NCBI GenBank assembly: GCA_024239035.1
Contig: JANBVK010000001.1
Coordinates: 423,062 to 487,061 of the forward strand
Source of the DNA: Patescibacteria group bacterium
GTDB taxonomy: Bacteria > Patescibacteriota > Minisyncoccia > UBA6257 > GWB1-50-10
DNA: 64,000 bases
Reading direction: 5' to 3'
Positions 1 to 64,000 of the stretch are shown here, piece by piece; within the stretch, counting starts at the first letter, position 1; each line of letters opens with the position of its first letter. The notes beneath the pieces are model-generated. The model worked only from the letters and a program-made list of their open reading frames with translations, did not search any database and was not told the origin of the DNA. The position numbers were made by a program, and so were the translations under genes.

Positions 1-270
1 CCGGGGGCGCCACAGATAAGAGAATGCTGACTGAAGAATTTTGGGCAGGCCTTGGCCGTTTATCTTCACAAACGCAAGAGCGATAGCCGCCCCGACTAAA
101 ATAGCGGTGACTATGAGCCCGAAGAAGAAGTTGAAAATATAAAAAGAAGCGAAACTCATTCCTCCTGCGGCGGCCAGATACAAAAACTGCGGCAGAGTTA
201 AGGGACCGATAATCTTTGGTTTCTGTTCAATGAATTGTGGAATTTGGAACGTAGCCATAGTGGTGGTCAT
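1..270 (-). CDS. PrgI/VirB3-like T4SS membrane protein (partial; 3' end beyond window)
   Basis: Minus-strand reading frame from ATG at 270. The translation begins MTTTMATFQIPQFIEQKPKIIGPLTLPQFLYLAAAGGMSFASFYIF, followed by a transmembrane segment. This N-terminal motif pattern matches the PrgI/VirB3 family as I recall it. The ATG overlaps the TGA stop of the upstream gene (ATGA), suggesting translational coupling. Confidence 0.5.
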   Translation of the reverse strand, partial: MTTTMATFQIPQFIEQKPKIIGPLTLPQFLYLAAAGGMSFASFYIFNFFFGLIVTAILVGAAIALAFVKINGQGLPKILQSAFSYLWRPR

Positions 271-1748
271 CGTAAATCTACTATATTCCCTTCAATAGTT
301 GCCTGCCCCGAGTTACGTCGAGGGAGTTGACCTTTTTTGATGTTACCCTCTTTTTTACCCAGAGGGGATTGTGATGCTTGCGGTTTCTTCTCTATTTGTG
401 TCTTTAATGCTGGTTTCTTTTTTTCTCTTAGTGGTAGAATTTTTTCTGAGGGTTGTGGTGTATTGTTTCGCTCGAGCGTCTCAAGATTAATTACCTCCTT
501 CTCAGGCTTACCAAAAGGGGAAAGCGGCGTTCGACTCTCGCTGTAATGCACCACCCTTTTCTTTTCTTTTTCTTCTTTCACCCGCCGTAGCCTTGGCGAA
601 GGCGGGGCGTCTAACTTCGCTTCCGCGCCGGGTACTTCAATTTTTACCTTAGTGGGCGACGTACCCGGAGTTTTTGGTTTCATAAAACTAAAAGGAAAGT
701 CAAAACCCTTAAATGGTTTCTTATCTTCTTCAACCATTGGTTTTTCTTCGTGAAGGACTAGGGGTTTACCCTGAGTAACATCGAAGGGTTTACCCTCTTC
801 TGTTTTCTGCGTTAATACGCTTCTATGTTCTTCGGTGGGTCCGCGTCTTTCCTCTTCTACTTTTTCTATTCTAATCTTCTGTTCTTTTAACCCTTCTTCG
901 CCGAATTTTTTCAGAGAGATTGTTTTTTCCCCAACAGTTGCTTCTTTAAGTGGTCCTGTAATGGGATCATATACTTTCCTGATGCCATTTCTTAATTGGG
1001 AAAATATCTTTTTACTCAACTCTTGACCAATAGTTGTCGCAATTCGACTATCAATATTTACTGCTTCTTGTATTTCTTTAGTGATATCATCAAGATGAAT
1101 AAAACCCATTAGGACTCGACTGCTGATCATTGCTATTGAACTAATTTTTTCTTCAGAGAAATGATTAGAACTCCCAATTCTAAAAATGTCTTCCGCGTTG
1201 GCGTAAGAGAAAATCTCATTCTTTAAATTCTGAGGCAGCGATTTATATCGTTGATTTACTTGTTTTGGGGGTAGTGCTCCAATAAGTTTAGTTAGACCGA
1301 CGCCTAATTCTTGAGCGAGATTAGCAATTAGAAAAGTATAAAGGGGGGGTCTCTTGGTTTTTAGCCAATTTAATTTTGCTTCTTCGGTTTCTCCTGGTAT
1401 TGCTTCTATAATCAACTTCTGGAACTCTTTTTGGGCTTCTGGATATAAATCAAGGTTTTTATAGATGTTAGCTAAAGCCTCTCCGCTTGCCGTCTCCAGA
1501 ACAGCTTGAGCAATAGTTGGGAGAACGTTGTTTCTCCACTCTTTCTCGCTCAAATTCGCTCGGAGCATCGGAAATCCTTTAATAATACCCACCCAGAAAG
1601 TATTCTCCCACTCTGCCGCCGGAATCGTTTTTAAAGAAGTCCTAAGACCCTCTCCAGCCTTTTGGTAGTTTTTGCTCTGGAGTTCATCCCAAATATCTTC
1701 TTTGAGAATCGGAAGCCAATAAAAGTTTTGAGTATTTATATTGGGCAT
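267..1748 (-). CDS. hypothetical cytoplasmic protein with a K/E/P-rich disordered C-terminus, in the T4SS-like operon
   Basis: 493-aa ORF. No transmembrane segment or signal peptide is visible. The C-terminal half is low-complexity and rich in Lys, Glu and Pro. It sits in a tightly packed minus-strand operon with the VirB6-like and PrgI-like genes. Confidence 0.45.
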   Translation of the reverse strand: MPNINTQNFYWLPILKEDIWDELQSKNYQKAGEGLRTSLKTIPAAEWENTFWVGIIKGFPMLRANLSEKEWRNNVLPTIAQAVLETASGEALANIYKNLDLYPEAQKEFQKLIIEAIPGETEEAKLNWLKTKRPPLYTFLIANLAQELGVGLTKLIGALPPKQVNQRYKSLPQNLKNEIFSYANAEDIFRIGSSNHFSEEKISSIAMISSRVLMGFIHLDDITKEIQEAVNIDSRIATTIGQELSKKIFSQLRNGIRKVYDPITGPLKEATVGEKTISLKKFGEEGLKEQKIRIEKVEEERRGPTEEHRSVLTQKTEEGKPFDVTQGKPLVLHEEKPMVEEDKKPFKGFDFPFSFMKPKTPGTSPTKVKIEVPGAEAKLDAPPSPRLRRVKEEKEKKRVVHYSESRTPLSPFGKPEKEVINLETLERNNTPQPSEKILPLREKKKPALKTQIEKKPQASQSPLGKKEGNIKKGQLPRRNSGQATIEGNIVDLR

Positions 1749-1758
1749 GATTTAGAAT

Positions 1759-3525
1759 TTATGGAGTTCCTCCTCCGCCTGTTCCGCCACCAGCCTGAGC
1801 TTGACGCCGGGCCTCTTCCGCAATCATTTCTTCAACTTGGGCGCCAAGTCCTGCGTCTGATCTCGTTTCTGGATAAGTTTCTCGCATTATTCCAGGTTCT
1901 CTAAAAGGTATTCTTGGGCCATAAGGCGTTCCAGTTTCCCCTCCCCGACCATAGAGAAAACTAAGACGAACTTCTTTTGTTAAAGCGTCCTGAGGTATTG
2001 AGCTTAAAGCCTCAATAGCAGCCTGTCTTACTTGAGCGTTATCACTCCTTGCGTGGAGGCTGAGAGATGCTACAATTTCTACTTTTTCAGGATTTGAGGC
2101 TGTAGTAAACCTTCTCGCATTTTCTTCGATTGACCTACCTCTTACCTCTTTTCTAGCTTGAGCCGTTAATGCTTCTCCAGCTAACCTCGCTTCGCTTAGT
2201 CCCCTTCCAACCTGTCTTAAAGGAGCAGTTAGGAAACGACCAGCTCTCCCGAATACTCTTCTTCCAAGGCCCCCAGTTTGACCTAGGTTTGCTCCAACCC
2301 CTTGTAATCCTGCTGTTAATTTTCTTCCCGTAACACCCCTCAAGGGGTACGTACCAGTCTGTAACGCTTTCCTCCCAGCCCACGCTCTAGTCCCCTTACC
2401 AGCTCTTGAAGCAATACCCATCGCTCCGGCCGAGCCTTTTATACTCATCTGGGTCGCTATCCAAAGCCCGCCAATTAGGATGCCAGCTAACGTTATCATT
2501 TGTGCTCCTTGAACCATAATGTTTTGAAGAGAACCTGAAAAAAACTCTCCTCCCCGAATGCCACCCTGCTCTTTACCTAACTTACCTAATTCCTCAACGC
2601 TTACGAGAGCAAGGTAAGTGAAGAACATGACTGCTGGCGCGAAGAATACCCATTCCATGAATTTACTCCACCATTTTGTGAATTGTCCAGCTAAGTTGGG
2701 AATGACCCAGAAAAGCCATACGATTGGAGATACGATTATAAGAAAAGTTAAGTAGAGATACCGTAACAAAAGCATAAAAGCAAAGGCGAGCAAGACGAAA
2801 GCCGCGATGAGAGTAAAGACAACAGTGAATATAAGACCTGTTATTGAGATAAGTACTGCGGTTCCAATTCCCCCTGTGAGCCCGCCTACTTCTTCTTCCG
2901 GATTTGGTGGAATAGGATCATCGCTCTCAATTAAAAACCGTTGAGGTCCGAATGCACTTGATAGGCTGCTGCTTAGATCTAACCCTAAAGCTCCCCCACC
3001 GGAGGTGACCCTCTCTGCGAAAACATTTGTTAGGACGTGGGAAAAATTAATGAAAACGCCGGCAATTGCGAAACTGAAGTTAACTAGAATAGCGGCAGCA
3101 ATGAGCTTAGGGAGAAGCGCTTTTACCCCATACTGCTCTCTTCGCAGTATGGTTGCAAAAGCTATTACGATAATGAAGAGTACGAAGCCGAGATTGGCAA
3201 TATCGCGGACAATCCTCCATCCAATATGAACAAGAGCATTACTATCATCTAACACCGTAAGATTGAGGCCGAGCATCAAGTTTACAAGGAAACCACTAAG
3301 TACAAAGAGTACTCCCCCAATAAAGTTTAGGAGGAACGCGGTGATTCTGAAGCCGAAGGCGAAGAAATCTGCTACGAGCGTATCACCAATCCCAGCTTGT
3401 GACACCTCAGGTACTAGAAAAAAACCAATTAATAAAAGCAATACAGCTCCTAGAAAGAATTTACTATTAAAGAATCTTGTGACTTGTTTGTTTTTAAGAT
3501 GCATCATGGAGATTGAGAAGGGCAA
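1759..3525 (-). CDS. TrbL/VirB6-like polytopic membrane protein with a Gly/Arg-rich C-terminal tail
   Basis: 588 aa. At least six hydrophobic helices are visible. The C-terminus is a long Gly/Ala/Arg-rich repeat region ending in GGGTGGGGTP. This architecture is typical of TrbL/VirB6 conjugation channel proteins. It is operonic with the PrgI-like gene. Confidence 0.5.
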   Translation of the reverse strand: MPFSISMMHLKNKQVTRFFNSKFFLGAVLLLLIGFFLVPEVSQAGIGDTLVADFFAFGFRITAFLLNFIGGVLFVLSGFLVNLMLGLNLTVLDDSNALVHIGWRIVRDIANLGFVLFIIVIAFATILRREQYGVKALLPKLIAAAILVNFSFAIAGVFINFSHVLTNVFAERVTSGGGALGLDLSSSLSSAFGPQRFLIESDDPIPPNPEEEVGGLTGGIGTAVLISITGLIFTVVFTLIAAFVLLAFAFMLLLRYLYLTFLIIVSPIVWLFWVIPNLAGQFTKWWSKFMEWVFFAPAVMFFTYLALVSVEELGKLGKEQGGIRGGEFFSGSLQNIMVQGAQMITLAGILIGGLWIATQMSIKGSAGAMGIASRAGKGTRAWAGRKALQTGTYPLRGVTGRKLTAGLQGVGANLGQTGGLGRRVFGRAGRFLTAPLRQVGRGLSEARLAGEALTAQARKEVRGRSIEENARRFTTASNPEKVEIVASLSLHARSDNAQVRQAAIEALSSIPQDALTKEVRLSFLYGRGGETGTPYGPRIPFREPGIMRETYPETRSDAGLGAQVEEMIAEEARRQAQAGGGTGGGGTP

Positions 3526-5009
3526 GCATACGTCACATTCAAAACATCCTCACATTGAACAAGCTCTTCTTTTATTCGCGTTAAGTCTGCCTGAACCCGC
3601 GTCTTATCAGCCTCTATGCCTGTTTGCATGCTCTGTATTATGCTGGCGAATTGCCGGGCGATGATTCTTGATGCTCCTGCTCTGAGTACTCCCTCAGCAT
3701 TGTCAAGAAGGGTCGATGAAGCATTTAGGGAGTTAGATAATTCAGTAATTTCTACAAGGGTTGGATTTTGGGTGCACGTTAAGCCGCGGCCAGTCTGGCA
3801 ATTAATTAGCATTTGAGTTGTCGATGAGAGTTCTGTATTCAAGTTAAGAGTTTCTTCTATGGTGGCCCGGGTAGCTCCGATTTCAGCGAGAGCTACCTGG
3901 GATTCTTGTTCCGCTTGTGTGTCTTCGATTGTGTTTTGGAGATCACTTTGTTGTTGTTGATACTCTATGCATGCTGCTTGGGCAGAGGAGCTCAATCGTG
4001 GGTCATTACAGTCAGTTTGTGGGGTGTTTCCTGAAGGCCCTAGATTTTGGACTCCTTTCACCCCCTCTGCAATGAGCCGGTTAATGGACGCGTCAAATAT
4101 GGCACCGATGTAGGCTGTGAGCTCTTGAGCATTTACTAGATAATCTATATCAGCATATAGAGATCTTTCTAAACCTTCAGCAATAGCAGTGCCCGGCGTG
4201 GTAACTCTATCTTGGTGGCAAACCCATTCAATATTATTAATACCCGTTACAAGTACGGGTGGCGGTTGGGACGGGTCAGGGTAGGGTCGGATGAAGCTGT
4301 CGCTGTTAAATGGATACAACTTAGAAACGGCCTTGCCGCTATCATCGGTACCTCTAGCTTCCCATTCAAGACACTGTTTTGTGCTCAAAAACCCCCTCCC
4401 CGAATTTATTTCTTGTCTTAGTGCGTCTGTTTTTTGGGCTTCTCGTCTCTCGACCTCGCTCTGTGCAAGGATTTCAATGCCCCACCTGTTATTTTGAGGT
4501 CTTAGAAGTTCTTGATAACCGATCCAGCCGCCGCTCGTAAAACTATCACGAAACCGCTCGACGTTACCGACAATATCGTCAAGCGTGCAGCTCACCCGTT
4601 GGGAAAAGACCGGCCGTTCAAGCTGAAACTGGATTCTAACGGGGCTAATACCTCTGCATAGATCGCCTAGTCCTATTTCCCGGGCTACATCACCAACTGC
4701 TGCCTGGCCTGCGTCTTCTAAGAAACCACCGAAGTCAGTTACAAATTTAGGATCACCGTCACCTTGAATCCAACCGATAGTTTCATCAACCAGCTGATCA
4801 AGCAATCGTTTTTTAAGCGCCTCGAGAGCCGACTTTAATGCAAGCTCTGCGGCTGATTTTGTAACATCCCATATCCAACCTACGACACTCTCCGGGTTTA
4901 TGGTAATATCAGCGATGCCAAGGAACGCTTTTGCTCGGAACGGATAAGTGGTTCCTGTAACGAGCAGAACGCTTATGAGCAAAGCAGAGATAATTTTTTT
5001 TGTTCTCAT
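3504..5009 (-). CDS. secreted protein of unknown function (signal peptide present)
   Basis: 501 aa. The N-terminus MRTKKIISALLISVLLVTGTTYPFRAKA looks like a SPase I signal peptide. Several Cys pairs are present. The coding region overlaps the VirB6-like gene by 22 nt. Confidence 0.45.
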   Translation of the reverse strand: MRTKKIISALLISVLLVTGTTYPFRAKAFLGIADITINPESVVGWIWDVTKSAAELALKSALEALKKRLLDQLVDETIGWIQGDGDPKFVTDFGGFLEDAGQAAVGDVAREIGLGDLCRGISPVRIQFQLERPVFSQRVSCTLDDIVGNVERFRDSFTSGGWIGYQELLRPQNNRWGIEILAQSEVERREAQKTDALRQEINSGRGFLSTKQCLEWEARGTDDSGKAVSKLYPFNSDSFIRPYPDPSQPPPVLVTGINNIEWVCHQDRVTTPGTAIAEGLERSLYADIDYLVNAQELTAYIGAIFDASINRLIAEGVKGVQNLGPSGNTPQTDCNDPRLSSSAQAACIEYQQQQSDLQNTIEDTQAEQESQVALAEIGATRATIEETLNLNTELSSTTQMLINCQTGRGLTCTQNPTLVEITELSNSLNASSTLLDNAEGVLRAGASRIIARQFASIIQSMQTGIEADKTRVQADLTRIKEELVQCEDVLNVTYACPSQSP

Positions 5010-5015
5010 ATTTGA

Positions 5016-5822
5016 CTAAGAAGTTAATTCTTCATAGCGTTGAATTAAAATAGATTGTAAATCGAGATCTTCTTGGATAATTTCGGGTAATGTTTGGATC
5101 ACTACATATGTTTTGAGCGGATCAGTTTGTATGTTCAAGACAGCCTGGTACATGAGCAATTTCTTGTACCACAAGTTTGTGTATTGGAGGTGGTATTCTT
5201 GCCACTGCGGAGGAGTCTCAAGTTCAAGCAAGCCGTTTATATAATCCGAGATATGACTGGTGAGATAATGTATAGTTTGTGGATTATTTTCTTTAAAAAA
5301 CTCCTCCAAAGCGATATTAATATCTTTCTTGAACCCGCTAAAATTTTCTCTTAAAAGCGAATCGATCGCCTCCATATAAGTGATTTGATTTTCAGACGAA
5401 TTATCGCCTGAGATTCTAATATCTTTAAGGTTGAATTTAGGAAAATCAAAATCCTGTACAATTTTTTCTTGGAGTACTTGTTGTAAGTCAGGAGTTGCGA
5501 TGTTGAGATTGCGTTCCTCAACTCGTCCACTGCCTCGCTCTACGTTTTTTAAGAGCTCTTTGGCGTAAGCCTGAGCGACCAACTCAGTGAGGTTATCAGT
5601 TCCCTGGTTTTCACTTCCTCCCCCAAGACCTCCGTATACTCCGAAAATATTAGCTTGAGATTGAGGTGTTGATTTAAATTGGAGGCTTGGATTGGTATTC
5701 TCCTTAAATTTTGATACGGTCAAAAAATCACCGAAAGGCTTAGAGTCGCTATTGGTGACGAGTAAGGAAACTCCTATTCCAAACAGAATGACAGTAAAAG
5801 CGATGATTTTTATTTTACTCAT
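5016..5822 (-). CDS. N-terminally membrane-anchored hypothetical protein, first gene of the T4SS-like operon
   Basis: 268 aa. A single N-terminal hydrophobic helix (IIAFTVILFGIGVSLLV) is followed by a soluble domain. Confidence 0.4.
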   Translation of the reverse strand: MSKIKIIAFTVILFGIGVSLLVTNSDSKPFGDFLTVSKFKENTNPSLQFKSTPQSQANIFGVYGGLGGGSENQGTDNLTELVAQAYAKELLKNVERGSGRVEERNLNIATPDLQQVLQEKIVQDFDFPKFNLKDIRISGDNSSENQITYMEAIDSLLRENFSGFKKDINIALEEFFKENNPQTIHYLTSHISDYINGLLELETPPQWQEYHLQYTNLWYKKLLMYQAVLNIQTDPLKTYVVIQTLPEIIQEDLDLQSILIQRYEELTS

Positions 5823-5946
5823 AATATTTATGTAGCACAGAACAAGCGAACTGATTGTTACACGCTTCTTGCTATAATTATATCAAAGTTTGAACTATTT
5901 TTTTGATCTTTGAGCGCTCGTCAGTCTGTAGATTGCTCAGTTACTA

Positions 5947-6660
5947 ATGATTGAAACTAAAATGATAGCCAAAATTACTAAATCACCGTACGGGATTATT
6001 TCCCTTTCTATTGTTTTTATTTTAATAAGTGTTGTTCCATTCTTCTTCTTTTTAGGAGATGACAGCAACTGGAGAGAAAACCTATGGAATGCTTTTCCAA
6101 TTACGCTCTTGGCTGTCTTTGGTATGCTTTTTCTTCCGCTCTTTACGATACGTTACGTGTTTAAAGAAAATCCTAAGCGATTTGGGTGGGGTATTCCGGA
6201 AAATATGAAAAAAGCAGCATCTCTTACCGCGTTGGGGATTCTAATTTTTTTACCGATAATATTTTTTTTCAGTAGTCGGGAATCATTCCAAAATTACTAC
6301 TTAGTGGGGGAATTTTCGCTTGGGCAGTTTTTGCTTGTAGGGGTCTTAGCGTCACTTGTGTATTACACCGCCGAAGAGTTTCTTTTTCGCGGTTTTTTAT
6401 TTTGGGGTTTGTGGCATAAGGTTAAATATCATAGTTTTTGGATAACTAGTTTAATATTTACTTTTTTCCATTTAACCAAACCACCCTTAGAAGTTATTTT
6501 CGCCTTTTTTCTAAGCTTGGTTCTTTCTTACCTTTCTTTAAAAACAAAATCATTCATTCCTGCCGTCGCAGTTCACTTTGCAATAGCGCTAGTTTTAAAT
6601 GTTTTGATAATATTTTTTTCGGGCGCCGGCATTTCACCTGGAGGTACTATCCGTTTTTAG
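5947..6660 (+). CDS. CPBP-family (CAAX/Abi) intramembrane metalloprotease
   Basis: Polytopic membrane protein. It carries the three CPBP motifs in order: EEFLFRG, FTFFHL and HFAIALVLN. Confidence 0.7.
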   Translation: MIETKMIAKITKSPYGIISLSIVFILISVVPFFFFLGDDSNWRENLWNAFPITLLAVFGMLFLPLFTIRYVFKENPKRFGWGIPENMKKAASLTALGILIFLPIIFFFSSRESFQNYYLVGEFSLGQFLLVGVLASLVYYTAEEFLFRGFLFWGLWHKVKYHSFWITSLIFTFFHLTKPPLEVIFAFFLSLVLSYLSLKTKSFIPAVAVHFAIALVLNVLIIFFSGAGISPGGTIRF

Positions 6661-6678
6661 ACGAATCACTTCGCTTTA

Positions 6679-7488
6679 CTAACCAATAAGGTGTTGGCTG
6701 AGTTTTTGTATTTTACTCACGTCTAAACATTGCGGCCGGTCATTAGGGTTAACACGAATCTCCTCAAGTTTTTTAATTAACTCAATTTTATCAAGTGAGA
6801 AACCTTGGGCTAGGTTATTTAAAATCGTCTTCCTCGGTTGCTTAAAGAGAGCTTTAATTAGTTTGTAGTACCTTTCCGTATTTTTTGGTTCATATTTTCT
6901 AGTTCTTAATCGTATAATTGCCGAATCAACTTTCGGTTTTGGTTCAAAATCTTCTTTTGGAATGTAGTCAATAATTTCCGGGTTCGCCCAAAACTGAACA
7001 CTTGCAGCAAGAAGATTCATTTTTGGGGGTTTGGCACATAGTCGTTCGGCCACTTCTTTTTGAAGAGTTAAAACAATAATAGTAGTTAGTAACTGGTAAT
7101 TAGTAATTAGTTCACCCAAAGTCCTTAAAAGACGCCCGGTTATGTAATAGGGAATGTTGCCTACAATTTTGTAATTAGTAACTGGTAACTTGTAATTAGC
7201 AATCAATTTAGAAAGTTCTTTTAGGGCATCTCCGTGAATAAAAGTTATATTTTCTGATTTCCGATTACTACTTGCTAATTCTTCATAAAGATTTTTGTCT
7301 TTTTCTATCGCGACGATTCTAGATTTTAGACTCTGTGTTCTAGACATTAGTTCTTTTGTAAGCTCTCCTCGCCCCGATCCGACCTCAATAATGATGTTGT
7401 TGTCTTCAATATCCAGCGCATCAATGATTTCCTTGATTTTCTCTTTGTTTATAAGGGAATATTGGCCTAATCTCTTATTTGAATACAT
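6679..7488 (-). CDS. rsmA: 16S rRNA (adenine1518/1519-N6)-dimethyltransferase RsmA/KsgA
   Basis: SAM-binding motif EVGSGRGELT is present. The NIPY motif (VGNIPYYITG) and the QKEVAERL helix match KsgA. Confidence 0.85.
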   Translation of the reverse strand: MYSNKRLGQYSLINKEKIKEIIDALDIEDNNIIIEVGSGRGELTKELMSRTQSLKSRIVAIEKDKNLYEELASSNRKSENITFIHGDALKELSKLIANYKLPVTNYKIVGNIPYYITGRLLRTLGELITNYQLLTTIIVLTLQKEVAERLCAKPPKMNLLAASVQFWANPEIIDYIPKEDFEPKPKVDSAIIRLRTRKYEPKNTERYYKLIKALFKQPRKTILNNLAQGFSLDKIELIKKLEEIRVNPNDRPQCLDVSKIQKLSQHLIG

Positions 7489-7544
7489 AGTTTGCTAAGG
7501 GTATTTTAAGGTAAATTTACACAGAATAGGTTTGTGATTAAAAG

Positions 7545-8609
7545 GTGATATGTTACTATTCCAATATTAATATGGTTTTCAGTCATATAAAACCTCTTTT
7601 GAGAGGTTTCCCTAAAGCGACAAGTTTGTGGTCGCTAGTTTTTATTCTGATTATTGTTGCGGCTGGTCGTTTTGCTTATTCAAAGACAGAAAGCTTTGTT
7701 AACCGTGAAGAGAGTGGTAGTTTCAGTTTCGGCGGCCCGGCTGGAAATTCAGAAGGAAATCTTGGATTTTTTTCGGGATCACTCACTTCATTGAACGGTG
7801 AATATTCAGATGATGAGGAGAAATTTCTAATATTTGACGGAGTAGTTGTTTTAGGGACCTCTCATCCTTTAAGTAATCTAATACCAACGAGAGATGGTCT
7901 GCAGAAGTATAAAGTTCAGTCGGGCGATACTCTCTCCGGCATAGCTGCTCAGTTTGGATTAACGCTACAAACTTTAAGATGGGCCAATCCCGGGCTTCGC
8001 TCGGCGATTAGGATCGGTGAAGAACTCACCATCTTGCCGGTTTCAGGGATTCTGCACGCGGTTAAGGAGGATGACTCTATCGAGTCCGTTGCTAGTCGTT
8101 ATCAGATAGACCCTAATCTCATAAGAGAGTATAACCCAGATTACCAAAAGACACTTGATTCCCCAGGTGAATTGTTAGTTTTACCCAACGCCAAACCGCT
8201 TGGGAATATAGGTTACGCCCGTTACATCCAAAATCTTCCTAATCTGAAAAGCTATTTTGTATTGCCGGCTCGGGGATGGAACTGGGCTCGACTCCATGAT
8301 TATAATGCGGTGGACATCGCCGATCAGTGTGGTAAGCCGATCTATGCTGCTGCGGAAGGATTGGTTATTGAAGAATCATCCGAAGGATATTGGAACCAAG
8401 GTCACGGCAACTACGTATTTCTGGAACACCCAAACGGCACCAAGACGCGCTACTCTCATACGTCTGAAAATTTAGTTAATGTTGGTGATTATGTTTCCCA
8501 AGGTGATCACGTCGCCTTAATTGGAAATACCGGCAACACTCACGGCCCCACCGGTTGTCATCTGCACTTTGAGACGCACGGCGCTAAGAATCCTTTTGCA
8601 ATAAAGTAA
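7545..8609 (+). CDS. LysM-domain M23 family metallopeptidase
   Basis: LysM segment SGDTLSGIAAQFGLTLQTLRWANPGL is present. The M23 motifs HxxxD and HLHFE (GNTGNTHGPTGCHLHFETH) are present. An N-terminal transmembrane segment is visible. Confidence 0.8.
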   Translation: MICYYSNINMVFSHIKPLLRGFPKATSLWSLVFILIIVAAGRFAYSKTESFVNREESGSFSFGGPAGNSEGNLGFFSGSLTSLNGEYSDDEEKFLIFDGVVVLGTSHPLSNLIPTRDGLQKYKVQSGDTLSGIAAQFGLTLQTLRWANPGLRSAIRIGEELTILPVSGILHAVKEDDSIESVASRYQIDPNLIREYNPDYQKTLDSPGELLVLPNAKPLGNIGYARYIQNLPNLKSYFVLPARGWNWARLHDYNAVDIADQCGKPIYAAAEGLVIEESSEGYWNQGHGNYVFLEHPNGTKTRYSHTSENLVNVGDYVSQGDHVALIGNTGNTHGPTGCHLHFETHGAKNPFAIK

Positions 8610-8623
8610 TCGTTTCTCATTTC

Positions 8624-10180
8624 TCACTCGTTTTTTAATCGGTACTGGAATGCCTCAGCAAGGTGTTCTTTTTTTACGGTCGGTGATATTTCCTGCCCAC
8701 TTGCTGCGGCAAGGTCGGCAATGGTCTGCGCTACTTTTAAAATTCGGTAGTAACCGCGAGCAGAAACAAAAGCCCGCTCTAGAGTTTGTTTTAGGAGTTC
8801 CTCGGCGCCGGATTCAAGTCTTACTGTTCCGTCAACTTGTTTGGAACTCATCTCGGCGTTGGAGAAAATTTTAGGTTTGAGATGCGTAAAACGTTTCTCC
8901 TGAATTAACCGGGCCTTCATAACCTGCTCGCGCATAAATTTTTCGATATTATCATCCGTACTTTTTGTTCGCAGTTCCTCAATTGGTATACGCGGGACTT
9001 CCAGTTGTATATCTATTCTGTCTAGAAGCGGTCCTGAAACTTTCTTTTGATAACGGAAGACTTCATTTGCAGTGCAGCGACATTCTTTCTCTGAGTCGTC
9101 GAAATAACCACAAGGACATGGGTTCATTGCGGCAACGAGCATGAAACGCGCCGGGAACGTTAGCGTTTTCTTGACTCGGGCGACGTGGACTGAACCGCTC
9201 TCAAGTGGTTGCCGGAGGCCCTCAAGGACATCGCGGTGAAATTCCGGTGTTTCATCGAGAAAGAGAACGCCCCTATGAGCTAAGCTGATCTCTCCCGGTT
9301 TTGGGTTTGTCCCGCCGCCTATTATGGAGATTCTTGAAGCGCTGTGATGTGGTGCCCGGAAAGGTCTGTGATTGATAAATGAGTTGTTGAAATTAAGGCC
9401 TGCGGCGCTGTAAATACGGGTAATTTCTATACTTTCTTCTATGGTTGGTGGAGGAAGAATTGAAGCAAATGCTTGAGCAATCATCGTTTTGCCGGTTCCG
9501 GGTGACCCGGTCATGATCATGTTGTGGCCGCCGGCAGCGGCAACAAGAAGAGCGCGTTTTGCAGCGGCTTGTCCCTTTATCTCGCCTAAAGTCACAAGTG
9601 AAGGAGGGTAGCCGGGTTCTATCATAGTGATAGGCTGCTTTGGGATTATTTTTATATTCTCAAGGTGTTCAATGAGTTGGTTTAGATTGCGGACAGGCAT
9701 TACTTTAACGTCTGGAATAGCAGCAGCCTCAACTGCGTTAGCTTCAGGGACAAAAATTTGTCTGATCCCCTTTTGTTTAGCAAGAAGAGTAATACTCAAG
9801 CACCCGTTCACCGGCCTTAAGGTTCCATCAAGCGAGAGTTCGCCAATGAATATTTTGTCTTCGGTATCGAAACGCTTTAACTGGTCACTTGCCAGAAGGT
9901 AGGCTAGAGCGATTGATAAGTCAAATCTTGAGCCAATCTTTTTAATGTCAGCGGGGGCCAAGTTTATAGTTATGCGGCGATTCTCTTTAGTTGGTGGTTT
10001 GATGCCGCAGTTTTTGAGGGCGGAGTTCACTCGTTCTTTGGCTTCACTAACCGCCTTATCAGCAAGTCCTACAATATTAAACGAATGAAGGCCGACGTTT
10101 AAGTCGGCCTCAACTTCTATTAGTTCCGCATTTATGCCGTCCAGTTCAGCAGAGTAAAGTCGGGGAACTTGCTTTATCAT
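8624..10180 (-). CDS. YifB/ComM-family Mg-chelatase-like AAA+ ATPase
   Basis: Lon-like N-terminal domain. Walker A motif GSPGTGKTM and Walker B motif VLFLDETPEF are present. A C-terminal Mg-chelatase subunit-like region follows. Confidence 0.85.
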   Translation of the reverse strand: MIKQVPRLYSAELDGINAELIEVEADLNVGLHSFNIVGLADKAVSEAKERVNSALKNCGIKPPTKENRRITINLAPADIKKIGSRFDLSIALAYLLASDQLKRFDTEDKIFIGELSLDGTLRPVNGCLSITLLAKQKGIRQIFVPEANAVEAAAIPDVKVMPVRNLNQLIEHLENIKIIPKQPITMIEPGYPPSLVTLGEIKGQAAAKRALLVAAAGGHNMIMTGSPGTGKTMIAQAFASILPPPTIEESIEITRIYSAAGLNFNNSFINHRPFRAPHHSASRISIIGGGTNPKPGEISLAHRGVLFLDETPEFHRDVLEGLRQPLESGSVHVARVKKTLTFPARFMLVAAMNPCPCGYFDDSEKECRCTANEVFRYQKKVSGPLLDRIDIQLEVPRIPIEELRTKSTDDNIEKFMREQVMKARLIQEKRFTHLKPKIFSNAEMSSKQVDGTVRLESGAEELLKQTLERAFVSARGYYRILKVAQTIADLAAASGQEISPTVKKEHLAEAFQYRLKNE

Positions 10181-10185
10181 ACCCG

Positions 10186-10524
10186 TCAGGCGGCACCCTT
10201 ACATTTTTTGCACAACGTAGACCTGGGAGCGGCTTCCAAAATTTCTAATTCAATATCCCCTCCGCACTTCTCACACTTACCGTACGAACCATCTTTAATT
10301 CTTGTGAGTGCAGCTTCAATGTCATTCAACTTATCTTCTAAGGGTTTTTTGACGCTCAAGTAGTTTGTGAATTCCTCAGTTTCATCTGTTTCTTCCTCAA
10401 GGTGATCAGTGTCGCTGCCGAAGTCTAAATCTTTTTTAAGTTTTTGTAATCCTTTTTCAATATCAGATTTTGCTGACAGCAGTTTTTTTTCAAACGTTTC
10501 AATTTGTTCCTTGGTTAGAGCCAT
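10186..10524 (-). CDS. DksA/TraR-family C4 zinc-finger protein
   Basis: Coiled-coil N-terminus followed by CEKCGGDIELEILEAAPRSTLCKKC (a C4 finger). The probable start is the internal Met (MALTKEQIETF) rather than the 10635 ORF start. Confidence 0.6.
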   Translation of the reverse strand: MALTKEQIETFEKKLLSAKSDIEKGLQKLKKDLDFGSDTDHLEEETDETEEFTNYLSVKKPLEDKLNDIEAALTRIKDGSYGKCEKCGGDIELEILEAAPRSTLCKKCKGAA

Positions 10525-10650
10525 AAGAATTTCGTGATTTGTAAATATAGTCAGTTTATAAGTTAAAGATAGTGTAGCGTAGCGTGATTTGTCAACGAAG
10601 TTTAATGTCTTCAGTTTATCCACATATGTGGACAAAGTGAAGACACAGAT

Positions 10651-11022
10651 TCAATCAACATTTTCATAGTGCTCTAAATTGAAATCTTCCCCGTTTTTTG
10701 TAATAGCAATCAAATCAAGCCGCCAGCCTTTTTTGTTATTGATTAGTTCTTGTCGGTGGCCGGCGTAGAGTGATGCCGCTCTTTTGAATTTTTTGAGTTT
10801 CGCCCTGGTCATCTGATCTTCGGGTTTTAGGCCACCGAAAGCCGGTCCTGTCATTGTTTTAACTTCGACAAAAGCAAGTGTTTTATCAGGGGTAATGGTG
10901 ATAATATCCAGTTCCCCCCACGATTTCCTAAAATTCCTCTCAATGATTTTGTAGTTCTTGTCCGCAAGATATTCGCATGCGAAATCCTCACCTGCTTTTC
11001 CCAGCTCTGATTTTAGGTTCAT
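10651..11022 (-). CDS. YraN (UPF0102) family endonuclease
   Basis: The N-terminal third GKAGEDFACEYLADKNYKIIERNFR..GELDIIT..AFVEVK matches the UPF0102 signature. Confidence 0.75.
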   Translation of the reverse strand: MNLKSELGKAGEDFACEYLADKNYKIIERNFRKSWGELDIITITPDKTLAFVEVKTMTGPAFGGLKPEDQMTRAKLKKFKRAASLYAGHRQELINNKKGWRLDLIAITKNGEDFNLEHYENVD

Positions 11023-11448
11023 ATACTCATATTATAGCACCCAAGGTGCTTCATCAGCGTTTTTGAGAGAAGTAAAACTTAATGCGCAGAATATACAGGC
11101 TCTTTTTTATCCTAATTTCTAGATATCGCCAGAAATTTAATCAAAAAAGATATTTCACGATAAATATTTTCTGTTTTTAATGTTTATGCATAAACATTAA
11201 AATTTGCAAAAAACGAGAAAGTCTAGGTTTTATCAGCTTACCAGCCTGTTCGTTTTGCGACACTTTCTGAGAGTTTTTGAGCAAAAATTAGAAAGCGTAG
11301 GTTTTATCTGCTTATCGGGTTTTTCAATTTTTTCCGGTTTTTCAATTTTATTAATTTTATTAAATTTATCAAATCTATTGGCTAATTCGCACAAATTAAC
11401 CAATACGCTATTTGTCACTCTTCTGCTTCATTTTTTTGATCAAAAATC

Positions 11449-11539
11449 CAAACGGCTCAACGACACCCACCGTTGAGCCGTTTGGATATTAAGACGGGTC
11501 TGACGCCTCAATTTCCTCTATATGGAGGAAATTGAGGCG
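11449..11539 (-). terminator. two tandem strong hairpins downstream of the phosphohexomutase gene
   Basis: First hairpin: ccaaacggctcaacg / cgttgagccgtttgg (15-bp stem). On the minus strand it is followed by a T-run. Second hairpin: cgcctcaatttcctc / gaggaaattgaggcg (15-bp stem). Confidence 0.5.
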
Positions 11540-11575
11540 GGTAATTCAAAGGGAGTTATTCTTGTTAATTTTGTA

Positions 11576-12906
11576 TTAATGCCTACTTGCTGCCGATTTT
11601 AGTTTTTTAACCTCTCTTTTAAAAGTCAGTTTATCACTGGACCCAACGAAGAAACGCACGAGCGACTGAGTATTGGATGGGCGAACCATAAAGAACCAGT
11701 CATCAAAATCAAATGTTATTCCATCAATGAATCCTACCCGGCGGGCTTTTCGCTCATAGATAGTTTTTATCTTCTTAATAAATTCTTTCGGGTTCGTGTT
11801 CTGAATATCAAACTGTTCGTAGTAAAGTTTAGGCAGGAAATCATAGAAATCGGCTAAGGAGTACGGTACTTTTGATAAAATGTCGAGTACTTTTGCAACT
11901 GCGAGTATCGCAGAATCAGAGTAAGAAAAGTCTTTAAAAAAGTAATGTCCAGAGTATTCTGCTCCAACCGTTGCCTTTCTCTTTTTCATAATTTCTTTAA
12001 CGAAGCGAGTTCCTACTGGAGATGGAAACGTTTTTTTTCTTAAGAGTTGAAGGTGTTCTAAGGATTTGAATGAGAAAATTTCAGCGACAAATGGTGGTTT
12101 CTCATCCAGGAACAGAAGATATGCTATAAAATATGCGGGTATCTTCCTACCACGATTATCGATGAAAAAAACCCGGTCGCCGTCCCCGTCAAATATGACG
12201 CCCAGGTCGGCCCGCCTTTTTAGAACTTGTTTCTGAAGCTCCACTCTTGCGCCCGGTATTAGGGGATTGGGTTGATGACCCGGGAAAGTTCCGTCGGATT
12301 TGTAATTTATATAGTGGGGCGTAATTAGTGGTTGATTTTGAAATAATTTTTTTAAAATAGGCCCGACCGCTCCGTTTGAACAGTCAAAAACTATCTTAAT
12401 CGGTTTTTTGATATTCATAAAGTCACGGAGATACCTGACGTAAGCGTTTATATAAGTATCATTCATAGCCATTTTTGAACAATTCTCAATACTTTATCTC
12501 CGCCGATCATTTCCGCATTTTTACCAACTACTTTTAGACCGTTCCATTCTTTCGGATTGTGAGAGGCAGTTATTATAACCCCGTAATCAGCGCGTAAATG
12601 CTTTACGAGAAAGTAGAACATCGGTGTTGTAGTAAGCCCGGCTTTAACGATTTTGGTTCTTCCTACATCCTCAAGTCCTAGAATAGCTGCCCTATAGAGA
12701 CTTGGTGAACTTAGGCGAACATCATATGCCACTACGGCGGTGGATTTCTTGCTTCTAGTTCTCGATTTGAAATAATCTCCTAGCGAGCGTGCGATTGTGT
12801 AGACTGCCACCTCGTTTATTTGTTTTGGGTATTTCCCTCTAATATCGTAAGCTTTGAAAATTTCCTTTGGCATCACATTCTCAAAATCTTTATAAGTTTT
12901 AGTCAT
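11576..12906 (-). pseudogene. phosphoglucomutase/phosphomannomutase (alpha-D-phosphohexomutase) interrupted by a frameshift at 12463..12472
   Basis: The N-terminal part (12463..12906) carries the active-site Ser motif TASHNP. The C-terminal part (11576..12472) carries the metal-binding FDGDGDR motif. The two ORFs overlap by 10 nt at an A5 homopolymer (coding strand GTTCAAAAATGG). Adding one A fuses them in frame into a protein of about 445 aa. Confidence 0.75.
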
Positions 12907-13013
12907 AGATAGATTTATCTTAATGCTTTGTGAGGCGGCAGTCGATACACCTTGATAGATCCAGCGGGATTGAAACCAGCGGGATTTTGAGCTTAAATGA
13001 AAGCATATCATTC

Positions 13014-15053
13014 ATGTCTCGTAGAAATAAAAAAGACCGCAAGCGTAAGAGAGAGGACCGTGAGTTTGGTATATCTACACTCCACCCAGACGTCAAAAAA
13101 AGTGTTTGGATAGTTTCGTTCTTGGGGGTGGCTATTCTGTTTGTTTTAGCGGCGATGGGACAAGCTGGTCCTTTTGGAAGAAGATTTTACTTTCTTTTTG
13201 ATAATCTCTTAGGTTGGGGATATTTTTTATTGCCGGCCGTTTTTTTTCTTTTAGCCTTTTCTTTTATTGATCCGGAGAAGAAAAGGTTTTTAGGCGTAAC
13301 TCTAGCGGGAGGATTTTTATTTCTCATCTCGGGTTTGGGGTTTATAGATATTGTCTCTCCGGGGAACGGAGGTTTGGCCGGAATGGTGGTCGGTTCTCTT
13401 AAAAATCCTTTTGGAGCGACAGCATCTTTAGTAATAACCCTAACAACGTTGATTATCTCTTTCTTAGTTGTTCTAAACCGCCCCTTAAAAATTCCAAAAA
13501 TCGCTAAGGTTGAGAATACAGATATTGACTTACCTGAGAAGCCTGCCCTTGAGAAAGACCTACAAGAAGAAACAGAGAATTCAGTCTCCGGGGAAGAAGA
13601 GGTTTTAAGTATGGCAAGTGAAACCAAGAAAAAGTTATCGGCTGTTATTAAACCGGCTAATATTAAAAATTACGCCCCGCCGCCGCTTAAACTTCTTTCT
13701 AGTTCTTTTGAGAAACCAACCATTGGAGACCTGAGAGCGAACGCGAATATCATTAAACGTACTCTTGATAGCTTTGGTATATCGGTGGAGGTAGGAGAGA
13801 TTAACGTCGGTCCTACGGTTACTCGCTACGCCCTAAAACCAGCCGAAGGAATGAAACTCTCTCGTATTACCGCTCTGAATCAGGATTTATCTCTTGCTCT
13901 GGCGGCTCATCCTATTCGGATTGAAGCTCCAATACCAGGTAAATCTCTAATCGGCATTGAAGTGCCTAATAAATCTGCGGCTTTGGTCCGTTTGGGAAGC
14001 TTATTGCTCTACCCAGAATTCCAAAAATCTTCTTCTCTTTCTTTTATTTTGGGGAGAAACGTAAGTGGCGATCCTATATTTGCCGATATTGCCAAGATGC
14101 CTCATTTTATGATCGCGGGGGCAACCGGTTCGGGTAAATCAATAATGGTTCATTCTCTTTTAATATCTCTCCTCTATAAAAATTCTCCAGAGACACTGAG
14201 ATTAATTCTTATTGACCCCAAACGGGTTGAGCTCTCGGTCTACAACGGAATACCCCATCTTATGTCGCCGGTAATCACTAAAAACAAAGAGGCTATGGGA
14301 GCTCTACGGTGGGCGATAAGTGAGATGGAGCGCCGTTATCAATTATTACTTGAAGCGGGTGCCAGGGATATAAAAAGCTATAATCGCGGCAAGGAACGTC
14401 TGCCATACCTTTTGGTTGTTATTGATGAGCTGGCCGATTTAATGTCTTCTTACGGACGAGAAGTGGAAGGCTCAATTATTAGATTGGCTCAGATGTCGCG
14501 GGCAACAGGTCTTCACTTAGTGGTTTCAACTCAGCGACCTTCGGTCGAGGTAATCACTGGGCTTATTAAAGCTAATATAACTTCTCGTATTGCTCTCCAA
14601 GTGGCAAGCCAGGTAGATTCGCGAACTATTTTAGATACGGGTGGGGCGGAAAAACTTCTCGGAAACGGCGATCTACTTTTTGTATCGGCAGAGATTTCCA
14701 AACCCCGCCGCATCCAAGGGGCTTACGTGACAGAAGAAGAAATCAAAAAAGTAACCTCCTTCATTAAAGAAAACAACAAACTTGATCCGGGCGATAATGA
14801 AGATTTAGCGTTTGGAGAACAAAATGAATCATCACCTGCCCTTGATTTTGGGGATTATGGCGGGGACTCCGACGATGAACTCTACAACGACGCCGTCTTA
14901 GTAGTTCGTGACGCTAAGAAAGCCTCGGCCTCTCTTCTCCAGAGACGTCTTAGGGTCGGTTATGCCCGGGCAGCCCGCCTTTTGGATATAATGGAAGAGA
15001 AAGGAATTGTTGGTCCGGGAGAAGGAGCCAAACCAAGAGAAGTGAAACTTTAG
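13014..15053 (+). CDS. ftsK: DNA translocase FtsK/SpoIIIE
   Basis: N-terminal transmembrane helices. Walker A motif AGATGSGKS and Walker B motif LLVVIDELADLM are present. The C-terminal gamma winged-helix segment (LLQRRLRVGYARAARLLD) is present. The start was chosen at MSRRNKK (13014), not the upstream 12930 extension that overlaps the mutase gene. Confidence 0.85.
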   Translation: MSRRNKKDRKRKREDREFGISTLHPDVKKSVWIVSFLGVAILFVLAAMGQAGPFGRRFYFLFDNLLGWGYFLLPAVFFLLAFSFIDPEKKRFLGVTLAGGFLFLISGLGFIDIVSPGNGGLAGMVVGSLKNPFGATASLVITLTTLIISFLVVLNRPLKIPKIAKVENTDIDLPEKPALEKDLQEETENSVSGEEEVLSMASETKKKLSAVIKPANIKNYAPPPLKLLSSSFEKPTIGDLRANANIIKRTLDSFGISVEVGEINVGPTVTRYALKPAEGMKLSRITALNQDLSLALAAHPIRIEAPIPGKSLIGIEVPNKSAALVRLGSLLLYPEFQKSSSLSFILGRNVSGDPIFADIAKMPHFMIAGATGSGKSIMVHSLLISLLYKNSPETLRLILIDPKRVELSVYNGIPHLMSPVITKNKEAMGALRWAISEMERRYQLLLEAGARDIKSYNRGKERLPYLLVVIDELADLMSSYGREVEGSIIRLAQMSRATGLHLVVSTQRPSVEVITGLIKANITSRIALQVASQVDSRTILDTGGAEKLLGNGDLLFVSAEISKPRRIQGAYVTEEEIKKVTSFIKENNKLDPGDNEDLAFGEQNESSPALDFGDYGGDSDDELYNDAVLVVRDAKKASASLLQRRLRVGYARAARLLDIMEEKGIVGPGEGAKPREVKL

Positions 15054-15054
15054 T

Positions 15055-15723
15055 ATGAAAACAGAAGTTAAAAGTTTATCAAGTACGATTATAAATGCCT
15101 TAAGAGTGAAAGGATTTACTGTTGAAAAACTTGCTCAGACGACGGGTGTCTCTGACCGTTTTTTAGAATCGTTAGTGGAGGAAAAATTTGAAAACTTACC
15201 ACCGTCGCCTTACGTCCACGGCTATTTAGTAAAGATTGCGGGGGCACTCGGCTTGGATGGGGAAAGTCTCTGGCAGGAATATTTGAAAGACAACGATGTT
15301 ATAAAACGTTCTGGGAAAAGCGACCAACTGCCCCGCAATCGTTTTGTTACCTCAAGGTTGAGAGGGAAAGCTATTTTAGTAGGATTAGTGATTTTAGGTT
15401 TTATTGTTTACGTAGTTCTGAGAACTCCTTTATTTTTAAACCAACCGGGACTGGAATTAATGAACTTGTCTAATGACACTACTTTTACTGAAGATGCTAA
15501 TTTTAGTATTTTAGGTAAAGTGAGTTCTGCTTATAAATTGACACTAAACGGTGAGCGGGTTTATCCCGACGATGACGGTAATTTTGAGAAGACAATACCT
15601 CTTCAAGAAGGTTTTAACACTCTTGTGTTTAGTGTTAAGAAATTTTTAGGGAAGGAGAGATTGATTACAAAGCAAGTCTTTTATCAAGTGAATGAAGAAA
15701 ATTTTTTACAAAATGGCCAGTAA
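15055..15723 (+). CDS. RodZ-like HTH transmembrane protein
   Basis: N-terminal XRE-type helix-turn-helix ([18 protein letters not shown]), then [16 protein letters not shown], one transmembrane helix, and a C-terminal extracytoplasmic domain. Confidence 0.5.
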
Positions 15724-16726
15724 GAAGGATCCCGTAAAAGGCGGAGAAAAAGATAAATCAAGTGACCTAGACTCTCTAATGGAGTCGCTCCAGAGTCGGT
15801 TCGGCGAAGGAGCGATAATGAGATTAGGTGATAACAAGCACATTAAGGTTGAGACGGTTCCTTCCGGTTCTTTTTCTCTTGATATTGCTCTTGGCGTCGG
15901 GGGGTTGCCGAAGGGACGGGTGATTGAAATTTACGGTCCTGAAGCGTCCGGGAAGACCACTTTAGCGTTACATGCCCTTGCTGAAATTCAAAAGAGGGGT
16001 GGCAGAGCGGCTTTCATTGATGCTGAGCACGCTCTTGATCCTGAATATGCTAAAAACATTGGTGTCAAAGTAAAGGACCTTGTTATCTCTCAACCCGATA
16101 ACGGTGAGGAGGCCTTGAATATCCTGGAGAGCCTGGTCCGTTCAGGAATTATTGATATTATCGTTATTGACTCGGTCGCGGCACTTACTCCCAGAGCGGA
16201 AATTGAGGGTGAGATGGGAGCTTATCACATTGGTGCTCAAGCCCGGCTAATGAGCCAAGCTCTAAGGAAGCTGACGGCGATTGCTGATAAAACAAAAACT
16301 ATCGTTATTTTTATAAATCAAACGAGAATGAAGATAGGCGTTATGTGGGGTAACCCGGAGACAACCCCCGGCGGCATGGCTTTAAAATTCTATACATCCG
16401 TTCGTATTGATATTCGTCGCATCGCTCAAATAAAGAAAGGAGATGAAGTTGTTGGCAGTAGGGTTAAAGTTAAAATTGTGAAAAATAAGGTTGCCCCCCC
16501 CTTTAAAATTACTGAGTTCGACATTATGTACGGCGAAGGAATTTCTTATGAGGCTGACGTGTTAAATACAGCCATTAAGCATGGTGTGGTTTCTAAATCC
16601 GGATCAAGTTATAGTTTCGGAGAAGAAAAGCTCGGAGTCGGCTTTGATAATGTCCGCGTGAAATTAAAAGAGGATAAGAAACTACTTGGAGCAATAAAGA
16701 AAAAGACGTTTGAGGCAATAGGGTAA
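15692..16726 (+). CDS. recA: recombinase RecA
   Basis: Walker A motif GPEASGKTT is present. Long stretches match RecA-typical sequence ([35 protein letters not shown]). An alternative start is MASKK at 15713. Confidence 0.9.
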
Positions 16727-16789
16727 AGAATGCATCGAACCCGAACCCCGTCCGCCAGTTGGCGGATTCAGACAACGATATATTCTTAG

Positions 16790-17617
16790 CTATTTTGATT
16801 GTAGTTCAGCTAATTTGTAGAAATTTTCAAAAAGTTGAGCAACAAGAATCGGTCCCGTGCCGCCGGGGGTGGGAGTATAATTAATTTTGAATTTTGAATT
16901 TTGAATTTCTAATAGGTTGAAGTCACCGGCGATCCCGCTGTTAGTTATGTCGTATCCAAAATCTATAACAAGAGCACCTTCTTTTAGATTCAGAGAATCA
17001 AATAAATTTACTTTGCCTACGCCTGAGATAATAATATCTGCGTCTTTCAACTTGTCTTGTAAATCTTTAGCGCTTTTATCAAGAACGGTAAGCTCGGACA
17101 CACCATCCATCAACCAAACACTTATCGGTTTTCCAATCAGGGGGCCTTTTCCTATTACCACTACTCGTTTATCCTGCAGCTCTTGATTCATTGTTTGTAG
17201 GATTTTTTTCGTCGTTCCAATCGCAGGAGGGAATATAGGATTACGCCCGGTGTAGAATGCCCCGAGAGCCCGTTCGCCGAGCACGTCAACGTCTTTCTCC
17301 CGTGGAACGACGTTCAAACAAACATGTTTATTAATGTGTTTTGGCAGGGGTAACTGGATGATAACCCCGCCACAGGTTTTTGCTTCTGCTGTTTTTAAAA
17401 CTTCTTTTCTTAGCTCATCGTTTTTGATTGAGGCGGGATACTTGTAGAGCCGGAAATCTATACTAAGCTCTTTTGCTATTTTTTCTTTTTGCTTTAGAAA
17501 ACTTATCGATGCTGGGTCGTCACCAACCAGAATCGCTGCCAGAAATTTCTTTGGCTTCAATTCTTTCTTCAAATCTTCAATAACCTGTTCAGCAATTTTT
17601 TTGCCATTAATAACCAT
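16790..17617 (-). CDS. folD: bifunctional methylenetetrahydrofolate dehydrogenase/cyclohydrolase FolD
   Basis: FolD-like N-terminus INGKKIAEQV. The NAD(P)-binding glycine segment VVVIGKGPLIGKPIS is present. Length is 275 aa. Confidence 0.8.
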   Translation of the reverse strand: MVINGKKIAEQVIEDLKKELKPKKFLAAILVGDDPASISFLKQKEKIAKELSIDFRLYKYPASIKNDELRKEVLKTAEAKTCGGVIIQLPLPKHINKHVCLNVVPREKDVDVLGERALGAFYTGRNPIFPPAIGTTKKILQTMNQELQDKRVVVIGKGPLIGKPISVWLMDGVSELTVLDKSAKDLQDKLKDADIIISGVGKVNLFDSLNLKEGALVIDFGYDITNSGIAGDFNLLEIQNSKFKINYTPTPGGTGPILVAQLFENFYKLAELQSK

Positions 17618-17649
17618 GGGTTTAGATTACGGATTTTAACCGTTAGTTT

Positions 17650-18900
17650 TTAGTAAGAAAGAGGAAATTTTCTGCAGAGACGTAAAATTTCTTTTTTGGT
17701 GGCAGTAGCGGATGTTTCTTTCAAAAGTGTCTGCGATATTAATTCCGCAATTATTTTCATTTCTTTCTCTTTCATGCCGCGGGTGGTAATCGCCGGTGTG
17801 CCAATACGGATACCCGAGGGGTTAAAAGGTGAACGTCTGTCGTAGGGAACGGTGTTCCGGTTAACAACGATCCCCACTTTTTCCAGTTGTTCTTGAGCAT
17901 CTTTACCGGGAATATCGAAATTAGTGAGATCAAGCAGCATTAAGTGATTATCGGTGCCGTCTGATACTAATTGGAAGTTATGTTTTTTTAATGCTGCAGC
18001 TAAGGCTCTGGCATTTTTTACAATTTGTCTTGCATATTTTTTAAAGGATGGTTCTAGTGTTTCTGATAAACATACTGCTATAGCGGCAGTTTGATTGTCG
18101 TGCGGCCCGCCTTGCAGGGCTGGAAAGACAGCTTTATCAATTGAAGTAGCAATATCGGTTTTGTGGTGCTCCGCGATTTTGGAATTGCGATTTGCAAAGA
18201 TGATTGCGCCACGCGGTCCCCGAAGCGTCTTGTGAGTAGTTGTGGTTACCACATCAGCATAAGGAAACGGTGAGGAATGAACTCTTGCAGCAACAAGCCC
18301 GGCGATGTGGGCCATATCCACCATAAGATAAGCGCCAACATTATGGGCAATAGCTGCAAACTTTTTAAAGTCGAAAAATCTGGAATAGGCCGTAGCGCCA
18401 GCGATGATAATTTTGGGTTTCTCTTTTTTCGCTAGTTTTTGGACCTCGCTATAATTGATGAGTCCGTTGCGCCCCACGGGATATTGAACTGATTTGTAGA
18501 ATCGGGCGGAGAAACTCACCTTCCAACCGTGGGTAAGGTGTCCCCCGAACGGCAGACTCATGCCCATGATTTTTTCTCCCGGGTTGAGAAGAGCGTAATA
18601 CACAGCCATATTGGCGGGGGAGCCGGAATACGGTTGAACGTTTACGTGCCACTGTTTGCCAAGGTGGAAAGCCCTCCGCGCTAATTCGCGGGCCATCTCT
18701 TCAACTTGGTCAATAATTTCATTTCCCCCATAGTAGCGCTTCCCAGGATATCCTTCAGAGTACTTGTTTGTGAGAGCTGAACCTAGCGCTTTTAGCACGT
18801 CTTTTGAGACGTAATTTTCTGAAGCAATCAGGTTGATTGTATTATTCTGTCGTTTCAGCTCTTTTTTAATGAGCTGCTTGATTGTTATTTTGTCGTGCAT
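17650..18900 (-). CDS. glyA: serine hydroxymethyltransferase
   Basis: LIASENYVS is present. The pyridoxal-phosphate lysine motif TTTTHKTLRGPRG is present. Length is 416 aa. Confidence 0.9.
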   Translation of the reverse strand: MHDKITIKQLIKKELKRQNNTINLIASENYVSKDVLKALGSALTNKYSEGYPGKRYYGGNEIIDQVEEMARELARRAFHLGKQWHVNVQPYSGSPANMAVYYALLNPGEKIMGMSLPFGGHLTHGWKVSFSARFYKSVQYPVGRNGLINYSEVQKLAKKEKPKIIIAGATAYSRFFDFKKFAAIAHNVGAYLMVDMAHIAGLVAARVHSSPFPYADVVTTTTHKTLRGPRGAIIFANRNSKIAEHHKTDIATSIDKAVFPALQGGPHDNQTAAIAVCLSETLEPSFKKYARQIVKNARALAAALKKHNFQLVSDGTDNHLMLLDLTNFDIPGKDAQEQLEKVGIVVNRNTVPYDRRSPFNPSGIRIGTPAITTRGMKEKEMKIIAELISQTLLKETSATATKKEILRLCRKFPLSY

Positions 18901-18973
18901 GTGTAGTACTTTACGACAAAACCGCTAGGAATTCTAGCGGCGGTTACACAAAATGGTTATGAATGTTCGGGTG

Positions 18974-20101
18974 CTATTTTCCCCCGGAGGTTTCGGATTC
19001 TTGGTCTTTGCGGAGTTTGAGGATAATCCTTTTTTCCTCTGGTTTTACACCCTCAATGGTAAATGAGTATTCTTCTCCTAAAGAGAGCTCTTTTTTCATC
19101 TCGGGTACACCACCAAACTCAGAAACGTGGATTTGGCCTTGAAGTTGGTTATCAAGGTTTATAATCGCTCCGAACGAATGGAGAGCGTATACTTTCCCAG
19201 TAACCGTTTGGCCTTCGCGGTATTTTTCGGCAGAATCTTTCCAAGGATCCGGTTCCAGAGCTTTCAGTGAGAGTGAGATTTTGCCGTCTTTTATTTCTGT
19301 AATTTTTGCTTTTACGGCATCGTCAACATTTACTATCTCCTTCGGGTTGTTGACTATGCGATGATCTAATTCAGATACGTGGATTAATCCCTCTACTTCT
19401 GGATTGTCGGTGAACTTTATAAAAACCCCGAAATCAGCTACCCCGGAGACGATCCCCTCAATTACTTGCCCGACCTCATAATTCTTGGTTAACTCTTTAC
19501 TTGAAATCTCAGCAGCGGCTTTTTCGGATACAATAAGTTTGTTGGTACGTGGATTTATGTCTATTATTTTTACGGTTAACTCTTCACCGACTAATTTTTG
19601 GAGAGTCAGAGTTATTTGAGATCTATCTTCTGCGGAAACTCGCGGGTAGTGTTCACTTGAGAGTTGTGATACTGGAAGGAAAGCTTGAAGACCGTTTAAG
19701 TTGGCGATAAGGCCGCCTTTATTGAAACTCTTGGGGGTTACTTTCAGAACCTCGTCTGACTCATGTAATTCTTGAACTTCAGTCCAGGCTTTTTGTCTCC
19801 CAGCTTCGGTTAGTGATAATTCAGTGACTCCCTCTTCGTTGTCTATTTCAATTACTTTGCCATGAACCGGATCGCCAACCTTGAGACCTCTTACAATATC
19901 CCGCGCGTTTTGCATCTCCCGTCGGTAAACTACGCCAGTCCCATGCCTCCCTAAATCGACTACCATCATGTTACTGCCTTTTTCTAAAATACTTCCCTGG
20001 ACTAAATCACCCAACTTTAACATCGAGAACAAATCAGGTTTGTTTTTTATAAACTGTTTGAAGAATTGCTGAACGAAATTTTTATTATTTACTGAGTGCA
20101 T
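18974..20101 (-). CDS. rpsA: 30S ribosomal protein S1 (four S1 domains)
   Basis: Repeated S1 OB-fold units are visible (GDLVQGSIL..VDLG, GDPVHGKVIEI, GQVIEGIVSGVADFGVFIKF, GQTVTGKVYALHSFGAIINL). Confidence 0.8.
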   Translation of the reverse strand: MHSVNNKNFVQQFFKQFIKNKPDLFSMLKLGDLVQGSILEKGSNMMVVDLGRHGTGVVYRREMQNARDIVRGLKVGDPVHGKVIEIDNEEGVTELSLTEAGRQKAWTEVQELHESDEVLKVTPKSFNKGGLIANLNGLQAFLPVSQLSSEHYPRVSAEDRSQITLTLQKLVGEELTVKIIDINPRTNKLIVSEKAAAEISSKELTKNYEVGQVIEGIVSGVADFGVFIKFTDNPEVEGLIHVSELDHRIVNNPKEIVNVDDAVKAKITEIKDGKISLSLKALEPDPWKDSAEKYREGQTVTGKVYALHSFGAIINLDNQLQGQIHVSEFGGVPEMKKELSLGEEYSFTIEGVKPEEKRIILKLRKDQESETSGGK

Positions 20102-20241
20102 ATGAGCTCGTATGTTACCATAAGCCTTGTCGGAAAATCAACCTAGGAACTGATTTAAGCCAGATTTGTATTGAAATACAGAGGAAAGAAGCGTATAATA
20201 GATAATGGAGGTAGTTAGTTACTGCCTAGGCTTACTAGTGC

Positions 20242-20814
20242 ATGGTAATCACATACCACGGTGATAATTATTTTAAAATTCAATCAGGCAATATAACAGT
20301 TCTCATTGACCCGACTAGCGGGCGATCATTTCGGGGAGCGGATTTGATTTTAAATACCCTTAAACCATCTCCCGTTTCATCACCGATCGATGGAACTGAC
20401 TGTTTTTGGATTGATCATCAGGGCGAGTATGAAAGAAAGGGTATAGGAGTGCGGGGTTGGAGTGCAGGCAGCGAAGGCGGAAAAGAAAAAACTATCTACC
20501 GAGTAGTCTTTGATGAAATCAATCTATTGGTATTGGGTCACCTCACAAAAGAACCTGATAAAGAAGTAAGAGAATACCTGAGCGGCGCTGATGTCGTTTT
20601 TATCCCTGCCGGCGGTAATCCTTTCATTTCTCAATCGACTGCTGCGAAGTTAATAAGACAAATTGAGCCCAGTATTGTTATTCCCTCGCTTTTTAAAAAC
20701 CCGAGAAATTTTCTTAGAGAATTTAATCAACCGAAATGCGACTTTGAGGAGAAACTGGTTATAAAAAGTAAGAATTTAAGGCCTGGCACAATGGAAATTA
20801 AATGTTTAAAGTAA
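20242..20814 (+). CDS. MBL-fold (UPF0173-like) protein; metal-binding motif not evident
   Basis: The N-terminus ITYHGDNYFKIQSGNITVLIDP resembles MBL-fold hydrolases. A canonical HxHxDH motif is not seen. Confidence 0.35.
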   Translation: MVITYHGDNYFKIQSGNITVLIDPTSGRSFRGADLILNTLKPSPVSSPIDGTDCFWIDHQGEYERKGIGVRGWSAGSEGGKEKTIYRVVFDEINLLVLGHLTKEPDKEVREYLSGADVVFIPAGGNPFISQSTAAKLIRQIEPSIVIPSLFKNPRNFLREFNQPKCDFEEKLVIKSKNLRPGTMEIKCLK

Positions 20815-20836
20815 ACACTGTTTCTATAGGCGTACA

Positions 20837-21274
20837 ATGTCAGTGGACGTAAACAAAATTGTAAGAGACGCGAGGTCACGCTTGAGGAAACTGCAGAGGG
20901 CGGATGATAGAACTAAAAAACGCTATTTAGTGGTGGCATCAGCTGCAACAATGACGTTGGTAATCGGATTATGGTTTGTTTATCTTAATCTAAGTTTACC
21001 CCGAGTTAATGAGGCAGAGTCAGTCGTTACCGGCGTCGGTGTCCTGAATCAAGACGAGGAAACTGAAGAATCTTTTATAAAAGTGCTTGGTCGCGGCTTT
21101 GTGAACGTCGGGCAGGGATTTAATAAACAATTTGTGCGGTTTAGAGACAGTTTAGCGGAAGGTCTTGTTTTTTTGAATAACCGAATCGGAAAAGTTAAAG
21201 AGTTCTCTTTTCAGGGCGAAGAGTTGAATTTTACCTTTAAAGAAGAAGCTATTCCCCCGACGTCATTACCTTAA
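20837..21274 (+). CDS. hypothetical membrane-anchored protein
   Basis: 145 aa with a single transmembrane helix (LVVASAATMTLVIGLWFVYL). Confidence 0.35.
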   Translation: MSVDVNKIVRDARSRLRKLQRADDRTKKRYLVVASAATMTLVIGLWFVYLNLSLPRVNEAESVVTGVGVLNQDEETEESFIKVLGRGFVNVGQGFNKQFVRFRDSLAEGLVFLNNRIGKVKEFSFQGEELNFTFKEEAIPPTSLP

Positions 21275-21286
21275 TTTCAGAGCCTT

Positions 21287-23770
21287 ATGGTTAATAATAA
21301 ACCTAAAAATACGGAGAAGACGCGGGCCCGTGAAATTACCGAGGAATTGCGGGAGTCGTATTTAGATTACGCAATGTCCGTTATTGTCGCGCGAGCCCTA
21401 CCTGACGTGCGGGATGGTTTGAAACCGGTTCAGCGGCGTATTCTCTGGGCGATGTGGGATAGTAGTTTAACCCACAGTGCCAAATTTAGAAAATCGGCTA
21501 ATGTAGTCGGAGAAGTTTTGGGTAAATATCATCCTCATGGCGATACGGCGCTCTACGATGCTCTCGCACGCATGGCCCAAGATTTCTCTCTCCGTTACCC
21601 GCTAATTGATGGCCAGGGTAATTGGGGGTCGGTTGATGGTGATGCACCGGCAGCTATGCGATACACCGAAGCCCGCCTTTCTCGCATTGCCGAAGAACTC
21701 CTGGTTGATATTGATAAAGAAACCGTTGATTGGCAGCCAAATTATGACAATTCCCGCCTTGAGCCGAAATTTCTTCCTGCCAAACTGCCTAACCTTTTGT
21801 TAAACGGAACGGTGGGCATCGCTGTTGGTATGGCAACTTCTATCCCGCCGCATAACCTTCTCGAGATAGTTGACGCCCTTGTTTATTTAAATAATCACCC
21901 TGACGCAGGCATTAAAGATTTAATGAAATTTATCCCCGGACCTGATTTTCCTACCGGTGGTGTTATCTACGATCGCCGCTCGATTGAGGAAGCGTACACT
22001 ACCGGCCGGGGTTCGATTACCACTCGAGCGGTAGCGAATATTGAAGAGCGAAAAAGCGGCAGTTATCAAATAGTCATTACTGAAATTCCCTATCAAGTGA
22101 ATAAAGCGAACTTAATTATCGTGATTGCAAACCTGGTTCAGGATAAGAGGATAAACGGTATTCGGGATGTTCGCGATGAATCTGATCGGGAGGGGTTGCG
22201 GATAGTGATTGAATTAAAGAATGACAGTTCTCCCCAGAAAATTTTGAACCAACTCTACCAATATTCTGAATTGCAAAAAAATTTCTACTTCAACATGATC
22301 GCCTTAGTAGATGGTCTTCAACCCCAAACCCTTTCCTTAAAAGACGTTCTTAGCTACTACCTTGATCACCGTAGGATTGTTGTTCGCCGTCGCGCGGAAT
22401 TTGATCTAAAAAAAGCTGAAGAGCGAGCTCACATATTAACCGGGCTTGTTAGGGCGCTAAAGGCGATTGATAAAATAATTGCCACAATCAAGAAGTCGAA
22501 AGACAGAGAGACGGCTCAGAAAAATCTGGTCAAGAATTTTAAATTAACCGTCATCCAGGCTAATGCGATTTTGGAAATGAAACTTCAGGCTCTAGCTGCT
22601 CTTGAGCGGAAGAGGATTGAAGACGAACTCAAAAAGAAACAGGAGCTTATAAAAGAACTAAGACTTATTTTGAAAGGTACCAAGAGAATAGCCGGTATTG
22701 TCGAGGATGAGTTTTTAGAATTGAAAAAGAATTTCCCGGAATCGCGTAGAACGAAATTAGTGGCGACAGGCCTTAAAGAATTTCGCGAAGAAGACTTGAT
22801 CCCGGAGGAAGAAATTATTATCACTTTAACTCAAGGAGGTTACATTAAGAGAATGTCTCCTACCTCTTTCCGCGCTCAAAAAAGGGGCGGTAAAGGATTA
22901 ATCGGTTTTGAGTTGAGAGAAGAAGACGTTATTAGCCAGTTTATATCAGCCAGTACGCACGACAACATCCTTTTCTTTACTGACCGAGGGAAAGTTTTCC
23001 AAACTAAAGTGTATGAAATTCCGACTGCGTCGCGAACGGCTAAAGGTAAGTCCATTTATAACTTCTTGGAAATCCCGACGAACGAAAAAGTAAGCGCGGT
23101 TGTCACCTATGGGAATAAATCGCAAAGCCGAGGTGTTAGCGCTCCGCGGTATTTAGTAATGGCGACTACCAAGGGATTAATTAAAAAAACGCCGCTTGAA
23201 GACTTTAAAAATGTTCGGCGAACGGGGATTATCGCAATTAGGTTAAGGTCAGACGATCTCCTAAAGTGGGTGAAGTTATCCTCGGGTGATGACCAGATTG
23301 TTTTGGTCACTGCTCTTGGTCAGGCAATTCGCTTTAAAGAGAAGGAAGTGAGGTGGATGAGTCGGGCGGCGGCCGGAGTTCAGGCAATTCGCCTAAAGAA
23401 AGGAGATTCTGTCACCAGTCTTGGTATAATAAAAGCGGTAGAACCTAATAAGCCAAAAGCCAAAAGCCACAAGCTTCTAGCAGTGATGGCAAATGGTTTT
23501 GCCAAACAGACCCCTCTTAAAGAATATAAATTACAGAGAAGGGGCGGCTCAGGCATCAAGACCGCTAAGGTAACGGATAAAACCGGTCTTGTTATTGCGG
23601 CTAAGGTATTATTAGACGAAGAAATGGAAGAAATTCTGGTGTTTTCTTCAAAGGGTCAGGCTCTCCGGACAAAAATTAAAAATATACGTACAGTCAGTAG
23701 ATCCACTCAAGGAGTGAGAATTATGAATTTGAAGGCCGGAGACGAACTTGTAGGTATTGTCTGCTTATAA
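21287..23770 (+). CDS. gyrA: DNA gyrase subunit A
   Basis: [25 protein letters not shown] is present. The active-site Tyr region is visible. The QRDR-like segment [12 protein letters not shown] is present. Repeated C-terminal beta-pinwheel blades are visible. Confidence 0.85.
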
Positions 23771-23781
23771 GGGGAAAAGAT

Positions 23782-25083
23782 ATGAATCTAACCAAACCTC
23801 AACTCATTATTATTGGAGCAGTCGGCCTCGTGGTTCTTGTTCTTGTTTTAGTCTTTACTGGTATCTTGCCGGGTCTTAAGAATGAAAAGGGTAAAATTAG
23901 AGCTAATTTAGAATTTTGGGGAGTGTTTGATACCCTCCCGGATTATGAAACAGCTGTTGGAAACTTCAAGAAAATATATCCAGATGTTACGGTAAACTAC
24001 CGAGGTTTTAGCAATGTCAAGGAATACGAGACAACTCTACTGGATAGTCTCGCCGCGGGTAAAGGACCCGATATTTTTATGATTAGAAACAGGTCCTTAC
24101 CCAGGGAGATAAATAAAATTGTATCGGTTCCTCCGACCAAACTTTCTCTTATCCAGCTCCGTAATCTCTTTCCTCAAGTGGTGGAAGCTGACTTCGCTCC
24201 TCAGGGAGCTATTTATGCCCTCCCTCTTTCTTTAGATACTCTGGCTTTGATCTACAATCAGGATTTCTTTAACCAAGCAGCTATTATTGCTCCTCCCGAG
24301 ACGTGGGAGGATTTTGAGAGTCTAATTCCTAAACTTATCAAACGGGACCCGGAAGAAAACATTACTCGGGCAGCAGCGGCAATAGGTGGTTCTCTTAAGA
24401 CCATTGACCGGGCAGGGGACATTTTGAGCATTTTGATGCTTCAAACCGGTGCTAAGATGGTAAGTGATGATTTTGGGGCGGCTACCTTTGCCTCTAACGA
24501 AGGATTGAATGCTTTAAACTTCTACGTTAAATTCGCTGACCCCGAATCACAGGCCTACACTTGGGACGATTCTTTCCCCGGCGCCCTTGACGCTTTCAGT
24601 GAGGAGTTTGTGGTAATGATTTTTGACTACGCCTCCGCCATCCCCGAGATTAAATCAAAAAATCCTTTCATAAATTTTGCCGTTAGCCCTCTCCCTCAAC
24701 CGGAGTCAGCCGATAGGTCAGTTGCATACCCCGACTACTGGGGATATGCCGTCTCCCGCCAAGCCGGAAGGTATCAGAATATAGCTTGGGACTTTGTTAT
24801 CGCGCTTACAACCAAAACCAATAATGCCAGAGGTTATTTTAACAAAACCCGGAAACCGCCGGCGCTAAGAACACTCATTAACGAACGCCTGAACGATCCG
24901 GATTTGGACGTTTTTGTAAGACAAGCGTTAGTTGCCCGTTCGTGGCCCCAGATTGATCCCGATGGCATAGAACAAATTTTTTCCGGGATGATTGAATCGG
25001 TAGTTACCGGAGGTTCGTCCGTGCGGGACGCTATAGAGCAAGCCGAGGAGAGCGTGACGAGGCTTATGCAGAGGCGTTTGTAG
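23782..25083 (+). CDS. extracellular solute-binding protein (ABC transporter substrate-binding family 1-like), N-terminal membrane anchor
   Basis: N-terminal transmembrane segment, then LEFWGVFDTLPDYETAVGNFKKIYPDVTV, typical of sugar-type substrate-binding proteins. 433 aa. Confidence 0.5.
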   Translation: MNLTKPQLIIIGAVGLVVLVLVLVFTGILPGLKNEKGKIRANLEFWGVFDTLPDYETAVGNFKKIYPDVTVNYRGFSNVKEYETTLLDSLAAGKGPDIFMIRNRSLPREINKIVSVPPTKLSLIQLRNLFPQVVEADFAPQGAIYALPLSLDTLALIYNQDFFNQAAIIAPPETWEDFESLIPKLIKRDPEENITRAAAAIGGSLKTIDRAGDILSILMLQTGAKMVSDDFGAATFASNEGLNALNFYVKFADPESQAYTWDDSFPGALDAFSEEFVVMIFDYASAIPEIKSKNPFINFAVSPLPQPESADRSVAYPDYWGYAVSRQAGRYQNIAWDFVIALTTKTNNARGYFNKTRKPPALRTLINERLNDPDLDVFVRQALVARSWPQIDPDGIEQIFSGMIESVVTGGSSVRDAIEQAEESVTRLMQRRL

Positions 25084-25088
25084 AGAAC

Positions 25089-25499
25089 ATGAAATACATA
25101 TTGATAATATTTATTACGCTCTTTATTGTCTTCCCTCTTTTTCCAGGAGTTGCTTCTGCTCAACTGAACATTTGGGAAGACACAGGACAGCCGGGAAGAG
25201 CGACGTGTAATATAGACGGACCTTGTACTTTTTGTGACGCGCTCAAAGTTACTTCAAACGTTGTCCAACTCCTTTTCCAAGTAGCAATACCGATTGCGGT
25301 CGCGATGATTATATATGGTGCCCTCCGCTTAATGTTTGCCGGCGGATCTCAAGAACGGATAACCCAGAGCAGGAAGATTATGACAAGCGCTGTAATTGGT
25401 TTGATTATCGCCCTTAGCGCCTGGATTATTGTAAATACCCTGCTTCACGTTTTAACCGGTAATCCCAGTTTCCCCTGGAATGAGATTACATGTTCTTGA
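25089..25499 (+). CDS. T4SS pilin-like protein (VirB2/TrbC-type topology), paralog 1
   Basis: Signal peptide ending ..PGVASA|Q. Short Cys-containing segment (CNIDGPCTFCD). Two hydrophobic helices follow (VAIPIAVAMIIYGALRLMFAGG ... AVIGLIIALSAWIIV). 136 aa. Confidence 0.5.
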   Translation: MKYILIIFITLFIVFPLFPGVASAQLNIWEDTGQPGRATCNIDGPCTFCDALKVTSNVVQLLFQVAIPIAVAMIIYGALRLMFAGGSQERITQSRKIMTSAVIGLIIALSAWIIVNTLLHVLTGNPSFPWNEITCS

Positions 25500-25502
25500 A
25501 AA

Positions 25503-25925
25503 GTGAGCTGTTATAATAATTATATGAAACTTTTTGGATTATTTATTGTTTCTCTTGTTGTCTTCGCTCTTGTTTTTTCCGCACCGCTTGCTTTTGCGCA
25601 GGTAGGTACTGGTGGTCCTACCGTTGGAACAGGGAGTGGAGGTTGTGGAGAAGGATTATTACCAAATCCTCTAGGAGGAGAAACATGCACCATTCCCGAA
25701 TTATTAGAGAGAATCGTTGGTTTTCTCGTCCTTATTGCCTCGCCGATTGCAGCGGGAATGATTATTTATGGTGCATTTCAGATACTTTTTGCCGCCGGTG
25801 ACCCAGAAAAGTTTAAGATAGGAAAACGCACAATTCTTTACACAATTGTTGCCTATGCTATAATATTCATCGGTTGGGGAATTGTAAGTATTATTGAAGA
25901 CGTATTAGGAGGAGGAGGATTATAA
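25503..25925 (+). CDS. T4SS pilin-like protein, paralog 2
   Basis: Signal peptide ..PLAFA|Q. Cys-containing Gly-rich segment. Two hydrophobic helices with the shared motif IASPIAAGMIIYGAFQILFAAG. Confidence 0.5.
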   Translation: MSCYNNYMKLFGLFIVSLVVFALVFSAPLAFAQVGTGGPTVGTGSGGCGEGLLPNPLGGETCTIPELLERIVGFLVLIASPIAAGMIIYGAFQILFAAGDPEKFKIGKRTILYTIVAYAIIFIGWGIVSIIEDVLGGGGL

Positions 25926-25974
25926 AGAGCCCCAACTCGATATGGTATAATAATCCCAGAAAAGGTCGAAGTTT

Positions 25975-26349
25975 TTGTTCACGACTAGTTATATGTCTAT
26001 TACGTCTATTAAAAAAATCGCTTTGTTTCTACCATTAATTATAATGGTAGCCCTACCTTTAGTAGGATTTGCCCAACCAGCAGAAGCTCCCATAACGGAT
26101 ATTGCAGGAGTTGAGAGCTTGCTAAACAGGATTCTTAACATTGTTTTCGTCATCTTCTTTATTATTGCCGTACTCTTTATTATTTTAGCTGCGTTCGGTT
26201 ATTTAACCGCTGGCGGGGATGATGAAAAGATAAAATCAGCAAAACAAAAGTTAATCTATGCAATTGTGGCTATTGTGGTTGCGCTCTTGGCTACGGGAAT
26301 AGATAATATTGTAGAAGGTATTTTGGAGGGAGGAGAACTTACCCGATAA
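25975..26349 (+). CDS. T4SS pilin-like protein, paralog 3
   Basis: Signal peptide ..VGFA|QP. Two hydrophobic helices (IVFVIFFIIAVLFIILAAFGYLTAGG ... LIYAIVAIVVALLATG). Same architecture as the two upstream paralogs. Confidence 0.5.
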   Translation: MFTTSYMSITSIKKIALFLPLIIMVALPLVGFAQPAEAPITDIAGVESLLNRILNIVFVIFFIIAVLFIILAAFGYLTAGGDDEKIKSAKQKLIYAIVAIVVALLATGIDNIVEGILEGGELTR

Positions 26350-26373
26350 GAGAGTTAGGAATTAATACTTAAA

Positions 26374-26408
26374 ACCCGCCAAGCATTCTGCTTGGCGGGT
26401 TTTGGTTT
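26374..26408 (+). terminator. rho-independent terminator of the pilin-like gene triplet
   Basis: Hairpin acccgccaagc-attc-tgcttggcgggt followed by a T-run (TTTGGTTT). Confidence 0.7.
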
Positions 26409-26429
26409 ACAAGGAAGATACGGCTCCCG

Positions 26430-26468
26430 AGAAATAAAACACCCCGCAAGACATTCGCCTTGCGGGGC
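26430..26468 (-). terminator. rho-independent terminator of the SPFH/NfeD-like operon
   Basis: Hairpin ccccgcaag / cttgcgggg. On the minus strand it is followed by a T-rich tract. Confidence 0.6.
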
Positions 26469-26474
26469 TTACTA

Positions 26475-27335
26475 CTAACTACCTTTTGGTAAAGCTGATA
26501 TGGTCACCGAAGTGGTTACCCCGCTTTTTGAGTGGATATCCACAGCGAATCCGGGAATTACATCCACAGCGCTCTCGCCGTCGCGGACAAGTTCCCCGTT
26601 GATATACGCTTCCCCATCAGGCGCTATATCAAACACCCTACCATCGAGAAGACGCATTTCGATGGTATCGTCGGGTATGGTTTGCAACCAGTGGCGGAAA
26701 GGGATAGCTACCCTAACCCACACACTGTCAACCTCAATCGTCTGGGGGGTTGATGTAGCAGAAACCGTTCTCGCTGTCGCTGGTTGTGCTGCTGCTGGCT
26801 GTGCGTCGCCGCTGAACCACCCTTTCCACTTCTCAAACCACCCTTCAGTATTTACTCCGCTCACCATAAGAATGACGATTAGACTGAAGGCGAGGCCTGC
26901 TGATCCTTTTCCTACAGTCCCGGCATCGATTGGTATGCCGGTTGGTTTGAACAATGTTACAATGACCGCAGGTAGGGGGACAAGGAAAAGGGATACGGTT
27001 GAAAGAATAACCGCAGCGGCCAATTTCGATACCCCCATAAAATCAGCTAACCTTCCAAGGTTGGTGTAGCCGAGCCACCCTAGATACAAGTAGAAGCCAA
27101 GCAGCAGGATGAAGATAGCTAGCCCGCTTACTAACTTGTTTTCGAGGAAACTCTTGAGCCTTTCTGCTGGTAGTTTCCATGCTGCTATCCCAATAGCGAT
27201 AGCAACTGCCACTGGTAACCAGAAGAATGATAGGATTGTAAAGAGCGGCTTGAAAACCAACCATAGGAGTCCGACGAGGATGCCGGCCGCCGGTATAGCT
27301 AAGAGCCAACGTCGGCCTTTAGTGACATGAGTCAC
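26475..27335 (-). CDS. polytopic membrane protein with a C-terminal soluble beta-rich domain (possible NfeD-like partner of the SPFH protein)
   Basis: Five hydrophobic helices followed by a soluble domain of about 130 aa. It sits immediately downstream of the SPFH gene in the same operon, the usual SPFH-NfeD arrangement. GC content is higher than the neighbouring sequence. Confidence 0.3.
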   Translation of the reverse strand: MTHVTKGRRWLLAIPAAGILVGLLWLVFKPLFTILSFFWLPVAVAIAIGIAAWKLPAERLKSFLENKLVSGLAIFILLLGFYLYLGWLGYTNLGRLADFMGVSKLAAAVILSTVSLFLVPLPAVIVTLFKPTGIPIDAGTVGKGSAGLAFSLIVILMVSGVNTEGWFEKWKGWFSGDAQPAAAQPATARTVSATSTPQTIEVDSVWVRVAIPFRHWLQTIPDDTIEMRLLDGRVFDIAPDGEAYINGELVRDGESAVDVIPGFAVDIHSKSGVTTSVTISALPKGS

Positions 27336-27343
27336 GATTCACC

Positions 27344-28330
27344 TCACTTTCGTTCCAGAAGTTCTTGGAGTTTGCCCAGGAAGCTTTCAGCTTCGCTTGG
27401 TGCGGCCGTACTTTCTGCCTCTTTCCTCTCTTGCCGTCGGGTTTCCAACCGCTCTCGGTTGATGTCCCGAAGCGTTGTCGCCACTGTTGAAACCGACTGG
27501 GCAATAGCCGCTGGCATGTTTCCGCGAAGCGGTTCTGACACCGCTTGCGCTACCGAGCCAGCCTCGTGAGCTTTAGCGTCAGCCAGTTCCCTAATACGGG
27601 AAGCTTCGGACTGAACCATCTCATTGTAGTCGTAGACGTCAATGCCGACGACTTCGTAACCGCTGTGGAACTCCATAGGCTCACCAGGAGCGATTTCCAC
27701 TAGCACTGGTTTTTTGAGCTTTTCGTTGGTTTTTCTCTGTACCTCCTGTGCTACATCATCTTCTGATTCGAGGAGTTGTTTAAATGTCCTTTTGCCCAGT
27801 TCAGCCCTCAATGAGGCAAAAGTTGTTGACTCAATGTCTGCCCTTGATTCGGGTGTGTTGAGCCCACCGTAAGAGCGCAGAGCGTGATAGGGGACAGTGA
27901 GACGGAAGAACACCCTCATAAAGACCTCGATGGCTATCTTCCTATCCCCATCAATGTAGTAGAGTTTTTGCTTTTCGTTCTCTTCGTTGTCGTGCAGACG
28001 TTGCCGTGCAGTGGTTTCGTGCTCAATAGAGTGAAATGGCCAGAAAGTAAGCCACCAGCCCTTCTTGAGTTTACGGATGGCTCTTCCGAAGAGGAAGAGG
28101 ATGGCTACTTCCGGCTCCCTGACGATGTAGAGAGCGATGAGGAAATAGAGAAAGGCGAGAGAGATGAAGATGAGCGCCTGAGGTCCTTTGCCGAAAAAGG
28201 CAAGGATGAGACCGAGGAATAGGATTGAGAGAAAAACAACCCAACCAATCCACAGCGGACCTTCGGGTAGGTCTTCTTCGGGCGAGGATGGGGACTGAGG
28301 AACGAGGTTCTTTAGGAATTCCCAGTTCAT
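27344..28330 (-). CDS. SPFH/band 7 (stomatin/prohibitin-like) membrane protein
   Basis: N-terminal transmembrane helices, then an SPFH core (EPEVAILFLFGRAIRKLKKGWWLTFWPF) and a long C-terminal coiled-coil Ala/Glu-rich tail. Confidence 0.55.
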   Translation of the reverse strand: MNWEFLKNLVPQSPSSPEEDLPEGPLWIGWVVFLSILFLGLILAFFGKGPQALIFISLAFLYFLIALYIVREPEVAILFLFGRAIRKLKKGWWLTFWPFHSIEHETTARQRLHDNEENEKQKLYYIDGDRKIAIEVFMRVFFRLTVPYHALRSYGGLNTPESRADIESTTFASLRAELGKRTFKQLLESEDDVAQEVQRKTNEKLKKPVLVEIAPGEPMEFHSGYEVVGIDVYDYNEMVQSEASRIRELADAKAHEAGSVAQAVSEPLRGNMPAAIAQSVSTVATTLRDINRERLETRRQERKEAESTAAPSEAESFLGKLQELLERK

Positions 28331-28392
28331 ATTGTGCTCCTACCCATAGGGCGTATAGTGTCAGTGATATTCAAATGCCAAATTTCTATTTT

Positions 28393-28427
28393 ATAATATA
28401 TCATAGAGTATATAGTTTGTCAAATTA
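28393..28427 (-). promoter_or_regulatory. promoter cassette copy 1 (TTGACA-17-TATATT on the minus strand) driving the SPFH operon
   Basis: 35-bp block ATAATATATCATAGAGTATATAGTTTGTCAAATTA. The same block recurs at 28806 and 29531. Read on the minus strand it is TTGACA, a 17-nt spacer, then TATATT. Confidence 0.65.
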
Positions 28428-28446
28428 CAGTTTTTAGTAACAGTTT

Positions 28447-28487
28447 ATGAAAAAAGTAACACCATCAGTTTATGCTGATGGTGTTAC
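28447..28487 (-). terminator. terminator of the Cys-rich miniprotein gene
   Basis: Hairpin gtaacaccatcag / ctgatggtgttac flanked by A/T runs. On the minus strand it is followed by TTTTTT. Confidence 0.6.
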
Positions 28488-28519
28488 ATTAAAAAAAACG
28501 CGTATGCGGTGTAAAGCAT

Positions 28520-28744
28520 TTAAACCCAACCGCTTCCGCCGCACGCGCTGCACCGTCCATTGCCACCGCAACCACTACACTTTCCACCGCCTCGGCAATG
28601 CTGACAAGTCTCCTTCGGCATCCAAGGCTTGTGGATATTACCTTCCCCCCTGCAGTTTATGCAGATGCCTTTTCCATAACACTTGAAGCATTTTCCTTTT
28701 CCTCCTCTGCACAATTGGCACTCTTTTTTTTCGTGCTGAGACAT
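28520..28744 (-). CDS. 74-aa cysteine-rich miniprotein with six DnaJ-type CxxCxGxG zinc-finger repeats
   Basis: Sequence MSQHEKKECQLCRGGKGKCFKCYGKGICINCRGEGN...CQHCRGGGKCSGCGGNGRCSACGGSG, giving six CxxC(x)G(x)G units. It has its own copy of the promoter cassette and its own terminator. Confidence 0.6.
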   Translation of the reverse strand: MSQHEKKECQLCRGGKGKCFKCYGKGICINCRGEGNIHKPWMPKETCQHCRGGGKCSGCGGNGRCSACGGSGWV

Positions 28745-28805
28745 GATTGTCCTCTCTGCTTATAGGGCTCGTGTTTTCAGAACTTGGAACTTAAGTTTCT
28801 AATTC

Positions 28806-28840
28806 ATAATATATCATAGAGCATATAGTTTGTCAAATTA
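28806..28840 (-). promoter_or_regulatory. promoter cassette copy 2 (one mismatch) driving the Cys-rich miniprotein gene
   Basis: Sequence ATAATATATCATAGAGCATATAGTTTGTCAAATTA. Confidence 0.65.
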
Positions 28841-28970
28841 AAGCTTCTTTGTCTTTGAAAAGAGAAACGCCACCAATAAGAAAAAGCCCCTACGATTTAT
28901 TTGTCGCAAGGGCCTGATTCCTCTATGTGCCCACCAAAAGGTGGGTAATAGAAATCCAGTGCTAGGGTTA

Positions 28971-29468
28971 CTACTCGCTGGAGATGGCGATACGGTCGCT
29001 CCGGAAGAGATATGCGTTATTGTACCCATTCTCCAAAAGGTACCAGCGGCATTTCCAGTATCCACCCATCTGAGGGAGGCTTAAGCCGAGCCGTCCATAG
29101 TCATGGTTGGAATCTACCACAACTATACCTGGGAAAAGAATAGAAATACTACCGCGGAGCGCTACTAATTCAGGGAATTCGTTTTGATGTTCTACGAGCC
29201 AGGCAGCGTGCTGATAACCAAGTAGGAAATCTAGCTTCGGTGCGATGCGGCACTCATACTCAAATGGGTTGATATAATCCTCATCGTCCCGCAGAATAGT
29301 GCCTAGTCGGAATGTAACCTCCCCCGTTGGAGAACTATCCCGCTCAATCCTCTTAATTGAGGAACGATCCATTCGGACGTTCTCTAGGGTTGGCCGCCGA
29401 AGACCTGGGATCTGTAACGTGAGTTCATCAGCTAGGATGATAGCCTCAGCAGTTGGCTGTTGTGACAT
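28971..29468 (-). CDS. hypothetical protein (165 aa) under promoter cassette copy 3
   Basis: ORF with an upstream GGAGG Shine-Dalgarno sequence. No recognisable motifs. GC-richer than neighbouring genes. Confidence 0.45.
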   Translation of the reverse strand: MSQQPTAEAIILADELTLQIPGLRRPTLENVRMDRSSIKRIERDSSPTGEVTFRLGTILRDDEDYINPFEYECRIAPKLDFLLGYQHAAWLVEHQNEFPELVALRGSISILFPGIVVVDSNHDYGRLGLSLPQMGGYWKCRWYLLENGYNNAYLFRSDRIAISSE

Positions 29469-29530
29469 GTTCTCTCCTCCTTATGTCAAGTATTGTTAGT
29501 TACCCATCTTCAACTGTAAGTTTCTGGTTC

Positions 29531-29583
29531 ATAATATATCATAGAGTATATAGTTTGTCAAATTAAGGTTTAGGTTATATAAT
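29531..29583. promoter_or_regulatory. promoter cassette copy 3; bidirectional
   Basis: On the minus strand TTGACA-17-TATATT serves the 165-aa gene. On the plus strand TTGTCA, a 17-nt spacer, then TATAAT (29555..29583) sits about 40 nt upstream of tRNA-Leu. The shared TTTGTCAAA core is a near-palindrome used as the -35 element in both directions. Confidence 0.55.
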
Positions 29584-29621
29584 ATCACTTACTTGAAGGG
29601 CAGGTGGTGTTCGCCCGCAAT

Positions 29622-29703
29622 GCCGAAGTGGCGGAATTGGCAGACGCGCCAGGTTTAGGACCTGGTGGGGAAACCCGTGAGAGTTCGAGTCTCTCCTTCG
29701 GCA
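29622..29703 (+). tRNA. tRNA-Leu(TAG), type II with a long variable arm
   Basis: Acceptor stem gccgaag/cttcggc. Anticodon stem ccagg/cctgg with loop ttTAGga. T-arm gagag-ttcgagt-ctctc. CCA is not encoded. Confidence 0.8.
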
Positions 29704-29704
29704 C

Positions 29705-29897
29705 ACCTGAAATTTTAGATGCCTTTTGTGGTATCTAAAATTTTATCTGAAGGTAGGGAATCGAACACGAAGGGGGGTCGGGGGAAAGTTTGAGGTTCCC
29801 CCGTGTTGGAAATTATTCAAAACCGAGGGTTGTGAAAGCGCACCGAGCACATAAAGCCTTATGTGCTCGGGAGCAGTGAGATTCTCTCCTTCGGCAC
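29705..29897 (+). repeat. tRNA-trailer element copy A
   Basis: Order: AT-rich hairpin (29710..29743), conserved core (29752..29838), GC hairpin (29843..29870), then a 15-nt duplicate of the tRNA-Leu 3' end (29883..29897). The core is about 80 percent identical to the 63596..63683 core on the opposite strand downstream of tRNA-Ser. Confidence 0.6.
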
Positions 29898-29902
29898 TAA
29901 CT

Positions 29903-29938
29903 TGAACGGCTCAACGACATTCCTCGTTGAGCCGTTCG
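29903..29938. repeat. palindromic hairpin sharing its stem sequence with the 11449..11487 hairpin
   Basis: Sequence gaacggctcaacga-cattcct-tcgttgagccgttc. The 12-nt stem core aacggctcaacg is identical to the stem at 11452. Confidence 0.5.
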
Positions 29939-29981
29939 ATAATATTGACAAAGTTCCTGATAGGACATACTTTGAGAAATA

Positions 29982-30464
29982 ATGAACCTGCTTTTTAATA
30001 GTTCTTTTGGATTAAAACTCGATGTCGCCCAGGTGGTTCGGGAAGTCGTGCGTTTCATGAAGGCTGATCCGAAAAGACAGTACAAAATTATTATTGGCAC
30101 GGACTCAGAACGGTTAGCCAGTAAAGACGCCGATTTCGTGACGGCGGTAGTGGTTCATCGTTTAGGAAACGGCGGCAGGTATTTTTGGCGGCGAATTAAA
30201 TTAGGAAAGTTTCATACAATCCGCGACCGGATTATCAAAGAAGTTATGCTTTCTCTCGAGACGGCACATCTCGTATTAGCGGAGCTAAAAAAAGACCCCC
30301 TCTCTGATAACTGGGGTTTTGAAATCCACGCTGATATTGGCGAGAACGGTGAGACTAAGGTACTTATCCAGGAAGTGGTAGGTATGATCAGGGCAAATAA
30401 TTTTGAGGTAAAGACTAAGCCCGATAGTTACGCCGCGACCAAGGTGGCAGACAGGCATGTATGA
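29982..30464 (+). CDS. RNase H-like fold protein (YkuK/DUF458-like)
   Basis: 160 aa with KIIIGTDSER..FVTAVVVHR. This resembles the DUF458 RNase H-like family from memory. The stop overlaps the next start (ATGA). Confidence 0.35.
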   Translation: MNLLFNSSFGLKLDVAQVVREVVRFMKADPKRQYKIIIGTDSERLASKDADFVTAVVVHRLGNGGRYFWRRIKLGKFHTIRDRIIKEVMLSLETAHLVLAELKKDPLSDNWGFEIHADIGENGETKVLIQEVVGMIRANNFEVKTKPDSYAATKVADRHV

Positions 30465-31033
30465 ACGACAAGATAGTTTTTGACATTGAAACAAAAAATT
30501 TATTTTCTGACGTTGGCGGTGAAGAAAATATAGATAAACTTGACGTTTCAGTAGTCGGCGTGTACTCGTATGATAAGGACGAGTATGTTTGTTTTGATGA
30601 GCAGGAACTTGATAAGCTCGGCGAGATGCTTAAAAATGCCGGGCTTTTGATAGGGTTTTGGAGCAAGCATTTTGATGTGCCGGTTTTGGAGAAATATTTT
30701 AAATTTAACTTATCCGCCATTCCTCATTTCGATATTTTAGAAGAAATTCAGAAGGAATTTGGCAGACGGATTAGCTTAGGATTACTGGCAGAAGCTAATT
30801 TGAATATTGGGAAAACCGGCCATGGTCTGGAAGCAATTGAAATGTACCGAAAGGGAGAAATTGAAAAATTAAAAAGTTATTGTCTCCAAGACGTGAAAGT
30901 AACAAAAGAAATCTTTGACCTTATCAAGAATCAGGGGTATCTTTGGATACCGCAAAGGGACGTCCCGCAGATGATTAAATTACCCTTAACTTACAAAGAA
31001 GAAATTTCTCCCCAGAATCAATTATTTGGATAG
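30461..31033 (+). CDS. DEDDy-type 3'-5' exonuclease (PolB-exonuclease-like)
   Basis: Exo I motif FDIETKN, Exo II motif GFWSKHFDVPVL, and Exo III motif YCLQDV (YxxxD) appear in order. Confidence 0.5.
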   Translation: MNDKIVFDIETKNLFSDVGGEENIDKLDVSVVGVYSYDKDEYVCFDEQELDKLGEMLKNAGLLIGFWSKHFDVPVLEKYFKFNLSAIPHFDILEEIQKEFGRRISLGLLAEANLNIGKTGHGLEAIEMYRKGEIEKLKSYCLQDVKVTKEIFDLIKNQGYLWIPQRDVPQMIKLPLTYKEEISPQNQLFG

Positions 31034-31106
31034 TCAAATTTCCCTGCCTGCCGGCAGGTAAGTACTACTGGGGTTGACCTCAAAACCGGAAATGCGTAAC
31101 CTATAA

Positions 31107-31430
31107 GTGTATAAACCAATGAATCCTCGAAAGAACAAAACATTAGTTACCGTCGTCGTGCTTTTTATGGTGTTCGGGTTGGTGATGGCCTATATTCCTT
31201 TCCTGTCTCCGCGGTCACTTGCGCCAGGAACCAGCGATCAGTTTTCACCGCCACAACCTCATGCGGCAACATTGGTATCACCACCAGTAGAAGTAGTGGA
31301 GGAAGTTGAGAAAGTTCAGGACTCAACTTCTTCAGAAAAAGTATCTCCACCGGAGAGTTTCTTAGGCTTAGAAGAAGAGAGTGAATTACTTGGTGAACTT
31401 GACAGTCTTTTGGATGATCTAGATCAGTAA
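31107..31430 (+). CDS. small membrane protein with an acidic C-terminal tail
   Basis: 107 aa. One transmembrane helix (LVTVVVLFMVFGLVMAYIPF). C-terminus EEESELLGELDSLLDDLDQ. Confidence 0.4.
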   Translation: MYKPMNPRKNKTLVTVVVLFMVFGLVMAYIPFLSPRSLAPGTSDQFSPPQPHAATLVSPPVEVVEEVEKVQDSTSSEKVSPPESFLGLEEESELLGELDSLLDDLDQ

Positions 31431-31458
31431 TTTATATTTTGTGAAAGTGTTTAATTAT

Positions 31459-31489
31459 TACCCGGACATTAGTCCGGGTAATTTTTTTT
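31459..31489 (+). terminator. rho-independent terminator
   Basis: Hairpin tacccggac-atta-gtccgggta followed by a T8 run. Confidence 0.7.
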
Positions 31490-31603
31490 GCAAGTATGAT
31501 GATATTGATATAATTTATGATTTTTATTAGAATATGCTGCAGGCACTTTAAAAAAATAGTTTAGTAATCACAATTCCGCTTCTTGGTTCTAGGAGGTGAG
31601 TTC

Positions 31604-31744
31604 ATGGGTCAGGGACTAGCTTTGGGAGACGGGGCGTTCATTAAAGATCCGGTGTTGGAGTGGCACAAGTGGCGACCCATCCTCGGTCCACACCTTAGAG
31701 TGGGAATGAGTACGGTTATCAGTACCGATGAGGAGATTTATTAG
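31604..31744 (+). CDS. possible 46-aa micro-protein with a strong Shine-Dalgarno sequence
   Basis: AGGAGGTG sits 6 nt upstream of the ATG. The translation is MGQGLALGDGAFIKDPVLEWHKWRPILGPHLRVGMSTVISTDEEIY. It overlaps the start of the 31728 ORF. Confidence 0.25.
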   Translation: MGQGLALGDGAFIKDPVLEWHKWRPILGPHLRVGMSTVISTDEEIY

Positions 31745-32009
31745 ATATCACCTTTCAATCGCGTTACCGGGAGAGGTAATCGGAGATGACGGCAAGCCGA
31801 CTTTTGTCCCGCTCTACATCAAGTTGGTAGATTCAGGGAATAGGGAATGCACCTACATCCGAGTGGATGCCCAAATGAACTTCGAAGAGGCTGATTCTAA
31901 AAAACCCAGTTCCTTCGTTGTCGCGGCTCGCCGGGTTGAGGAATGTACTGTCCCGCCGATTCTAAAACGAGCGATGCCAAGGAGAGCGCCGCCAAGACGT
32001 ATGAGGTGA
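31728..32009 (+). CDS. hypothetical small protein with an Arg-rich C-terminus
   Basis: 93-aa ORF ending RAMPRRAPPRRMR. A hairpin terminator at 32030..32060 follows directly. The start is uncertain. Confidence 0.25.
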   Translation: MRRFIRYHLSIALPGEVIGDDGKPTFVPLYIKLVDSGNRECTYIRVDAQMNFEEADSKKPSSFVVAARRVEECTVPPILKRAMPRRAPPRRMR

Positions 32010-32029
32010 ATTACCCAGTTTTAAGATTT

Positions 32030-32072
32030 AGAGCCCCGTGCTTATTACAGGCGGGGCTCTTCATGTTTTCTT
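32030..32072 (+). terminator. hairpin terminator
   Basis: agagccccg-tgcttattacag-gcggggctct, then a T-rich tract. Confidence 0.5.
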
Positions 32073-32144
32073 ATCGGCATTTACACAGCCGCTTAATTTG
32101 GTTATATTTAGAAAGTTAAAAGCCCCGATAGGCTTATAAAATAG

Positions 32145-33989
32145 ATGAAAACGTTTAGCAAAAATCTGTTTTGGGCAATCGCGACGTTTATTTTAATAAC
32201 GATTGTCTTTTCATTGCTCTTTAACTTAGGCACCCAAAAGCCGCCGGTGCTGAGCATTAATGAGGTGGTAAAGAAAATTAACGCCGGAGAAGTTAAAAGT
32301 ATTGCAGTATCCGGCGACTCCTTGGAACTTGTTTTGCAAGATGAGAGCAAGGCTGTCTCACAAAAAGAAGAAGAGACAAGTTTAACTGAAACTTTCAGCA
32401 ACTTCGGCGTTGAGTCCCAAGCACTCCAGTCCGTTGAACTCACCGTTAAAGAAGAAGGCGGAGTGAGGTTTTGGCTTGGAATTCTTATTCCAACCCTGCT
32501 TCCGATAATCATCATAGTTCTAATTTTTTGGTGGATTTTTCGTCAGGCAAAAACCGGTGTCAATCAGGCATTTTCTTTTGGTAAGGTAAATTTAAAATTA
32601 TTCACCCCTTCGCGCAAGAAAACAACCTTTAAAGACGTAGCCGGTCTTAAAGAATCTAAGGAAGAGTTAGAAGAAATTGTTGATTTCTTAAAGAGTCCAA
32701 AAAAATTCTTGGACATTGGGGCTCGAATTCCAAGAGGAGTCCTTTTAATGGGTCCACCAGGAACGGGGAAAACGCTTTTAGCCCGCGCAGTTGCCGGTGA
32801 ATCAAACGTTCCCTTCTTTCATATTTCTGCTTCAGAGTTTGTTGAAATGTTTGTTGGGGTTGGCGCGAGCCGCGTGCGAGACCTTTTTAAAACCGCGAAA
32901 AAAGCATCTCCGTCCATTATATTTATTGATGAGATTGATGCGGTTGGCCGCGAACGCGGCGCGGGTTTGGGCGGCGGACATGATGAGAGGGAACAGACCC
33001 TAAACCAAATTTTAGTTGAGATGGACGGGTTTGACAGAGATACAAATGTAATTGTTATGGCGGCAACAAACCGTCCAGATATTTTGGATCCGGCACTGCT
33101 CCGTCCCGGTAGGTTTGACAGGCGGGTTATTTTAGATATGCCTGACATCAATGATCGGGAGGCGATTTTAAAAATCCACGCCAGAGGCAAGCAACTTGAT
33201 AAGTCAGTAAATCTTAAAGCTGTAGGGGTAAGAACGCCGGGATTCTCCGGTGCAGATTTAGCAAACCTGGTAAACGAAGCCGCAATTTTAGCTGCTCACT
33301 CTAATCGTAAGCACATTACCCAGAATGATTTCTTTGAATCGGTTGAAAAAGTTATGCTTGGACCTGAGCGGAAAAGCAGGGTTGTTTCAGAAAGAGAAAG
33401 AGAGATAACTGCCTATCATGAAGCGGGGCATGCGCTTGTAGCGGCGAGTTTAAAAGACTCTGATCCGGTTCATAAGGTTTCTGTTGTGAGCCGAGGTATT
33501 GCCGGCGGGTACACACTGAAACTTCCCACCGAAGAGCGGAGACTAAAAACTAAAGCACAGTTTTTGGCAGATCTCGCAGTCGCCTTTGGCGGGTACGCCG
33601 CAGAACTTTTAAAGTTTAAAGATCTCTCAACAGGTTCATCTAATGACATTCACCAGGCAACCGCCCTCGCTCATAGGCTGGTTACTCAATATGGGATGAG
33701 TGATAAATTAGGACCCCGAACGTTTGGCAAAACCCAAGAGATGGTGTTTTTGGGCAGGGAGATTTCGACAGAAAAGGATTATTCGGAAGAGGTCGCTTCA
33801 CAAATTGACGAAGAAGTGAACAGTTTGATTAATAAAGCGCTTTCAGCCGCAAAGAGAATCGTATCTACCAAGAGACGGGTACTTGAGAAAATCGCCAAAA
33901 CGCTCATCGAGAAAGAAACGCTCGAGCAGAAGGAATTTTACAAAATCATAAAAAGCTTTAAACTAAGGCCGGTAAGGGTAGTAGGGTAG
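32145..33989 (+). CDS. ftsH: ATP-dependent zinc metalloprotease FtsH
   Basis: Two N-terminal transmembrane helices. Walker A motif GPPGTGKT is present. The second region of homology region is present. The zinc-binding HEAGHALV motif is present. Confidence 0.9.
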
Positions 33990-33992
33990 TGA

Positions 33993-34064
33993 CGGGCATG
34001 TAGCTCAATGGCAGAGCGCCAAGCTTATACCTTGGTGGTTCCTGGTTCGAATCCAGGCATGCCC
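33993..34064 (+). tRNA. tRNA-Ile(TAT) (anticodon UAU, an AUA decoder)
   Basis: Acceptor stem gggcatg/catgccc. D-arm gctc-aatggca-gagc. Anticodon stem ccaag/cttgg with loop ctTATac. T-arm cctgg-ttcgaat-ccagg. Confidence 0.65.
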
Positions 34065-34084
34065 ACCCTAATAAAATAATTAGA

Positions 34085-34165
34085 GGGCGTTTAGCTCAGC
34101 CCCAACGGGGCCCCTTCGGGGTGGTAGAGGTGTCGGGGGGCGTATTTCTCCGTTTACACCCTATT
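34085..34165 (+). pseudogene. degenerate partial copy of the tRNA-Val 5' half (pseudo-tRNA)
   Basis: gggcgtttagctcag...tggtagag...cgtttacacc mirrors the acceptor, D-arm and anticodon loop of the downstream tRNA-Val. An insertion of about 22 nt (ccccaacggggccccttcgggg) lies in the D-loop. No T-arm or 3' acceptor strand is present. Confidence 0.45.
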
Positions 34166-34190
34166 AGATTCTAAGTATGGTTAACCCTAA

Positions 34191-34262
34191 GGGCGCTTAG
34201 CTCAGTGGTAGAGCGACTCGTTTACACCGAGTAGGCCCGGGGTTCGATCCCTCGAGCGCCCA
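34191..34262 (+). tRNA. tRNA-Val(TAC)
   Basis: Acceptor stem gggcgct/agcgccc. D-arm gctc-agtggta-gagc. Anticodon stem actcg/cgagt with loop ttTACac. T-arm cgggg-ttcgatc-cctcg. Confidence 0.8.
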
Positions 34263-34301
34263 CACTTCGACTCGCATCCGCTCGCTCAGTGCGAGAGCAC
34301 C

Positions 34302-35195
34302 TTATTTTCTTCTGCGAGCGTGAAACGCTTCGTGTATGTCCCGGAGGTCTTTATTGGTGAGATGGGTGTAAACTTGAGTAGTTGAGATGTTCGCGTGGCC
34401 TAGAAGTTCCTGCACCGAGCGAAGGTCGGCACCGTTTATAAGGAGATCGGTTGCGAATGAATGGCGAAGCTGGTGAACATGCACCTTTTTGGGAATACCG
34501 GCTTGTCGTCCTCGAAGGTCTACTGCTCTTTGCACTGCCCGTGGTGTAATGCGGTCGAGCGCACCACCACTTCTTGAGAGACTTATAAATAATGCTTCAT
34601 TAGCATCTTCTCGTTTGTCTAAATATTTCTTGAGCGCTCGCTTTGTACCAACGGATAAAAAAACAACCCTTAACTTGTCTCCCTTACCGCGTACGGAAAT
34701 TTCCCCGCGACTCATATCTATTTTACGGTTTAAACTACAGAGTTCTGAGAGACGAAGACCGGTTGAAAATAAAGTTTCTAAAATTGCTCTGTCGCGAAGT
34801 GAACGTAGATCATTGCCCTTTGGAGCTTGGAGCAATCGCTCAAGCTCGTTGTAATCCAACGTTTCGATGTCCCTCCTCACAACTTTTGGAAGCTCAATAG
34901 TTTCAGGCGGTAATACCTTAATACCGCGTTTCACAAGATATTTTAAGAAGTTTCTGAGAGCAATTACGTAGTAACTTTGAGTGATTTTTTTAAGTTTACC
35001 CCGGCCGAGCAATATGCGGAAATCTCGAATCACTTCTTGAGTGATTTCTTTAGGAGAACGAATGTGGGATTTTTCTATAAATACACGAAGATATTGTTCG
35101 TAATTCTCCCGTGTTTTTGGGGAGCGGTTTTTTTCAATTTCTAGGTAATCAAGATAATCTTTTAATAATTTTTCTATTTCAGACATTAATTTCAT
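34302..35195 (-). CDS. tyrosine recombinase XerC/XerD family
   Basis: The C-terminal catalytic region HQLRHSFATDLLINGADLRSVQELLGHANISTTQVYTHL carries the R..HxxR..Y residues. The probable start is MKLMSEIEKLL (35195) rather than the 35399 extension. It lies 40 bp from the tRNA-Val 3' end. Confidence 0.8.
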   Translation of the reverse strand: MKLMSEIEKLLKDYLDYLEIEKNRSPKTRENYEQYLRVFIEKSHIRSPKEITQEVIRDFRILLGRGKLKKITQSYYVIALRNFLKYLVKRGIKVLPPETIELPKVVRRDIETLDYNELERLLQAPKGNDLRSLRDRAILETLFSTGLRLSELCSLNRKIDMSRGEISVRGKGDKLRVVFLSVGTKRALKKYLDKREDANEALFISLSRSGGALDRITPRAVQRAVDLRGRQAGIPKKVHVHQLRHSFATDLLINGADLRSVQELLGHANISTTQVYTHLTNKDLRDIHEAFHARRRK

Positions 35196-35348
35196 TATAT
35201 CAGAAGTGTCGTAAAAGGAGGATTGTTGCGTCAAAAATTCTTTTGACGCAAAATCCCGCGGAGATCTTACAACGCCTTGAAAAATGCCATAAAATCTCCA
35301 TCTTTGACATTTTTTCGCTTTTATAGTAGCCTTGTATTTAACATCTAA

Positions 35349-35615
35349 ATGCTCTCTAAAAGAAAGAAACAGTTTGCTATTAAGGAATACCAAAAACATA
35401 AGACTGATACGGGATCCGCGGAAGTACAGGTTGGGCTTTTGACGAAGCGGATTAAAGAATTAGCGGATCATCTAAAAAAGCACCCGAAAGATCACCATTC
35501 TCGACGGGGACTTTTGATAATGGTGGGTAAACGTAGAAAGTTTTTACAATACCTTCGTCGGGAAAATGAAAAAGTTTACGATAAACTGGCGAAGAAACTA
35601 AAATTAGAGGTTTAA
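35349..35615 (+). CDS. rpsO: 30S ribosomal protein S15
   Basis: 88 aa. [48 protein letters not shown] matches S15. Confidence 0.85.
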
Positions 35616-35633
35616 CACTGACATCAGGTTTTT

Positions 35634-36176
35634 ATGAAGGATAGTATTGATACTAAAAAGTATCCAGCCCAGCGGGTGGGGATTTTTATTGACGTTCAAA
35701 ATGTTTACCATTCAGCTAAAAATCTTTATAACTCCAGAGTTAATTTTCAGGAATTAATTAAAACGTTATTGGGGAACCGCCACCTAATCAGGGCGGTGGC
35801 TTACGTTGTAAAGAGTGAAACTGCCTTAGGAGAAAAGTCTTTTTTCGAGGCGTTAAAGAAAACTGGTTTGGAGCTTAGAATAAAAGACCTTCAGATATAC
35901 TCTAGTGGGGCCAAGAAGGCCGACTGGGATGTAGGTATGGCGGTGGATGCAATACGGATGGCGAATTCTTTAGATGTAGTTATCTTAGTGACTGGCGATG
36001 GAGATTTTGTTCCTTTAGTTGAGTATTTGAAGTGGGGTTTGGGGAGGCAAGTTGAAGTTGCTGCCTTTAGTCGTACTACATCAGGACGCCTTAAAGAATC
36101 GGCCGAAAAGTTTATTGAACTAGAGAACGTACCTAGAGTGTTGCTGAAGATTAGAAAAAGGGCGAGCAGTAAGTGA
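35634..36176 (+). CDS. NYN-domain (LabA-like) protein
   Basis: RVGIFIDVQNVYHS...AVAYVV...VILVTGDGDFVPLV is the NYN/PIN-like signature. Confidence 0.55.
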   Translation: MKDSIDTKKYPAQRVGIFIDVQNVYHSAKNLYNSRVNFQELIKTLLGNRHLIRAVAYVVKSETALGEKSFFEALKKTGLELRIKDLQIYSSGAKKADWDVGMAVDAIRMANSLDVVILVTGDGDFVPLVEYLKWGLGRQVEVAAFSRTTSGRLKESAEKFIELENVPRVLLKIRKRASSK

Positions 36177-38227
36177 TAGCCATGGATTTAAATAGAAAGA
36201 TTTACAAAACGGAATTAAATGGAGAACCGCTTTCACTTGAGATTTCAGAGTTGGCTCATAAGGCAAATGCTGCCGTGCTAGGCCGCCACGGAGAGACGGT
36301 AGTTTTAGCTACGGTTGTAATGAGCAAGAAAGATCAAGTCAGTGATTTTTTTCCTCTAACAGTTGATTATGAGGAGCGTTTCTACGCGGCCGGAAAAATA
36401 ATGGGATCAAGATTCATGAGGCGTGAAGGCAGGCCCTCTGACGAAGCGATTCTTTCAGACCGTCTCATTGACAGGTCTATCAGGCCTCTCTTTGACCCCC
36501 GCCTGAGGAGAGAGATTCAGGTAACAGTAACAGTACTGGCTTATGATGAAAAAAACGACCCGGACGCCATTGCTCTTATTGCTATCTCTACCGCTTTGGG
36601 AATATCCGATATTCCTTGGGGAGGGCCCGTTGCTGGCGTGAAACAGTTATCCCGCCGATCTGACGATGGACTTGAATACGATGCATTTTTTTCTGGACCC
36701 GAAGAGAGAATAAATATGATTGAATGTGAAAGTAACGAAATAGAAGAAAAAGAGGCAACCCTACTTTTTGGTAAGGCCCAGGAAGAAATTAAAAAACTTA
36801 TCGTTTTTCAAAATAAAATAATTAAGGAGATAGGGAAACAAAAAGAAGAAATAGTGCTCATAGAACCAGATCCACGTATCCAGGGTTTGGTGAGAAGTTT
36901 TATTAAAGATGATCTTGAGGAAGCAATTAAAGAAAAGACATTAGGTGATTTAAAATCCTCACTTTTTAAACACCTGGAGGAATCTGGAGAAGATAGTGAT
37001 GCGCTGAGAGCCGCGGATATTGTTTTTGAGGATGATATTAATTCTTACGTCCACAAACAAGCTCTTGAGAAAGAAGAACGCTCCGACGGCAGGAAACTTG
37101 ATGAGGTACGTGATCTCTACGCTGAAGTCGGCCTTTTTGAAAGAACTCACGGGTCAGGACTTTTTATTCGGGGGGATACTCAAATTCTTGCCGCTACTAC
37201 TCTGGCTCCACCTTCTGCTGAACAACTTATTGAAACAATAGAGATGACAGGAAAAAGACGATTTATGCTTCATTACAACTTCCCTAAGTTTTCTGTCGGT
37301 GAGACCGGTCGTTCTCGCGGTCCGGGCCGGCGGGAGATTGGTCATGGAGCACTTGCAGCAAAGGCGGTGCGAGCCCTACTTCCAACCAAGGACGAGTTTC
37401 CTTATACAATAAGAGTTGTAGCAGAAACATTATCTTCAAATGGTTCTTCATCAATGGCCTCTGTGTGCGCTACCTCTCTTTCTCTAATGGACGCCGGCGT
37501 TTCTTTGAAGAAACACATAGCGGGTATCGCGATGGGGTTGATGATCGATAATAACTCGGGGGAATTTAAGGTTTTAACCGATATTCAGGGTCCAGAAGAT
37601 CATCATGGTGATATGGACTTGAAGGTTGCAGGGACCAAAGACGGCATTACGGCTATTCAGATGGATGTAAAAGTTGAAGGAATCACCAAGGAGATGTTTG
37701 AGGCAGCTCTTGCACAAGCTCGCGAGGCCCGTCTTCATATTCTTAAGACCATGGAGAAAACACTACCCGCCCCGCGGCCGCAGGTTTCTCCGCATGCCCC
37801 GACTATCCTTACTCTTAATATTCACCCCGATAAGATTGGTGGGGTGATTGGCCCGGGAGGTAAAACAATTAACGGTATCATAGACCTTATGAATAAGGAA
37901 ATAACTATCGATATTGAGCAAGAGGGTAAGGTTTTTATTGCTGGTAGGAACCCGGAAATGGTGAGAAAAGCACTTGAGATTGTGAAGCAAATTGTAAAAG
38001 AATACAAAGTGGGGGAAATTGTTGAGGGGCCGATCGCGCGCGTGCTTGATTTCGGCGCAATTGTTGATTTAGGCGGCGGGCGGGACGGTATGATTCATGT
38101 CTCAGAGCTTAAAGAAGGGTTTGTAAAAAATGTGGAAGAGGTTGTGAAAGTTGGTGACCGCGTAAAAGCGAAAGTAATACGCGTGGAAAACGGAAAAATC
38201 GGCTTGTCGTTGAAGGGTATTAAGTAA
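36173..38227 (+). CDS. pnp: polynucleotide phosphorylase
   Basis: Two RNase PH-like domains are present (RPSDEAILSDRLIDRSIRPLF; SRGPGRREIGHGALA). C-terminal KH (IGGVIGPGGKTI) and S1 (GEIVEGPIARVLDFGAIVDL) domains follow. Confidence 0.9.
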   Translation: MIAMDLNRKIYKTELNGEPLSLEISELAHKANAAVLGRHGETVVLATVVMSKKDQVSDFFPLTVDYEERFYAAGKIMGSRFMRREGRPSDEAILSDRLIDRSIRPLFDPRLRREIQVTVTVLAYDEKNDPDAIALIAISTALGISDIPWGGPVAGVKQLSRRSDDGLEYDAFFSGPEERINMIECESNEIEEKEATLLFGKAQEEIKKLIVFQNKIIKEIGKQKEEIVLIEPDPRIQGLVRSFIKDDLEEAIKEKTLGDLKSSLFKHLEESGEDSDALRAADIVFEDDINSYVHKQALEKEERSDGRKLDEVRDLYAEVGLFERTHGSGLFIRGDTQILAATTLAPPSAEQLIETIEMTGKRRFMLHYNFPKFSVGETGRSRGPGRREIGHGALAAKAVRALLPTKDEFPYTIRVVAETLSSNGSSSMASVCATSLSLMDAGVSLKKHIAGIAMGLMIDNNSGEFKVLTDIQGPEDHHGDMDLKVAGTKDGITAIQMDVKVEGITKEMFEAALAQAREARLHILKTMEKTLPAPRPQVSPHAPTILTLNIHPDKIGGVIGPGGKTINGIIDLMNKEITIDIEQEGKVFIAGRNPEMVRKALEIVKQIVKEYKVGEIVEGPIARVLDFGAIVDLGGGRDGMIHVSELKEGFVKNVEEVVKVGDRVKAKVIRVENGKIGLSLKGIK

Positions 38228-38289
38228 AAAACACGAGCACCCGCCCGGCTATCCACTTACTACTTTTATCCACAGGAGCATCGCAGTGA

Positions 38290-39507
38290 ATGATTTATAA
38301 TAGTAGAGTAATGGCAGAAGACTCTTTTAATCAAAAAGCTTGGCCTGAAGAAAAATCGGGACAGAATCAACCTCCTTCAATAGGAACAGGAGAAGGAGAA
38401 GTTCCTTTGGCTAAGCCTCCGGGGGCTCCGAAGGAACCGAAAGTTGACGTAAGAACTTCTACTTCCGATATTAAGTCAATGCAGGAAAGTGGCGGTGGTC
38501 CTCCGCGACCATATACCCCACCACCTCCGCCAACCGGAGGTGAAGGCGGGCAGCAAATCCCACCTGCTGCCCCAGAGAAGAAACAATCGTTTAGTCAGGT
38601 GTTTAAACCGCCGCAGGTGGAACAGTCACCCACCCCAGCCAAGCTTCCTGAATCTTCAGGGGGAATGCAGGTTGGTGCTGAGAAATCTAAGAAGGGTTTG
38701 TTTTTGGGTATCTTAGCTTTGATTATTGTTGTCGGCTTAGTTGCAGCTGGTTATTTCTTCGTTTATCCGTTTTTCTTTCAAGCAGAAGAAGTTGTCGAGG
38801 TACCACAAGAATCTGTTTCCCCGCCGTCCGCTGAAGTCCCAACCATTCCGGAAGTACCGGCTATCCCGGAGGTACCAGAAGTTCCTTTAGAAGGTGAACA
38901 GGTTGAGGAAGAAGCCGAAGTTATGGAAGAGATTTCTCTGACGCCTACGATTACTGAACACACTTCTTCATTTAAAACTCCGGCTGATTTAAGCGAGGAC
39001 GTAGATCTTTTTGCCCTTGACCTTGGTAGTGTGAGGAGCTCAATACAATTCACGACTGCCGAAGTCCCCATTTTTAAAGAATTAGTTCTTAAAGATTCAG
39101 AGGGCAACTTCGTGAGTTTTAGTGGTTTAATGGACGCTTTATTACCGGCAGTCTTTAGTGGTGAGGTTATTGGAGTTTTTGAACCGGATTTCACTATGTT
39201 CGCTTACACGGACGATAAAGGAACCTGGCCGGGTTATGTTGCAAGACTAAGAAGCGGTGCAGTTTTGAGTGACGCAGAAGGCGGTGTGAGTCAACTCGAG
39301 AACGACACAAATATTACTAATCTATTCTTAATTGATCCTGGATCTTCAACAACTTGGGAGGGTGGTCAAACAGAAGGTGTTTCAAATCGATATCTGACTT
39401 TCAGTCAGAGTGGTGCGGGACTAAACTACGGATGGTTGAATAATGACACTCTTGTAATAGGAACTTCTTATTCTGGTTTTCAAGAAGCTCTCAAACATCT
39501 GAAATAG
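38290..39507 (+). CDS. proline-rich membrane protein of unknown function
   Basis: Pro-rich N-terminal cytoplasmic region. One transmembrane helix (LFLGILALIIVVGLVAAGYFFVY). A PEVPxIPEVP repeat. A C-terminal extracytoplasmic domain. Confidence 0.4.
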   Translation: MIYNSRVMAEDSFNQKAWPEEKSGQNQPPSIGTGEGEVPLAKPPGAPKEPKVDVRTSTSDIKSMQESGGGPPRPYTPPPPPTGGEGGQQIPPAAPEKKQSFSQVFKPPQVEQSPTPAKLPESSGGMQVGAEKSKKGLFLGILALIIVVGLVAAGYFFVYPFFFQAEEVVEVPQESVSPPSAEVPTIPEVPAIPEVPEVPLEGEQVEEEAEVMEEISLTPTITEHTSSFKTPADLSEDVDLFALDLGSVRSSIQFTTAEVPIFKELVLKDSEGNFVSFSGLMDALLPAVFSGEVIGVFEPDFTMFAYTDDKGTWPGYVARLRSGAVLSDAEGGVSQLENDTNITNLFLIDPGSSTTWEGGQTEGVSNRYLTFSQSGAGLNYGWLNNDTLVIGTSYSGFQEALKHLK

Positions 39508-39585
39508 AGTAGAGTTGACTTTTAAGAATCTCTTGCTATACTTCCATCGTGTAGTCCGCTCTTTAGATGAGCGGATATTTTAATT

Positions 39586-40932
39586 ATGGACTTGAAGAAT
39601 TTATCTTCTGCGGTGGGGCAGATTGCTGAGGAAAAAGGCATTAAACCAGAGCAGGTTTTAGGCGCCATTGAATCGGCTATCGCCGCCGCTTATAAAAAAG
39701 AATATCGGAAACGATCAGAGTTTATTAGAGCAAAGTTCAATTTGAAAACCGGCGAGATTAAATTTCTTCAGATTAAATTTGTAGTTGATCCGTCCGAGGT
39801 GAGAGTTATAGAGGAGACAACTGATCAAGGTGACGAATCTCACTCAACCAGGCAATCCACCAGTAAAGAGAATGAACCCCATTATGGACGGGGAGACGAG
39901 CAAACTGTTTTACCTCGCTACAATCCCGATCGGCATATTTTTATTAAAGAAGCTCAAGCTTTTAAGTCGGGTGCTAAGAGTGGTGATGAATTAGAATTTC
40001 CGCTTGAAGTTCGCGAGGATTTTGGCAGGATTGCTGCTCAAGCTGCTAAGCAGGTAATTCTACAGAGTATCCGGGAGGCTGAAAGAGCGTCAATTAAAGA
40101 AGAATTTGCTGACAAAGAAGGAGAAATTGTGAGCGGCGTAGTGCAGCGTTTTGAACGGGGGAATGTATATGTTGATTTGGGACGAGCAGTCGGGGTTATG
40201 TTTCACAACGAAAGCGTTCCCGGAGAACATTATCGAGTTAGTCAACGACTCAGATTTTACGTTTTAGCGGTTCAGGACGACCCGAAAAGGCCGGGTATTA
40301 TTCTTTCACGGTCTCACCCTAAGTTTGTTACTAAACTTTTTGAGTTAGAGGTACCCGAGATACCTGATGGTGTTGTAGAAATAAAACAGATTACCCGAGA
40401 GCCGGGAAGTCGCACCAAGATTGCTGTTTTTTCTAATCAAGAAGGAGTTGATCCGGTTGGTTCGGCGGTTGGTCAGCGGGGAACGCGGGTTATGGCAGTT
40501 ACTAATGAACTGGGTAACGAGAAAATTGACGTCGTTGAATGGTCTGAAGATTCAGAAAAATATGTTGCTAACGCCCTTTCTCCAGCTAAAGTAAAACTGG
40601 TTGAGATTTTACCCCGGCGGGAAGCGCGGGTTCTTGTTACTGAAGATCAGTTAAGTCTGGCCATCGGTAAGGGTGGTCAGAACGTGCGGCTGGCGGCAAA
40701 GCTTACAGGTTGGAAGATTGATGTTCGGTCTCAGTCCCGACCAGAGGAAGTTCAAGAAGGAGGAGTCGCAGCCGTACCAGAAGATGACGTTCCTGAAACC
40801 GAGGAAAAAATTGCACTTGAAGAAACAACAGAAACAACAGAAACAACAGAAACAATAGAGACAGAAAAGAAACAAAAAAATAAAAAAGAGAAACAAAAAG
40901 AAGATAAAGAAAAACCCGACTCTAAAACCTAA
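39586..40932 (+). CDS. nusA: transcription termination/antitermination factor NusA with an acidic-basic repetitive tail
   Basis: N-terminal domain. S1 domain ([21 protein letters not shown]). Two KH domains (VGQRGTRV; [20 protein letters not shown]). The C-terminus is a [21 protein letters not shown] repeat instead of AR domains. Confidence 0.8.
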
Positions 40933-40943
40933 CACCTAGATTC

Positions 40944-42908
40944 ATGTTATATCTAATCTTCATCCCTATCGCTATAGCGTTTCTCTACACGGGATATCTG
41001 CTTTATTGGCTCCGAAGGCAGCCCGCGGGTAGTGAGAAAATGCAGGAAATATCCCGCGCTATCCAAGAGGGATCAAAAACTTATCTTAATCGTCAATATA
41101 GAACAGTTGGTGTCGTTGCATTAATTCTTTTTATTATTATCGGTCTTGTATTCGGATGGCTCACCTCGTTCGGGTTTTTGGTTGGCGCGGGAGCCTCTGC
41201 GCTCGCGGGATATATTGGTATGAATGTAGCTGTTCGTTCTAACTCGAAAACAGCTCATGCTGCGGGAGTTGGACTGAAACCATCACTCTCTCTGGCGTTT
41301 AGAGCTGGATCGGTGACGGGGTTTTTAGTAGTAGCTTTAGGGCTTCTCGCCGTAGCTGCTTTCTATCTTTATACCAGAGACGTGAAAAGTTTAATTGGGC
41401 TTGGATTTGGCGCAAGTTTAATTTCTGTTTTTGCGCGGCTTGGTGGTGGAATTTTTACGAAAGCAGCCGATGTGGGAACTGACCTTGTCGGTAAAGTTGA
41501 AGCTGGTATTCCCGAAGATGATCCTCGGAACCCAGGTGTTATTGCTGATTTCGTCGGTGACAACGTCGGTGATTGTGCTGGTATGGCCGCTGATCTTTTT
41601 GAAACTTACGCGGTGACATTGATTGCTGCAATACTTATTGGCGCACTTACTCTCTCGGGCGTTCAAGTATTTTTCCCACTCATCTTGGGTGGACTCGCAA
41701 TATTGGCATCAGTCGTTGGCAGTTTTTTTGTGAGAATTGGTGAAGACCAAGGAATCATGAAAGCACTCTATAAAGGACTTATTGCTTCGCTTGTGATCTC
41801 TGGTGTTCTTTTTTACTTCGCTGCAGCATGGTATTTTCCAGAGAGGTCTTTAAATATTTTTCTCGCGAGCCTCGTTGGTCTTGTGGTGACAGCGCTTATG
41901 GTTGTAGTGACCGATTACTACACCTCTACAAAATATAAGCCAGTGAAAGACATTGCCGAAGCTTCTCAGTCTGGTCACGGAACAAATATTATCATAGGTC
42001 TCTCGGTTGGAATGAGGGCTACATTTTTACCAATTATAATTATTGTTGGCGGTATTTTAGTAGCACATGCCTTAGCTGGTATTTACGGCATTGCACTTGC
42101 TGCTACTGCGATGCTCTCAGTAGCAGGGATCATCGTTGCGATTGATTCCTTTGGCCCCATTACCGATAATGCTGGCGGCATTGCGGAGATGACTAATGCG
42201 CCCGAGAGTGTTCGCAAGACCACTGACGCGCTCGATGCAGTAGGCAATACCACTAAAGCGGTTACTAAAGGGTATGCAATAGCTTCAGCTGGGCTTGCGG
42301 CACTCGTGCTTTTTGCAGGATATGTTGAGGAGCTTTTGGGCGCAGCGAAGAATATTGTATTCGAGTTGCAGGACCCGCAAGTAATCGTCGGGCTTTTTTT
42401 GGGGGCTGCGATTCCTTACCTCTTTGGTTCCATTGCGATGCGCGCGGTCGGCAAAGCTGCTGGTTCGATTGTTACTGAGATTCGCAGGCAGTTCAGAGAA
42501 ATTAAAGGTCTTATGGAAGGAAACGCTAAACCTGAGTATGGTAAGGCAGTGGATATTGTGACAAAGGCAGCTCTAAAAGAAATGGTCCTACCCGCACTCT
42601 TACCTGTGGTTTCAGTTCTTGTTGTTGGTTTTGGGCTTGGTCCGGAAGCACTCGGAGGTTTTTTAATAGGTGTCATCATATCTGGTATTTTCGTTGCGCT
42701 TTCTATGACCTCGGGAGGCGCGGCTTGGGATAATGCCAAGAAATATATTGAGGAGGGAAATTTTGGCGGCAAAGGCTCGGAAGCTCACAAAGCGGCGGTA
42801 ACAGGTGACACTGTTGGAGATCCCTATAAAGACACCGCAGGTCCGGCAATAAATCCCCTCATAAAGGTTATCAACATTGTTGCTCTACTCATTGTTCCTT
42901 TTCTATAA
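40944..42908 (+). CDS. hppA: membrane-bound proton/sodium-translocating pyrophosphatase
   Basis: Polytopic membrane protein. The hallmark [18 protein letters not shown] motif is present. The C-terminal [21 protein letters not shown] segment is present. Confidence 0.9.
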
Positions 42909-42922
42909 TTAAAACTCATTAG

Positions 42923-44293
42923 ATGCAGAATCAATCGTTGTCCGTTTTTAAGAACAAGAAAGTTTTAGTAATGGGTTTGGGGCTTTTAGGCGGCGGCGTC
43001 GCAACAACTAAGTGGCTGGTGAAACATGGCGCCAAGGTGACAGTGACAGACTTGCGGTCGCGACAGGAGCTCGGTTCTTCGATCAAGGCATTAGGGGTGA
43101 CAGCAAAAAAAGTTAAATTTGTTTTAGGAAGGCACCGCAGACAAGATTTTAAGACAAGTGAGATTGTCGTAGTAAATCCCGCCGTACCGCGCGAGAGTTT
43201 GTATTTGAAAGTCGCAAAGCGAAGCGGTGCCCAATTGGAAAATGAAGCCAGTTTATTTTTTAGGTTTTGTAAAAATCCCATTATCGCCGTTACCGGCACA
43301 AGAGGCAAAACCACAACCGTTAACTGGATTTACCATATTTTAAAAAGGAAATCCGCCAGTTGGCGGACGAGAGTAGTTCTAACAGGGAATTCTTCAGAGA
43401 ACCCGATGCTTAAATTTCTTGACGGGCTTGATGGAAAAAGCCCGGTAGTTTTAGAATTATCCTCCTGGCATCTTGAGCTTTTATCGCGGGCGGACCGCGG
43501 GCCACACGTCGCAGTCGTCACCAACATCTATCCAGATCATCTTAATCGTTACCGCAGTATGAAAGATTACGTGATGGCTAAGGTTAATATTTTCGGACGT
43601 CAGACCAAGGATGATTTCCTGGTATTAAATCGTGAAAATGCCTGGACGGGATTTCTCTTGCGGCAGAAACCTAAAAGTCGGGTAGTTTACTTTCCTGCAA
43701 AAATCCCCATTAACCGCAAGTATTTTGAGCAAATGTACGGTGCTCATAACGTGGAAAATCTTATGGCAGCTACTGTAGCTGCTCACCTATTCGGGGTCCC
43801 AAAATCTCTTATAAAAGACGCCATTCGCACCTTGCCATCTCTTCCATATCGTGAGGAAGTGATTATAAAAAAAGATAAACTGGTCGTTATAAACGACACG
43901 ACTGCCACTACACCCGAGGCTGCCATTTACGCCATAGAGCGTTTTCGTAAAAAAGGAACTGTTGTGCTAATTGCTGGCGGTAGTGATAAGAAACTTGATT
44001 TTAAAAATTGGGCGCAGGTTGTAAAACGAAATATCAAGCCGGAAAACCTCTTTTTAATAGATGGCAGCGCCACAAAGAAGATGGTTCGTGAATTAAAAAA
44101 ACTTGGCTACTTCTTAAAGGGTGAACCAAAATTATTTGAAGAACTCCTCGATCTACTAAAAGCTGTGCGCGACACCACTGAATCACGCCACATTATTCTC
44201 TTTTCGCCGGCTGCGACGAGTTTCGAGAAGTTTCAAAATGAGTTTGATAGAGGCAGGCAGTTCAACCTCTACTCAAAAAAGTTATTCGCCTAA
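42923..44293 (+). CDS. murD: UDP-N-acetylmuramoylalanine--D-glutamate ligase
   Basis: N-terminal Rossmann fold (VLVMGLGLLGGGVATTKWLVKHGAKVTVTD). Mur ligase P-loop IIAVTGTRGKTTT is present. Length is 456 aa. Confidence 0.75.
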   Translation: MQNQSLSVFKNKKVLVMGLGLLGGGVATTKWLVKHGAKVTVTDLRSRQELGSSIKALGVTAKKVKFVLGRHRRQDFKTSEIVVVNPAVPRESLYLKVAKRSGAQLENEASLFFRFCKNPIIAVTGTRGKTTTVNWIYHILKRKSASWRTRVVLTGNSSENPMLKFLDGLDGKSPVVLELSSWHLELLSRADRGPHVAVVTNIYPDHLNRYRSMKDYVMAKVNIFGRQTKDDFLVLNRENAWTGFLLRQKPKSRVVYFPAKIPINRKYFEQMYGAHNVENLMAATVAAHLFGVPKSLIKDAIRTLPSLPYREEVIIKKDKLVVINDTTATTPEAAIYAIERFRKKGTVVLIAGGSDKKLDFKNWAQVVKRNIKPENLFLIDGSATKKMVRELKKLGYFLKGEPKLFEELLDLLKAVRDTTESRHIILFSPAATSFEKFQNEFDRGRQFNLYSKKLFA

Positions 44294-44322
44294 ATTTAGT
44301 CGGGAGATAACCGCGCTCTACT

Positions 44323-44763
44323 TCAGTCAATTTTCACTTTAAGTTTTTTTGCTTTCTTGCGGTTTAGCTTTGGCATTTTTATGGTGAGCACTCCGTTTTT
44401 GAGAGAGGCAGTTGATTTCTCTGGGTCAACTTCTTGAGGGAGGATGATGGACCGGGAGAATCTTCCCCAAAAACATTCCTGATAGAAATAATCTTTTTCC
44501 TCAATTTTTTCCATTTTCTCCCGCTTACCGTGGATGGTGACAGACTCGTTGGTAATGTTGATTTCTAAATTTTCTGGATTAACGCCAGCAACCGTTGATT
44601 GCACAACAACCACATCTTTGTTCTGGTAAACATCAACGGTTAACTGACCCTCAACTTCTTCTTCAAGGTCTAGGGAAGTGTCTTCTGTTTCAATTTTAAG
44701 AGATTTAGGTTCGCTTTTTACCTTAGCTAACTCTGCAAAAATGTCTTCTTTATTTTCTTCCAT
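44323..44763 (-). CDS. Hsp20/alpha-crystallin family small heat-shock protein
   Basis: 146 aa. C-terminal GVLTIKMPK is an alpha-crystallin-domain signature. Confidence 0.7.
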   Translation of the reverse strand: MEENKEDIFAELAKVKSEPKSLKIETEDTSLDLEEEVEGQLTVDVYQNKDVVVVQSTVAGVNPENLEINITNESVTIHGKREKMEKIEEKDYFYQECFWGRFSRSIILPQEVDPEKSTASLKNGVLTIKMPKLNRKKAKKLKVKID

Positions 44764-44788
44764 TGTGATTTATTATAGCACACATTAT

Positions 44789-45484
44789 TTATTTCCATGT
44801 GTCTTTGGTTTTTAATTTCTCAAAATCTTGGAGTACAAAAAACGATGCAACAATAAGGAAAACGCCCGCGTATAGTAAATTACTACTCTCAAATTTGAGG
44901 ATAAGATAATTAAATATTGCATGAACAAGGGTTGCAATAATAACGCCTTTGACTAAGAAAGGAGCTACCCGCGTCTCTAATTTACCCCTCGCCCAGTAGA
45001 AGCCCAAGAGCCCGGAAGCCAAAACGTGTAGCAGCGTTGCTCCTACAGACCTTAAAAGCAGAACACTTGCAGCCTGGGATAGTGAAGTGAAAGTAGCGGC
45101 GGTAAGGACGTTACTTAAAATAAAGAGGTTTTCAACAGCCGCGAAACCGAGCGCAGCTGTAATCATATAAATCATTGCGTCTACGGGTTCATCGAAAGCA
45201 GAATTTTTGTGTATTGCCAAATAGGCTGCGAGAAATTTAGAAAGCTCTTCAATGAACGCTAAAACGACGACAATCAGTATTACTTCAATAAAGGTTGATA
45301 GATAGTTTTGAAAGACAATCTGAATTATTAGAGCCGGTACGGTGATTAGAGCACCAACGCTGAAAGTGTAGATAATTAGACGTTTTGGTTCGGGATGAAC
45401 ATCTTCTTTCAAAAAGAAGAAAAGCCACGCTAAACTTGGCAACACCGCTCCGATGATTATTAAAAAAGATAATACTACAACCAT
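44789..45484 (-). CDS. PrsW-like intramembrane metalloprotease
   Basis: Polytopic membrane protein with the motifs EELSK (ExxxK-like), FxxxE (AAVENLF), and two His-containing helices (LLHVLASGLLGFY; VHAIFNYLI). Confidence 0.5.
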   Translation of the reverse strand: MVVVLSFLIIIGAVLPSLAWLFFFLKEDVHPEPKRLIIYTFSVGALITVPALIIQIVFQNYLSTFIEVILIVVVLAFIEELSKFLAAYLAIHKNSAFDEPVDAMIYMITAALGFAAVENLFILSNVLTAATFTSLSQAASVLLLRSVGATLLHVLASGLLGFYWARGKLETRVAPFLVKGVIIATLVHAIFNYLILKFESSNLLYAGVFLIVASFFVLQDFEKLKTKDTWK

Positions 45485-45501
45485 AAATAACGCAGATTAC
45501 G

Positions 45502-47691
45502 TTACCAATTCTCCACCATTAGTAAGGACTTATTTTTAAGAGGGAGTTTTTGATAAATTTCTTCGGTTATAAAAGGCATGAAGGGATGCAGGAGTTTAAG
45601 GCAATTAATTGAGAGATAAGCAAGAGTATCTCTGGTTTTATCGTCATCTCTATTTTTAGTTTCCTCGATATATTTGTCTGCAAAATTATGCCAGACAAAA
45701 TCGTATAGAGCGCGTGCAGCCTCTCCAAAATTATATTTCTCAATATTATCTCTAACGTTTATAGCCATCTCCTCCATCTCGGTTATTATTTTCTGGTCTA
45801 GCTTTTTAATGTCTTCAGGGTTTTCAGGTAGTTTCATTGTATGTCCTTCGTGTTTCATTACTATATAGCGATTAATATTCCAAATTTTATTGGCAAATTT
45901 CTTACCCATTAGCATTACCTCCTCGTTGAAATGTACGTCCTGTAAACCAGTAGTAAGATAAGAAAGTCCAAAACGGAGCGCATCCGTACCATATTTATCA
46001 ATTAGCACTAAGGGATCGATCCCGGTACCAAGGGACTTTGACATTCGTTTTCCGTCTTTTGTGAGAACGGTTGCGTGAATAAATAAGTCTTTAAAAGGAG
46101 CTTTTCCGGTAAAGAATTTACCAGAGAAAACCATTCTTACTTGCCAGAGAAAGAGAATGCCTCTGTCGGATGTAATAAAGTTTGTGGGATAGAATTCTTT
46201 GAGGTCTTTTGAGTCTTTATCAGGCCAACCCAATACTGCAAAAGGCCATAGAGCTGAAGAGAACCAGGTATCTAATACATCTTCCGATTGTATAAATTTA
46301 GCATCGCAATATTCACATTTAGGCTCTTTTTCGGCAGATATTTTAATTTCTTCGCATTTCTCTATATCTTTTTCGCGTCCTGGTTTGGGGACGCATTTGC
46401 TCTCGTGGATCCATACGGGCAATCGGTGCCCCCACCAAAGTTGTCTTGAGATATTCCAATCACGAATATTTAGAAGCCAGTTACGATACGGTTTTTCCCA
46501 GCGATTAGGGTGCAGATTGATTTCTTTTTTATCCAAAGCTTCGAGCGCAAGTTTAGCTAACTCATTCATTTTCAGAAACCATTGTTTAGAGGGTATGGGT
46601 TCAACAACTGAGTTACATCTATCGCAGCGTCCTATATTGTGTTCGTAATCTTCTATCTTATCCATTAAACCTGTTTTTTGCAGATCTTTCACAATTTGTT
46701 CGCGCGCCTGGTTTACTTTTAAGTCTTCGTACCGTGGACCGGCTTTTTTAGTCATTTTTCCTCTCTCATCTATGATTTTAATAGAAGGAAGTTTGTGTCT
46801 TTTGCCGATTTCTGAGTCGGTTATGTCGTGGGCCGGTGTAACCTTAATAATGCCCGTTCCAAATTTAGGATCTACTGAATTATCACCGACAACTTTCAAT
46901 TTAATTTTTTTAGTTTCTGGCGGCTGGTCTTTAGGGATTGAGCTGTCTATTGAATCAACTTCTAGGTCTCTGCCGATATATTTTTTATATCGTTTATCAT
47001 CGGGATGGACGGCAAGAGCCGTGTCGCCGAGTTTTGTTTCGGGTCGGGCAGTGGCAAGAGTAAACGGTCCGTATTTGATATAGTAGAGTTTTGTTTTTTC
47101 ATGGACGTAATTTACTTCCAAGTTAGAGATGGACGTTGAACAGCGGATGCACCAATTAATGACTCGCTCTCCCCGATAAATCCACCCTTTTTTGTAGTAT
47201 CGTATAAACGCCTCTTCAACCGCTCTCTGATACTCTATATCCATCGTGTAGCGCGAACGTGTCCAGTCAGCTGAAATGCCTAATTTTTTAAACTGGTTCA
47301 GTATAATGTTGCCGTACTGTTCTTTCCATTGCTCAACACGTTCGACGAATTTCTTACGTCCCAGTTTGTGTCGATTTGTGTTCTCTTTGGCGAGTTGGCT
47401 CTCAACTTTGTTTTGGGCAGCTATTCCTGCGTGATCTATGCCGGGGATCCATAGCGTTTTGTATCCCTGCATCCGTTTCATTCTTATGAGGATATCCTGC
47501 AGGGTTAATTCAAGAGCATGACCCAAATGCAGTTCACCGGTGATATTCGGCGGGGCAATGGCGGTAACGAATTTGTTTTTACCATCAGGTAATTTTTCGG
47601 GCGTGAAATAGCCGGAATTTTCCCAAAGTTTATATATTTTTTCTTCAGTTTTTTGGGGATCGTAAGTTTTATCAAGCGTTTCTCTCATCAC
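45502..47691 (-). CDS. valS: valyl-tRNA synthetase (short form lacking the C-terminal coiled coil)
   Basis: HIGH motif region PPNITGELHLGHAL is present. The editing-domain motif ATARPETKLGD is present. KMSKS appears as RMSKSLGT. Length is 729 aa. Confidence 0.75.
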   Translation of the reverse strand: MMRETLDKTYDPQKTEEKIYKLWENSGYFTPEKLPDGKNKFVTAIAPPNITGELHLGHALELTLQDILIRMKRMQGYKTLWIPGIDHAGIAAQNKVESQLAKENTNRHKLGRKKFVERVEQWKEQYGNIILNQFKKLGISADWTRSRYTMDIEYQRAVEEAFIRYYKKGWIYRGERVINWCIRCSTSISNLEVNYVHEKTKLYYIKYGPFTLATARPETKLGDTALAVHPDDKRYKKYIGRDLEVDSIDSSIPKDQPPETKKIKLKVVGDNSVDPKFGTGIIKVTPAHDITDSEIGKRHKLPSIKIIDERGKMTKKAGPRYEDLKVNQAREQIVKDLQKTGLMDKIEDYEHNIGRCDRCNSVVEPIPSKQWFLKMNELAKLALEALDKKEINLHPNRWEKPYRNWLLNIRDWNISRQLWWGHRLPVWIHESKCVPKPGREKDIEKCEEIKISAEKEPKCEYCDAKFIQSEDVLDTWFSSALWPFAVLGWPDKDSKDLKEFYPTNFITSDRGILFLWQVRMVFSGKFFTGKAPFKDLFIHATVLTKDGKRMSKSLGTGIDPLVLIDKYGTDALRFGLSYLTTGLQDVHFNEEVMLMGKKFANKIWNINRYIVMKHEGHTMKLPENPEDIKKLDQKIITEMEEMAINVRDNIEKYNFGEAARALYDFVWHNFADKYIEETKNRDDDKTRDTLAYLSINCLKLLHPFMPFITEEIYQKLPLKNKSLLMVENW

Positions 47692-47706
47692 ATTACTTCA
47701 TGTTAA

Positions 47707-48711
47707 TTATAGAGTAAGATTTGCCTGGGCGCGAAGCGCATGCTTACCTCCTCTTAAGTGGCTGATATATGCCGCAACTGCTATCATTGCTGCATTGTCA
47801 GTGTTGAATTTCGTTGGTGCGACAAAAAAACTAGCTTTTAGCTTGGAGCTTTTAATTTTTAGTTTACGACGCAGAATCTTATTTGCGGCAACACCGCCGG
47901 AGAGCATGATAGATTTCGCTCTGAATTCTTTTGCCGCTCGGACGGTTTTTTCAACTAGAACGTCGATCGCAGCTTGTTGAAAACTCGCGGCAATGTCAGC
48001 TCTACGCACTCTTTTATGGTCGCGGAGATAGTAAAGAACGGAGGTTTTGAGTCCCGAGAAGCTAAAGTCATAATTTTTGGTGTGCATCATAGGTCGTGGA
48101 AAGTCGACGGCGTTCTCATCTCCCTTCGTGGCTAGCTTTTCAATCTCAGGCCCACCCGGATAAGGAAGCCGGATCATTCGCGCGACCTTATCGAATACTT
48201 CTCCGACTGCATCATCTCTGGTTTCGCCAAGTTTTTTCCAGCTTGTTAGGGATTTCATAAGAAGGAGGGTAGTGTGACCACCGCTTACAATAAGTGCCAC
48301 TGCTGGAAATAAATTTTTAGACTTTGGCGCGAGAAGAAAACTGTAGAGATGTCCCTCTAGGTGGTTTACGCCTATCAATCTCGCTTTCGGGAAGTGCTCT
48401 TTATGGATTTTTTTTGCGAAGTTAATGCCGGTCCAGAGAGCTGGTTCAAGTCCAGGACCTATCGTCACCGCTAGTAAGTTAAGCTTTAGTTTCTTATTCC
48501 CTAAAAGTCTTTTGAAGATGGTTGGTAGATTTTTAATGTGTTCGCGTTTGGCGAGGTTAGGTACGATACCACCCCACGGTCGGTGGATTTCAACTTGGGA
48601 TGAGATAATATTTTTAGTTACCTTGAACCTAGGTGCTCTTAATCCGCCACTTGCCTCTGCGAGTGCGATCGCTGTTTCATCGCACGAGGTTTCAATTGCT
48701 AAGATCTTCAT
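47707..48711 (-). CDS. tsaD: tRNA N6-adenosine threonylcarbamoyltransferase TsaD
   Basis: MKILAIETSCDETAIAL is present. The metal-binding HLEGH motif is present. SGGVAANKILR is present. Confidence 0.85.
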   Translation of the reverse strand: MKILAIETSCDETAIALAEASGGLRAPRFKVTKNIISSQVEIHRPWGGIVPNLAKREHIKNLPTIFKRLLGNKKLKLNLLAVTIGPGLEPALWTGINFAKKIHKEHFPKARLIGVNHLEGHLYSFLLAPKSKNLFPAVALIVSGGHTTLLLMKSLTSWKKLGETRDDAVGEVFDKVARMIRLPYPGGPEIEKLATKGDENAVDFPRPMMHTKNYDFSFSGLKTSVLYYLRDHKRVRRADIAASFQQAAIDVLVEKTVRAAKEFRAKSIMLSGGVAANKILRRKLKIKSSKLKASFFVAPTKFNTDNAAMIAVAAYISHLRGGKHALRAQANLTL

Positions 48712-48758
48712 TGTTGTTATAATAGTGTATACTTGGTAGTCTTCAAAAGGTTAACTAT

Positions 48759-49181
48759 TTGGTAATTAGAAATTCTATGATACAACCTTTATTGGTATTT
48801 AGCGATTGGGGGATTTTTATTTTAAGAGTTGTTTTGGGGCTTATTATGGTGGCGTATGGTTTACCGAAGATAAAAAACCTGAAGAGAACCGCTAAGAGCT
48901 TTGCGGGTATGGGATTTAAACCGGGAAAGTTTTGGGGTACGACCGTTGCTATCTTAGAGTTTATTGGCGGAATCGGTTTAATTATTGGTTTTCTTACACA
49001 ACTTATTGCATTACTTATTGCTATCGAGTTCATCGTAATTATCCTAAAGCTCAAACAAGGCCAGAAGTTTGCCGGTGGCTATGATTTTGATCTTTTGATT
49101 GTAGCTGCGGCACTTCTCATTACTACATTAGGAAGTGGAGCCTTAAGTCTTGAAGGGTCTTTGGGAATATTTCTATACTAG
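48759..49181 (+). CDS. DoxX-family membrane protein
   Basis: 140 aa with four transmembrane helices. FILRVVLGLIMVAYGLPKIKN is DoxX-like. Confidence 0.6.
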   Translation: MVIRNSMIQPLLVFSDWGIFILRVVLGLIMVAYGLPKIKNLKRTAKSFAGMGFKPGKFWGTTVAILEFIGGIGLIIGFLTQLIALLIAIEFIVIILKLKQGQKFAGGYDFDLLIVAAALLITTLGSGALSLEGSLGIFLY

Positions 49182-49221
49182 ATTACTAATCTTTATTGTT
49201 TTTCTGGTAGATTAGCACACC

Positions 49222-49773
49222 TTGGATATGAAAGAGTATCTTACAGAAGCTGTCGTTTTAAATGTTAAGCCGTATAAAGAAACAGACCGGCTAGTTGATC
49301 TTTATACGAAAGATTTTGGTCGCGTTGTTGCGAAAGTAACAGGCGGCCGCAGAGCAACATCAAAGCTTTCTCCTCACCTCGATACAATGAGTTTGGTTGA
49401 AACACGTTTAATTCAAAAAAACCGGTTTACCGTTGCTGATGTGATGGTCAAAGAAAGGTTTAGGTTTTTAAGAGAGGACCTTAGGAAAAATTCTTCTGCT
49501 CTAAAACTTATGTTTTTACTCAGATCGCTTGTGCCCGAGCTGACGCCAGATTTACAATTTTGGCATCATTTAATCCGTAGTCTCAAACAAGGAAAGGTCA
49601 GCACGAGGACTTTTTTGGAACTTTTGGGTTATAATCCTTTGCTTGCAAGTTGTGAAAGTTGTTATGCTAGAGAAATTAGCCACTTTTCTTTGGTGGATCA
49701 GTCTTTTTTATGCCGGCAATGTTCTTTAAAGTTCCGCACAAGCTTAGGTAGTAAGTTGTTTTACGTAAATTAA
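49222..49773 (+). CDS. recO: DNA repair protein RecO
   Basis: N-terminal OB-fold (EAVVLNVKPYKETDRLVDLYTKDFGRVVAKVTGGRR). C-terminal Cys4 finger (C-x2-C...C-x2-C). Confidence 0.6.
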   Translation: MDMKEYLTEAVVLNVKPYKETDRLVDLYTKDFGRVVAKVTGGRRATSKLSPHLDTMSLVETRLIQKNRFTVADVMVKERFRFLREDLRKNSSALKLMFLLRSLVPELTPDLQFWHHLIRSLKQGKVSTRTFLELLGYNPLLASCESCYAREISHFSLVDQSFLCRQCSLKFRTSLGSKLFYVN

Positions 49774-49790
49774 CGAGAGTAGTAGTTGGT

Positions 49791-51608
49791 ATGCCCAGAG
49801 GAGAAACTAGAGATAAAACCCATAGTAGGAAACCTAAAAAAAGCAGATCAAGGCCATCGGCTAAGGCTCTGCGTTTTGTGACACCTCAGTGGACCAAAAG
49901 GCTTTTATGGATAGTTGTTACTATTCTTATTCTTGTTGTTCTAGGAACTGCAATCTTCTTTGTTTCTTATTACAGAAGCAGTTCAATTGGTGTTGTTATT
50001 GAAGTTAATGCTCCGGATAAGATTTATCGCGGCGTCCCATTTGAGGTTGATGTCAGTATAGATAATCAAACTGATAATATTATTACTCAAGCAGAACTTA
50101 CTCTGAGTCCCACCAATGGTATCGTGAACCTAAGAGGTTTTAATGGTCGGGGGATAATAAGCGATTCTATTGGGGATATGGGTAGTGGCAGCTTGACTAG
50201 AAAAACATATAGATTTTTAGCAACGGGAGAGATCGGTTCTTCTGGAGAGATCGCTTTTAGTTTGTCTTATTTTTCAGCCGGCAGAACCCGCTTTGAAGTT
50301 AATGAAGTTAAAAAGGTTAACGTCAGCGACTTAGCCATTGAGATTGAGGTTGAAAAACCTGATCAGATTTTGCCTGGCTCCACTTTCGAATTGGATATTG
50401 GTTATCAAAATGTTTCTAATTTCGATTTCTCTGAAGCAGTCTTGGAGGTGAAGTACCCATCACCGTTTAAGTTTATTTCCTCGAGCTTGACTCCGGATTC
50501 ACTGAATAATTATTGGCGGCTGGGAGAACTTAGAAGTGGCTCGAGTGGTAATATTCAGGTTAGGGGGACTCTCGAAGGCGCCGCAGGGTCTCCATTTGTC
50601 ATACCGATAGTTTTCTCAGCTAAATTCTTGGGTCAGGACTACCCCGTAGTTGAACAAGAAGTGGAACTGGCCATTGCTCCTTCACCGATCAACGTCCAAA
50701 CCTTTATTAACCGTCGAACCGATTACGTAGCGAGAATCGGTGATCAGTTGACTTACACTATTTTGTATGAGAACTCGAGTGGGATTGCTTTAGCTGACGT
50801 CGTGATAAAAACTGAGCTTATCGGTGAATTGTTTGATTTTACGACTCTGGAGGTCAACGCTGATACCAATTTGTCGGCCCGCACCGTTACCTGGGACGTT
50901 TCTAAAATTCCAGCCTTAAGGTTGCTTGATCCGGGCGCATCGGGGGAGGTTAGTTTAAGAGTTAAGCTGAAAAATCAATTTCCAATTAATCGCCTAAACG
51001 ATAAGAATTTTAATCTCCGTTTTAGCACTAAGATTAGTTCGCCATCCGTGCCGTATTATCTCCAAGCTCCCAAAACGGAAGCCATTGCCAGTCTTGAGGC
51101 CAAAGTTGCCGGATTGATTTTGGTTGATGTAAGAGGGTTTTACCGGGATGCTCTATCCGGCATATTAAACAGCGGTCTTATCCCGCCGAAAGTTAATCTA
51201 CCAACCCAGTACACGGTTCATTGGGTTATTCGTAATTACTCTACGGACGTTAAAGATGTTTCTTTGCGTACCGTACTTCCATTAGGCGTTAGATGGACGG
51301 GTATAGTAAAGAGCAATATAGACTCTGTCCCTTTGTATAATGAAGAGACTCGCGAAATTATCTGGGCTATTGAAACGATTAGAGCAACTAAGGGAGTTCT
51401 AGACGATCCAATCGAGACAGTCTTTCAGGTTGAAGCTACGCCTAGCGTCACGGACATTGGCAAATTTCAGCAGCTTACAAACGAAACTACCTTAAGGGCA
51501 GTCGATGAATTTACCGGTCTGGAATTGTTTAGCTCAGACGTTGCTCTAAATACATCTTTACCTGATGATATAACCATAGGTCAAAACGGGGGACGGATCG
51601 TACCATGA
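49791..51608 (+). CDS. large membrane-anchored surface protein of unknown function (beta-rich repeats)
   Basis: Basic N-terminus, one transmembrane helix, then about 540 aa rich in beta-strand-like segments with no motifs I recognise. Confidence 0.35.
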   Translation: MPRGETRDKTHSRKPKKSRSRPSAKALRFVTPQWTKRLLWIVVTILILVVLGTAIFFVSYYRSSSIGVVIEVNAPDKIYRGVPFEVDVSIDNQTDNIITQAELTLSPTNGIVNLRGFNGRGIISDSIGDMGSGSLTRKTYRFLATGEIGSSGEIAFSLSYFSAGRTRFEVNEVKKVNVSDLAIEIEVEKPDQILPGSTFELDIGYQNVSNFDFSEAVLEVKYPSPFKFISSSLTPDSLNNYWRLGELRSGSSGNIQVRGTLEGAAGSPFVIPIVFSAKFLGQDYPVVEQEVELAIAPSPINVQTFINRRTDYVARIGDQLTYTILYENSSGIALADVVIKTELIGELFDFTTLEVNADTNLSARTVTWDVSKIPALRLLDPGASGEVSLRVKLKNQFPINRLNDKNFNLRFSTKISSPSVPYYLQAPKTEAIASLEAKVAGLILVDVRGFYRDALSGILNSGLIPPKVNLPTQYTVHWVIRNYSTDVKDVSLRTVLPLGVRWTGIVKSNIDSVPLYNEETREIIWAIETIRATKGVLDDPIETVFQVEATPSVTDIGKFQQLTNETTLRAVDEFTGLELFSSDVALNTSLPDDITIGQNGGRIVP

Positions 51609-52921
51609 ACAACATTTTTGAGAAAATAACATCTTTAGCCAAGCGACGGGGTTTTATCTACCCCGGTTCTGAAATTTATGGTGGGCTAGCTGGTACATGG
51701 GATTACGGACCGCTCGGTGTAGAACTTAAACGAAATATTAAGGAACAATTTTGGAACACTATGGTCTATGCCCGAGATGATGTGGTTGGAGTTGATGCGG
51801 CAATTTTAATGAATCCCAAGGTTTGGGAGGCCTCAGGTCACCTAAAAGCTTTTTCTGATCCTTTAGTTGAGTGTAAGTCATGCCATAAACGGTTCCGATT
51901 AGATGAAATTGGTCTAGAAGCTAAAGGGTGTCCAGAATGCAGTGGTGAGTTTACTAAACCTAAGGCCTTTAACCTTATGATGGAGACGCATCTTGGTGCG
52001 GTTGAGGGAGAGAAACAGAAAACTTACCTCCGCGGCGAGATTACCCAAGGCGCGCATGTAAATTTTAAAAACATTCTCGCTTCAAACCGGGTAAAAATTC
52101 CCTTCGGTGTTGCCCAGATTGGGAAAGCGTTTCGGAATGAAATCACGCCGGGTAACTTTACGTTTCGTTCTCGTGAATTTGAGCAGATGGAGTTGCAGTT
52201 TTATATCAAACCCGACAAAAAGGAGGCGGAAAGGCAGATGAAATACTGGAAGGAAGAGCGTCTCAAGTGGTATGTTAGTCTCGGTATAAGTAAGAAAAAT
52301 CTGCGTTTTCGTGAACATGAGAGTGAGGAACGCGCCCACTACGCGAGAGAGGCGTGGGATGTGGAATATCAGGTATCAGATCAAGAATGGAAGGAACTTG
52401 AAGGCATTCATAACCGTGGCGACTGGGACCTGAGGCGCCATAGTGAATTTTCGGGTGAGGATTTATCGTATTTTGATGAGGAAGCCAACGAAAGATATAT
52501 CCCTTGGGTTATTGAGACCTCGGGCGGTGTGGACCGGGCAGTGATTTTCTTTTTAATGGACGCGTATGAAGAAGAGAAGCTTAAAGGAAACGATGAGCGG
52601 ATTATTCTAAAACTTCATCCAAAACTTGCACCATATAAAGTCGCCGTTTTCCCGCTTTTAGCCAATAAACCTGAGCTTGTAAAGCTTGCGCGCAAAATTT
52701 ATGAAGATTTAAGAAAAGAATTCACTGCTGTATGGGATGACAGGGGAAATATTGGTAAGCGTTACTACAGCCAAGACGAGATAGGTACGCCATACTGTAT
52801 CACGGTAGATTTTGATAGTTTAGAAAAGAAGGACGTTACCGTGCGTGACCGGGATTCAATGAAACAAAAAAGAATAGAAATTAGCAAACTAGGAAGTTAT
52901 TTACATGGAAAAATCCTTTAA
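51605..52921 (+). CDS. glyQS: glycyl-tRNA synthetase, dimeric (glyQS) type
   Basis: N-terminus AKRRGFIYPGSEIYGGLAGTWDYGPLG. Class II motifs are present (FRNEITPGNFTFRSREFEQME). The C-terminal anticodon-binding domain is present. Confidence 0.85.
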   Translation: MNNIFEKITSLAKRRGFIYPGSEIYGGLAGTWDYGPLGVELKRNIKEQFWNTMVYARDDVVGVDAAILMNPKVWEASGHLKAFSDPLVECKSCHKRFRLDEIGLEAKGCPECSGEFTKPKAFNLMMETHLGAVEGEKQKTYLRGEITQGAHVNFKNILASNRVKIPFGVAQIGKAFRNEITPGNFTFRSREFEQMELQFYIKPDKKEAERQMKYWKEERLKWYVSLGISKKNLRFREHESEERAHYAREAWDVEYQVSDQEWKELEGIHNRGDWDLRRHSEFSGEDLSYFDEEANERYIPWVIETSGGVDRAVIFFLMDAYEEEKLKGNDERIILKLHPKLAPYKVAVFPLLANKPELVKLARKIYEDLRKEFTAVWDDRGNIGKRYYSQDEIGTPYCITVDFDSLEKKDVTVRDRDSMKQKRIEISKLGSYLHGKIL

Positions 52922-54176
52922 GAAAATAAAACTTGATAACGGCTTGCGTGTGATTTTAGTGCCGAGACCCGCCAGTTTAGCAACAACCGTACTTGTGCTA
53001 GTTGAGACAGGTTCGACGTATGAAACTAAAAACATCAATGGACTCTCCCACTTTTTGGAACACATGTGTTTTAGGGGCACCAAACGGCGCCCGACAGAAC
53101 TTCAGATCAGCTCTGAACTTGACAGTTTGGGCGCAAGTTATAATGCCTTCACTAGTCAGGAGTACACTGGCTATTTTGCGAAAGTGCGGAATAAAAAGTT
53201 TGAGCAGGCGCTTGATATTGTTTCGGATGTGTATCTTAATCCTACTCTTGCTCCCGGAGAGATTAATAAGGAACGTGGCCCAATCATTGAGGAGATAAAT
53301 ATGTATGAGGATTTGCCGATGCGCCGTGTTCAAGATCTTTTTCTTGAGCTTGTCTACGGTGATCAACCGGCTGGGTGGAAGATCCTCGGCACAAAAGATA
53401 ATATCAGGAGTTTTACAAGAGAAGATTTTTTAAAGTACCGGCAAGAACACTACGTTGCAAAAGCCACAATCGTGGTCGTTGCTGGTGGATTTAACGAGAA
53501 AGGAATGGAAGAGAAAGTGAAGGATGCTTTCTCCGGCATACACGACGGTAAAAAAAGCTCAAAGGTTTCTGTTCAAGAAGAGCAACACAACTCTCGTTAC
53601 ACCGTATCACATAAAACATCTGACCAGACCCATCTCGTTATGGGGTTTCGGGCATTTGATGTTCACGATCCCCGTCGTTATGCTCTTGAGGTACTTGCTG
53701 ATATGCTTGGTGGCGGTATCAGTTCTCGGCTGTTCCAAAAGATTAGGGCCGAGCTGGGGGCGGCCTACTATGTAAATGCGAGCACTGATTTATATACAGA
53801 CCATGGATTGTTTGTGATGTCAGCAGGAATTGATCACAAAAAACTTGATTTAGTAGTGAACGCAACTCTTGAAGAGTTTGCAAAATTTAAAGAAGAGAAA
53901 GTCGGTAGCAAGGAACTTCAGAAAGTAAAAGACCATATGATTGGGCACTTATTCCTCTCACTTGAGACATCGGATGAACTAGGGTTGTTTTACGGTATTC
54001 AGGAAGTAATGGGTATGCCTTGCACTGCACCTCGGGAGCTTGCCAAGAAGATAGAATCAGTTACACCAGAAGAAGTGCAATCGGTTGCGCGAGATGTATA
54101 TACGAATAATCGATTAAATCTGGCAGTAGTCGGCCCTTTTAAAGAAAAATCCTTTAGTGATATACTAAAAATATAA
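52905..54176 (+). CDS. M16-family zinc peptidase (insulinase-like)
   Basis: Inverted zinc motif HFLEHMCF (HxxEH) followed by a downstream Glu. 423 aa. Confidence 0.8.
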   Translation: MEKSFKKIKLDNGLRVILVPRPASLATTVLVLVETGSTYETKNINGLSHFLEHMCFRGTKRRPTELQISSELDSLGASYNAFTSQEYTGYFAKVRNKKFEQALDIVSDVYLNPTLAPGEINKERGPIIEEINMYEDLPMRRVQDLFLELVYGDQPAGWKILGTKDNIRSFTREDFLKYRQEHYVAKATIVVVAGGFNEKGMEEKVKDAFSGIHDGKKSSKVSVQEEQHNSRYTVSHKTSDQTHLVMGFRAFDVHDPRRYALEVLADMLGGGISSRLFQKIRAELGAAYYVNASTDLYTDHGLFVMSAGIDHKKLDLVVNATLEEFAKFKEEKVGSKELQKVKDHMIGHLFLSLETSDELGLFYGIQEVMGMPCTAPRELAKKIESVTPEEVQSVARDVYTNNRLNLAVVGPFKEKSFSDILKI

Positions 54177-55198
54177 TGGGAGAGTTTATTCGTTTTGAAA
54201 TTGGCTGGAAAACATTCTGGCAGATTCTTGTTTTTCTTGCATTTCTTCTTATTCTGTATCTTGCTCGCCAAGTAATGGGGGTTCTTTTAATTTCAATAGT
54301 TGTTTCCCTTGGTCTTGATCCAATAATTAGTTTTTTAGAGAAAAAAAAGATAAATCGTCTTTTAGGAACAATTGCAGTCTTTTTGGTGGGATTGTTGCTT
54401 TTGAGTACTGCTGTTTACTTTATTATCCCCATATTCATTCTTGAGGTTGGAGGATTTTTAGGTGATTTTAATAGAGTCGTCTCAGAAGTCTTCGGTTTTG
54501 GTTTACCTCAATCACTTATTCAAGATTTTAGTTTGTCGCTCGATAAAGCATTAGGTATTTTAACTGCGGCCAGCGTATCTATCGGGGGAGCAATCTCCGC
54601 CGTCTTTACGAGAATTATTTTGGTTTTAGCTACTGTTGTTATCTCGTTTTATTTATCAGTGCAAAAAGGAGGGACCGAAAAATTATTAAGAGTTATCTTA
54701 CCTGATGTGTATGAAAAGCCCGTACTCACAATTTTTAACCGCTTTAAAAAGAAAATACGACATTGGTTTGCCGCGCAGCTGGGCCTGAGCTTGGTAGTGG
54801 GAGTGGTAGTTAGTGTTGGTTTATGGTTGCTTGGCGTTCGTTATGCAATAGTCTTGGGAGTAATAGCTGCTATTTTGGAGTTGGTCCCCGTCATTGGACC
54901 GGTTGTCGCTGGGGCTATCGCGTCTTTGGTCGCATTTTCTGCTTCATTATCGCTAGGGCTTTATGTTTTGGGATTTTCTTTCCTTGTTCAACAATTAGAA
55001 AATCACGTTTTAATTCCGGTGCTTATGGGTAAAACCATGAATGTCCACCCGGTGATTGTTATCATCTCACTCTTGACTGGTGCTCAGGTTGCGGGTCTTG
55101 TAGGAGTAATTTTGGCTGTACCGATAGCTGTTGCAGCCCAAGAAATATTTAATTATTTAGCTGAGAGAAAAGACCATAAACCGGCATTGGGGATCTAA
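54176..55198 (+). CDS. AI-2E family (UPF0118/PerM-like) transporter
   Basis: Eight transmembrane helices. The LELVPVIGPVVAGAIASL segment is characteristic of the family. Confidence 0.65.
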   Translation: MGEFIRFEIGWKTFWQILVFLAFLLILYLARQVMGVLLISIVVSLGLDPIISFLEKKKINRLLGTIAVFLVGLLLLSTAVYFIIPIFILEVGGFLGDFNRVVSEVFGFGLPQSLIQDFSLSLDKALGILTAASVSIGGAISAVFTRIILVLATVVISFYLSVQKGGTEKLLRVILPDVYEKPVLTIFNRFKKKIRHWFAAQLGLSLVVGVVVSVGLWLLGVRYAIVLGVIAAILELVPVIGPVVAGAIASLVAFSASLSLGLYVLGFSFLVQQLENHVLIPVLMGKTMNVHPVIVIISLLTGAQVAGLVGVILAVPIAVAAQEIFNYLAERKDHKPALGI

Positions 55199-55214
55199 TT
55201 AAATTATAAGTACT

Positions 55215-56060
55215 GTGCTCAAGTTTTTTGACGCTCACACACACGTGCAGTTTGCAGCGTATGCTTCTGATTTCCAAGAAGTCATTGGGCGGGCATACGC
55301 CCACGGCGTTGGGATGGTAAATGTTGGTACCCAGAAAGATACTTCCCGCCGGGCGGTGGAGGTTGCACACAACTATGATGGTGTTTATGCCGCGGTGGGT
55401 CTGCACCCAATTCACACCGTGAAATCCTATCATGATGCACAGGAGTTAGGCGACAACTCCGATGCAAAGGGTTTTACGAGTCGCGGTGAGGACTTTGATT
55501 ATGATTACTATAAACAATTGGCCCTTGACTCAAAGGTGGTTGCGATTGGGGAATGTGGTTTTGACTTTTTTCGTCAGGAGCAGGGCGCGAATCGCGAAGC
55601 GCAGATTGAGCGGCAAAAGGAAGCGTTCATAAAACAAATTGAACTCTCACGTGAGGTTAAAAAACCTCTTATGATTCACTGCCGCGAGGCTTTTAGTGAT
55701 TTAATTAGCGTACTGAAAGCTAACCCCCATAACCTAAAACCTGGTATAATCCATTTTTTCAGCGGTACTAAAGAAGACGCTAAACAACTTCTGGACATGG
55801 GTTTTTATTTCACTTTCGGCGGCGTGATTACATTTACTCGTGATTACGACGATGTAATAAAAATAATCCCGCTTGACAGAATCTTATCGGAAACGGATGC
55901 TCCTTACGTGACTCCTGTCCCGCATCGCGGTAAGCGCAACGAACCGTTATATGTAATTGAAGTCGTTAAAAAGTTAGCCGAGATTAAAAATGTTTCTGAA
56001 GAAAAAATGAGAGTGCAAATTTTAAGAAACTCTGAACAGGTTTTTAATATTCAATTCTAA
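55215..56060 (+). CDS. tatD: TatD-family metal-dependent hydrolase (DNase)
   Basis: FDAHTHVQF, IGECGFDF, MIHCREAF and SETDAPYV appear in the canonical TatD order. Confidence 0.85.
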   Translation: MLKFFDAHTHVQFAAYASDFQEVIGRAYAHGVGMVNVGTQKDTSRRAVEVAHNYDGVYAAVGLHPIHTVKSYHDAQELGDNSDAKGFTSRGEDFDYDYYKQLALDSKVVAIGECGFDFFRQEQGANREAQIERQKEAFIKQIELSREVKKPLMIHCREAFSDLISVLKANPHNLKPGIIHFFSGTKEDAKQLLDMGFYFTFGGVITFTRDYDDVIKIIPLDRILSETDAPYVTPVPHRGKRNEPLYVIEVVKKLAEIKNVSEEKMRVQILRNSEQVFNIQF

Positions 56061-56076
56061 AATTACCTCAAAATGG

Positions 56077-56250
56077 TTATTTCTCCCAATCTTTGATTAC
56101 TATCTCTTTACCGCGTTCTTCTACCGTTACGTTTTGTCCTGCCTGCCAACGGAGTCGTCTTATGATATCAATAGGTAGGCTGACATAGTAGCTCCGCCTC
56201 ATCTTTTGAATTTTTCTGATATTTTCTTCTTCAACTCGTCTTCTGGTCAT
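56077..56250 (-). CDS. SpoVT/AbrB (MazE-like) domain DNA-binding protein
   Basis: RRSYYVSLPIDIIRRLRWQAGQNVTVEERGKEIVIK is a swapped-hairpin AbrB/MazE pattern. The start was chosen at MTRRR (56250), which has a GGGAA ribosome-binding site. The longer 56319 ORF would start at a TTG inside the palindrome. Confidence 0.5.
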   Translation of the reverse strand: MTRRRVEEENIRKIQKMRRSYYVSLPIDIIRRLRWQAGQNVTVEERGKEIVIKDWEK

Positions 56251-56280
56251 ATTTTTCCCTGTTCCCTTAATTATATCATA

Positions 56281-56320
56281 GTTGCCCCATGTTTTAACAT
56301 ATGTTAAAACATGGGGCAAC
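56281..56320. promoter_or_regulatory. perfect 40-bp palindrome (candidate operator) between divergent AbrB-like and methyltransferase genes
   Basis: gttgccccatgttttaacat | atgttaaaacatggggcaac is an exact reverse complement with 20-bp arms. It lies about 30 bp upstream of the AbrB-like start, next to a TATAAT-like -10 element. Confidence 0.6.
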
Positions 56321-56373
56321 TTTTAAGGATCGTGCTAAATGCATGGGTAAACTGAGGATAGCAATAAGTAAAG

Positions 56374-57150
56374 TTGATGGAAGCGGACTTTCTCATTAAA
56401 ATACTTACTATGACAGAAGAATGGTGGAAAAAGTTTTTCGGGGAGGGTTATATAAAAGAATGGGAAGAGGCGGGGATGTTTAGATATACGCGGCGGGAAG
56501 TCAACTTCTTAGAGAAAGTAATTCCACTCCGGAAAAAGGATGAGATTTTGGACCTGTGCTGCGGGCATGGTAGGCACGCGATTGAACTTGCGCGGAGAGG
56601 ATATAAAGTTACAGGACTCGATTTTTCTTTGTACGCGTTAGGGATAGCGAGGAGAGAGGCGAAACGGAGAAATCTTATAGTCAGTTTTGTGCGGGGCGAT
56701 GCACGTAATTTCAAGTTTCGGAAAAAGTTTGATGTCATTATTAACATGTTTACCGCATTTGGGTACGGTAGCAGAGAAGATGACCGAAAGATTATTCGGA
56801 ACGTGAGCCGGAGCTTGAGGAAGGAAGGCAAGTTTTTTATAGATTTGCAGAGCTTGCCGTGGCTCTGGAGAAATTTTAAACCAGTGAGGCGTGAACGAGT
56901 CGGAAAACTGAGGATTGTAGATAAGAGAACCTATGATTTCCTCGAAGGTGTTGTGCGCAGCATACGTATAGTATCCGATGGGACACGTAAAAGGATCAGC
57001 CGTACGCAGACTCGCAGCTATACTCTGGCAGAACTAGAAAACCTTCTTGTAGAAGAGGGGTTGAAAGTAGTTAAGTTTTTCGGGTCTTATAAGGGCCAGC
57101 CCTTCGGTTTTAATACTAAGCGGATGCTAGTTGTTGCAAAAAAAATATGA
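56374..57150 (+). CDS. class I SAM-dependent methyltransferase
   Basis: SAM-binding motif ILDLCCGHGRHAIELARRGYKVTGLDFS is present. Acidic motif DVIINMF is present. Confidence 0.75.
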   Translation: MMEADFLIKILTMTEEWWKKFFGEGYIKEWEEAGMFRYTRREVNFLEKVIPLRKKDEILDLCCGHGRHAIELARRGYKVTGLDFSLYALGIARREAKRRNLIVSFVRGDARNFKFRKKFDVIINMFTAFGYGSREDDRKIIRNVSRSLRKEGKFFIDLQSLPWLWRNFKPVRRERVGKLRIVDKRTYDFLEGVVRSIRIVSDGTRKRISRTQTRSYTLAELENLLVEEGLKVVKFFGSYKGQPFGFNTKRMLVVAKKI

Positions 57151-60032
57151 AATACGATTTTCAGAAAATAGAACGCAGGTGGCAGAAATTCTGGCGTGAG
57201 AAGAAAGTTTACGAGCCCCTTAACATGACTCGGGGCAAGCCAAACCTAAAGTTATCCACCAGCCGGCAGAAACCTTTCTATAACTTGATGATGTTCCCTT
57301 ATCCGTCGGCCGAAGGGTTGCATGTGGGAAACATGTATGCTTTTACCGGCGGTGACGTTTACGGCAGATTCAAGCGGATGCAGGGGTTCAATGTATTTGA
57401 ACCAATGGGGCTTGATGGTTTCGGGATTCACTCAGAGAACTATGCTTTGAAAATCGGCGTCCATCCGATGAAACAGGCTGAAATTTCCGAGAAGAGATTT
57501 TACAAACAACTTGAGATGATCGGTAATGGTTTTGCCTGGGATGAAAGACTTGAAACTTATGACCCCAAATATTACCGCTGGACTCAGTGGATTTTTGTCC
57601 AACTATTTAAGCATGGCCTCGCCTACCGTAAAAAGGCACCAGTTAACTGGTGTCCGAGTTGTAAAACCGTGCTCGCTGATGAGCAGGTTATCACGGGCAG
57701 ATGTGAACGGTGCTCGCACTTAGTTATTAAAAAAGAGCTTGAGCAATGGTTTTTTAAAATTACAAAGTATGCTGACAAACTGCTTAAAAATTTAGACAAA
57801 ATTGATTGGTCAGAACGGGTAAAAATTGCCCAGCGAAATTGGATCGGCCGTTCAGAGGGAGCAGAGATTGAATTTAGAATTAAGAATCATGAGTCAAGCA
57901 TAAAAGTTTTCACTACCCGCCCGGATACACTTTTCGGTGCGACTTATATGGTTCTAGCTCCGGAGCATGAGTTGATTGAGAATCTAGAATCCAGCATTAA
58001 TAACTTAGAGGAAGTTAAAAAATACGTTAAAAAAGCCGGAAGTGAAAGCGATGAAGAACGGATTGCCGAAGACAGGGAAAAATCAGGGGTGGAGTTGAAA
58101 GGCGTAAAAGCAGTTAACCCGGCAACAAAAGAAGAAATTCCGATATGGGTTGCGGATTATGTGTTGGGTCATGTTGGTACCGGCGCAATTATGGCTGTGC
58201 CGGCACACGATGAGCGCGACCTTGAGTTTGCGATAAAATATGACTTACCGGTTCGTCAAGTTGTAGAAGCAGAATATACGCAAATGACCGAGCCCGGTAT
58301 GGTAAAAAAAGAATTACCATTCGTTGAGCGAGATGGAATTATTGCTATTATCAAACATTGGTCCGAAGAAAAGTATATTGGATTGAAGTGGAAATCAGTA
58401 GCATGGGGTACTTGGGTTACGGGTGGTATTGAAAAGGACCAGACGCCGGAGCAGGCCGCTCGCGCGGAGGTGTTGGAAGAAGTTGGATATCGCAATCTTA
58501 GATTTGTAAAAGATTTGGGTATTGTGCATGGTAAGTTTTACCACGTGCCCAAGAAAGAAAATCGTTGGGTGCATGCCCACTGTCTTTATTTTGAGCTTGA
58601 AGACGATGCTCGCGACGAAGTATCAGAGAAAGAAAAAGCGATTCACGAATTAACTTGGCTTTCAAAAGAAGAAGTTGAAAGGTTTCTTACCCCCAGTACT
58701 CATCTATGGGCGTGGCGAAAATTATGCGGCGAGTTAGTGTATATTGGAAATGGTTATCTTAAAAATTCCGGCAAATTTGATGGTATCGCATCGGAGAAAG
58801 CTAAATGGGAAATTACAAAATTCGTCGGCGGAAAAAAAGAGATTCATTATCGTATCCGCGACTGGTTGATTTCTCGTCAGCGTTACTGGGGTGTGCCGAT
58901 CCCTATGATTTATTGCGAACGGTGTGACTGGCAGCCTGTTCCGGAAAAAGATTTACCTGTGAAACTCCCTTTCATTAAAGACTTCCGACCAAAAGGGAAG
59001 GGCCAATCTCCTCTTGCATCAGAAAAATCTTTTTATGAAACAAAATGCCCTAAATGTGGCGGCGCGGCACGGCGGGAAACGGATGTGTCGGATACTTTCT
59101 TGGATTCCGCCTGGTATTATCTTCGTTACCCTTCGACTCGCTCTGCTCACTCAGGGCAAGTCCCGTGGGACCCGGAAATTACCAAGAAGTGGTTACCGGT
59201 TGATATGTATATTGGCGGCGCGGAGCACTCGGTATTGCATCTTTTATATTCTCGGTTTTTAGCAATGGCGTTTAATGATTGGGGGCTGGTTCATTTTAAG
59301 GACGGAGAACCGTTTACTGTATTCCGTGCTCACGGTCTTTTGATCAGTGAAGGAAAGAAAATGTCAAAGTCAAAAGGGAACATTGTAAATCCGGATTTCT
59401 ATGTTAAGAAATTTGGTGCTGACGCGTTTCGGATGTATCTTATGTTTTTGGCGCCCTTTGAGCAGGGTGGTGATTTTCGCGATGCAGGAATTTTAGGGAT
59501 TACGCGGTTTTTGGAAAGAGTTTGGAAATTATTTAATAATGATAAAAAAGACAAGAAGGACATAGACAAAAACCTAGAAAAATCATTACATCAATCAATT
59601 AAGAAAGTAACAGAAGATATTGAAAATTTACATTATAATACTGCAATCAGTACGTTAATGATTTTATTAAGTAAAATGGAAGAGCAAGGAGATAAATTGT
59701 CGACTGGCATATATCAAACATTCCTGAAGCTTCTTGCTCCCTTCGCGCCGCACATTACAGAAGAATTGTGGAGCCAATTAGGGAGCAAAAAATCAATTCA
59801 TATAGAACCTTGGCCCGCATACAACCCAAAGCTTATAGAAGAAGAAACCTTTAAGCTGATAGTGCAAGTGAATGGTAAGATGAGAGATACGATAACGGCA
59901 GATACCGGAATTTCCCAAAAAGAAGCCGAGGCAATTGCCTTATCTTTAGAAAACATAAAGAGGCACATAGGGAATAAAAAAAGTAAAAAGATTATTTTTG
60001 TGAAAGATAGATTAATTAATTTTGTGATTTAA
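57147..60032 (+). CDS. leuS: leucyl-tRNA synthetase carrying a Nudix-fold insertion
   Basis: HIGH-region MFPYPSAEGLHVGN is present. CP1 editing motifs TTRPDTLFGAT and GTGAIMAVPAHDERD are present. KMSKS is present. An extra block of about 140 aa (about 58300..58700) lies between CP1 and RIRDW. It resembles MutT, but the leucyl-specific domain is absent. Confidence 0.85.
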   Translation: MKYDFQKIERRWQKFWREKKVYEPLNMTRGKPNLKLSTSRQKPFYNLMMFPYPSAEGLHVGNMYAFTGGDVYGRFKRMQGFNVFEPMGLDGFGIHSENYALKIGVHPMKQAEISEKRFYKQLEMIGNGFAWDERLETYDPKYYRWTQWIFVQLFKHGLAYRKKAPVNWCPSCKTVLADEQVITGRCERCSHLVIKKELEQWFFKITKYADKLLKNLDKIDWSERVKIAQRNWIGRSEGAEIEFRIKNHESSIKVFTTRPDTLFGATYMVLAPEHELIENLESSINNLEEVKKYVKKAGSESDEERIAEDREKSGVELKGVKAVNPATKEEIPIWVADYVLGHVGTGAIMAVPAHDERDLEFAIKYDLPVRQVVEAEYTQMTEPGMVKKELPFVERDGIIAIIKHWSEEKYIGLKWKSVAWGTWVTGGIEKDQTPEQAARAEVLEEVGYRNLRFVKDLGIVHGKFYHVPKKENRWVHAHCLYFELEDDARDEVSEKEKAIHELTWLSKEEVERFLTPSTHLWAWRKLCGELVYIGNGYLKNSGKFDGIASEKAKWEITKFVGGKKEIHYRIRDWLISRQRYWGVPIPMIYCERCDWQPVPEKDLPVKLPFIKDFRPKGKGQSPLASEKSFYETKCPKCGGAARRETDVSDTFLDSAWYYLRYPSTRSAHSGQVPWDPEITKKWLPVDMYIGGAEHSVLHLLYSRFLAMAFNDWGLVHFKDGEPFTVFRAHGLLISEGKKMSKSKGNIVNPDFYVKKFGADAFRMYLMFLAPFEQGGDFRDAGILGITRFLERVWKLFNNDKKDKKDIDKNLEKSLHQSIKKVTEDIENLHYNTAISTLMILLSKMEEQGDKLSTGIYQTFLKLLAPFAPHITEELWSQLGSKKSIHIEPWPAYNPKLIEEETFKLIVQVNGKMRDTITADTGISQKEAEAIALSLENIKRHIGNKKSKKIIFVKDRLINFVI

Positions 60033-60034
60033 CT

Positions 60035-60928
60035 ATGCGTTACGTCGGATTAATCATAGTAATTATCATTGTAATCGTGATTATCTATAACGGAGTTTTA
60101 TGGGTATCCAGTAATCTAAGTCTTAGCGAAATTTTTTATCTGCCGTCAGGTCGGACTACGAGTTCAACCGTTGGATTAAAAGAGAAAACTACACCAAAGA
60201 TTAAAATTGAAATCTCGCCTAAAACCAGCGAACCCGTTAAACCCTCTATTACACCCCCACCGGGCTTCAGTTTAAGTGACCTCTCGCCGCGCTATGGAGA
60301 AGTGGATATCCGTTCAGTAAGACGCCCTTCCCGTATCGGGCAAGGGGGGCAATTTACTCTCCGCGCCAAAACATCTCTTGAAGAGTCAGTGAACGTCACG
60401 GAATGGAGAATAAAATCAAACGATGGAGAAATAATTCTTCGTGGAGCAAGGTCGTCGTTTGGTCCTATAAACATTACAAATATTATTATCCGTCCCGGTA
60501 CATCCGCAGTCGTGTATGGCGGCACAGTTTCTTCTATAGAGAACATAGAACTTAATAAATGCACCGGTTATTTGAACAACACTTATTCACCAGATCCGAA
60601 ATTGCCGAACAACTGTCCCCGACCGAGTCGCAGTGAAGTTACTGCCTTTTCTGGCGACTGCCAATCTTTTGTTTTATCGCTTAGGAGTTGTGAGATGCCG
60701 ACTACGGAAGACTTGAATAGATTCAGCGGCTCCGATGATGTTTCGTGTCACGTATTCTTGACTCGTCTGAATTATCAGAATTGTTACAACAAATATTCCA
60801 GGGATTCTAATTTCTTCTCGTACGGATGGCGGATATGGCTGGATCAAATTTTGCCGTTTGACTCCTCTCACGACCGACTTCTTCTCCTTGATAGGCAAGG
60901 TTTGTTGGTAGATGAGCACAGCTACTAG
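60035..60928 (+). CDS. membrane-anchored secreted hypothetical protein
   Basis: N-terminal transmembrane helix (LIIVIIIVIVIIY), then a Ser/Thr/Pro-rich linker and a Cys-containing C-terminal domain. Confidence 0.4.
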   Translation: MRYVGLIIVIIIVIVIIYNGVLWVSSNLSLSEIFYLPSGRTTSSTVGLKEKTTPKIKIEISPKTSEPVKPSITPPPGFSLSDLSPRYGEVDIRSVRRPSRIGQGGQFTLRAKTSLEESVNVTEWRIKSNDGEIILRGARSSFGPINITNIIIRPGTSAVVYGGTVSSIENIELNKCTGYLNNTYSPDPKLPNNCPRPSRSEVTAFSGDCQSFVLSLRSCEMPTTEDLNRFSGSDDVSCHVFLTRLNYQNCYNKYSRDSNFFSYGWRIWLDQILPFDSSHDRLLLLDRQGLLVDEHSY

Positions 60929-60933
60929 AGTTT

Positions 60934-61989
60934 CTACTTTCTTTCTCCTAGCACCACTTTTGTCTCAAAGGTTCTTTTACCTCTTAGAACTTTTAATGCA
61001 GCATTACTGCCGACTTCGCAGTCTTCAAGATAGTCCTGGATATTCTTCTCTGTGGTTATTTTTTGGCCGCCCCATTCCAGAATAATATCTTTTTCTCTGA
61101 GACCTGCTCTCGCCGCCGGACCCTTAGGGACAATTGCCTGGTCTAAGGGGTGTTCTTTCACGATAAGAGCTCCATACTCTACCGGTAGATTTAATTTCTC
61201 TTTTATGTCTTGGTTGAGGGTAAGATAACGGAGACCTAAGAAGGGACGGCGGATTACGCCGTGTTTTTTTAAATCTTCTAAATCTCTCTCCGCCGCCTTA
61301 ATTGGAATAGCAAAACCTATATTTTGAGCACCGTATACAACAGCAGTATTAATGCCTATAACGGCCCCGAAAATATCCGTAAGCGGACCGCCGGAATTAC
61401 CCGGATTTATAGCAGCGTCAGTTTGGATTAACCCTCGCATCTCTCGTGCTGGTGATGAAGGGTCAGGCTGCGCACTTATTGAGCGGGAAAGGCCGGAGAT
61501 AATGCCGGTTGAGACCGTATTTTTGAAAATACCGAGAGCGTTGCCAAAAGCGAGCACAGTCTGTCCCATTTCAGGATTCTCAGAATTACCCAATGACACA
61601 GTCTTCATTTTTTTTGGCGCGTGATTTGAGGGGTTTACTATCTTCAGTATTGCGACGTCGTCTAAAGGGTCGCGCGCCACAACCTCGGTCTTATATTTTT
61701 CTCCATCATTGGTAATAATCGTGTATTCTGCTCTCGGTTCGGCAATAACGTGCTTATTAGTTAAGATTGTTCCGTTTTCGCCAACAATGAATCCTGATCC
61801 TCCGCCAATCTGCACCATTCCATGGGCATCGATTTTATCCGGTGGTATATTGAGTTGGGGGTGTTCCCAGAAAGGGTACATCTGGGGCAACTCTCTTCTT
61901 AAATCGTCCAGCTTTTTTGATATAACGATTGAAACAACCGCCGGCATCACTTCCTTAACGGTATCTATTATTTGCGATTTTTCTTTCAT
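60934..61989 (-). CDS. HtrA/DegP-family trypsin-like serine protease with a C-terminal PDZ domain
   Basis: Catalytic triad context is present: TNKHVI (His), DVAILK (Asp), GNSGGPL (Ser). A PDZ domain follows at the C-terminus. Confidence 0.8.
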   Translation of the reverse strand: MKEKSQIIDTVKEVMPAVVSIVISKKLDDLRRELPQMYPFWEHPQLNIPPDKIDAHGMVQIGGGSGFIVGENGTILTNKHVIAEPRAEYTIITNDGEKYKTEVVARDPLDDVAILKIVNPSNHAPKKMKTVSLGNSENPEMGQTVLAFGNALGIFKNTVSTGIISGLSRSISAQPDPSSPAREMRGLIQTDAAINPGNSGGPLTDIFGAVIGINTAVVYGAQNIGFAIPIKAAERDLEDLKKHGVIRRPFLGLRYLTLNQDIKEKLNLPVEYGALIVKEHPLDQAIVPKGPAARAGLREKDIILEWGGQKITTEKNIQDYLEDCEVGSNAALKVLRGKRTFETKVVLGERK

Positions 61990-62073
61990 TGTTTTAGTTT
62001 TATTTATACTGCTCGCTAGAGAACCTTCATATTATGATAATATATAAACGCTCAATGCGAAACTAATATATTT

Positions 62074-63549
62074 ATGCACAGGTTTTTTGAAATTTTACCG
62101 GGTAGCTTGGTTTGGCTTACGTTCCTCTTGATGTTTTTGTTTTCCTGGAAATTTCCGTCTGCGGTAGCTATTTTTTTTATCCTCTACACATTTTACTGGC
62201 TGTTCAGAATTATTTACCTGCATTTTCACTTACGTTTCTCTTTTAACGAGGCGCGGGAAAACCTGAAAGTTAACTGGTTGGAGAAATTAAAGCAATTGAC
62301 ACCGAGTAACTGGCAAGAGATTTACCATTTAGTTGTTTTGCCAATGTATAAAGAACCAATTGAAGTGATTGAAGAAACTTTCAAGGCCCTTAAGGCGACT
62401 GATTATCCTAAAGACAGAATTATAGTGGTTCTTGCGACCGAGGAGCGAGCCGGCCTAGAAGCGAAAAAGACTGCTTCAAAAATAGAGAAAAAGTTCGGTA
62501 AAGATTTTTTTAAATTTTTAGTTACCAATCATCCTGATAATTTACCAAACGAGATTCCAGGTAAGGGTTCTAACGAGACTTGGGCTACAAAACAGGCAAA
62601 GGAGAAAATAATTGACGTCCTTGGTCTTAATTACGAACGTATCATTGCCTCTGTTTTTGATGTTGATACCCAGGTGCCGCCGGGATATTTTGGCCGATTA
62701 ACTTATGTGTTCTTGACATGCGATAATCCCCAGAGATCGAGCTATCAACCCATACCGCTTTTTGTAAACAACATATACCAAGCTCCGGTTTTCTCAAGAG
62801 TGATGTCTTTTTTTCCGACTTTTTGGCAGATGATGCAGCAGTCCCGATTCGAACAGCTTAGCACTTTTACCTCCCAGGCGATGCCTTTTAAGGCCTTGGT
62901 GGAAATTGGTTTTTGGGATACGCATTTAGTTTCGGAGGACTCACTTGTCTTCTGGAAATTTTACTTTCATTATGATGGCGATTGGCGCACCGAGCCGCTA
63001 TACTATCCCATCTCGATGGATGCTACCTCGGCTAAAACATTGTGGGGGACGGCAGTAAATCTTTATAAACAGCAGCGCCGTTGGGCATGGGGAGCGGAAA
63101 ATATCCCTTATATGTTAAGCGGCTTTGTAAAAAATAAGAAAATCCCTTTTCGTAAAAAGGTTTTTTGGACGTTTGTTTTTATGGAAGGATTTCACTCTTG
63201 GGCTACCTCTCCTTTTATTCTTTTTATACTTGGTTGGTTGCCACTTTTTCTAGGCAGTTACGAGTTTAGCTTGACGCTCTTGTCGTATAACTTTTCCAGG
63301 ATATCGGGTTTTATATTAAATTTTTCCGTTGCAGGCCTTATTGCCTCGGCGGTTTTAAGCATCGTCTTATTACCACCTAAGCCGAAATGGTTTCGTAAAA
63401 AACACTACATCGTTTATTTCCTGCAGTGGCTTCTCGTTCCTGTCCTCTTGGTTGTCTTTAGCGCGATCCCCGCAGTCGAGTCTCAAACCCGGCTGATGTT
63501 GGGCGGCAGGTTCCGTCTCGGATTCTGGCCGACGCCGAAAAATCGTTAG
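62074..63549 (+). CDS. family-2 processive glycosyltransferase (cellulose/chitin-synthase-like) membrane protein
   Basis: N-terminal transmembrane helices. GT-A core with D, DxD (FDVDT), ED and QQRRW (QxxRW) motifs. A C-terminal transmembrane bundle follows. Confidence 0.6.
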   Translation: MHRFFEILPGSLVWLTFLLMFLFSWKFPSAVAIFFILYTFYWLFRIIYLHFHLRFSFNEARENLKVNWLEKLKQLTPSNWQEIYHLVVLPMYKEPIEVIEETFKALKATDYPKDRIIVVLATEERAGLEAKKTASKIEKKFGKDFFKFLVTNHPDNLPNEIPGKGSNETWATKQAKEKIIDVLGLNYERIIASVFDVDTQVPPGYFGRLTYVFLTCDNPQRSSYQPIPLFVNNIYQAPVFSRVMSFFPTFWQMMQQSRFEQLSTFTSQAMPFKALVEIGFWDTHLVSEDSLVFWKFYFHYDGDWRTEPLYYPISMDATSAKTLWGTAVNLYKQQRRWAWGAENIPYMLSGFVKNKKIPFRKKVFWTFVFMEGFHSWATSPFILFILGWLPLFLGSYEFSLTLLSYNFSRISGFILNFSVAGLIASAVLSIVLLPPKPKWFRKKHYIVYFLQWLLVPVLLVVFSAIPAVESQTRLMLGGRFRLGFWPTPKNR

Positions 63550-63731
63550 CGGAGGGTAGAGGGAATCGAACAAAATAATTTGGTTAACAAATTATTTTCT
63601 CAGAACCCTCGGTTCTGAGTAATCTCCAATACGGGGAGACCTAAAACTTCTCCCCGACCCCCTCTCGTGTTCGAATCCCACTGACAAGATATACAAAAGG
63701 GATATCACAAGGACATCTCTTTTGTATATTT
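63549..63731 (-). repeat. tRNA-trailer element copy B
   Basis: Downstream of tRNA-Ser on the minus strand. Order: AT-rich hairpin (atatacaaaag/cttttgtatat), conserved core (plus 63596..63683), AT hairpin (aaaataatttg-gttaac-caaattatttt), then a 23-nt near-copy of the tRNA-Ser 3' end (63549..63571 versus 63732..63754). Confidence 0.6.
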
Positions 63732-63732
63732 G

Positions 63733-63819
63733 CGGAGGGTAGAGGATTCGAACCTCTGAGGGGATTTCTCCCCAACCGCATTTCGAGTGCGGCGCATTAG
63801 ACCGCTCTGCCAACCCTCC
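63733..63819 (-). tRNA. tRNA-Ser(CGA), type II
   Basis: Acceptor stem ggagggt/accctcc. Anticodon stem ccgca/tgcgg with loop ctCGAaa. Long variable arm. T-arm agagg-ttcgaat-cctct. Confidence 0.75.
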
Positions 63820-63820
63820 G

Positions 63821-63893
63821 TACCCTCGAGAGGAATCGAACCCCTATCACCGCGTTAGGAGTGCGGTGCTCTATCCATTTGAGCTACGAGGGC
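63821..63893 (-). tRNA. tRNA-Arg(CCT)
   Basis: Acceptor stem gccctcg/cgagggt (with a G-U pair). D-arm gctc/gagc. Anticodon loop ctCCTaa. T-loop ttcgatt. There is one A-C mismatch at the base of the anticodon stem. Confidence 0.6.
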
Positions 63894-63970
63894 ATAAAAA
63901 CTTGCTCTATATAGTTATAATTTAAGTTGATTAGAGTGTAAAGTTTTGTTATTATCTAGCTTGTTAAACG

Positions 63971-64000
63971 GGCGGTTAGCTCAGTTGGTTAGAGTGTCTC
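63971..64000 (+). tRNA. 5' portion of a tRNA truncated by the window edge
   Basis: gggcggttagctcagttggttagagtg gives an acceptor 5' strand plus a D-arm. The anticodon is not in the window. Confidence 0.5.

Follow-up and report, generated by a model that had tools for sequence, protein, structure and literature searches.

A conserved 74-residue CxxCxGxG-repeat gene upstream of SPFH/Band-7 genes in Patescibacteria, encoding a probable stand-alone DnaJ-type zinc-knuckle protein

The DNA analyzed here (the window) is a 64-kb stretch of a 729-kb MAG from a nonphotosynthetic member of the Patescibacteria. At positions 28520 to 28744, its minus strand carries a CDS for a 74-amino-acid miniprotein (MSQHEKKECQLCRGGKGKCFKCYGKGICINCRGEGNIHKPWMPKETCQHCRGGGKCSGCGGNGRCSACGGSGWV), in which six CxxC-G-G units are arranged as three units, an 11-residue linker (NIHKPWMPKET), and three further units. 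The Cys pairs of these units are C9/C12, C19/C22, C28/C31, C47/C50, C56/C59, and C65/C68, and five of the six units have the exact CxxCxGxG spacing, with one additional residue in unit 1 (CQLCRGGKG). There are 12 Cys residues in all (16% of the protein), and the chain ends in ...CGGSGWV. Across the six reading frames of the window, no other ORF of 30 or more amino acids contains as many as four CxxC motifs. An earlier note on this DNA had described six such units in a protein with no other domain; all six are present in the translation, and Pfam searches returned neither a J-domain nor any other domain, with DnaJ and DnaJ_C likewise unmatched.

The next same-strand gene after the miniprotein (27344 to 28330, minus strand) encodes a 328-amino-acid SPFH/Band-7 membrane scaffold protein, here called SPFH-A, which matches Pfam Band_7 (E = 7e-7; 29.9 bits, cutoff 23.6) and is named SPFH domain-containing protein by NCBI. 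Its 286-amino-acid operon partner (26475 to 27335, minus strand) combines transmembrane helices at the N terminus with a beta-rich domain at the C terminus, and the operon terminator lies at 26441 to 26468 on the same strand. The partner is retained beside SPFH-A at four other loci (L016, L025, L108, and L109), and no family match was found for it in Pfam or NCBIfam (searched to E ≤ 0.1 or E ≤ 1), PHROGs, or PADLOC. Its single-sequence AlphaFold (AF2) model (pLDDT 54, below 50 in the C-terminal part) is too poor for a fold comparison with NfeD (PF01957), which the partner resembles in architecture only (transmembrane helices plus a beta-rich C terminus). Of the previous description of these two genes as an SPFH/NfeD pair, the SPFH half is borne out by the Band_7 score, and the NfeD label finds no Pfam match. 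Upstream of the miniprotein lies a 165-amino-acid orphan gene (28971 to 29468, minus strand; NCBI hypothetical KJI72_02340) with its own terminator (28915 to 28884) and no homologue in 80 related loci. An FtsH gene (32145 to 33989) is located 3.4 kb from the miniprotein, and an Hsp20 gene is also present in the window. PADLOC and PHROGs returned no match for the miniprotein or its three neighbors, so that a defense-system or phage-gene reading is without support.

Expression signals surround the miniprotein gene on its own strand. A Shine-Dalgarno-like GAGAGGA (28750 to 28756, minus strand) stands 5 nt upstream of the ATG, a position occupied in two sister units by AGGAG and AAGGAGGAG. Further upstream is a copy of a repeated promoter block (28792 to 28846, minus strand) with TTGACA at 28836 to 28831 and TATATT ending at 28808, i.e., a sigma70-like TTGACA-17-TATATT promoter with a TG within the 17-nt spacer (near-consensus extended -10), which suggests, on sequence grounds, high expression of the miniprotein. 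The predicted transcript is monocistronic and about 355 nt long, starting near 28801, and the gene is followed by an intrinsic terminator (28446 to 28487, minus strand) with a 13-bp stem, a 6-nt loop, and a T-run, the hairpin and T-run together occupying 28487 to 28456. The block, about 55 nt long (TTGACAAAYWATATRCTCTATGATATATTAT), has just three copies in the window, all of them inside a 1.2-kb segment. A second copy (28379 to 28433, minus strand; 87% identical over 55 nt) drives the SPFH operon and a third (29517 to 29571, minus strand; 91% identical) drives the 165-amino-acid orphan gene. The earlier note had credited the gene with its own copy of a consensus promoter and its own terminator; both elements are present, and the promoter is better described as this specific block than as a consensus. 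The orthologous promoters upstream of SPFH at L016 and L025 are less similar to the block. No Rfam family overlaps the miniprotein gene or the promoter blocks, and an inspection of the promoter spacer for operator-like palindromes revealed only a weak AT-rich one. The repetition of a terminator-promoter module between local genes was the most unexpected side observation of this work.

In the source genome, the miniprotein gene was called by none of NCBI (PGAP), ENA, and Logan, and an exact-sequence look-up in gene catalogues found no match. That every one of these callers skipped it speaks for a chance ORF, or for the overlapping 79-amino-acid antisense ORF (28447 to 28686, plus strand) being the real gene, and so does the comparison with the orthologue at locus L084, in which dN/dS is 0.75 in the miniprotein frame and nominally lower (0.48) in the antisense frame. 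Because the value of 0.75 is uninformative, we relied instead on a permutation test of Cys and Gly conservation and on a second lineage pair. The L084 orthologue is 71% identical to the miniprotein and keeps 12 of 12 Cys and 15 of 17 Gly residues despite 34 nucleotide differences, a pattern that is statistically nonrandom (P = 0.0019 when only Cys is counted and 3e-5 when Gly is added). In the second pair (L105 versus L110), dN/dS is 0.27, 27 of the 55 differences fall at third codon positions, and stops close all antisense frames. All 12 Cys residues are also invariant in the distant full-length homologues P0003, P0004, P0017, and P0040, at 40 to 42% identity, and homologues were found in unrelated contigs with GC contents from 33 to 58%. 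The promoter, ribosome binding site, and terminator all face the minus strand. The ATG of the plus-strand ORF, on the other hand, falls inside the minus-strand terminator, with the T-run on one side and the hairpin on the other, and has no Shine-Dalgarno sequence, and its counterpart in L084 has a different N terminus and is interrupted by a stop codon; we judge it spurious, as the earlier note had suspected. Weighing these points, we regard the minus-strand ORF as almost certainly a genuine protein-coding gene under selection that was missed by the annotation pipelines, and we consider its dismissal as a nongene scarcely credible.

Relatives of the miniprotein were recovered by a full HMMER scan and a profile search, whereas a single-sequence, word-indexed search gave none. 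The stand-alone 3+3 family is rare. Four members lie on Patescibacteria-like contigs (the window, L084, L105, and L110, representing two lineages), all of them upstream of an SPFH/Band-7 gene. In the window and at L084, the miniprotein gene has its own terminator, an orthologous hairpin following it at L084, and stands outside the SPFH operon; the gene for the SPFH protein at L084 (SPFH-B) is two cassettes farther downstream and is preceded by the same promoter block. At L105, the miniprotein (P0017) is separated by 54 nt from a Band_7 protein (E = 2.6e-16), and at L110, the miniprotein (P0040) is separated by 56 nt from the same SPFH-B N terminus, so that in this lineage the two genes seem to share one operon. 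A link to SPFH that had been guessed from a single neighborhood is strengthened by its recurrence at four loci in two lineages. The association is not universal: no miniprotein of this kind occurs at four loci (L016, L025, L108, and L109) that carry an orthologue or homologue of SPFH-A, and none of 80 Paceibacteria loci around gyrA carries the miniprotein or the 165-amino-acid orphan. No SPFH gene was found near the members on higher-GC contigs (0 of 3; P0003, P0004, and P0046), whose surroundings contain toxin-antitoxin and restriction-modification genes; the higher-GC members adjoin type IIG restriction-modification, PIN, Uma2, and BrnT genes. The 10 larger matches include no fusion of SPFH to CxxCxGxG repeats. 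Searches of viral contigs, phage records, and plasmid records yielded no relatives, and a search of viral contigs for the promoter block was also negative, the last two of these searches being possibly blunted by the BLAST low-complexity filter. Variation within the family is greatest in the linker, which carries an insertion of about 20 residues in P0017 and P0040.

Placement of the miniprotein in a superfamily relies on both fold and profile comparisons. The best Foldseek match of its model is the DnaJ cysteine-rich (CR) domain 1EXK (E = 6.9e-4, probability 0.98), followed by the DNAJA3 zinc finger (2CTT) and BSD2 (6EKB, E = 0.011). The family profile searched against the PDB likewise matches DNAJA2 (E = 0.006) and the DnaJ CR (E = 0.012), with a weak match to Gin (E = 0.46). 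These results uphold the proposal of a stand-alone, J-domain-less protein of the DnaJ CR type, and the suggested search with DnaJ CxxCxGxG profiles succeeded for the relatives only: the miniprotein gives no match to PF00684 even at E ≤ 1 (gathering threshold 32.7 bits), while 6 of 11 relatives match it (best E = 2.3e-6). Like the PF00684 domain, the miniprotein has an even number of CxxCxGxG motifs, namely six. Among larger repeat proteins, scanned separately, every PF00684 match was below the cutoff (e.g., P0021, 25.1 bits). The only Pfam model matched by the miniprotein is DUF7895 (PF25433; E = 0.0028, 18.4 bits against a cutoff of 27), over residues 18 to 40 and positions 4 to 26 of the 75-position model, and 10 of 11 relatives match it at E ≤ 1 (best E = 2.7e-8). 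With the query below the cutoff, we treat DUF7895 as a neighboring family, of which the miniprotein is not a member by the curated rule. Single-sequence comparisons placed anti-TRAP highest, in PDB (3LCZ, E = 0.28) and in NCBIfam (RtpA, NF058604, E = 0.02); the RtpA score of 15 bits fails the equivalog cutoff of 65, and the miniprotein has six knuckles, not two. The Pfam anti-TRAP model (PF15777) is matched by 6 of 11 relatives, and BSD2_CRD (PF25436) is matched by 1 of 11 (E = 5.8e-4) and not by the miniprotein, which reaches no Pfam or NCBIfam family threshold. Taken together, it is very probably a J-domain-less zinc-knuckle protein of the DnaJ CR (CxxCxGxG) type.

The AF2 model of the miniprotein is one long hairpin (pLDDT 84) with a beta-hairpin at residues 36 to 39 and 42 to 46. 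Isolated bridges are located at residues 8, 18, and 27 on one side and 55, 64, and 73 on the other, and their positions, taken from outermost to outermost, sum to 81 or 82. A single long hairpin implies nested pairing of motifs 1 with 6, 2 with 5, and 3 with 4, and on the strength of this model we think it likely that three Zn(Cys)4 sites are arranged in this topology. The chain would thus fold back at the linker into a long two-stranded hairpin with the variable linker loop as its tip, and the six knuckles would pair into three Zn(Cys)4 centers, adding one rung to the DnaJ CR design (1-4, 2-3).

Adjacency to SPFH genes suggests a possible role in membrane-protein handling, which the earlier note had guessed along with one in stress response; both are conjectural. 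The J-less CR protein ZnJ2/BSD2, with four motifs, has holding-chaperone activity independent of DnaK (PMC5818400). Flotillin (SPFH) microdomains are reported to stabilize unfolded proteins (PMC11222466), and the plant DnaJ-like zinc finger protein FIP is reported to bind FtsH5 (PMC5915565). By analogy, the miniprotein may be a small, ATP-free module for binding clients or partners, as in BSD2/ZnJ2, that works alongside SPFH/Band-7 membrane scaffolds in Patescibacteria. The strong promoter block common to the miniprotein and the SPFH operon may drive both, in which case their expression would be coupled. A role as an SPFH-coupled holdase or adaptor is, in itself, a tentative proposal. As a whole, the explanation that we prefer (a real gene, a three-zinc DnaJ-CR hairpin, and an SPFH-linked binding factor) has, in our judgment, about an even chance of being right. 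The most far-reaching reading, in which the miniprotein is an unrecognized, zinc-based soluble partner of the SPFH/Band-7 cages of Patescibacteria, shaped as a rigid three-zinc rod and borne on a cassette array, is speculative and rather improbable. Such a rod would constitute a new class of SPFH accessory factor and would deliver or hold clients or tune FtsH access, and recombination would shuffle single-gene cassettes, separated by the terminator-promoter module, among close relatives.

Other functions can be imagined for the same fold. Instead of a general holdase, the miniprotein may specifically inhibit or regulate one target protein, like anti-TRAP or the anti-sigma-G factor Gin, in which the hairpin tip could give specificity and the target could be SPFH associated (e.g., FtsH) or unrelated. 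The anti-TRAP matches of the miniprotein and of 6 of 11 relatives, the weak Gin match, the variable linker with its insertion in P0017 and P0040, and the patchy phyletic distribution, with the higher-GC members in accessory contexts, are in keeping with such a role. However, the anti-TRAP and Gin matches are all far under the family cutoffs, the anti-TRAP architecture differs (two motifs, one Zn, trimers or dodecamers), there is no TRAP gene, T-box, or sigma-G context, and no candidate target is conserved in every context, and we consider this alternative rather unlikely. Less likely still is a metal or redox buffer, whether a metallothionein-like Zn (or rubredoxin-style Fe) store or a sacrificial thiol/zinc switch, a reading that would assume high, strong-promoter-driven expression in an organism poorly equipped against oxidative stress. 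Three potential M(Cys)4 sites within 74 residues and a Cys content of 16%, the near-consensus extended -10 promoter with its suggestion of high expression, the Hsp20 and FtsH genes in the same 64 kb, and the thiol-disulfide oxidoreductase activity of the DnaJ CR in vitro (cited as background in PMC5818400) would suit a buffer. The strict CxxCxGxG periodicity and conserved Gly residues, on the contrary, point to a defined knuckle fold and not to a metallothionein cluster, Pfam gives no metallothionein or rubredoxin family match, and the recurrent SPFH adjacency would be left unexplained. In addition, a Cys-deficient ZnJ2 mutant retained holdase activity and ZnJ2 induced no disulfide bonds (PMC5818400), and therefore the fold need not entail redox chemistry.

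Invariant Cys motifs that span both halves of the miniprotein and the confidently predicted hairpin also argue against a RiPP precursor, as does the absence of a leader-core division. In composition, residues 47 to 74 (CQHCRGGGKCSGCGGNGRCSACGGSG) superficially resemble Cys/Gly/Ser-rich RiPP cores of the microcin B17 or SCIFF type, so that the C-terminal half might be taken for such a core. Yet no YcaO, cyclodehydratase, radical-SAM, protease, or exporter gene is adjacent in the window or at L001, L003, L084, L102, or L105, and we consider this reading very improbable. The RiPP precursor, metallothionein, and antisense gene readings were all weighed and ranked low.

The locus is a concrete case of a small gene, conserved and under selection, that all the annotation pipelines overlooked; its genome is a reduced Patescibacteria genome, and any gene that such a genome keeps is likely to be important. 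Recurrence upstream of two different SPFH paralogues yields a specific hypothesis, that of a new SPFH accessory factor, for a group of bacterial scaffolds whose clients and regulators remain ill defined. If the nested three-zinc hairpin is true, the DnaJ zinc finger design grows from two to three metal rungs and provides a compact scaffold in a free-standing 74-residue protein. The terminator-promoter module, in turn, offers a handle on coregulation and cassette exchange in unculturable organisms. The fold family is already well known, and the function of the 3+3 miniprotein is one that we infer; with the family also being rare, the surprise is moderate, not high.

Several known systems share features with the miniprotein. 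Like the miniprotein gene, the genes for NfeD-type partners and for the Bacillus subtilis YdjG/YdjH partners are small accessory genes found repeatedly next to SPFH genes. NfeD itself is membrane bound and has an OB-fold and, in some cases, a protease domain, whereas the miniprotein is predicted to be soluble and zinc based and is encoded upstream of SPFH. Operon partners of this kind are thought to work with the scaffold (PMC2636767, PMC4208085, PMC8581546). In a 2009 survey of SPFH operons, neither “zinc” nor “cysteine” occurs, and no zinc or cysteine-rich partner is mentioned.

Outside the SPFH context, DUF7895, an uncharacterized domain of about 75 positions, is close in length to the miniprotein and is matched by proteins with tandem CxxCxGxG repeats, but many of the larger matches have further repeats or other regions rather than the 3+3 stand-alone form, and several start with signal- or lipoprotein-like N termini. 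Bacillus anti-TRAP is, like the miniprotein, a bacterial stand-alone protein of DnaJ-type knuckles. It is a 53-residue zinc protein with two motifs and one Zn, and its trimers or dodecamers block TRAP; in contrast, the miniprotein locus has no trp, TRAP, or T-box context. Given the anti-TRAP precedent and a Pfam DUF for such tandem repeats, the earlier note's statement that isolated proteins of this type are described mostly from plant plastids was too narrow.

The plastid J-less proteins (BSD2/ZnJ2, 6EKB, PF25436; LQY1, PSA2, OR, and FIP) nevertheless share with the miniprotein a CR zinc finger as the sole recognizable module and act as DnaK-independent holdases or assembly factors. The reported binding of FIP to FtsH5 parallels the SPFH/FtsH neighborhood of the miniprotein. 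BSD2-type proteins belong to an RbcL assembly context, and the source genome of the miniprotein is nonphotosynthetic. The plastid proteins also differ in being eukaryotic and plastid targeted, in having four motifs, and usually in bearing a transit peptide or a membrane anchor, and there is no evidence of orthology with the miniprotein. Class A DnaJ/Hsp40 proteins have an HPD J-domain, a G/F region, and C-terminal substrate-binding domains; the miniprotein has none of these and therefore cannot be an Hsp70 cochaperone. Its knuckles, moreover, are set back to back (CxxCxGxGxC) with almost no spacer, unlike those of DnaJ. The DnaJ CR (1EXK, DNAJA2/A3, PF00684), with the same CxxCxGxG knuckle, is still its best fold and profile match. 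The DnaJ CR topology is a hairpin with nested motif pairing (1-4, 2-3), and in the model the hairpin, nested pairing, and tip beta-hairpin of the miniprotein are predicted to follow this design, with four motifs and two Zn in DnaJ and six motifs and presumably three Zn in the miniprotein.

The minus-strand ORF at 28520..28744 translates to MSQHEKKECQLCRGGKGKCFKCYGKGICINCRGEGNIHKPWMPKETCQHCRGGGKCSGCGGNGRCSACGGSGWV, and all six of the Cys-Gly units that the earlier note had described are found in it. Five of these are exact CxxCxGxG motifs, the first (CQLCRGGKG) being longer by one residue, and they are laid out as three knuckles in a row, 11 residues of linker, and three more knuckles (the 3+3 form), with 12 Cys among 74 residues. 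Nowhere else in the 64-kb window, whatever the frame, does an ORF of at least 30 aa have four or more CxxC motifs. The gene has its own promoter (TTGACA-17-TATATT with TG upstream; 28836..28808) and its own terminator (a 13-bp hairpin with a T-run; 28487..28456), as had been proposed, and a Shine-Dalgarno-type GAGAGGA lies 5 nt before the ATG. All three signals are on the minus strand in a common orientation, and together they predict a monocistronic mRNA of ~355 nt.

The exact miniprotein sequence was not found in public gene catalogues, and by our reading of the locus-tag spacing its position apparently carries no annotated gene: in the source scaffold (729,382 bp, from a Patescibacteria MAG), the SPFH gene lies between the annotated neighbors KJI72_02330 and KJI72_02340. 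The absence of the 3+3 miniprotein from annotation is new. Comparison with homologues shows that 28520..28744(-) is a real coding gene. A metagenome scan recovered an orthologue with 71% identity on a 1.35-kb contig (L084), in which 34 of 204 aligned nucleotides differ, yet no Cys of the 12 is lost and 15 of the 17 Gly are retained; when 34 substitutions were placed at random, no Cys was lost in 0.19% of permutation trials, and in 0.003% at least 15 Gly were kept as well. The crude dN/dS ratio of this pair (0.75) is uninformative alone because residues other than Cys and Gly can vary freely. For a second pair, P0017 (contig L105) and P0040 (contig L110), dN/dS was 0.27, differences were biased to third positions (27/55), and all antisense frames contained stop codons. 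In the homologues P0003, P0004, and P0017 (40 to 42% identity), every one of the 12 Cys is retained, as is CxxCxGxGW[VI] at the C terminus. The plus-strand ORF at 28447..28686, already suspected of being spurious, has no Shine-Dalgarno sequence, has its start codon inside the minus-strand terminator (between T-run and hairpin), and is broken by a stop in its L084 counterpart, all of which bear out the suspicion. That the miniprotein ORF is not a gene is effectively excluded.

The miniprotein has DnaJ-type knuckles. The DnaJ CXXCXGXG profile was matched by relatives and not by the miniprotein itself, whose single-sequence searches gave weak results. Searched as a single sequence against Pfam, it had no match to PF00684, and its sole match was DUF7895 (18.4 bits against a 27-bit cutoff); the best NCBIfam model was Anti-TRAP RtpA (15 bits against 65), and phmmer against the PDB returned anti-TRAP 3LCZ (E = 0.28) and the DnaJ cysteine-rich (CR) domain 1EXK (E = 1.5). 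In the PDB, a four-sequence family profile reached DNAJA2 (E = 0.0058) and the CR domain of E. coli DnaJ (E = 0.012), and among 11 relatives, 10 matched DUF7895, 6 DnaJ_CXXCXGXG, 6 Anti-TRAP, and 1 BSD2_CRD. When 1.84 billion representatives were scanned in full with HMMER, 39 matches were obtained at E ≤ 1e-3, many of them larger proteins of tandem CxxCxGxGxC repeats, several with signal- or lipoprotein-like N termini, and a few stand-alone (66 to 92 aa). The fold family itself is well known, and tandem repeats of this kind are already a Pfam DUF. What is new is the stand-alone 3+3 architecture, probably with three zinc ions, and its rarity, since billions of proteins yielded only a handful of members.

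In the AlphaFold model of the miniprotein, DSSP assigned a beta-hairpin (residues 36-39 and 42-46) and single bridges at residues 8, 18, and 27 and at 55, 64, and 73. Paired outermost with outermost, the bridge positions sum to 81-82, and the model therefore describes one long antiparallel hairpin with motifs 1/6, 2/5, and 3/4 opposed. In the DnaJ CR domain, motifs pair 1-4 and 2-3; the predicted hairpin is this arrangement with one rung added and would have three Zn(Cys)4 centers. We infer a nested three-zinc hairpin, with zinc binding predicted.

The miniprotein recurs upstream of SPFH genes. In the window, the downstream protein (SPFH-A, 27344..28330, minus strand) scores above the Band_7 threshold, in agreement with the SPFH neighbor noted earlier. 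In L105 (33% GC, with a PaaX-like neighbor), P0017 is followed after a 54-nt gap, with no visible terminator, by a 306-aa Band_7 protein (E = 2.6e-16); in L110, a Hainich groundwater contig, its orthologue P0040 lies 56 nt before the same SPFH N terminus; and the third cassette of L084 opens with the start of a protein that shares 40% identity with the SPFH of L105 (E = 4e-22). Together, these contexts place a 3+3 miniprotein upstream of a same-strand SPFH gene in 4/4 informative Patescibacteria-like loci from two lineages. This recurrent coupling is new for Patescibacteria, and it involves two paralogues, SPFH-A and SPFH-B, that give no BLASTP alignment with each other.

Against a universal SPFH link stand the higher-GC members, SPFH-A loci without a miniprotein, and the absence of a fusion, as no protein joining SPFH to miniprotein-type repeats was found among 10 larger matches. 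On contigs of 55 to 58% GC, P0003 (amine-oxidase, PIN, and Uma2 genes), P0004 (pentapeptide, ASCH, and type IIG restriction-modification genes), and P0046 (QueC and BrnT genes) have no SPFH gene in their surroundings. Higher-GC 3+3 homologues lie among accessory genes (L001, 886-1244; L003, 4949-5510; L102, 6001-6907), including an ASCH gene with a type IIG restriction-modification enzyme, PIN and Uma2 nucleases, and a BrnT toxin, which hints at a 3+3 family that moves with the flexible genome. The miniprotein genes of L001 and L002 share their 3' ends with an overlapping 58-aa ORF.

The identification of the gene after SPFH-A as NfeD is unproven. Its 286-aa product (26475..27335, minus strand), which starts 8 nt past the SPFH stop and is kept beside SPFH-A in relatives, has predicted transmembrane helices and a beta-rich C terminus (single-sequence model, C-terminal pLDDT <50) and matches no Pfam or NCBIfam family; it is accurately described as an "SPFH operon partner of unknown family." The NCBI form is 187 aa (MCP6720144.1), whereas the GTG-start ORF encodes 286 aa, including N-terminal transmembrane helices; the L108 and L109 orthologues align with it along their whole length, so the longer form is probably correct.

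The promoter of the earlier note is indeed a repeated copy, but of a locally duplicated module rather than a consensus. Blocks of ~55 nt (TTGACA-17-TGaTATATT plus flanks; minus strand, 28379-28433, 28792-28846, and 29517-29571), 87 to 91% identical and not found elsewhere in the 64-kb window, head three adjacent units: a 165-aa orphan, the miniprotein, and SPFH-A with its partner. The miniprotein thus has a promoter block in common with the SPFH operon, which implies common transcriptional control. Neither Pfam, NCBIfam, PHROG, nor PADLOC gave a match for the orphan (28971-29468, minus strand; KJI72_02340, hypothetical), and 80 related Paceibacteria loci contained no homologue. In L084, the block follows the miniprotein (~293-345) and the next gene (~886-938), and a homologous terminator hairpin, AACGCCACCAG...CTGGTGGCGTT, precedes 4/5 block copies in the two sequences. 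Cassette content differs between these close relatives, the order in L084 being miniprotein, a different orphan (131 aa, 397-792) in an equivalent cassette, and SPFH-B. The module may therefore mark a group of genes regulated together and act as a recombination point. SPFH-A orthologues of L016 and L025 have a recognizably related, far less similar promoter. This terminator-promoter cassette module is new. The Logan contig L107 begins ~90 nt before SPFH-A, at or close to the promoter repeat, where its assembly may have broken.

The surroundings are ordinary chromosomal genes (FolD, SHMT, S1, GyrA, solute-binding protein, three T4SS-type pilins, FtsH, PNPase, NusA, and Hsp20), and GyrA places the window within Patescibacteria (Paceibacteria), close to Candidatus Jorgensenbacteria (73 to 75% identity). 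The order lactamase-fold gene, 145-aa gene, gyrA, solute-binding protein, and pilins is kept in ~60-79 of 80 related loci, none of which has the miniprotein or the 165-aa orphan beside it. The pilin genes are three tandem paralogues (PF18895; 25089-26349, plus strand), whose arrangement with gyrA and the solute-binding protein is kept in ~60-70/80 related Paceibacteria loci. SPFH-A and its membrane partner occupy the same position after the pilins in L025, L108, and L109, and more distantly in L016 (the pilin cluster itself being seen in L016, L025, and L108). None of these four has a miniprotein upstream of SPFH-A; therefore, the miniprotein and 165-aa gene are extra units between SPFH-A and tRNA-Leu in the window. 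The 3' end of tRNA-Leu(tag) (29682-29704, plus strand) recurs 193 bp downstream (29875-29897, plus strand; 87% identity), resembling an att-type scar of an integrated element, and L025 has a tyrosine-recombinase-like gene just past the equivalent spot, after SPFH. The divergent tRNA-Leu promoter (TTGTCA-17-TATAAT; 29555-29583, plus strand) overlaps the -35 region of the 165-aa gene promoter (29561-29533, minus strand), the two standing back to back with a few bases in common. Farther on, tRNA-Ile (anticodon TAT; 33994-34067, plus strand) directly follows ftsH, and after it come tRNA-Val(tac) and then a tyrosine recombinase gene (Phage_integrase; 34302-35399).

As to function, a RiPP precursor is effectively excluded, and a metal or redox buffer is less likely. 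The main rival, a target-specific inhibitor resembling anti-TRAP or Gin, has the anti-TRAP matches on its side. The SPFH context speaks for the reading that we favor, in which the miniprotein would be a small zinc-stabilized binding module acting together with SPFH scaffolds in the quality control of membrane proteins, and its variable hairpin tip would be where contacts are likely made. This reading is favored by analogy with three systems. ZnJ2/BSD2, CR proteins lacking a J domain, are ATP-independent holding or assembly chaperones that need no DnaK (PMC5818400); SPFH/flotillin microdomains confine and stabilize unfolded membrane-associated proteins (PMC11222466); and FtsH5 is bound by a plant DnaJ-like zinc-finger protein (PMC5915565).

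Follow-up and report, generated by a model that had tools for sequence, protein, structure and literature searches.

The tails of tRNA genes are classic landing pads for integrases. In the 2002 classification by Williams, the classical T-loop-sublocation integrase sites reportedly carry a repeat that runs from the T-loop to the end of the tRNA. Free-standing homing cassettes can also duplicate the 3' end of a host gene, as GIY-YIG cassettes do at fungal mitochondrial atp6 and T4 SegB does in a tRNA cluster. The region just past a tRNA can also be the source of a small RNA, such as the 3'ETS-leuZ sponge of E. coli, which derives from a tRNA trailer. The paper closest to our subject, from 2026, concerns group I introns in the tRNAs of Patescibacteria and leaves downstream elements unmentioned (PMC13011429).

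Here we describe a family of small, protein-less structured inserts that the ultra-small Parcubacteria-type CPR bacteria carry at the 3' ends of their tRNA and tmRNA genes. At these landing pads, the inserts keep a fold and an antisense copy of their target. The family is apparently undescribed: we found no published or curated account of it, and the full-text literature searched held no description of the element. The window, that is, the whole 64,000-nucleotide stretch of DNA that was analysed (Patescibacteria group bacterium, GCA_024239035.1 JANBVK010000001.1:423062-487061), contains five tRNA genes called by ARAGORN, and two copies of the element, A and B. A sequence-only reading of the window had drawn attention to both copies and had offered several explanations for them, which we weigh below.

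Anatomy of the element

Read from the tRNA, the parts of the element follow one another in the order DR1, T1, IR-L, core, P4, 3' motif and DR2, after which comes the native flank. DR1 is the tail of the tRNA itself, which remains intact. DR2 is a second copy of that tail: the 3' strands of the T-stem and of the acceptor, plus 1-3 extra bases. The features of copy A, all on the plus strand, are:

29622..29704, plus: tRNA-Leu(tag), the target gene of copy A (ARAGORN; Rfam tRNA, 57.6 bits)
29690-29704, plus: DR1, the last 15 nt of tRNA-Leu, exact repeat tctctccttcggcac
29705-29897, plus: copy A, the insert after tRNA-Leu
29709..29744, plus: T1 hairpin, arms 29710-23 / 29730-43 (sequence reading and folding)
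29746..29766, plus: IR-L, the antisense arm, tctgaaggtagggaaTCGAAC (pairing tables, folds)
29761..29841, plus: conserved core, TCGAAC-ACGAAGGGGGGTC (alignments, RNAalifold, covariation test)
29780-86/29796-802, plus: P2, part of the core
within the core, plus: J, GTGTTGGAA
29816-24/29828-36, plus: P3, with loop GAG, part of the core
29843..29870, plus: P4, variable hairpin with a 10-bp GC stem, arms 29843-52 / 29861-70 (sequence)
29871-82, plus: 3' motif GAGCAGTGAGAT, conserved among copies
29883-97, plus: DR2, the displaced duplicate of the tRNA-Leu tail, exact 15-nt repeat tctctccttcggcac
29901..29938, plus: T2 hairpin, past DR2 and outside the element, one of a recurrent ACGGCTCAAC...GTTGAGCCGT hairpin family

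Most of what the sequence-only reading had described in copy A was recovered. The 15-nt tail repeat is exact at 29690-29704 and 29883-29897, the 87-nt core lies at 29755-29841, and the 10-bp GC hairpin has the arms given above. The AT-rich hairpin (T1) is also present, but it has 14 bp, one of them G-T, instead of the 11 bp described, and its loop is TTTTGT. The antisense arm is an imperfect reverse complement of tRNA-Leu positions ~53-71, and a hairpin nearly identical to the P4 of copy A is contained in the element at another locus, L001. Folded with its tRNA, the region has a z-score of -7.6 against shuffles. A promoter-like sequence, TTGTCA-17-TATAAT, lies ahead of the tRNA at 29555-29583, and the surroundings are housekeeping genes (FtsH, GyrA, RecA, FtsK, S1 and others). 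Past DR2 the native flank resumes, as is seen by comparison with empty sites in two relatives (L037, L038). The T2-type hairpin also stands behind an unoccupied tRNA-Ala in L032 and at 11452-81 in the window; the flanks of L036, L037 and L038 do not contain it. A short-read contig from the same sample stops 75 nt before ykuK, right past the DR2 of copy A.

Copy B follows tRNA-Ser(cga) on the minus strand:

63732..63819, minus: tRNA-Ser(cga), the target gene of copy B (ARAGORN; Rfam)
63732-63745, minus: DR1, 14-nt tail repeat CCTCTACCCTCCGC
63549-63731, minus: copy B, the insert after tRNA-Ser(cga), with the same part order as copy A
63690..63731, minus: T1 hairpin (sequence, folding)
63669..63689, minus: IR-L, TCTTGTCAGTGGGAT-TCGAAC (pairing tables, folds)
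63599..63674, minus: core, TCGAAC-ACGAGAGGGGGTC (alignments, RNAalifold, covariation test)
63633-39/63649-55, minus: P2, part of the core
63599-63619, minus: P3, part of the core
63572-98, minus: P4, an AT-rich hairpin (sequence, folding)
63563-71, minus: T-loop-like GTTCGATTC (sequence)
63549-62, minus: DR2, CCTCTACCCTCCGC, the second tail copy

That a homologous architecture stands behind tRNA-Ser had been proposed, and the shared part order, the tail repeat and the alignable core bear this out. The reverse complement of the copy B arm, GTTCGAATCC, matches the tRNA-Ser T-loop over 10 nt, and the region folded with its tRNA has a z-score of -6.2 against shuffles. The cores of A and B align with long invariant runs, and a motif common to them, TCGAACACGANNGGGGGTCGGGG (21 specified bases), has two exact matches in the window versus 0.00 in shuffles. 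The two copies are true homologues. A third, more divergent copy lies in the same genome ~5 kb past the window end, behind tRNA-Ser(gct) (L032, 16972-17150). It was found with an nhmmer profile built from 20 copies, the sequence beyond the window being ENA ERZ23499938 ZHAO22-1 scaffold_1 (729,382 bp). The three copies are divergent, belong to different subtypes and show no sign of a recent burst. The ~105 kb examined of this genome contain 17 tRNA genes, of which 3 are thus occupied.

Across the family, the element measures ~130-200 nt and encodes no protein. T1 varies in sequence, and in many copies reads as an intrinsic terminator (A-run, GC stem, T-run), although terminator prediction did not call the T1 hairpins of copies A and B. 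Four copies, together with L013 and L021 in rRNA-operon spacers, lack T1 or its T-run. The core starts with TCGAAC-ACGAAAGGGGGTC and continues with helix P2 (GGGGAAA/TTTCCCC), GTGTAGGAA, an optional hairpin, and P3, which is NNNNAACC-GAG-GGTTNNNN in a first subtype and a GGGC-GGAA-GCCC hairpin in a second. P4 is present in most copies and differs in sequence between them. Ahead of DR2 stands a conserved 3' motif, GAGCAGTGAGAT or GAGCGACGTTCGAT (the alternative to GAGCAGTGAGAT can also be written GAGCGACGTTCGAyT). The direct repeats are 13-19 nt long in most complete copies and often 14-15 nt, and the native flank past DR2 often opens with another terminator hairpin.

Copies, hosts and conserved pairing

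Exact-pattern scans with TCGAACACGANNGGGGGTCGGGG gave 9 loci in a collection of one genome per species and 20 in public metagenomes. These 29 further loci reduce to ~23 distinct copies once duplicates are removed. Scanning of viral contigs with the same pattern gave no match, and neither INPHARED phages nor PLSDB plasmids matched the element. The hosts in the genome collection (Liptonbacteria, Colwellbacteria, Jorgensenbacteria and Paceibacterota) are by name Parcubacteria-type CPR, with one exception that is labelled Saccharibacteria. The targets include tRNAs for Leu, Ser, Asp, Lys, Thr, Glu, Arg, Ile, Cys, Tyr and Val, as well as a tmRNA (L023). One target tRNA is interrupted by a group I intron according to Rfam (L009), and three others are judged to be intron-interrupted by upstream sequence similarity (L010, L018, L022). 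Such targets are explained by the occurrence of group I introns in Patescibacteria tRNAs (PMC13011429). The sequence-only reading had asked whether further copies always lie 3' of a tRNA with a target-specific repeat. Further copies do exist, with tail repeats specific to their targets, and they lie on the same strand immediately behind a tRNA (intron-containing in some cases) or a tmRNA; "always" was too strong, given the orphan L024.

Several copies depart from the common form. L001 carries a structured insertion of ~240 nt at the P2 position, the L004 tRNA-Lys locus has three tail copies and a variant core, and L025 has a second, partial copy. The tmRNA copy (L023) has the form that an L011-like element would take on if two of its direct repeats, GGGGGTCGGGG, had served as the ends of a deletion. 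Mobile DNA typically shows nesting, tandem copies and deletions of this kind. Other comparisons point to constraint: 4 of 126 positions distinguish the orthologous copies L014 and L015, next to a T2 region that, on reading the alignment, is far more diverged, and between L009 and L019 the peripheral hairpins are wholly exchanged while the core and its pairing are kept.

Could these be inert, decaying scars, in which the attL and attR arms of larger integrase-bearing elements were fused when the interior was deleted? The direct repeat spans the T-loop to the tRNA end, like that of T-loop-sublocation integrase sites; a tmRNA is among the targets; a deletion derivative is known (L023); and the window holds a recombinase gene 39 nt from a tRNA-Val:

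34302-35399: Xer-type tyrosine recombinase gene, the sole integrase-family protein in all loci, beside an unoccupied tRNA-Val

However, ~26 copies at at least 20 different tRNAs share one uniform part order and a similar size, which independent deletions would not yield. Among the ORFs of all loci there is no integrase in or beside any copy, and an all-against-all comparison of these ORFs found no protein family recurring in three or more loci. Scans of genomes, metagenomes, viral contigs, phages and plasmids yielded no larger relative, and the conserved pairing described below points to selection. We consider a scar highly improbable; attL/attR remnants, as suggested from sequence, are unlikely.

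The sequence-only reading had noted a compensatory change in a 7-bp stem between the two copies (GGGGGAA/TTCCCCC versus GGGGAGA/TCTCCCC). The change is real and extends to the family. In 14 aligned copies, 94.6% of the cells in P2 and P3 are paired, and 7 of 16 pairs have changed on both sides (20 cells), a value that none of 500 shuffles reached. Pairing collapses when the partner strand is slid by 1-3 columns. This covariation argues for selection on pairing.

A further conserved part, IR-L, had escaped the sequence-only reading, as had the terminator form of T1. Over some 15 nt, IR-L reads as the resident tRNA in reverse complement, covering the T-loop, the 3' strand of the T-stem and the opening ~2 bases of the acceptor (positions 53-67); the length clusters near 15 nt, and the arm, which makes up the 5' edge of the core, ends in TCGAAC. 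On average the arm agrees with its own tRNA at 6.84 of 9 variable positions, and with the other tRNAs of the set at 4.3 of 9. None of 100000 permutations gave so high a cognate total, and in 18 of 25 copies the arm matches the cognate tRNA best. Both window copies have an eroded arm (5 of 9 each). By sequence reading, IR-L tracks tRNA T-loop positions 59-60 and not the T-loop-like string beside DR2, and in five copies whose DR2 has diverged the arm is still perfectly matched to the tRNA (L002, L006, L007, L025, L028). DR1, T1 and IR-L fold as one long hairpin in every copy examined; where the copy is well preserved, this hairpin loops out the terminal ~6 nt of the tRNA. Template-switch correction inside this hairpin is a possible route by which the arm could be rewritten at a new tRNA.

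An arm that follows its target invites the idea of a self-contained, nucleic-acid-guided cassette. The ~15-nt arm (positions 53-67) would be a programmable guide that is rewritten for each tRNA, the core would be a scaffold, and a host enzyme, an unlinked enzyme or the RNA itself would insert the element at tRNA tails. We regard this as doubtful. If the arm were truly a guide, the element would be a compact, naturally retargeted insertion system and a new class of guided mobile element in minimal-genome bacteria.

The conserved pairing also bears on whether the element acts as RNA. Raw minimum free energies are better on the tRNA-sense strand in 17 of 20 copies, an advantage that reflects composition because it is lost after composition-matched shuffling: the corrected z-scores (-3.0 versus -3.4) favour neither strand. 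The sense strand is G-rich (34% G versus 23% C). Single mismatches are G-T in 16 cases versus A-C in 4, where base composition predicts about equal numbers. The strand evidence leans mildly to the tRNA-sense strand, and this G-T excess is its sole pointer.

A tRNA-trailer small RNA, one of the explanations offered from sequence, is a way in which the element may act. It would be a small RNA or cis-acting RNA module that arrived by insertion, was retained by the host in the tRNA trailer and is transcribed from the promoter of the tRNA by read-through of T1, with the arm pairing to the T-arm of its own tRNA or to DR2 (a P1 stem). The purine-rich junctions would bind a protein or another RNA, and control of tRNA maturation, turnover or quality is possible. 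The element is co-oriented with the tRNA and lies directly downstream of it, and its conserved core, covarying helices and variable peripheral hairpins are as in bona fide structured RNAs. The G-rich sense strand with its surplus of G-T mismatches, the persistence of divergent subtypes in one streamlined genome, and the arms that remain perfectly matched beside a diverged DR2 are on the same side. So are the copies in rRNA-operon spacers, L013 between tRNA-Ile and tRNA-Ala and L021 before the 23S gene, which have no terminator-type T1 and therefore must be co-transcribed. However, with only 3 of 17 tRNAs occupied, and with the same tRNA unoccupied in relatives, the element is evidently dispensable. 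The T1 of many copies resembles an efficient terminator ahead of the element, pairing between the arm and the T-arm would be in competition with the folding of the tRNA, the drift of DR2 is not accounted for by a role as RNA, and strand preference vanishes on correction for composition. Weighing these points, we find a host-retained RNA rather unlikely. If it were correct, the element would be a new structured RNA class linked to the tRNA biology of CPR bacteria, which are poorly understood.

Insertion polymorphism and GIY-YIG cassettes

Relatives' loci corresponding to copy A were reached through homologues of the downstream ykuK-like gene. In two of them (L037, L038), tRNA-Leu(tag) is followed within a few bases by AATTGACAAA, the promoter region of ykuK; these are empty sites of the kind that the sequence-only reading had suggested looking for. 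The closest relative (L036, 87% protein identity) and L039 instead have an ORF for a GIY-YIG nuclease of 97-116 aa, which starts 2 nt past the end of tRNA-Leu(tag); behind the ORF the tRNA tail recurs as a 19-nt repeat, after which the native flank begins. The structured element in the window sits at the same point. Because the tRNA-Leu site is empty in two relatives and occupied by a GIY-YIG cassette in two others, the structured element is an insertion. The same holds in the other direction for the tRNA-Ile(tat)/tRNA-Val(tac) pair, which is unoccupied in the window and bears the element behind Val(tac) in L029. The recurrence of the T2 hairpin family behind unoccupied tRNAs supports the view that DR2 and the sequence downstream are original, and that DR1 and T1 are incoming.

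A GIY-YIG cassette at the same site, with the same duplication, was not part of the earlier picture, and it bears on how the tail repeat is read. The repeat and the insertion stand as first described. A tail direct repeat flanks the insert, the tRNA is restored, and there is no integrase gene or conserved ORF inside the element. The case for an integrase footprint as the sole reading is weakened, since GIY-YIG cassettes duplicate the tail too. The element and these cassettes together show that several kinds of selfish DNA compete for the tRNA tails of these minimal genomes. Inserts such as this element also account for broken assemblies and spurious small ORFs beside CPR tRNA genes.

The GIY-YIG cassettes raise the question of whether the element is a passenger of homing that carries no endonuclease gene. 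It would spread by homologous recombination or double-strand-break repair after GIY-YIG cleavage of empty tRNA tails, a process that we think unlikely. That the tRNA body and DR2 with its flank serve as the homology arms, the fold being incidental or otherwise selfish, seems equally unlikely. Such spread would fit the cassettes at the identical tRNA-Leu(tag) site with their tail duplication, a related cassette at tRNA-Leu(cag) that has a Leu(tag)-like DR2 (L040-L049), and the DR2 of L039, whose different yet self-consistent acceptor sequence is expected if the whole donor tRNA was co-converted. In addition, all four GIY-YIG ORFs within element loci are adjacent to a tRNA, and one assembly, JAZDPW01, holds both a structured element (L008) and a GIY-YIG cassette (L039). 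However, nhmmer found no sequence homology between the cassettes and the element, homology-driven spread requires no fold, covariation or target-matched arm, and GIY-YIG cleavage of tRNA tails is itself putative.

Other candidate links at these sites were rejected. A tblastn search of the window copies found no GIY-YIG remnant. The 3' end of the GIY-YIG cassette (GAGCGGCGAG followed by TCC) resembles the 3' motif of the element, a likeness that we judge coincidental because L039 and L040 show the string to be a hairpin arm plus a T-loop remnant. A Y1_Tnp gene is present only in L037 and L038, where it precedes the empty tRNA-Leu site, and the window ORF at 28971-29468 has no homology to this syntenic Y1 transposase of the relatives.

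Based on these results, a miniature, non-autonomous tRNA-targeting family, one of the explanations first proposed from sequence, is the best fit: there are more copies, empty sites and covariation, and the element belongs to no known RNA family. We tentatively favour a non-autonomous cassette that enters tRNA genes by recombination. The mobile unit would consist of the replacement tRNA tail, T1, the antisense arm and the core, and entry would occur through recombination inside the T-loop-to-tail segment, whereby the original tail (DR2) would be displaced downstream and left to drift. The element encodes nothing and would therefore depend on a factor supplied in trans, perhaps a host Xer-type or other recombinase, or GIY-YIG-like break-repair or homing. 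We suspect that this machinery recognises the conserved single-strand fold, above all the long DR1-T1-IR-L hairpin, for which the integron attC or CTX-phi attP hairpin would be the closest analogy. Against such a cassette we count that P2 and P3 have no one-sided (G-U) intermediates in the covariation test, that no trans-acting enzyme was identified among the ORFs of the loci, that no autonomous relative sharing the ends of the element was found, that the arm is eroded in both window copies, that composition-corrected folding favours neither strand, and that no near-identical copies were found at different tRNAs, so the copies do not document recent jumping. The long-term retention of intact copies in a streamlined genome of 0.73 Mb is as compatible with an RNA useful to the host as with a selfish element. 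If the fold is a recombination substrate, the recombination of folded sites reaches beyond integrons and CTX-phi to tRNA genes.

Comparison with known systems

Many described elements and RNAs can be set aside. In Rfam searches, the window reaches gathering thresholds only for tRNAs and has nothing credible at E<=10 over 29500-30100, and seven related loci give (E<=1) only tRNAs and the group I intron that interrupts the tRNA ahead of the L009 element; a known RNA family is thereby ruled out. An opposite-strand tRNA or pseudo-tRNA, suggested by GGGAATCGAAC, was rejected: ARAGORN and Rfam are silent there, and the T-loop-like string is explained as the inverted copy of the neighbouring tRNA T-arm. 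The element is not a MITE: its inverted repeat (IR-L versus GTTCGA plus DR2, or DR1) is internal and derived from the target, there is no fixed terminal sequence, and the left outer end (T1) differs among copies. Group I and II introns have no match among Rfam intron models, and the upstream tRNA is complete. No reverse transcriptase, DEDD recombinase or TnpB/IscB lies beside any copy, as a retron, an IS110 bridge RNA or an IS200-605 omega RNA would have it, and the element carries no GIY-YIG ORF that would make it a free-standing GIY-YIG cassette. Hammerhead, HDV, C/D-box, EGS/RNase P, inverton and casposon were dropped because their defining motifs or genes are absent. For the casposon there are no terminal inverted repeats and no Cas1 was seen, although the direct repeat, often 14-15 nt, is comparable to the 14-15-bp casposon target-site duplication.

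Homing-endonuclease cassettes share with the element a gene that receives a replacement 3' end, a cargo and a displaced 3' end, and the GIY-YIG ORFs at the same tRNA-Leu site (L036, L039) let this likeness be seen directly. In contrast to them, the element has no ORF, is not homologous, and has an antisense arm and a structured core. Similarly, small RNAs from tRNA trailers resemble the element in being a co-oriented 3' trailer of a tRNA unit, and tRNA 3' processing could release the element. However, those trailers are not insertions, they have neither a tail duplication nor an arm antisense to their own tRNA, and they lack a conserved multi-helix fold common to many tRNAs.

The attC sites of integrons and the attP(+) site of CTX-phi, both recombined as folded strands (by XerCD in CTX-phi), come close in form. 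As in those sites, it is the stem structure and not the sequence that is conserved, the imperfect long hairpin has a looped-out segment, GTT/AAC stand at the foot of the hairpin (here from the T-loop palindrome GTTCGAAC), and the element is non-autonomous with an Xer-type recombinase in the genome. A direct look at the core site shows that TTCGAAC and GTTCGAA give AAC and GTT but not the full RYYYAAC/GTTRRRY, and that they are the T-loop palindrome. The element differs from attC in that there is no integron integrase, attI or cassette array (the window recombinase scores at best 119.5 bits against the integron-integrase model, for a cut-off of 265), in that the elements are singletons at tRNAs, and in its multi-helix core with purine-rich junctions, which is foreign to attC. 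For attC and CTX-phi alike, a further difference is that no dif-like site was recognised, and recombination of the element is presumed.

Lastly, the integrase-mediated genomic islands at tRNA and tmRNA genes (T-loop sublocation) and their integrase-less derivatives, the cis-mobilisable CIMEs, are like the element in their placement 3' of an intact tRNA or tmRNA, in a tail direct repeat that begins in the T-loop or T-stem and reaches 1-3 nt beyond the gene, and in providing a working tail while the old one is displaced, with tandem accretion as at the tRNA-Lys locus. In contrast, the element is only ~150-200 nt long and has no integrase in cis or nearby in any copy, it combines a covarying single-strand fold with an extra, inverted copy of its target, and a single family of it is found at at least 20 different tRNAs.

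GIY-YIG ORFs beside tRNA genes

At the tRNA-Leu(tag)/ykuK locus of two relatives, and behind tRNA-Leu(cag) in related cassettes, a family of GIY-YIG nuclease ORFs (96-116 aa) begins 2-5 nt past the tRNA gene.
L036 (tRNA-Leu(tag)/ykuK locus of a relative), 3631-3947: GIY-YIG ORF
L039 (the same locus in a second relative), 1501-1820: GIY-YIG ORF
L040-L049 (related cassettes at tRNA-Leu(cag)), ~1200-1575: GIY-YIG ORFs

Downstream of these ORFs lie two hairpins and a duplicate of the tRNA tail of about 19 nt, and the whole arrangement looks like a set of homing cassettes with 3'-end duplication. The tail duplicate in L039 has a different but self-consistent acceptor sequence. In L040, the gene is tRNA-Leu(cag), yet the tail duplicate resembles the tail of tRNA-Leu(tag).

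Further GIY-YIG ORFs were found in loci from the motif scans, every one of them adjacent to a tRNA gene.
L006, 6050-6352: GIY-YIG ORF
L015, 1046-1279, versus L014, ~750-800: GIY-YIG ORF and its ortholog, beside orthologous copies of the structured element
L014, 2375-2500: GIY-YIG ORF

One of these lies between the real tRNA-Ser(gct) gene and a duplicated 5' part of the same tRNA, and one is downstream of tRNA-Trp. The ORF in L015 is located 75 nt past DR2, the displaced second tRNA tail at the far side of the structured element, and its ortholog in L014 is 5'-deleted.

Recombinases, transposases and a partial tRNA copy

A recombinase gene and a transposase gene also lie near tRNA genes.
Window 34302-35399 (-): Xer-type tyrosine recombinase, 365 aa
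L037, 3136-3831 (-), and L038, 3030-3728 (-): IS200-like Y1 transposase gene, 231-232 aa

The Xer-type recombinase has an N-terminal extension of about 78 aa, its gene end is 39 nt past tRNA-Val(tac), and L036 contains a Phage_integrase-family gene at the matching position. The Y1 transposase gene is flanked by REP-like hairpins (e.g., TTTACGAGGTTWAACCTCGTAAA) and is immediately 5' of the empty tRNA-Leu(tag) sites of L037 and L038; the window and L036 lack it at the syntenic position.

The tRNA-Ile at 33994-34067 of the window has the anticodon TAT (UAU) instead of that of the usual bacterial CAU/lysidine tRNA-Ile2, and the Ile(tat)-Val(tac) pair is also found in L029 and L036. Between the two genes, at 34075-34160, lies a further partial tRNA duplication, in which the 5' half of tRNA-Val is repeated in degenerate form as far as the anticodon loop (TTTACAC), with a 22-nt GC hairpin (CCCCAACGGGGCCCCTTCGGGG) splitting the copy.

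Recurrent small repeats

The hairpin ACGGCTCAAC-loop-GTTGAGCCGT is common to the genome of the window and a Jorgensenbacteria MAG, and is frequently downstream of tRNA genes. It represents a conserved terminator or, alternatively, a separate family of small repeats.
Window 11452-11481 and 29906-29935: recurrent hairpin
L032 (same genome), 12537-12566: recurrent hairpin
L034, 268-297: recurrent hairpin
L008, 3050-3072: recurrent hairpin

The 20-nt palindrome CCTGCCTGCCGGCAGGCAGG, which may be a tiny palindromic repeat, occurs twice in L006, in the tRNA-Ser pseudo-5' half (6065-6084) and in the loop of the structured element's core helix P2 (6544-6563). A second G-run motif, GAAGGTGTCTTA(A/C)GCGGGGG(T/C)CGGGGTTTTC, occurs in two loci.
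L004, 6300-6426: immediately 5' of tRNA-Thr, with a diverged tRNA-Thr-tail-like string before the motif
L001, 4680-4720: within the enlarged structured element

Assembled independently from short reads of the same sample, Logan contig SRR8799001_7839 ends directly past DR2 of copy A, the element behind tRNA-Leu(tag), 75 nt 5' of ykuK. This break would fit an assembler confused by a repeat.

Conjugation-like genes

Type IV secretion or conjugation-like genes are also present.
Window 267-5009 (window start) and L034, 8308-14412: type IV secretion/conjugation-like cluster (TrbL-like, PrgI, TraC-like, VirB4/TraG-type ATPase)
Window 25089-26349: T4SS pilin genes

Both the conjugation-like cluster and the pilin genes could be relevant to the entry of DNA into these cells.

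Follow-up and report, generated by a model that had tools for sequence, protein, structure and literature searches.

A conserved two-hairpin core flanked by duplicated gene ends recurs beside tRNA and protein genes in Patescibacteria

What is the DNA that separates tRNA-Ser(CGA) from the stop codon of a glycosyltransferase (GT2) gene in a Patescibacteria group bacterium, and why does it end in a second copy of the tRNA's 3' end? We analyzed a window of 64,000 nucleotides (assembly GCA_024239035.1, contig JANBVK010000001.1, positions 423,062 to 487,061 of the forward strand), for which a first-pass annotation had described this DNA as the second copy (copy B) of a tRNA-trailer element. All of the parts that it had described for copy B are present on the minus strand where it had placed them. 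The locus is organized as follows:

63732-63819, minus strand: tRNA-Ser(CGA), intact (ARAGORN; Rfam tRNA, 57.2 bits)
63549-63731, minus strand: copy B, which follows tRNA-Ser(CGA) and then runs into a near-copy of that tRNA's 3' end
63732-63754, minus strand: D1, the last 23 nt of tRNA-Ser, from the T-loop to the 3' end (sequence)
63689-63729, minus strand: AT-rich spacer hairpin S, with arms at 63689-63706 and 63712-63729 (repeat search)
63668-63682, minus strand: T' (AGTGGGATTCGAACA), the T-arm part of the tRNA 3' end in inverted orientation (repeat search)
63592-63668, minus strand: conserved core (covariance model R1, 78.8 bits, E = 2.9e-16)
63592-63668, minus strand: order within the core, GGGGGTC, hairpin HP1 (63632-63656), GTATTGGA, hairpin HP2 (63599-63619) (R1; HP1/HP2 covariation)
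63572-63598, minus strand: variable 3' hairpin with a perfect 11-bp AT stem, arms at 63572-63582 and 63588-63598 (repeat search)
63549-63571, minus strand: D2, which starts with T*, a distal tRNA-Ser 3' end (GTTCGATTCCCTCTACCCTCCGC) (repeat search)
62074-63549, plus strand: GT2 gene (ORF listing; Pfam Glyco_trans_2_3)
63547-63549, plus strand: GT2 stop codon TAG, the G of which is the complement of the final D2 base

Hairpin S of copy B has 18-nt arms that are 89% complementary in the repeat search, and alignment shows that it is missing from the empty site of a relative (L066). A purine linker, CGAGAG, comes right after T', and comparison of copies found a T' in every family member. The top of HP2 (AACC-GAG-GGTT) is invariant, and the variable 3' hairpin occupies the place of GGAGCG-(hairpin)-GCGAC in other copies. 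The final 17 nt of the 23-nt D2 match the tRNA 3' end at 94%. Counting the T before it, D2 begins with 13 nt that match the reverse complement of T' in the other copy in the window (copy A) without a mismatch (blastn, 13/13). Copy A follows tRNA-Leu(TAG):

29622-29704, plus strand: tRNA-Leu(TAG) (ARAGORN, Rfam)
29705-29897, plus strand: copy A
29682-29704, plus strand: D1, the last 23 nt of tRNA-Leu (repeat search)
29710-29743, plus strand: spacer hairpin S, with 14-nt arms that are 93% complementary (repeat search)
29747-29767, plus strand: T' (CTGAAGGTAGGGAATCGAACA), the 3' strand of the tRNA-Leu acceptor and T-arm, inverted (fold, sequence)
29767-29843, plus strand: conserved core (R1, 75.3 bits, E = 1.7e-15)
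29843-29874, plus strand: variable 3' hairpin with a GC-rich 12-bp stem (29843-29870), then the subfamily end GAGCAGTGAGA (repeat search)
29875-29897, plus strand: D2, a distal tRNA-Leu 3' end, 87% identical over 23 nt with the last 15 nt identical (repeat search)
29904-29937, plus strand: perfect 14-bp hairpin 3' of D2 (repeat search)

In the predicted fold, T' of copy A pairs with 29880-29894. The subfamily end is common to five further loci (L008, L009, L017, L018, and L059). The 14-bp hairpin at 29904-29937 is missing in L072 and in the empty sites of relatives (L073-L075), so that it probably came in together with the element. At 28609-28620, a Cys-rich small ORF contains 12 nt that match the tRNA-Leu end, which we attribute to chance.

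Copy B thus repeats the part order of copy A, including the duplication of a tRNA 3' end, as the first-pass annotation had proposed. The two copies share a core of 80-85 nt (identity 81-84%), and the by-eye estimate of about 80% agrees with a global alignment (69/85, 81%) and with the best blastn segment (83.8% over 80 nt, E = 4e-22). The likeness spans both internal hairpins and reaches far past the T-loop-like sequence GGATTCGAAC, so the refuting condition set in the first-pass annotation does not hold. With up to three mismatches allowed, 22 nt of the core are found at two places in the window, against an expectation of 0.01. A 13-nt terminal inverted repeat is common to copies A and B only, which points to a common ancestor. 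The idea that the flanking hairpins keep an 11-bp stem in both copies was mistaken: the first hairpin of copy B has the 18-nt arms noted above, and the arms in copy A are 14 and 12 nt long.

Are the copies insertions? In a relative (L066), tRNA-Ser(CGA) and the GT2 stop are five bases apart, and hairpin and core are both missing. This is the closest relative, with a GT2 protein 90% identical, and it bears out the view of copy B as an insertion. Three further relatives (L073-L075) have empty tRNA-Leu(TAG)/YkuK sites. Since the sites of close relatives are empty at both window loci, both window copies are insertions. A second candidate for an empty tRNA-Ser/GT2 site (L059) was rejected; the adjoining gene there is not GT2.

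D2 does abut the GT2 stop codon, its last base pairing with the G of TAG at 63547-63549. The first-pass annotation had suggested that the insertion reshaped the 3' end of GT2, a suggestion that finds no backing in the gene itself: GT2 is 491 aa long, its closest homologues are 489-493 aa, and its coding sequence aligns with the relative's gene as far as the stop. GT2 thus has its normal length. By alignment, any change is limited at most to the stop codon, from TAA in the relative to TAG, with the G supplied by the duplicated tRNA end.

We built a covariance model of the core (R1, about 76 model positions). R1 finds exactly two copies in the window (78.8 and 75.3 bits), and the next best match scores 12.6 bits. 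Beyond the window, we identified 48 matches above 40 bits (61 fetched loci), essentially all on Patescibacteria contigs and in a housekeeping-gene context. By R1, five pattern matches (L001, L012, L024, L029, and L062) are chance resemblances in GC-rich DNA. The core folds on one strand into two hairpins joined by invariant G-rich linkers, and it is conserved among very distant Patescibacteria lineages. Compensatory changes affect 9 of the 18 pairs of HP1 and HP2, which over 31 copies comprise 539 Watson-Crick, 5 G-T, and 0 A-C pairs. Elements of the family are roughly 110-300 bp long, and none of about 45 copies contains an ORF.

No Rfam 15 family matches the core at gathering score, including self-cleaving ribozymes, omega-RNA-type motifs, and riboswitches. 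At E values up to 10, Rfam gives only noise-level miRNA and snoRNA matches, which fall on the flanking hairpins. The element is not described in the literature that we searched. No copy of the core turned up in pattern scans of viral contigs or in blastn searches of phages and plasmids.

One alternative, that the resemblance is due to chance or that copy B is a decayed tandem tRNA duplicate (a tRNA pseudogene), can be put aside as already refuted. Parts of the core are weakly similar to the tRNA-Ser anticodon and variable arm (77% over 26 nt), and T' and T* are T-arm-like, as a pseudogene would have them. Neither ARAGORN nor Rfam detects a tRNA in the core, however, and the sole tRNA match at E ≤ 10 is the 3' part of tRNA-Ser itself. 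The pairwise E value of 4e-22 and the model E value of about 1e-16 argue against chance, and many of the 48 further copies are at protein genes with no tRNA nearby.

The same anatomy recurs at about 20 different targets. Each element has a fixed layout: an intact gene end (D1), a spacer that is often a hairpin, T' (the inverted start of D1, directly 5' of the core), the core, and a second gene end (D2), the start of which is the direct copy T*. D1 often has its own hairpin or ribosome-binding spacer. In nearly all copies the core is surrounded by a direct repeat of the gene end, which is 14-171 nt long and always reaches the gene end. Identified tRNA targets, duplicated from the T-loop to the 3' end, are Leu, Ser, Met, Gly, Asp, Trp, His, Thr, Ala, and Pro. 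Pfam-confirmed protein targets are gyrB, pgk, rplL, rplK, and rpsI at their 3' ends, and rplP (a copy inside the S10 operon), dnaX, dinB, and a GT4 gene at their 5' ends. Copy B is accordingly no tRNA-trailer element, as the same core with inverted and direct gene-end duplications is also found at protein genes. Overall, the first-pass interpretation stands as regards a repeated insertion that duplicates tRNA ends, and fails in its tRNA specificity and its proposed effect on GT2.

The duplicated segment starts at a short motif, T, where the DNA near the gene end is best conserved. No sequence motif is common to different targets, and the bases before T vary (gcag, gggg, tgct, tcca, aaag, and others). 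T' is closer to D1 in 21 loci and closer to D2 in 6. Cores that are 89-91% identical occur at unlike targets (tRNA-Gly and tRNA-Leu; rplP and dnaX) with entirely different T' and D2, which indicates retargeting. Tandem or degenerate units are found at several loci (L005, L014, L003, L045/L047, L050, and L044), a mark of repeated insertion at one site. In the L050 array the gene-proximal core has the lower R1 score, and arrays do not all decay in the same order.

These features bear on a first rival, in which the core is a host-made cis-acting or small RNA (a trailer of a tRNA or mRNA, a module for termination or processing, or a three-way junction of the riboswitch type), T' switches between T and a decoy T*, and the duplication supplies alternative pairings. 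The predicted folds are far more stable than those of shuffled sequences (z = -5.7 and -6.3), both hairpins covary, and the junction nucleotides are invariant. The hairpins tolerate G-T but no A-C pairs, a pattern that points to one functional strand, and T' is able to pair with T or T*. The core's conservation over very distant Patescibacteria lineages also fits such an RNA, as does the orientation of the element at 3'-end targets, where it is the same as that of the gene.

At 5'-end targets, however, the element is antisense to its host gene, which argues against a role within a tRNA transcript; at rplP, dinB, and dnaX the folded strand is antisense, so read-through cannot produce it. The element thus lacks the fixed orientation to a gene expected of a cis-regulatory RNA, being sense at 3' ends and antisense at 5' ends. 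Nor was a conserved promoter found, and the core matches no Rfam family. We considered T' and T* as a selected RNA closing helix and rejected this: their mismatches comprise 19 G-T, 22 A-C, and 67 others, so that wobble pairs are not preferred over A-C and the pairing is not kept as an RNA helix. On this pattern, T' and T* are best read as copies of the gene end and not as a selected helix. A host RNA is also difficult to reconcile with the close relatives that lack the element at both window loci, with the build-up of degenerate tandem copies, and with the synonymous-type divergence of D1 and D2 (see below), which it leaves unexplained. We consider this explanation improbable.

A second rival involves integrases. 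Integrase-mediated elements insert into tRNA genes, whose 3' end is thereby duplicated as attL and attR; the segment from the tRNA T-loop to the 3' end, about 23 nt, is a classic integrase crossover sublocation. The duplications could then be att-site scars of larger integrase elements (islands or prophages that enter tRNA genes and gene ends and bring a replacement end), of which interior deletion has left just the two arms, or the product of an exploited host Xer-type recombinase. At the tRNA targets the duplicated segment is indeed of this extent and stands on both sides of the insert, the tRNA is functional, gene ends are intact, and the landing sites are conserved genes, as with integrative elements. 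The window also contains a tyrosine recombinase (Xer-like) gene (34302-35399), which adjoins tRNA-Val, has no flanking repeats, and is separated from copy A by 4.4 kb and from copy B by 29 kb.

Independent deletions would not, however, yield the same 76-position core at about 20 targets. No tyrosine or serine integrase gene lies within or adjoins any copy, the duplication varies in length (14-171 nt), and the inverted copy T' is foreign to attachment sites. No full-length core-bearing element was found, and none occurs in the viral contigs, phages, and plasmids searched. Compared with integrative elements, the family has no cargo, is only 110-300 bp long, and places one conserved core at many unrelated targets. 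The att-scar explanation is thus very unlikely and largely refuted.

Several observations suggest a third possibility, namely that the element is a guide-bearing noncoding RNA or folded single-stranded DNA. T' and T* would pair with both strands of T, and the core would either be catalytic itself or act as the scaffold of an enzyme (nuclease, recombinase, or ligase) encoded elsewhere. A conserved scaffold lies between two variable segments that match both strands of the adjacent target, near-identical cores carry wholly different T' and T*, and only one strand is the folded one. The different targets have no common sequence motif, and T falls on the most conserved gene-end motif, as expected for pairing across diverged genomes. 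This arrangement resembles TnpB/IscB omega RNAs and IS110 bridge RNAs, which likewise combine a conserved scaffold with variable segments matching the adjacent DNA; in the bridge RNA, both target strands are matched. It differs from both in having no attached nuclease or recombinase gene, no Rfam match, and a duplicated target, and in that T' and T* span the same stretch and are mutually complementary. Unlike targets of TnpB/IscB omega RNAs, those identified here have no conserved target-adjacent motif.

Other results speak against a guide. All-against-all clustering of flanking ORFs at about 45 loci found no recurrent partner, only housekeeping synteny, and no candidate effector gene adjoins these loci. 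No tnpB or iscB gene is near any genuine copy; the sole TnpB-linked pattern match (L012, ~100 nt downstream of tnpB in an actinobacterial MAG) is not recognized by R1 and is attributed to chance. Omega-RNA-type families of Rfam do not match, and T' and T* decay after insertion, so that most genomic copies could not be guides. Because group II introns are reported to be absent from Patescibacteria (PMC13011429), a group II-type retrohoming route is unlikely as well. We regard a guide-bearing RNA or DNA of this type as unlikely.

The divergence of the two gene-end copies provides a further clue. At coding targets, 56 of the 77 differences between D1 and D2 are at third codon positions, and the differing codons are synonymous in 41 cases and non-synonymous in 22. 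In the 91-nt repeat at gyrB (L033), all 12 differing codons are synonymous. This third-position bias points to the import of one gene-end copy from another genome. At the window loci, divergence between occupied and empty alleles is too great to tell the native from the imported copy. Two hints, the native-like spacer AAATAT that follows D1 in copy B (by comparison with the empty site) and the hairpin after D2 in copy A, suggest that the inserted block may be S-T'-core-D2, placed just outside the gene.

A close precedent is found in fungal mitochondria, where mORFs, mobile ORFs that are free-standing homing endonuclease genes (Allomyces atp6; Glomus atp6, atp9, cox2, and nad3), carry a foreign gene C-terminus and push the native one downstream (PMC3630166). 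This precedent favors the opposite arrangement and suggests, by analogy, a D1-S-T'-core block inserted inside the gene. As with mORFs, the Patescibacteria insertion is at a conserved gene's end, one complete end is kept on the gene with a second copy beyond the insert, and the two copies differ largely synonymously, indicative of transfer between genomes (PMC3630166). As expected of a homing-type mobile ORF, close relatives also differ in whether a given site is occupied or empty (empty in L066 and L073-L075).

A bacterial counterpart of an mORF is present at the same tRNA-Leu site in L072, where a GIY-YIG ORF is flanked by a 19-nt duplication of the tRNA end. The 3' hairpins of this insert score only 3.7 bits against R1, and it was rejected as a homologue of the core. 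GIY-YIG homologues are near a few copies only, without consistent association. Unlike mORFs, the Patescibacteria element has no ORF or homing endonuclease gene and instead has a two-hairpin core of about 76 positions; T' is always present, tRNAs and 5' ends are among the targets, and the host is a bacterial phylum, not an organelle.

We therefore propose, as the explanation that we think probable, that copy B is an ORF-less, homing-type mobile insertion element of Patescibacteria that occupies the extreme 3' or 5' ends of conserved genes. A short motif T near a gene end would be picked by base pairing or homology, and insertion would set T' and T* on either side of the core while leaving the target intact. 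An intact target would mean that there is no target immunity and that the same site stays open to further insertions. Between genomes, the element may spread by homologous recombination of taken-up DNA, with the gene body and the spare gene end as arms. The folded core would be the part recognized by a putative factor acting in trans. Natural competence, with integration of DNA by homologous recombination, has been reported in Saccharibacteria (PMC10633639).

Several observations count against a homing-type element: no enzyme is linked to it, no copy in viral contigs, phages, or plasmids gives it a known vehicle, arrays lack a uniform order of decay, and copies within a genome are diverged (A against B, 77-84%), with nothing to indicate a recent burst. 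A function beneficial to the host would likewise be compatible with the long persistence of copies at given loci in different lineages and with a core that is better conserved than the sequence around it.

In a bolder proposal, the core serves as scaffold for a programmable insertion module that is guided by nucleic acid and has no protein gene of its own. T' and T*, as single-stranded DNA or RNA, would pair with both target strands, and strand transfer by the module's own chemistry or by a recruited small host nuclease or ligase would yield the inverted and direct target duplications. We give this a small but real chance of being correct.

The guide-bearing reading could also follow the logic of folded single-stranded attachment sites. 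CTX phage attP(+) and integron attC are folded single-stranded sites that are recognized at defined sequences by Xer or IntI, respectively. The element is similar to these sites in that a single-strand fold has a stem that reproduces a double-stranded target or recombination site, the structure is kept rather than the stem sequence, and the sites are orientation-specific. It differs in that the stem is an arbitrary gene-end sequence and no recombinase is linked to it.

Like MITEs, the palindrome-associated derivatives of IS200/IS605, and REP/REPIN sequences with their RAYT (Y1) proteins, the element is small, ORF-less, structured, and extragenic. As with MITEs and REP/REPINs, there are several copies per genome, and the hairpins could form in single-stranded DNA. 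Those elements have conserved terminal repeats and a short, fixed-length target duplication. Here it is the interior that is conserved; the terminal inverted repeat copies the target, and the duplicated stretch ranges from 14 to 171 nt. The Y1_Tnp genes of related genomes show no consistent association with the element; these genes were seen only in relatives with empty sites, and none is in the window. A 165-aa hypothetical protein encoded beside copy A is unrelated to the Y1_Tnp genes found at the same position in relatives, and its only homologue near another copy is at the L005 array.

What is new here is the gene-end-duplicating layout, known from endonuclease-carrying homing elements, in a small, protein-less structured element. 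Patescibacteria have tiny genomes with few recognizable mobile elements, yet this family is present in ribosomal-protein operons and beside tRNAs, gyrB, pgk, and dnaX. If the element is of homing type and has no gene of its own, selfish DNA would persist in minimal genomes by means of a folded core and a spare gene end, and recombination of DNA taken up by the cell would be needed for its spread. That nearly identical cores differ completely in their T' and D2 shows that the element is retargetable, which would be of practical interest as a tool if targeting is guided by base pairing. Were the guided-module proposal true, the family would constitute a new class of guide-directed mobile element, and retargetable insertion would have a natural template. 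For genome annotation, the duplicated ends yield false tRNA fragments, false alternative start or stop regions, and apparent intergenic RNAs, which those who annotate these genomes should watch for; the R1 covariance model makes the family searchable.

Finally, GC skew has one sign throughout the window, though copies A and B point in opposite directions. The orientation of the element is thus set by the target gene and not by the replication fork.

We found every piece of the element that the first-pass annotation had described beyond tRNA-Ser(CGA) (copy B, 63549-63731, minus strand), ordered as in copy A beyond tRNA-Leu(TAG) (29705-29897, plus strand). Copy B and its neighbours comprise the following features, in window positions:

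63732-63819, minus strand: tRNA-Ser(CGA), the upstream neighbour
63689-63706 and 63712-63729, minus strand: arms of an AT-rich hairpin
63668-63682, minus strand: AGTGGGATTCGAACA, 15 nt complementary to the T-arm part of the tRNA-Ser 3' end
63592-63668, minus strand: G-rich core
63572-63598, minus strand: perfect 11-bp AT hairpin
63549-63571, minus strand: GTTCGATTCCCTCTACCCTCCGC, which nearly repeats the final 23 nt of tRNA-Ser
62074-63549, plus strand: glycosyltransferase gene GT2, ending in a TAG stop

The G of the GT2 stop is the complement of the final C of GTTCGATTCCCTCTACCCTCCGC. The annotation is thus confirmed on all points but one: an 11-bp stem is not a constant of the flanking hairpins. 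Core identity, put at about 80 percent in the annotation, is 81% over 85 nt (the best blastn segment, 80 nt long, reaches 83.8% with a pairwise E = 4e-22). The similarity spans two internal hairpins and so extends beyond the T-loop-like motif to which it might have been confined. The inverted gene-end copy of copy A (T', AGGGAATCGAACA, 29755-29767) and the first bases of the second gene end of copy B (63559-63571) match exactly as reverse complements, which points to common descent of the two copies.

Rfam contains no family matching the element. A scan with two conserved core blocks, GGGGGTCGGGG ... CCCCGTNTTGGA, identified 15 loci in species-representative genomes and 50 in metagenomes, nearly all of them Patescibacteria (Liptonbacteria, Wildermuthbacteria, Saccharibacteria and Parcubacteria). 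A covariance model of the core (R1; 31 copies, 76 positions, 18 base pairs) reports exactly two copies in the 64-kb window (78.8 and 75.3 bits; next match 12.6 bits). Among the fetched loci, 48 matches exceed 40 bits, some of them second copies missed by the pattern. We rejected the GC-rich pattern matches from outside Patescibacteria (L001, L024, L029 and L062), which reach only 23-34 bits under R1, and the L012 match, which R1 does not report at all.

Compensatory changes in 9 of the 18 pairs support both core hairpins. Across the 31 copies, core pairs are Watson-Crick in 539 cases, G-T in 5 and A-C in none, which implies that one particular strand is the folded strand. The search pattern itself dictated the linkers GGGGGTC and GTNTTGGA; the AACC-GAG-GGTT top of the second hairpin and the following GGAGCG are nearly invariant though absent from that pattern.

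All genuine copies share one order: gene body, intact gene end (D1), spacer (S), T', purine linker (RRAG), core and second gene end (D2). S measures 0 to about 100 nt and often forms a hairpin, and T' repeats the opening 8-22 nt of D1 in inverted orientation. D2 lies directly 3' of the core and opens with the same motif as D1 (T in D1, T* in D2). The duplicated segment starts at T, extends to the gene end in every case and spans 14-171 nt. The targets are as follows:

tRNA genes, T-loop to 3' end: Leu(TAG) (four times), Ser(CGA), Met, Gly, Leu(GAG), Asp, Trp, His, Thr, Ala, Pro
Protein-gene 3' ends: rpsI, rplL, rplK, gyrB, pgk, and gap (identified from the C-terminal peptide only)
Protein-gene 5' ends, host gene on the opposite strand: rplP, dnaX, dinB, a GT4 glycosyltransferase gene

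The element is thus a family without a tie to tRNAs, and the tRNA-trailer specificity first proposed does not hold. It always points away from the gene body, at either gene end. Where the target is a 5' end, the strand that folds runs antisense to the host gene; in L004 it does so within the S3-L16 stretch of the ribosomal protein operon. T coincides with the best-conserved motif near the gene end (for example the tRNA T-loop, S9 PQW(Q/K)KR, L16 KHRK, DinB DMDA, DnaX LYRKYRP, PGK GGGET, GyrB DVLMGE), and the T motifs of different targets have no common sequence. We also observed an element (L037, R1 core 8356-8430) that occupies the 3' end of a gene for a membrane glycosyltransferase-like protein. 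The likeness of that protein's C-terminus (...SFWVTEKIRKNF) to the one of the window GT2 (...GFWPTPKNR) suggests that GT2 gene ends, too, are targeted elsewhere. One exception to the architecture is an R1 core at L040:6970-7192, whose 3' end (GCGAC) abuts the 5' end of an intact tRNA-Pro, with neither gene-end duplication nor T' recognisable.

Related genomes provide empty sites. In the closest relative found (L066, GT2 90% identical), tRNA-Ser(CGA) ends five bases before the GT2 stop, with neither hairpin nor core at this site, in agreement with the earlier reading of copy B as an insertion. In three relatives (L073-L075), tRNA-Leu(TAG) is followed by 3-9 nt and then the promoter-like ATTGACAA of the next gene, and these tRNA-Leu(TAG)/YkuK sites have no R1 match. 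Judged by these comparisons, the elements at the tRNA-Ser/GT2 and tRNA-Leu(TAG)/YkuK loci are insertions. The proposed reshaping of the GT2 3' end was not borne out: homologues are 489-493 aa against 491 aa here, and the alignment reaches the stop codon. Length is therefore unaltered, and the sole possible effect is a TAA to TAG change, with the G coming from the duplicated tRNA end. The tRNA-Ser(CGA) genes of the window and L066 (L066:3982-4069) differ in variable arm and acceptor stem and are only ~75% identical, against ~97% for the adjacent tRNA-Arg(CCT) and 90% for the GT2 protein. The entire tRNA-Ser may have been replaced along with the element in the window.

Beside tRNA-Leu(TAG), L073-L075 encode a 231-233-aa IS200-like Y1 transposase (Pfam Y1_Tnp; L073:636-1331, L074:543-1244, L075:530-1228), apparently syntenic and single-copy. 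The equivalent window position (28971-29468, minus strand) encodes an unrelated 165-aa hypothetical protein with no Pfam family. This protein is 47% identical to an ORF (L005:6108-6830) just after the rpsI element array of L005; it was seen at just these two independent loci (window and L005), and its link to the element is a candidate one.

In a fourth relative (L072, YkuK 87% identical), at the locus corresponding to window 29622-29980, the tRNA-Leu T-loop site used by copy A is filled by another insert (L072:1131-1421). It consists of a 97-aa GIY-YIG ORF (Pfam E = 5.7e-14) and then two hairpins, after which 19 nt of the tRNA 3' end are repeated. At 3.7 bits it is ruled out as an R1 relative. 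R1 copies at tRNA-Leu(TAG) in L006 and L030 carry the 3' end subtype GCGAC and copy A carries GCAGTGAGA, so this site was struck independently. Separately, L031:6440-6800 contains tandem GIY-YIG ORFs upstream of tRNA-Met, with the first 18 nt of the tRNA duplicated and a GC-rich hairpin; this tRNA also has an R1 element at its 3' end, and thus both its ends are held by gene-end-duplicating inserts.

At protein-coding targets, 56 of 77 differences between D1 and D2 fall at third codon positions, and differing codons comprise 41 synonymous and 22 non-synonymous cases. In gyrB (L033), both copies of a 91-nt repeat encode the same 27 residues although 12 codons differ. Had the repeat arisen by duplication in place, with the spare copy decaying neutrally, most changes would be non-synonymous (~60% by our estimate); against this estimate, the gyrB case alone has a p of about 1e-5. 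The mostly synonymous differences indicate instead that one copy once served as a functional gene end in a different genome. In fungal mitochondria, mobile endonuclease ORFs bring a foreign C-terminus with them, so that the native one comes to lie further downstream, and the divergence pattern reported for them is the same as that found here (PMC3630166). The L072 GIY-YIG insert looks like a bacterial counterpart of these ORFs.

The T'/T* pairing predicted by folding contains 19 G-T, 22 A-C and 67 other mismatches; lacking a G-T excess over A-C, it is not selected as an RNA stem. T' is closer to D1 than to D2 in 21 loci (the reverse in 6), as would follow from decay of the copies T' and T* of a conserved original T, or from T' moving together with D1. 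Cores sharing 89-91% identity occur at unrelated targets (tRNA-Gly and tRNA-Leu, rplP and dnaX) with entirely different T' and D2, which indicates that retargeting swaps these segments wholesale. Tandem units occur in L005, L014, L003, L045/L047, L050 and L044, some shrunken to the 3' part of the core plus a further gene-end copy. Because insertion keeps a target copy intact, nothing bars further insertion. These arrays follow no single order of decay; in L050 the lower score belongs to the gene-proximal core.

Two hints in the sequence favour [S-T'-core-D2] over [D1-S-T'-core] as the inserted block: the native-like spacer AAATAT after D1 in copy B, and the absence from empty sites of the hairpin that follows D2 in copy A. 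We propose that the target is set by homology and not by a fixed sequence, since no motif is common to the targets, T coincides with conserved DNA and the pattern of D1/D2 differences points to inter-genome transfer. Saccharibacteria take up DNA by natural competence and incorporate it through homologous recombination (PMC10633639). A fragment running from gene body to D2 would have both homology arms within one conserved gene and could thus enter any genome with that gene, regardless of downstream DNA. The strand-specific folded core is a likely site for a trans-acting factor, and T' may, speculatively, hide the proximal repeat while recombination or repair synthesis proceeds, which would favour copying of the element over skipping it. 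GC skew keeps one sign over the whole window, yet copies A and B are oppositely oriented, so replication does not set orientation.

Duplication of tRNA ends by integrative elements is already known. Gene-end duplication by homing-type elements is also established (PMC3630166). Literature searches and Rfam gave no description of this element; an ORF-less family, here with a conserved two-hairpin core, a target-derived inverted and direct repeat, and about 20 conserved-gene targets, is not known to have been described. There is a minority chance that it represents a guide-directed insertion module of a new class. The enzyme candidates are small GIY-YIG nucleases, Y1/IS200-like proteins and a Xer-like recombinase encoded in the window, none of which shows an association with the element. 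The last of these, a tyrosine recombinase with Phage_integrase and SAM-like N-terminal domains (34302-35399, minus strand), ends ~40 nt from tRNA-Val(TAC).

The window also contains three copies of a ~45-bp repeat (ttcataatatatcatagagtatatagtttgtcaaatta; 28385-28430, 28803-28850 and 29529-29575). Both strands of this repeat carry near-consensus -35 and -10 hexamers, and the third copy closely precedes tRNA-Leu. Between two of these promoter-like repeats lies a small Cys-rich ORF (28520-28744, minus strand; 74 aa) with repeated CxxC motifs.
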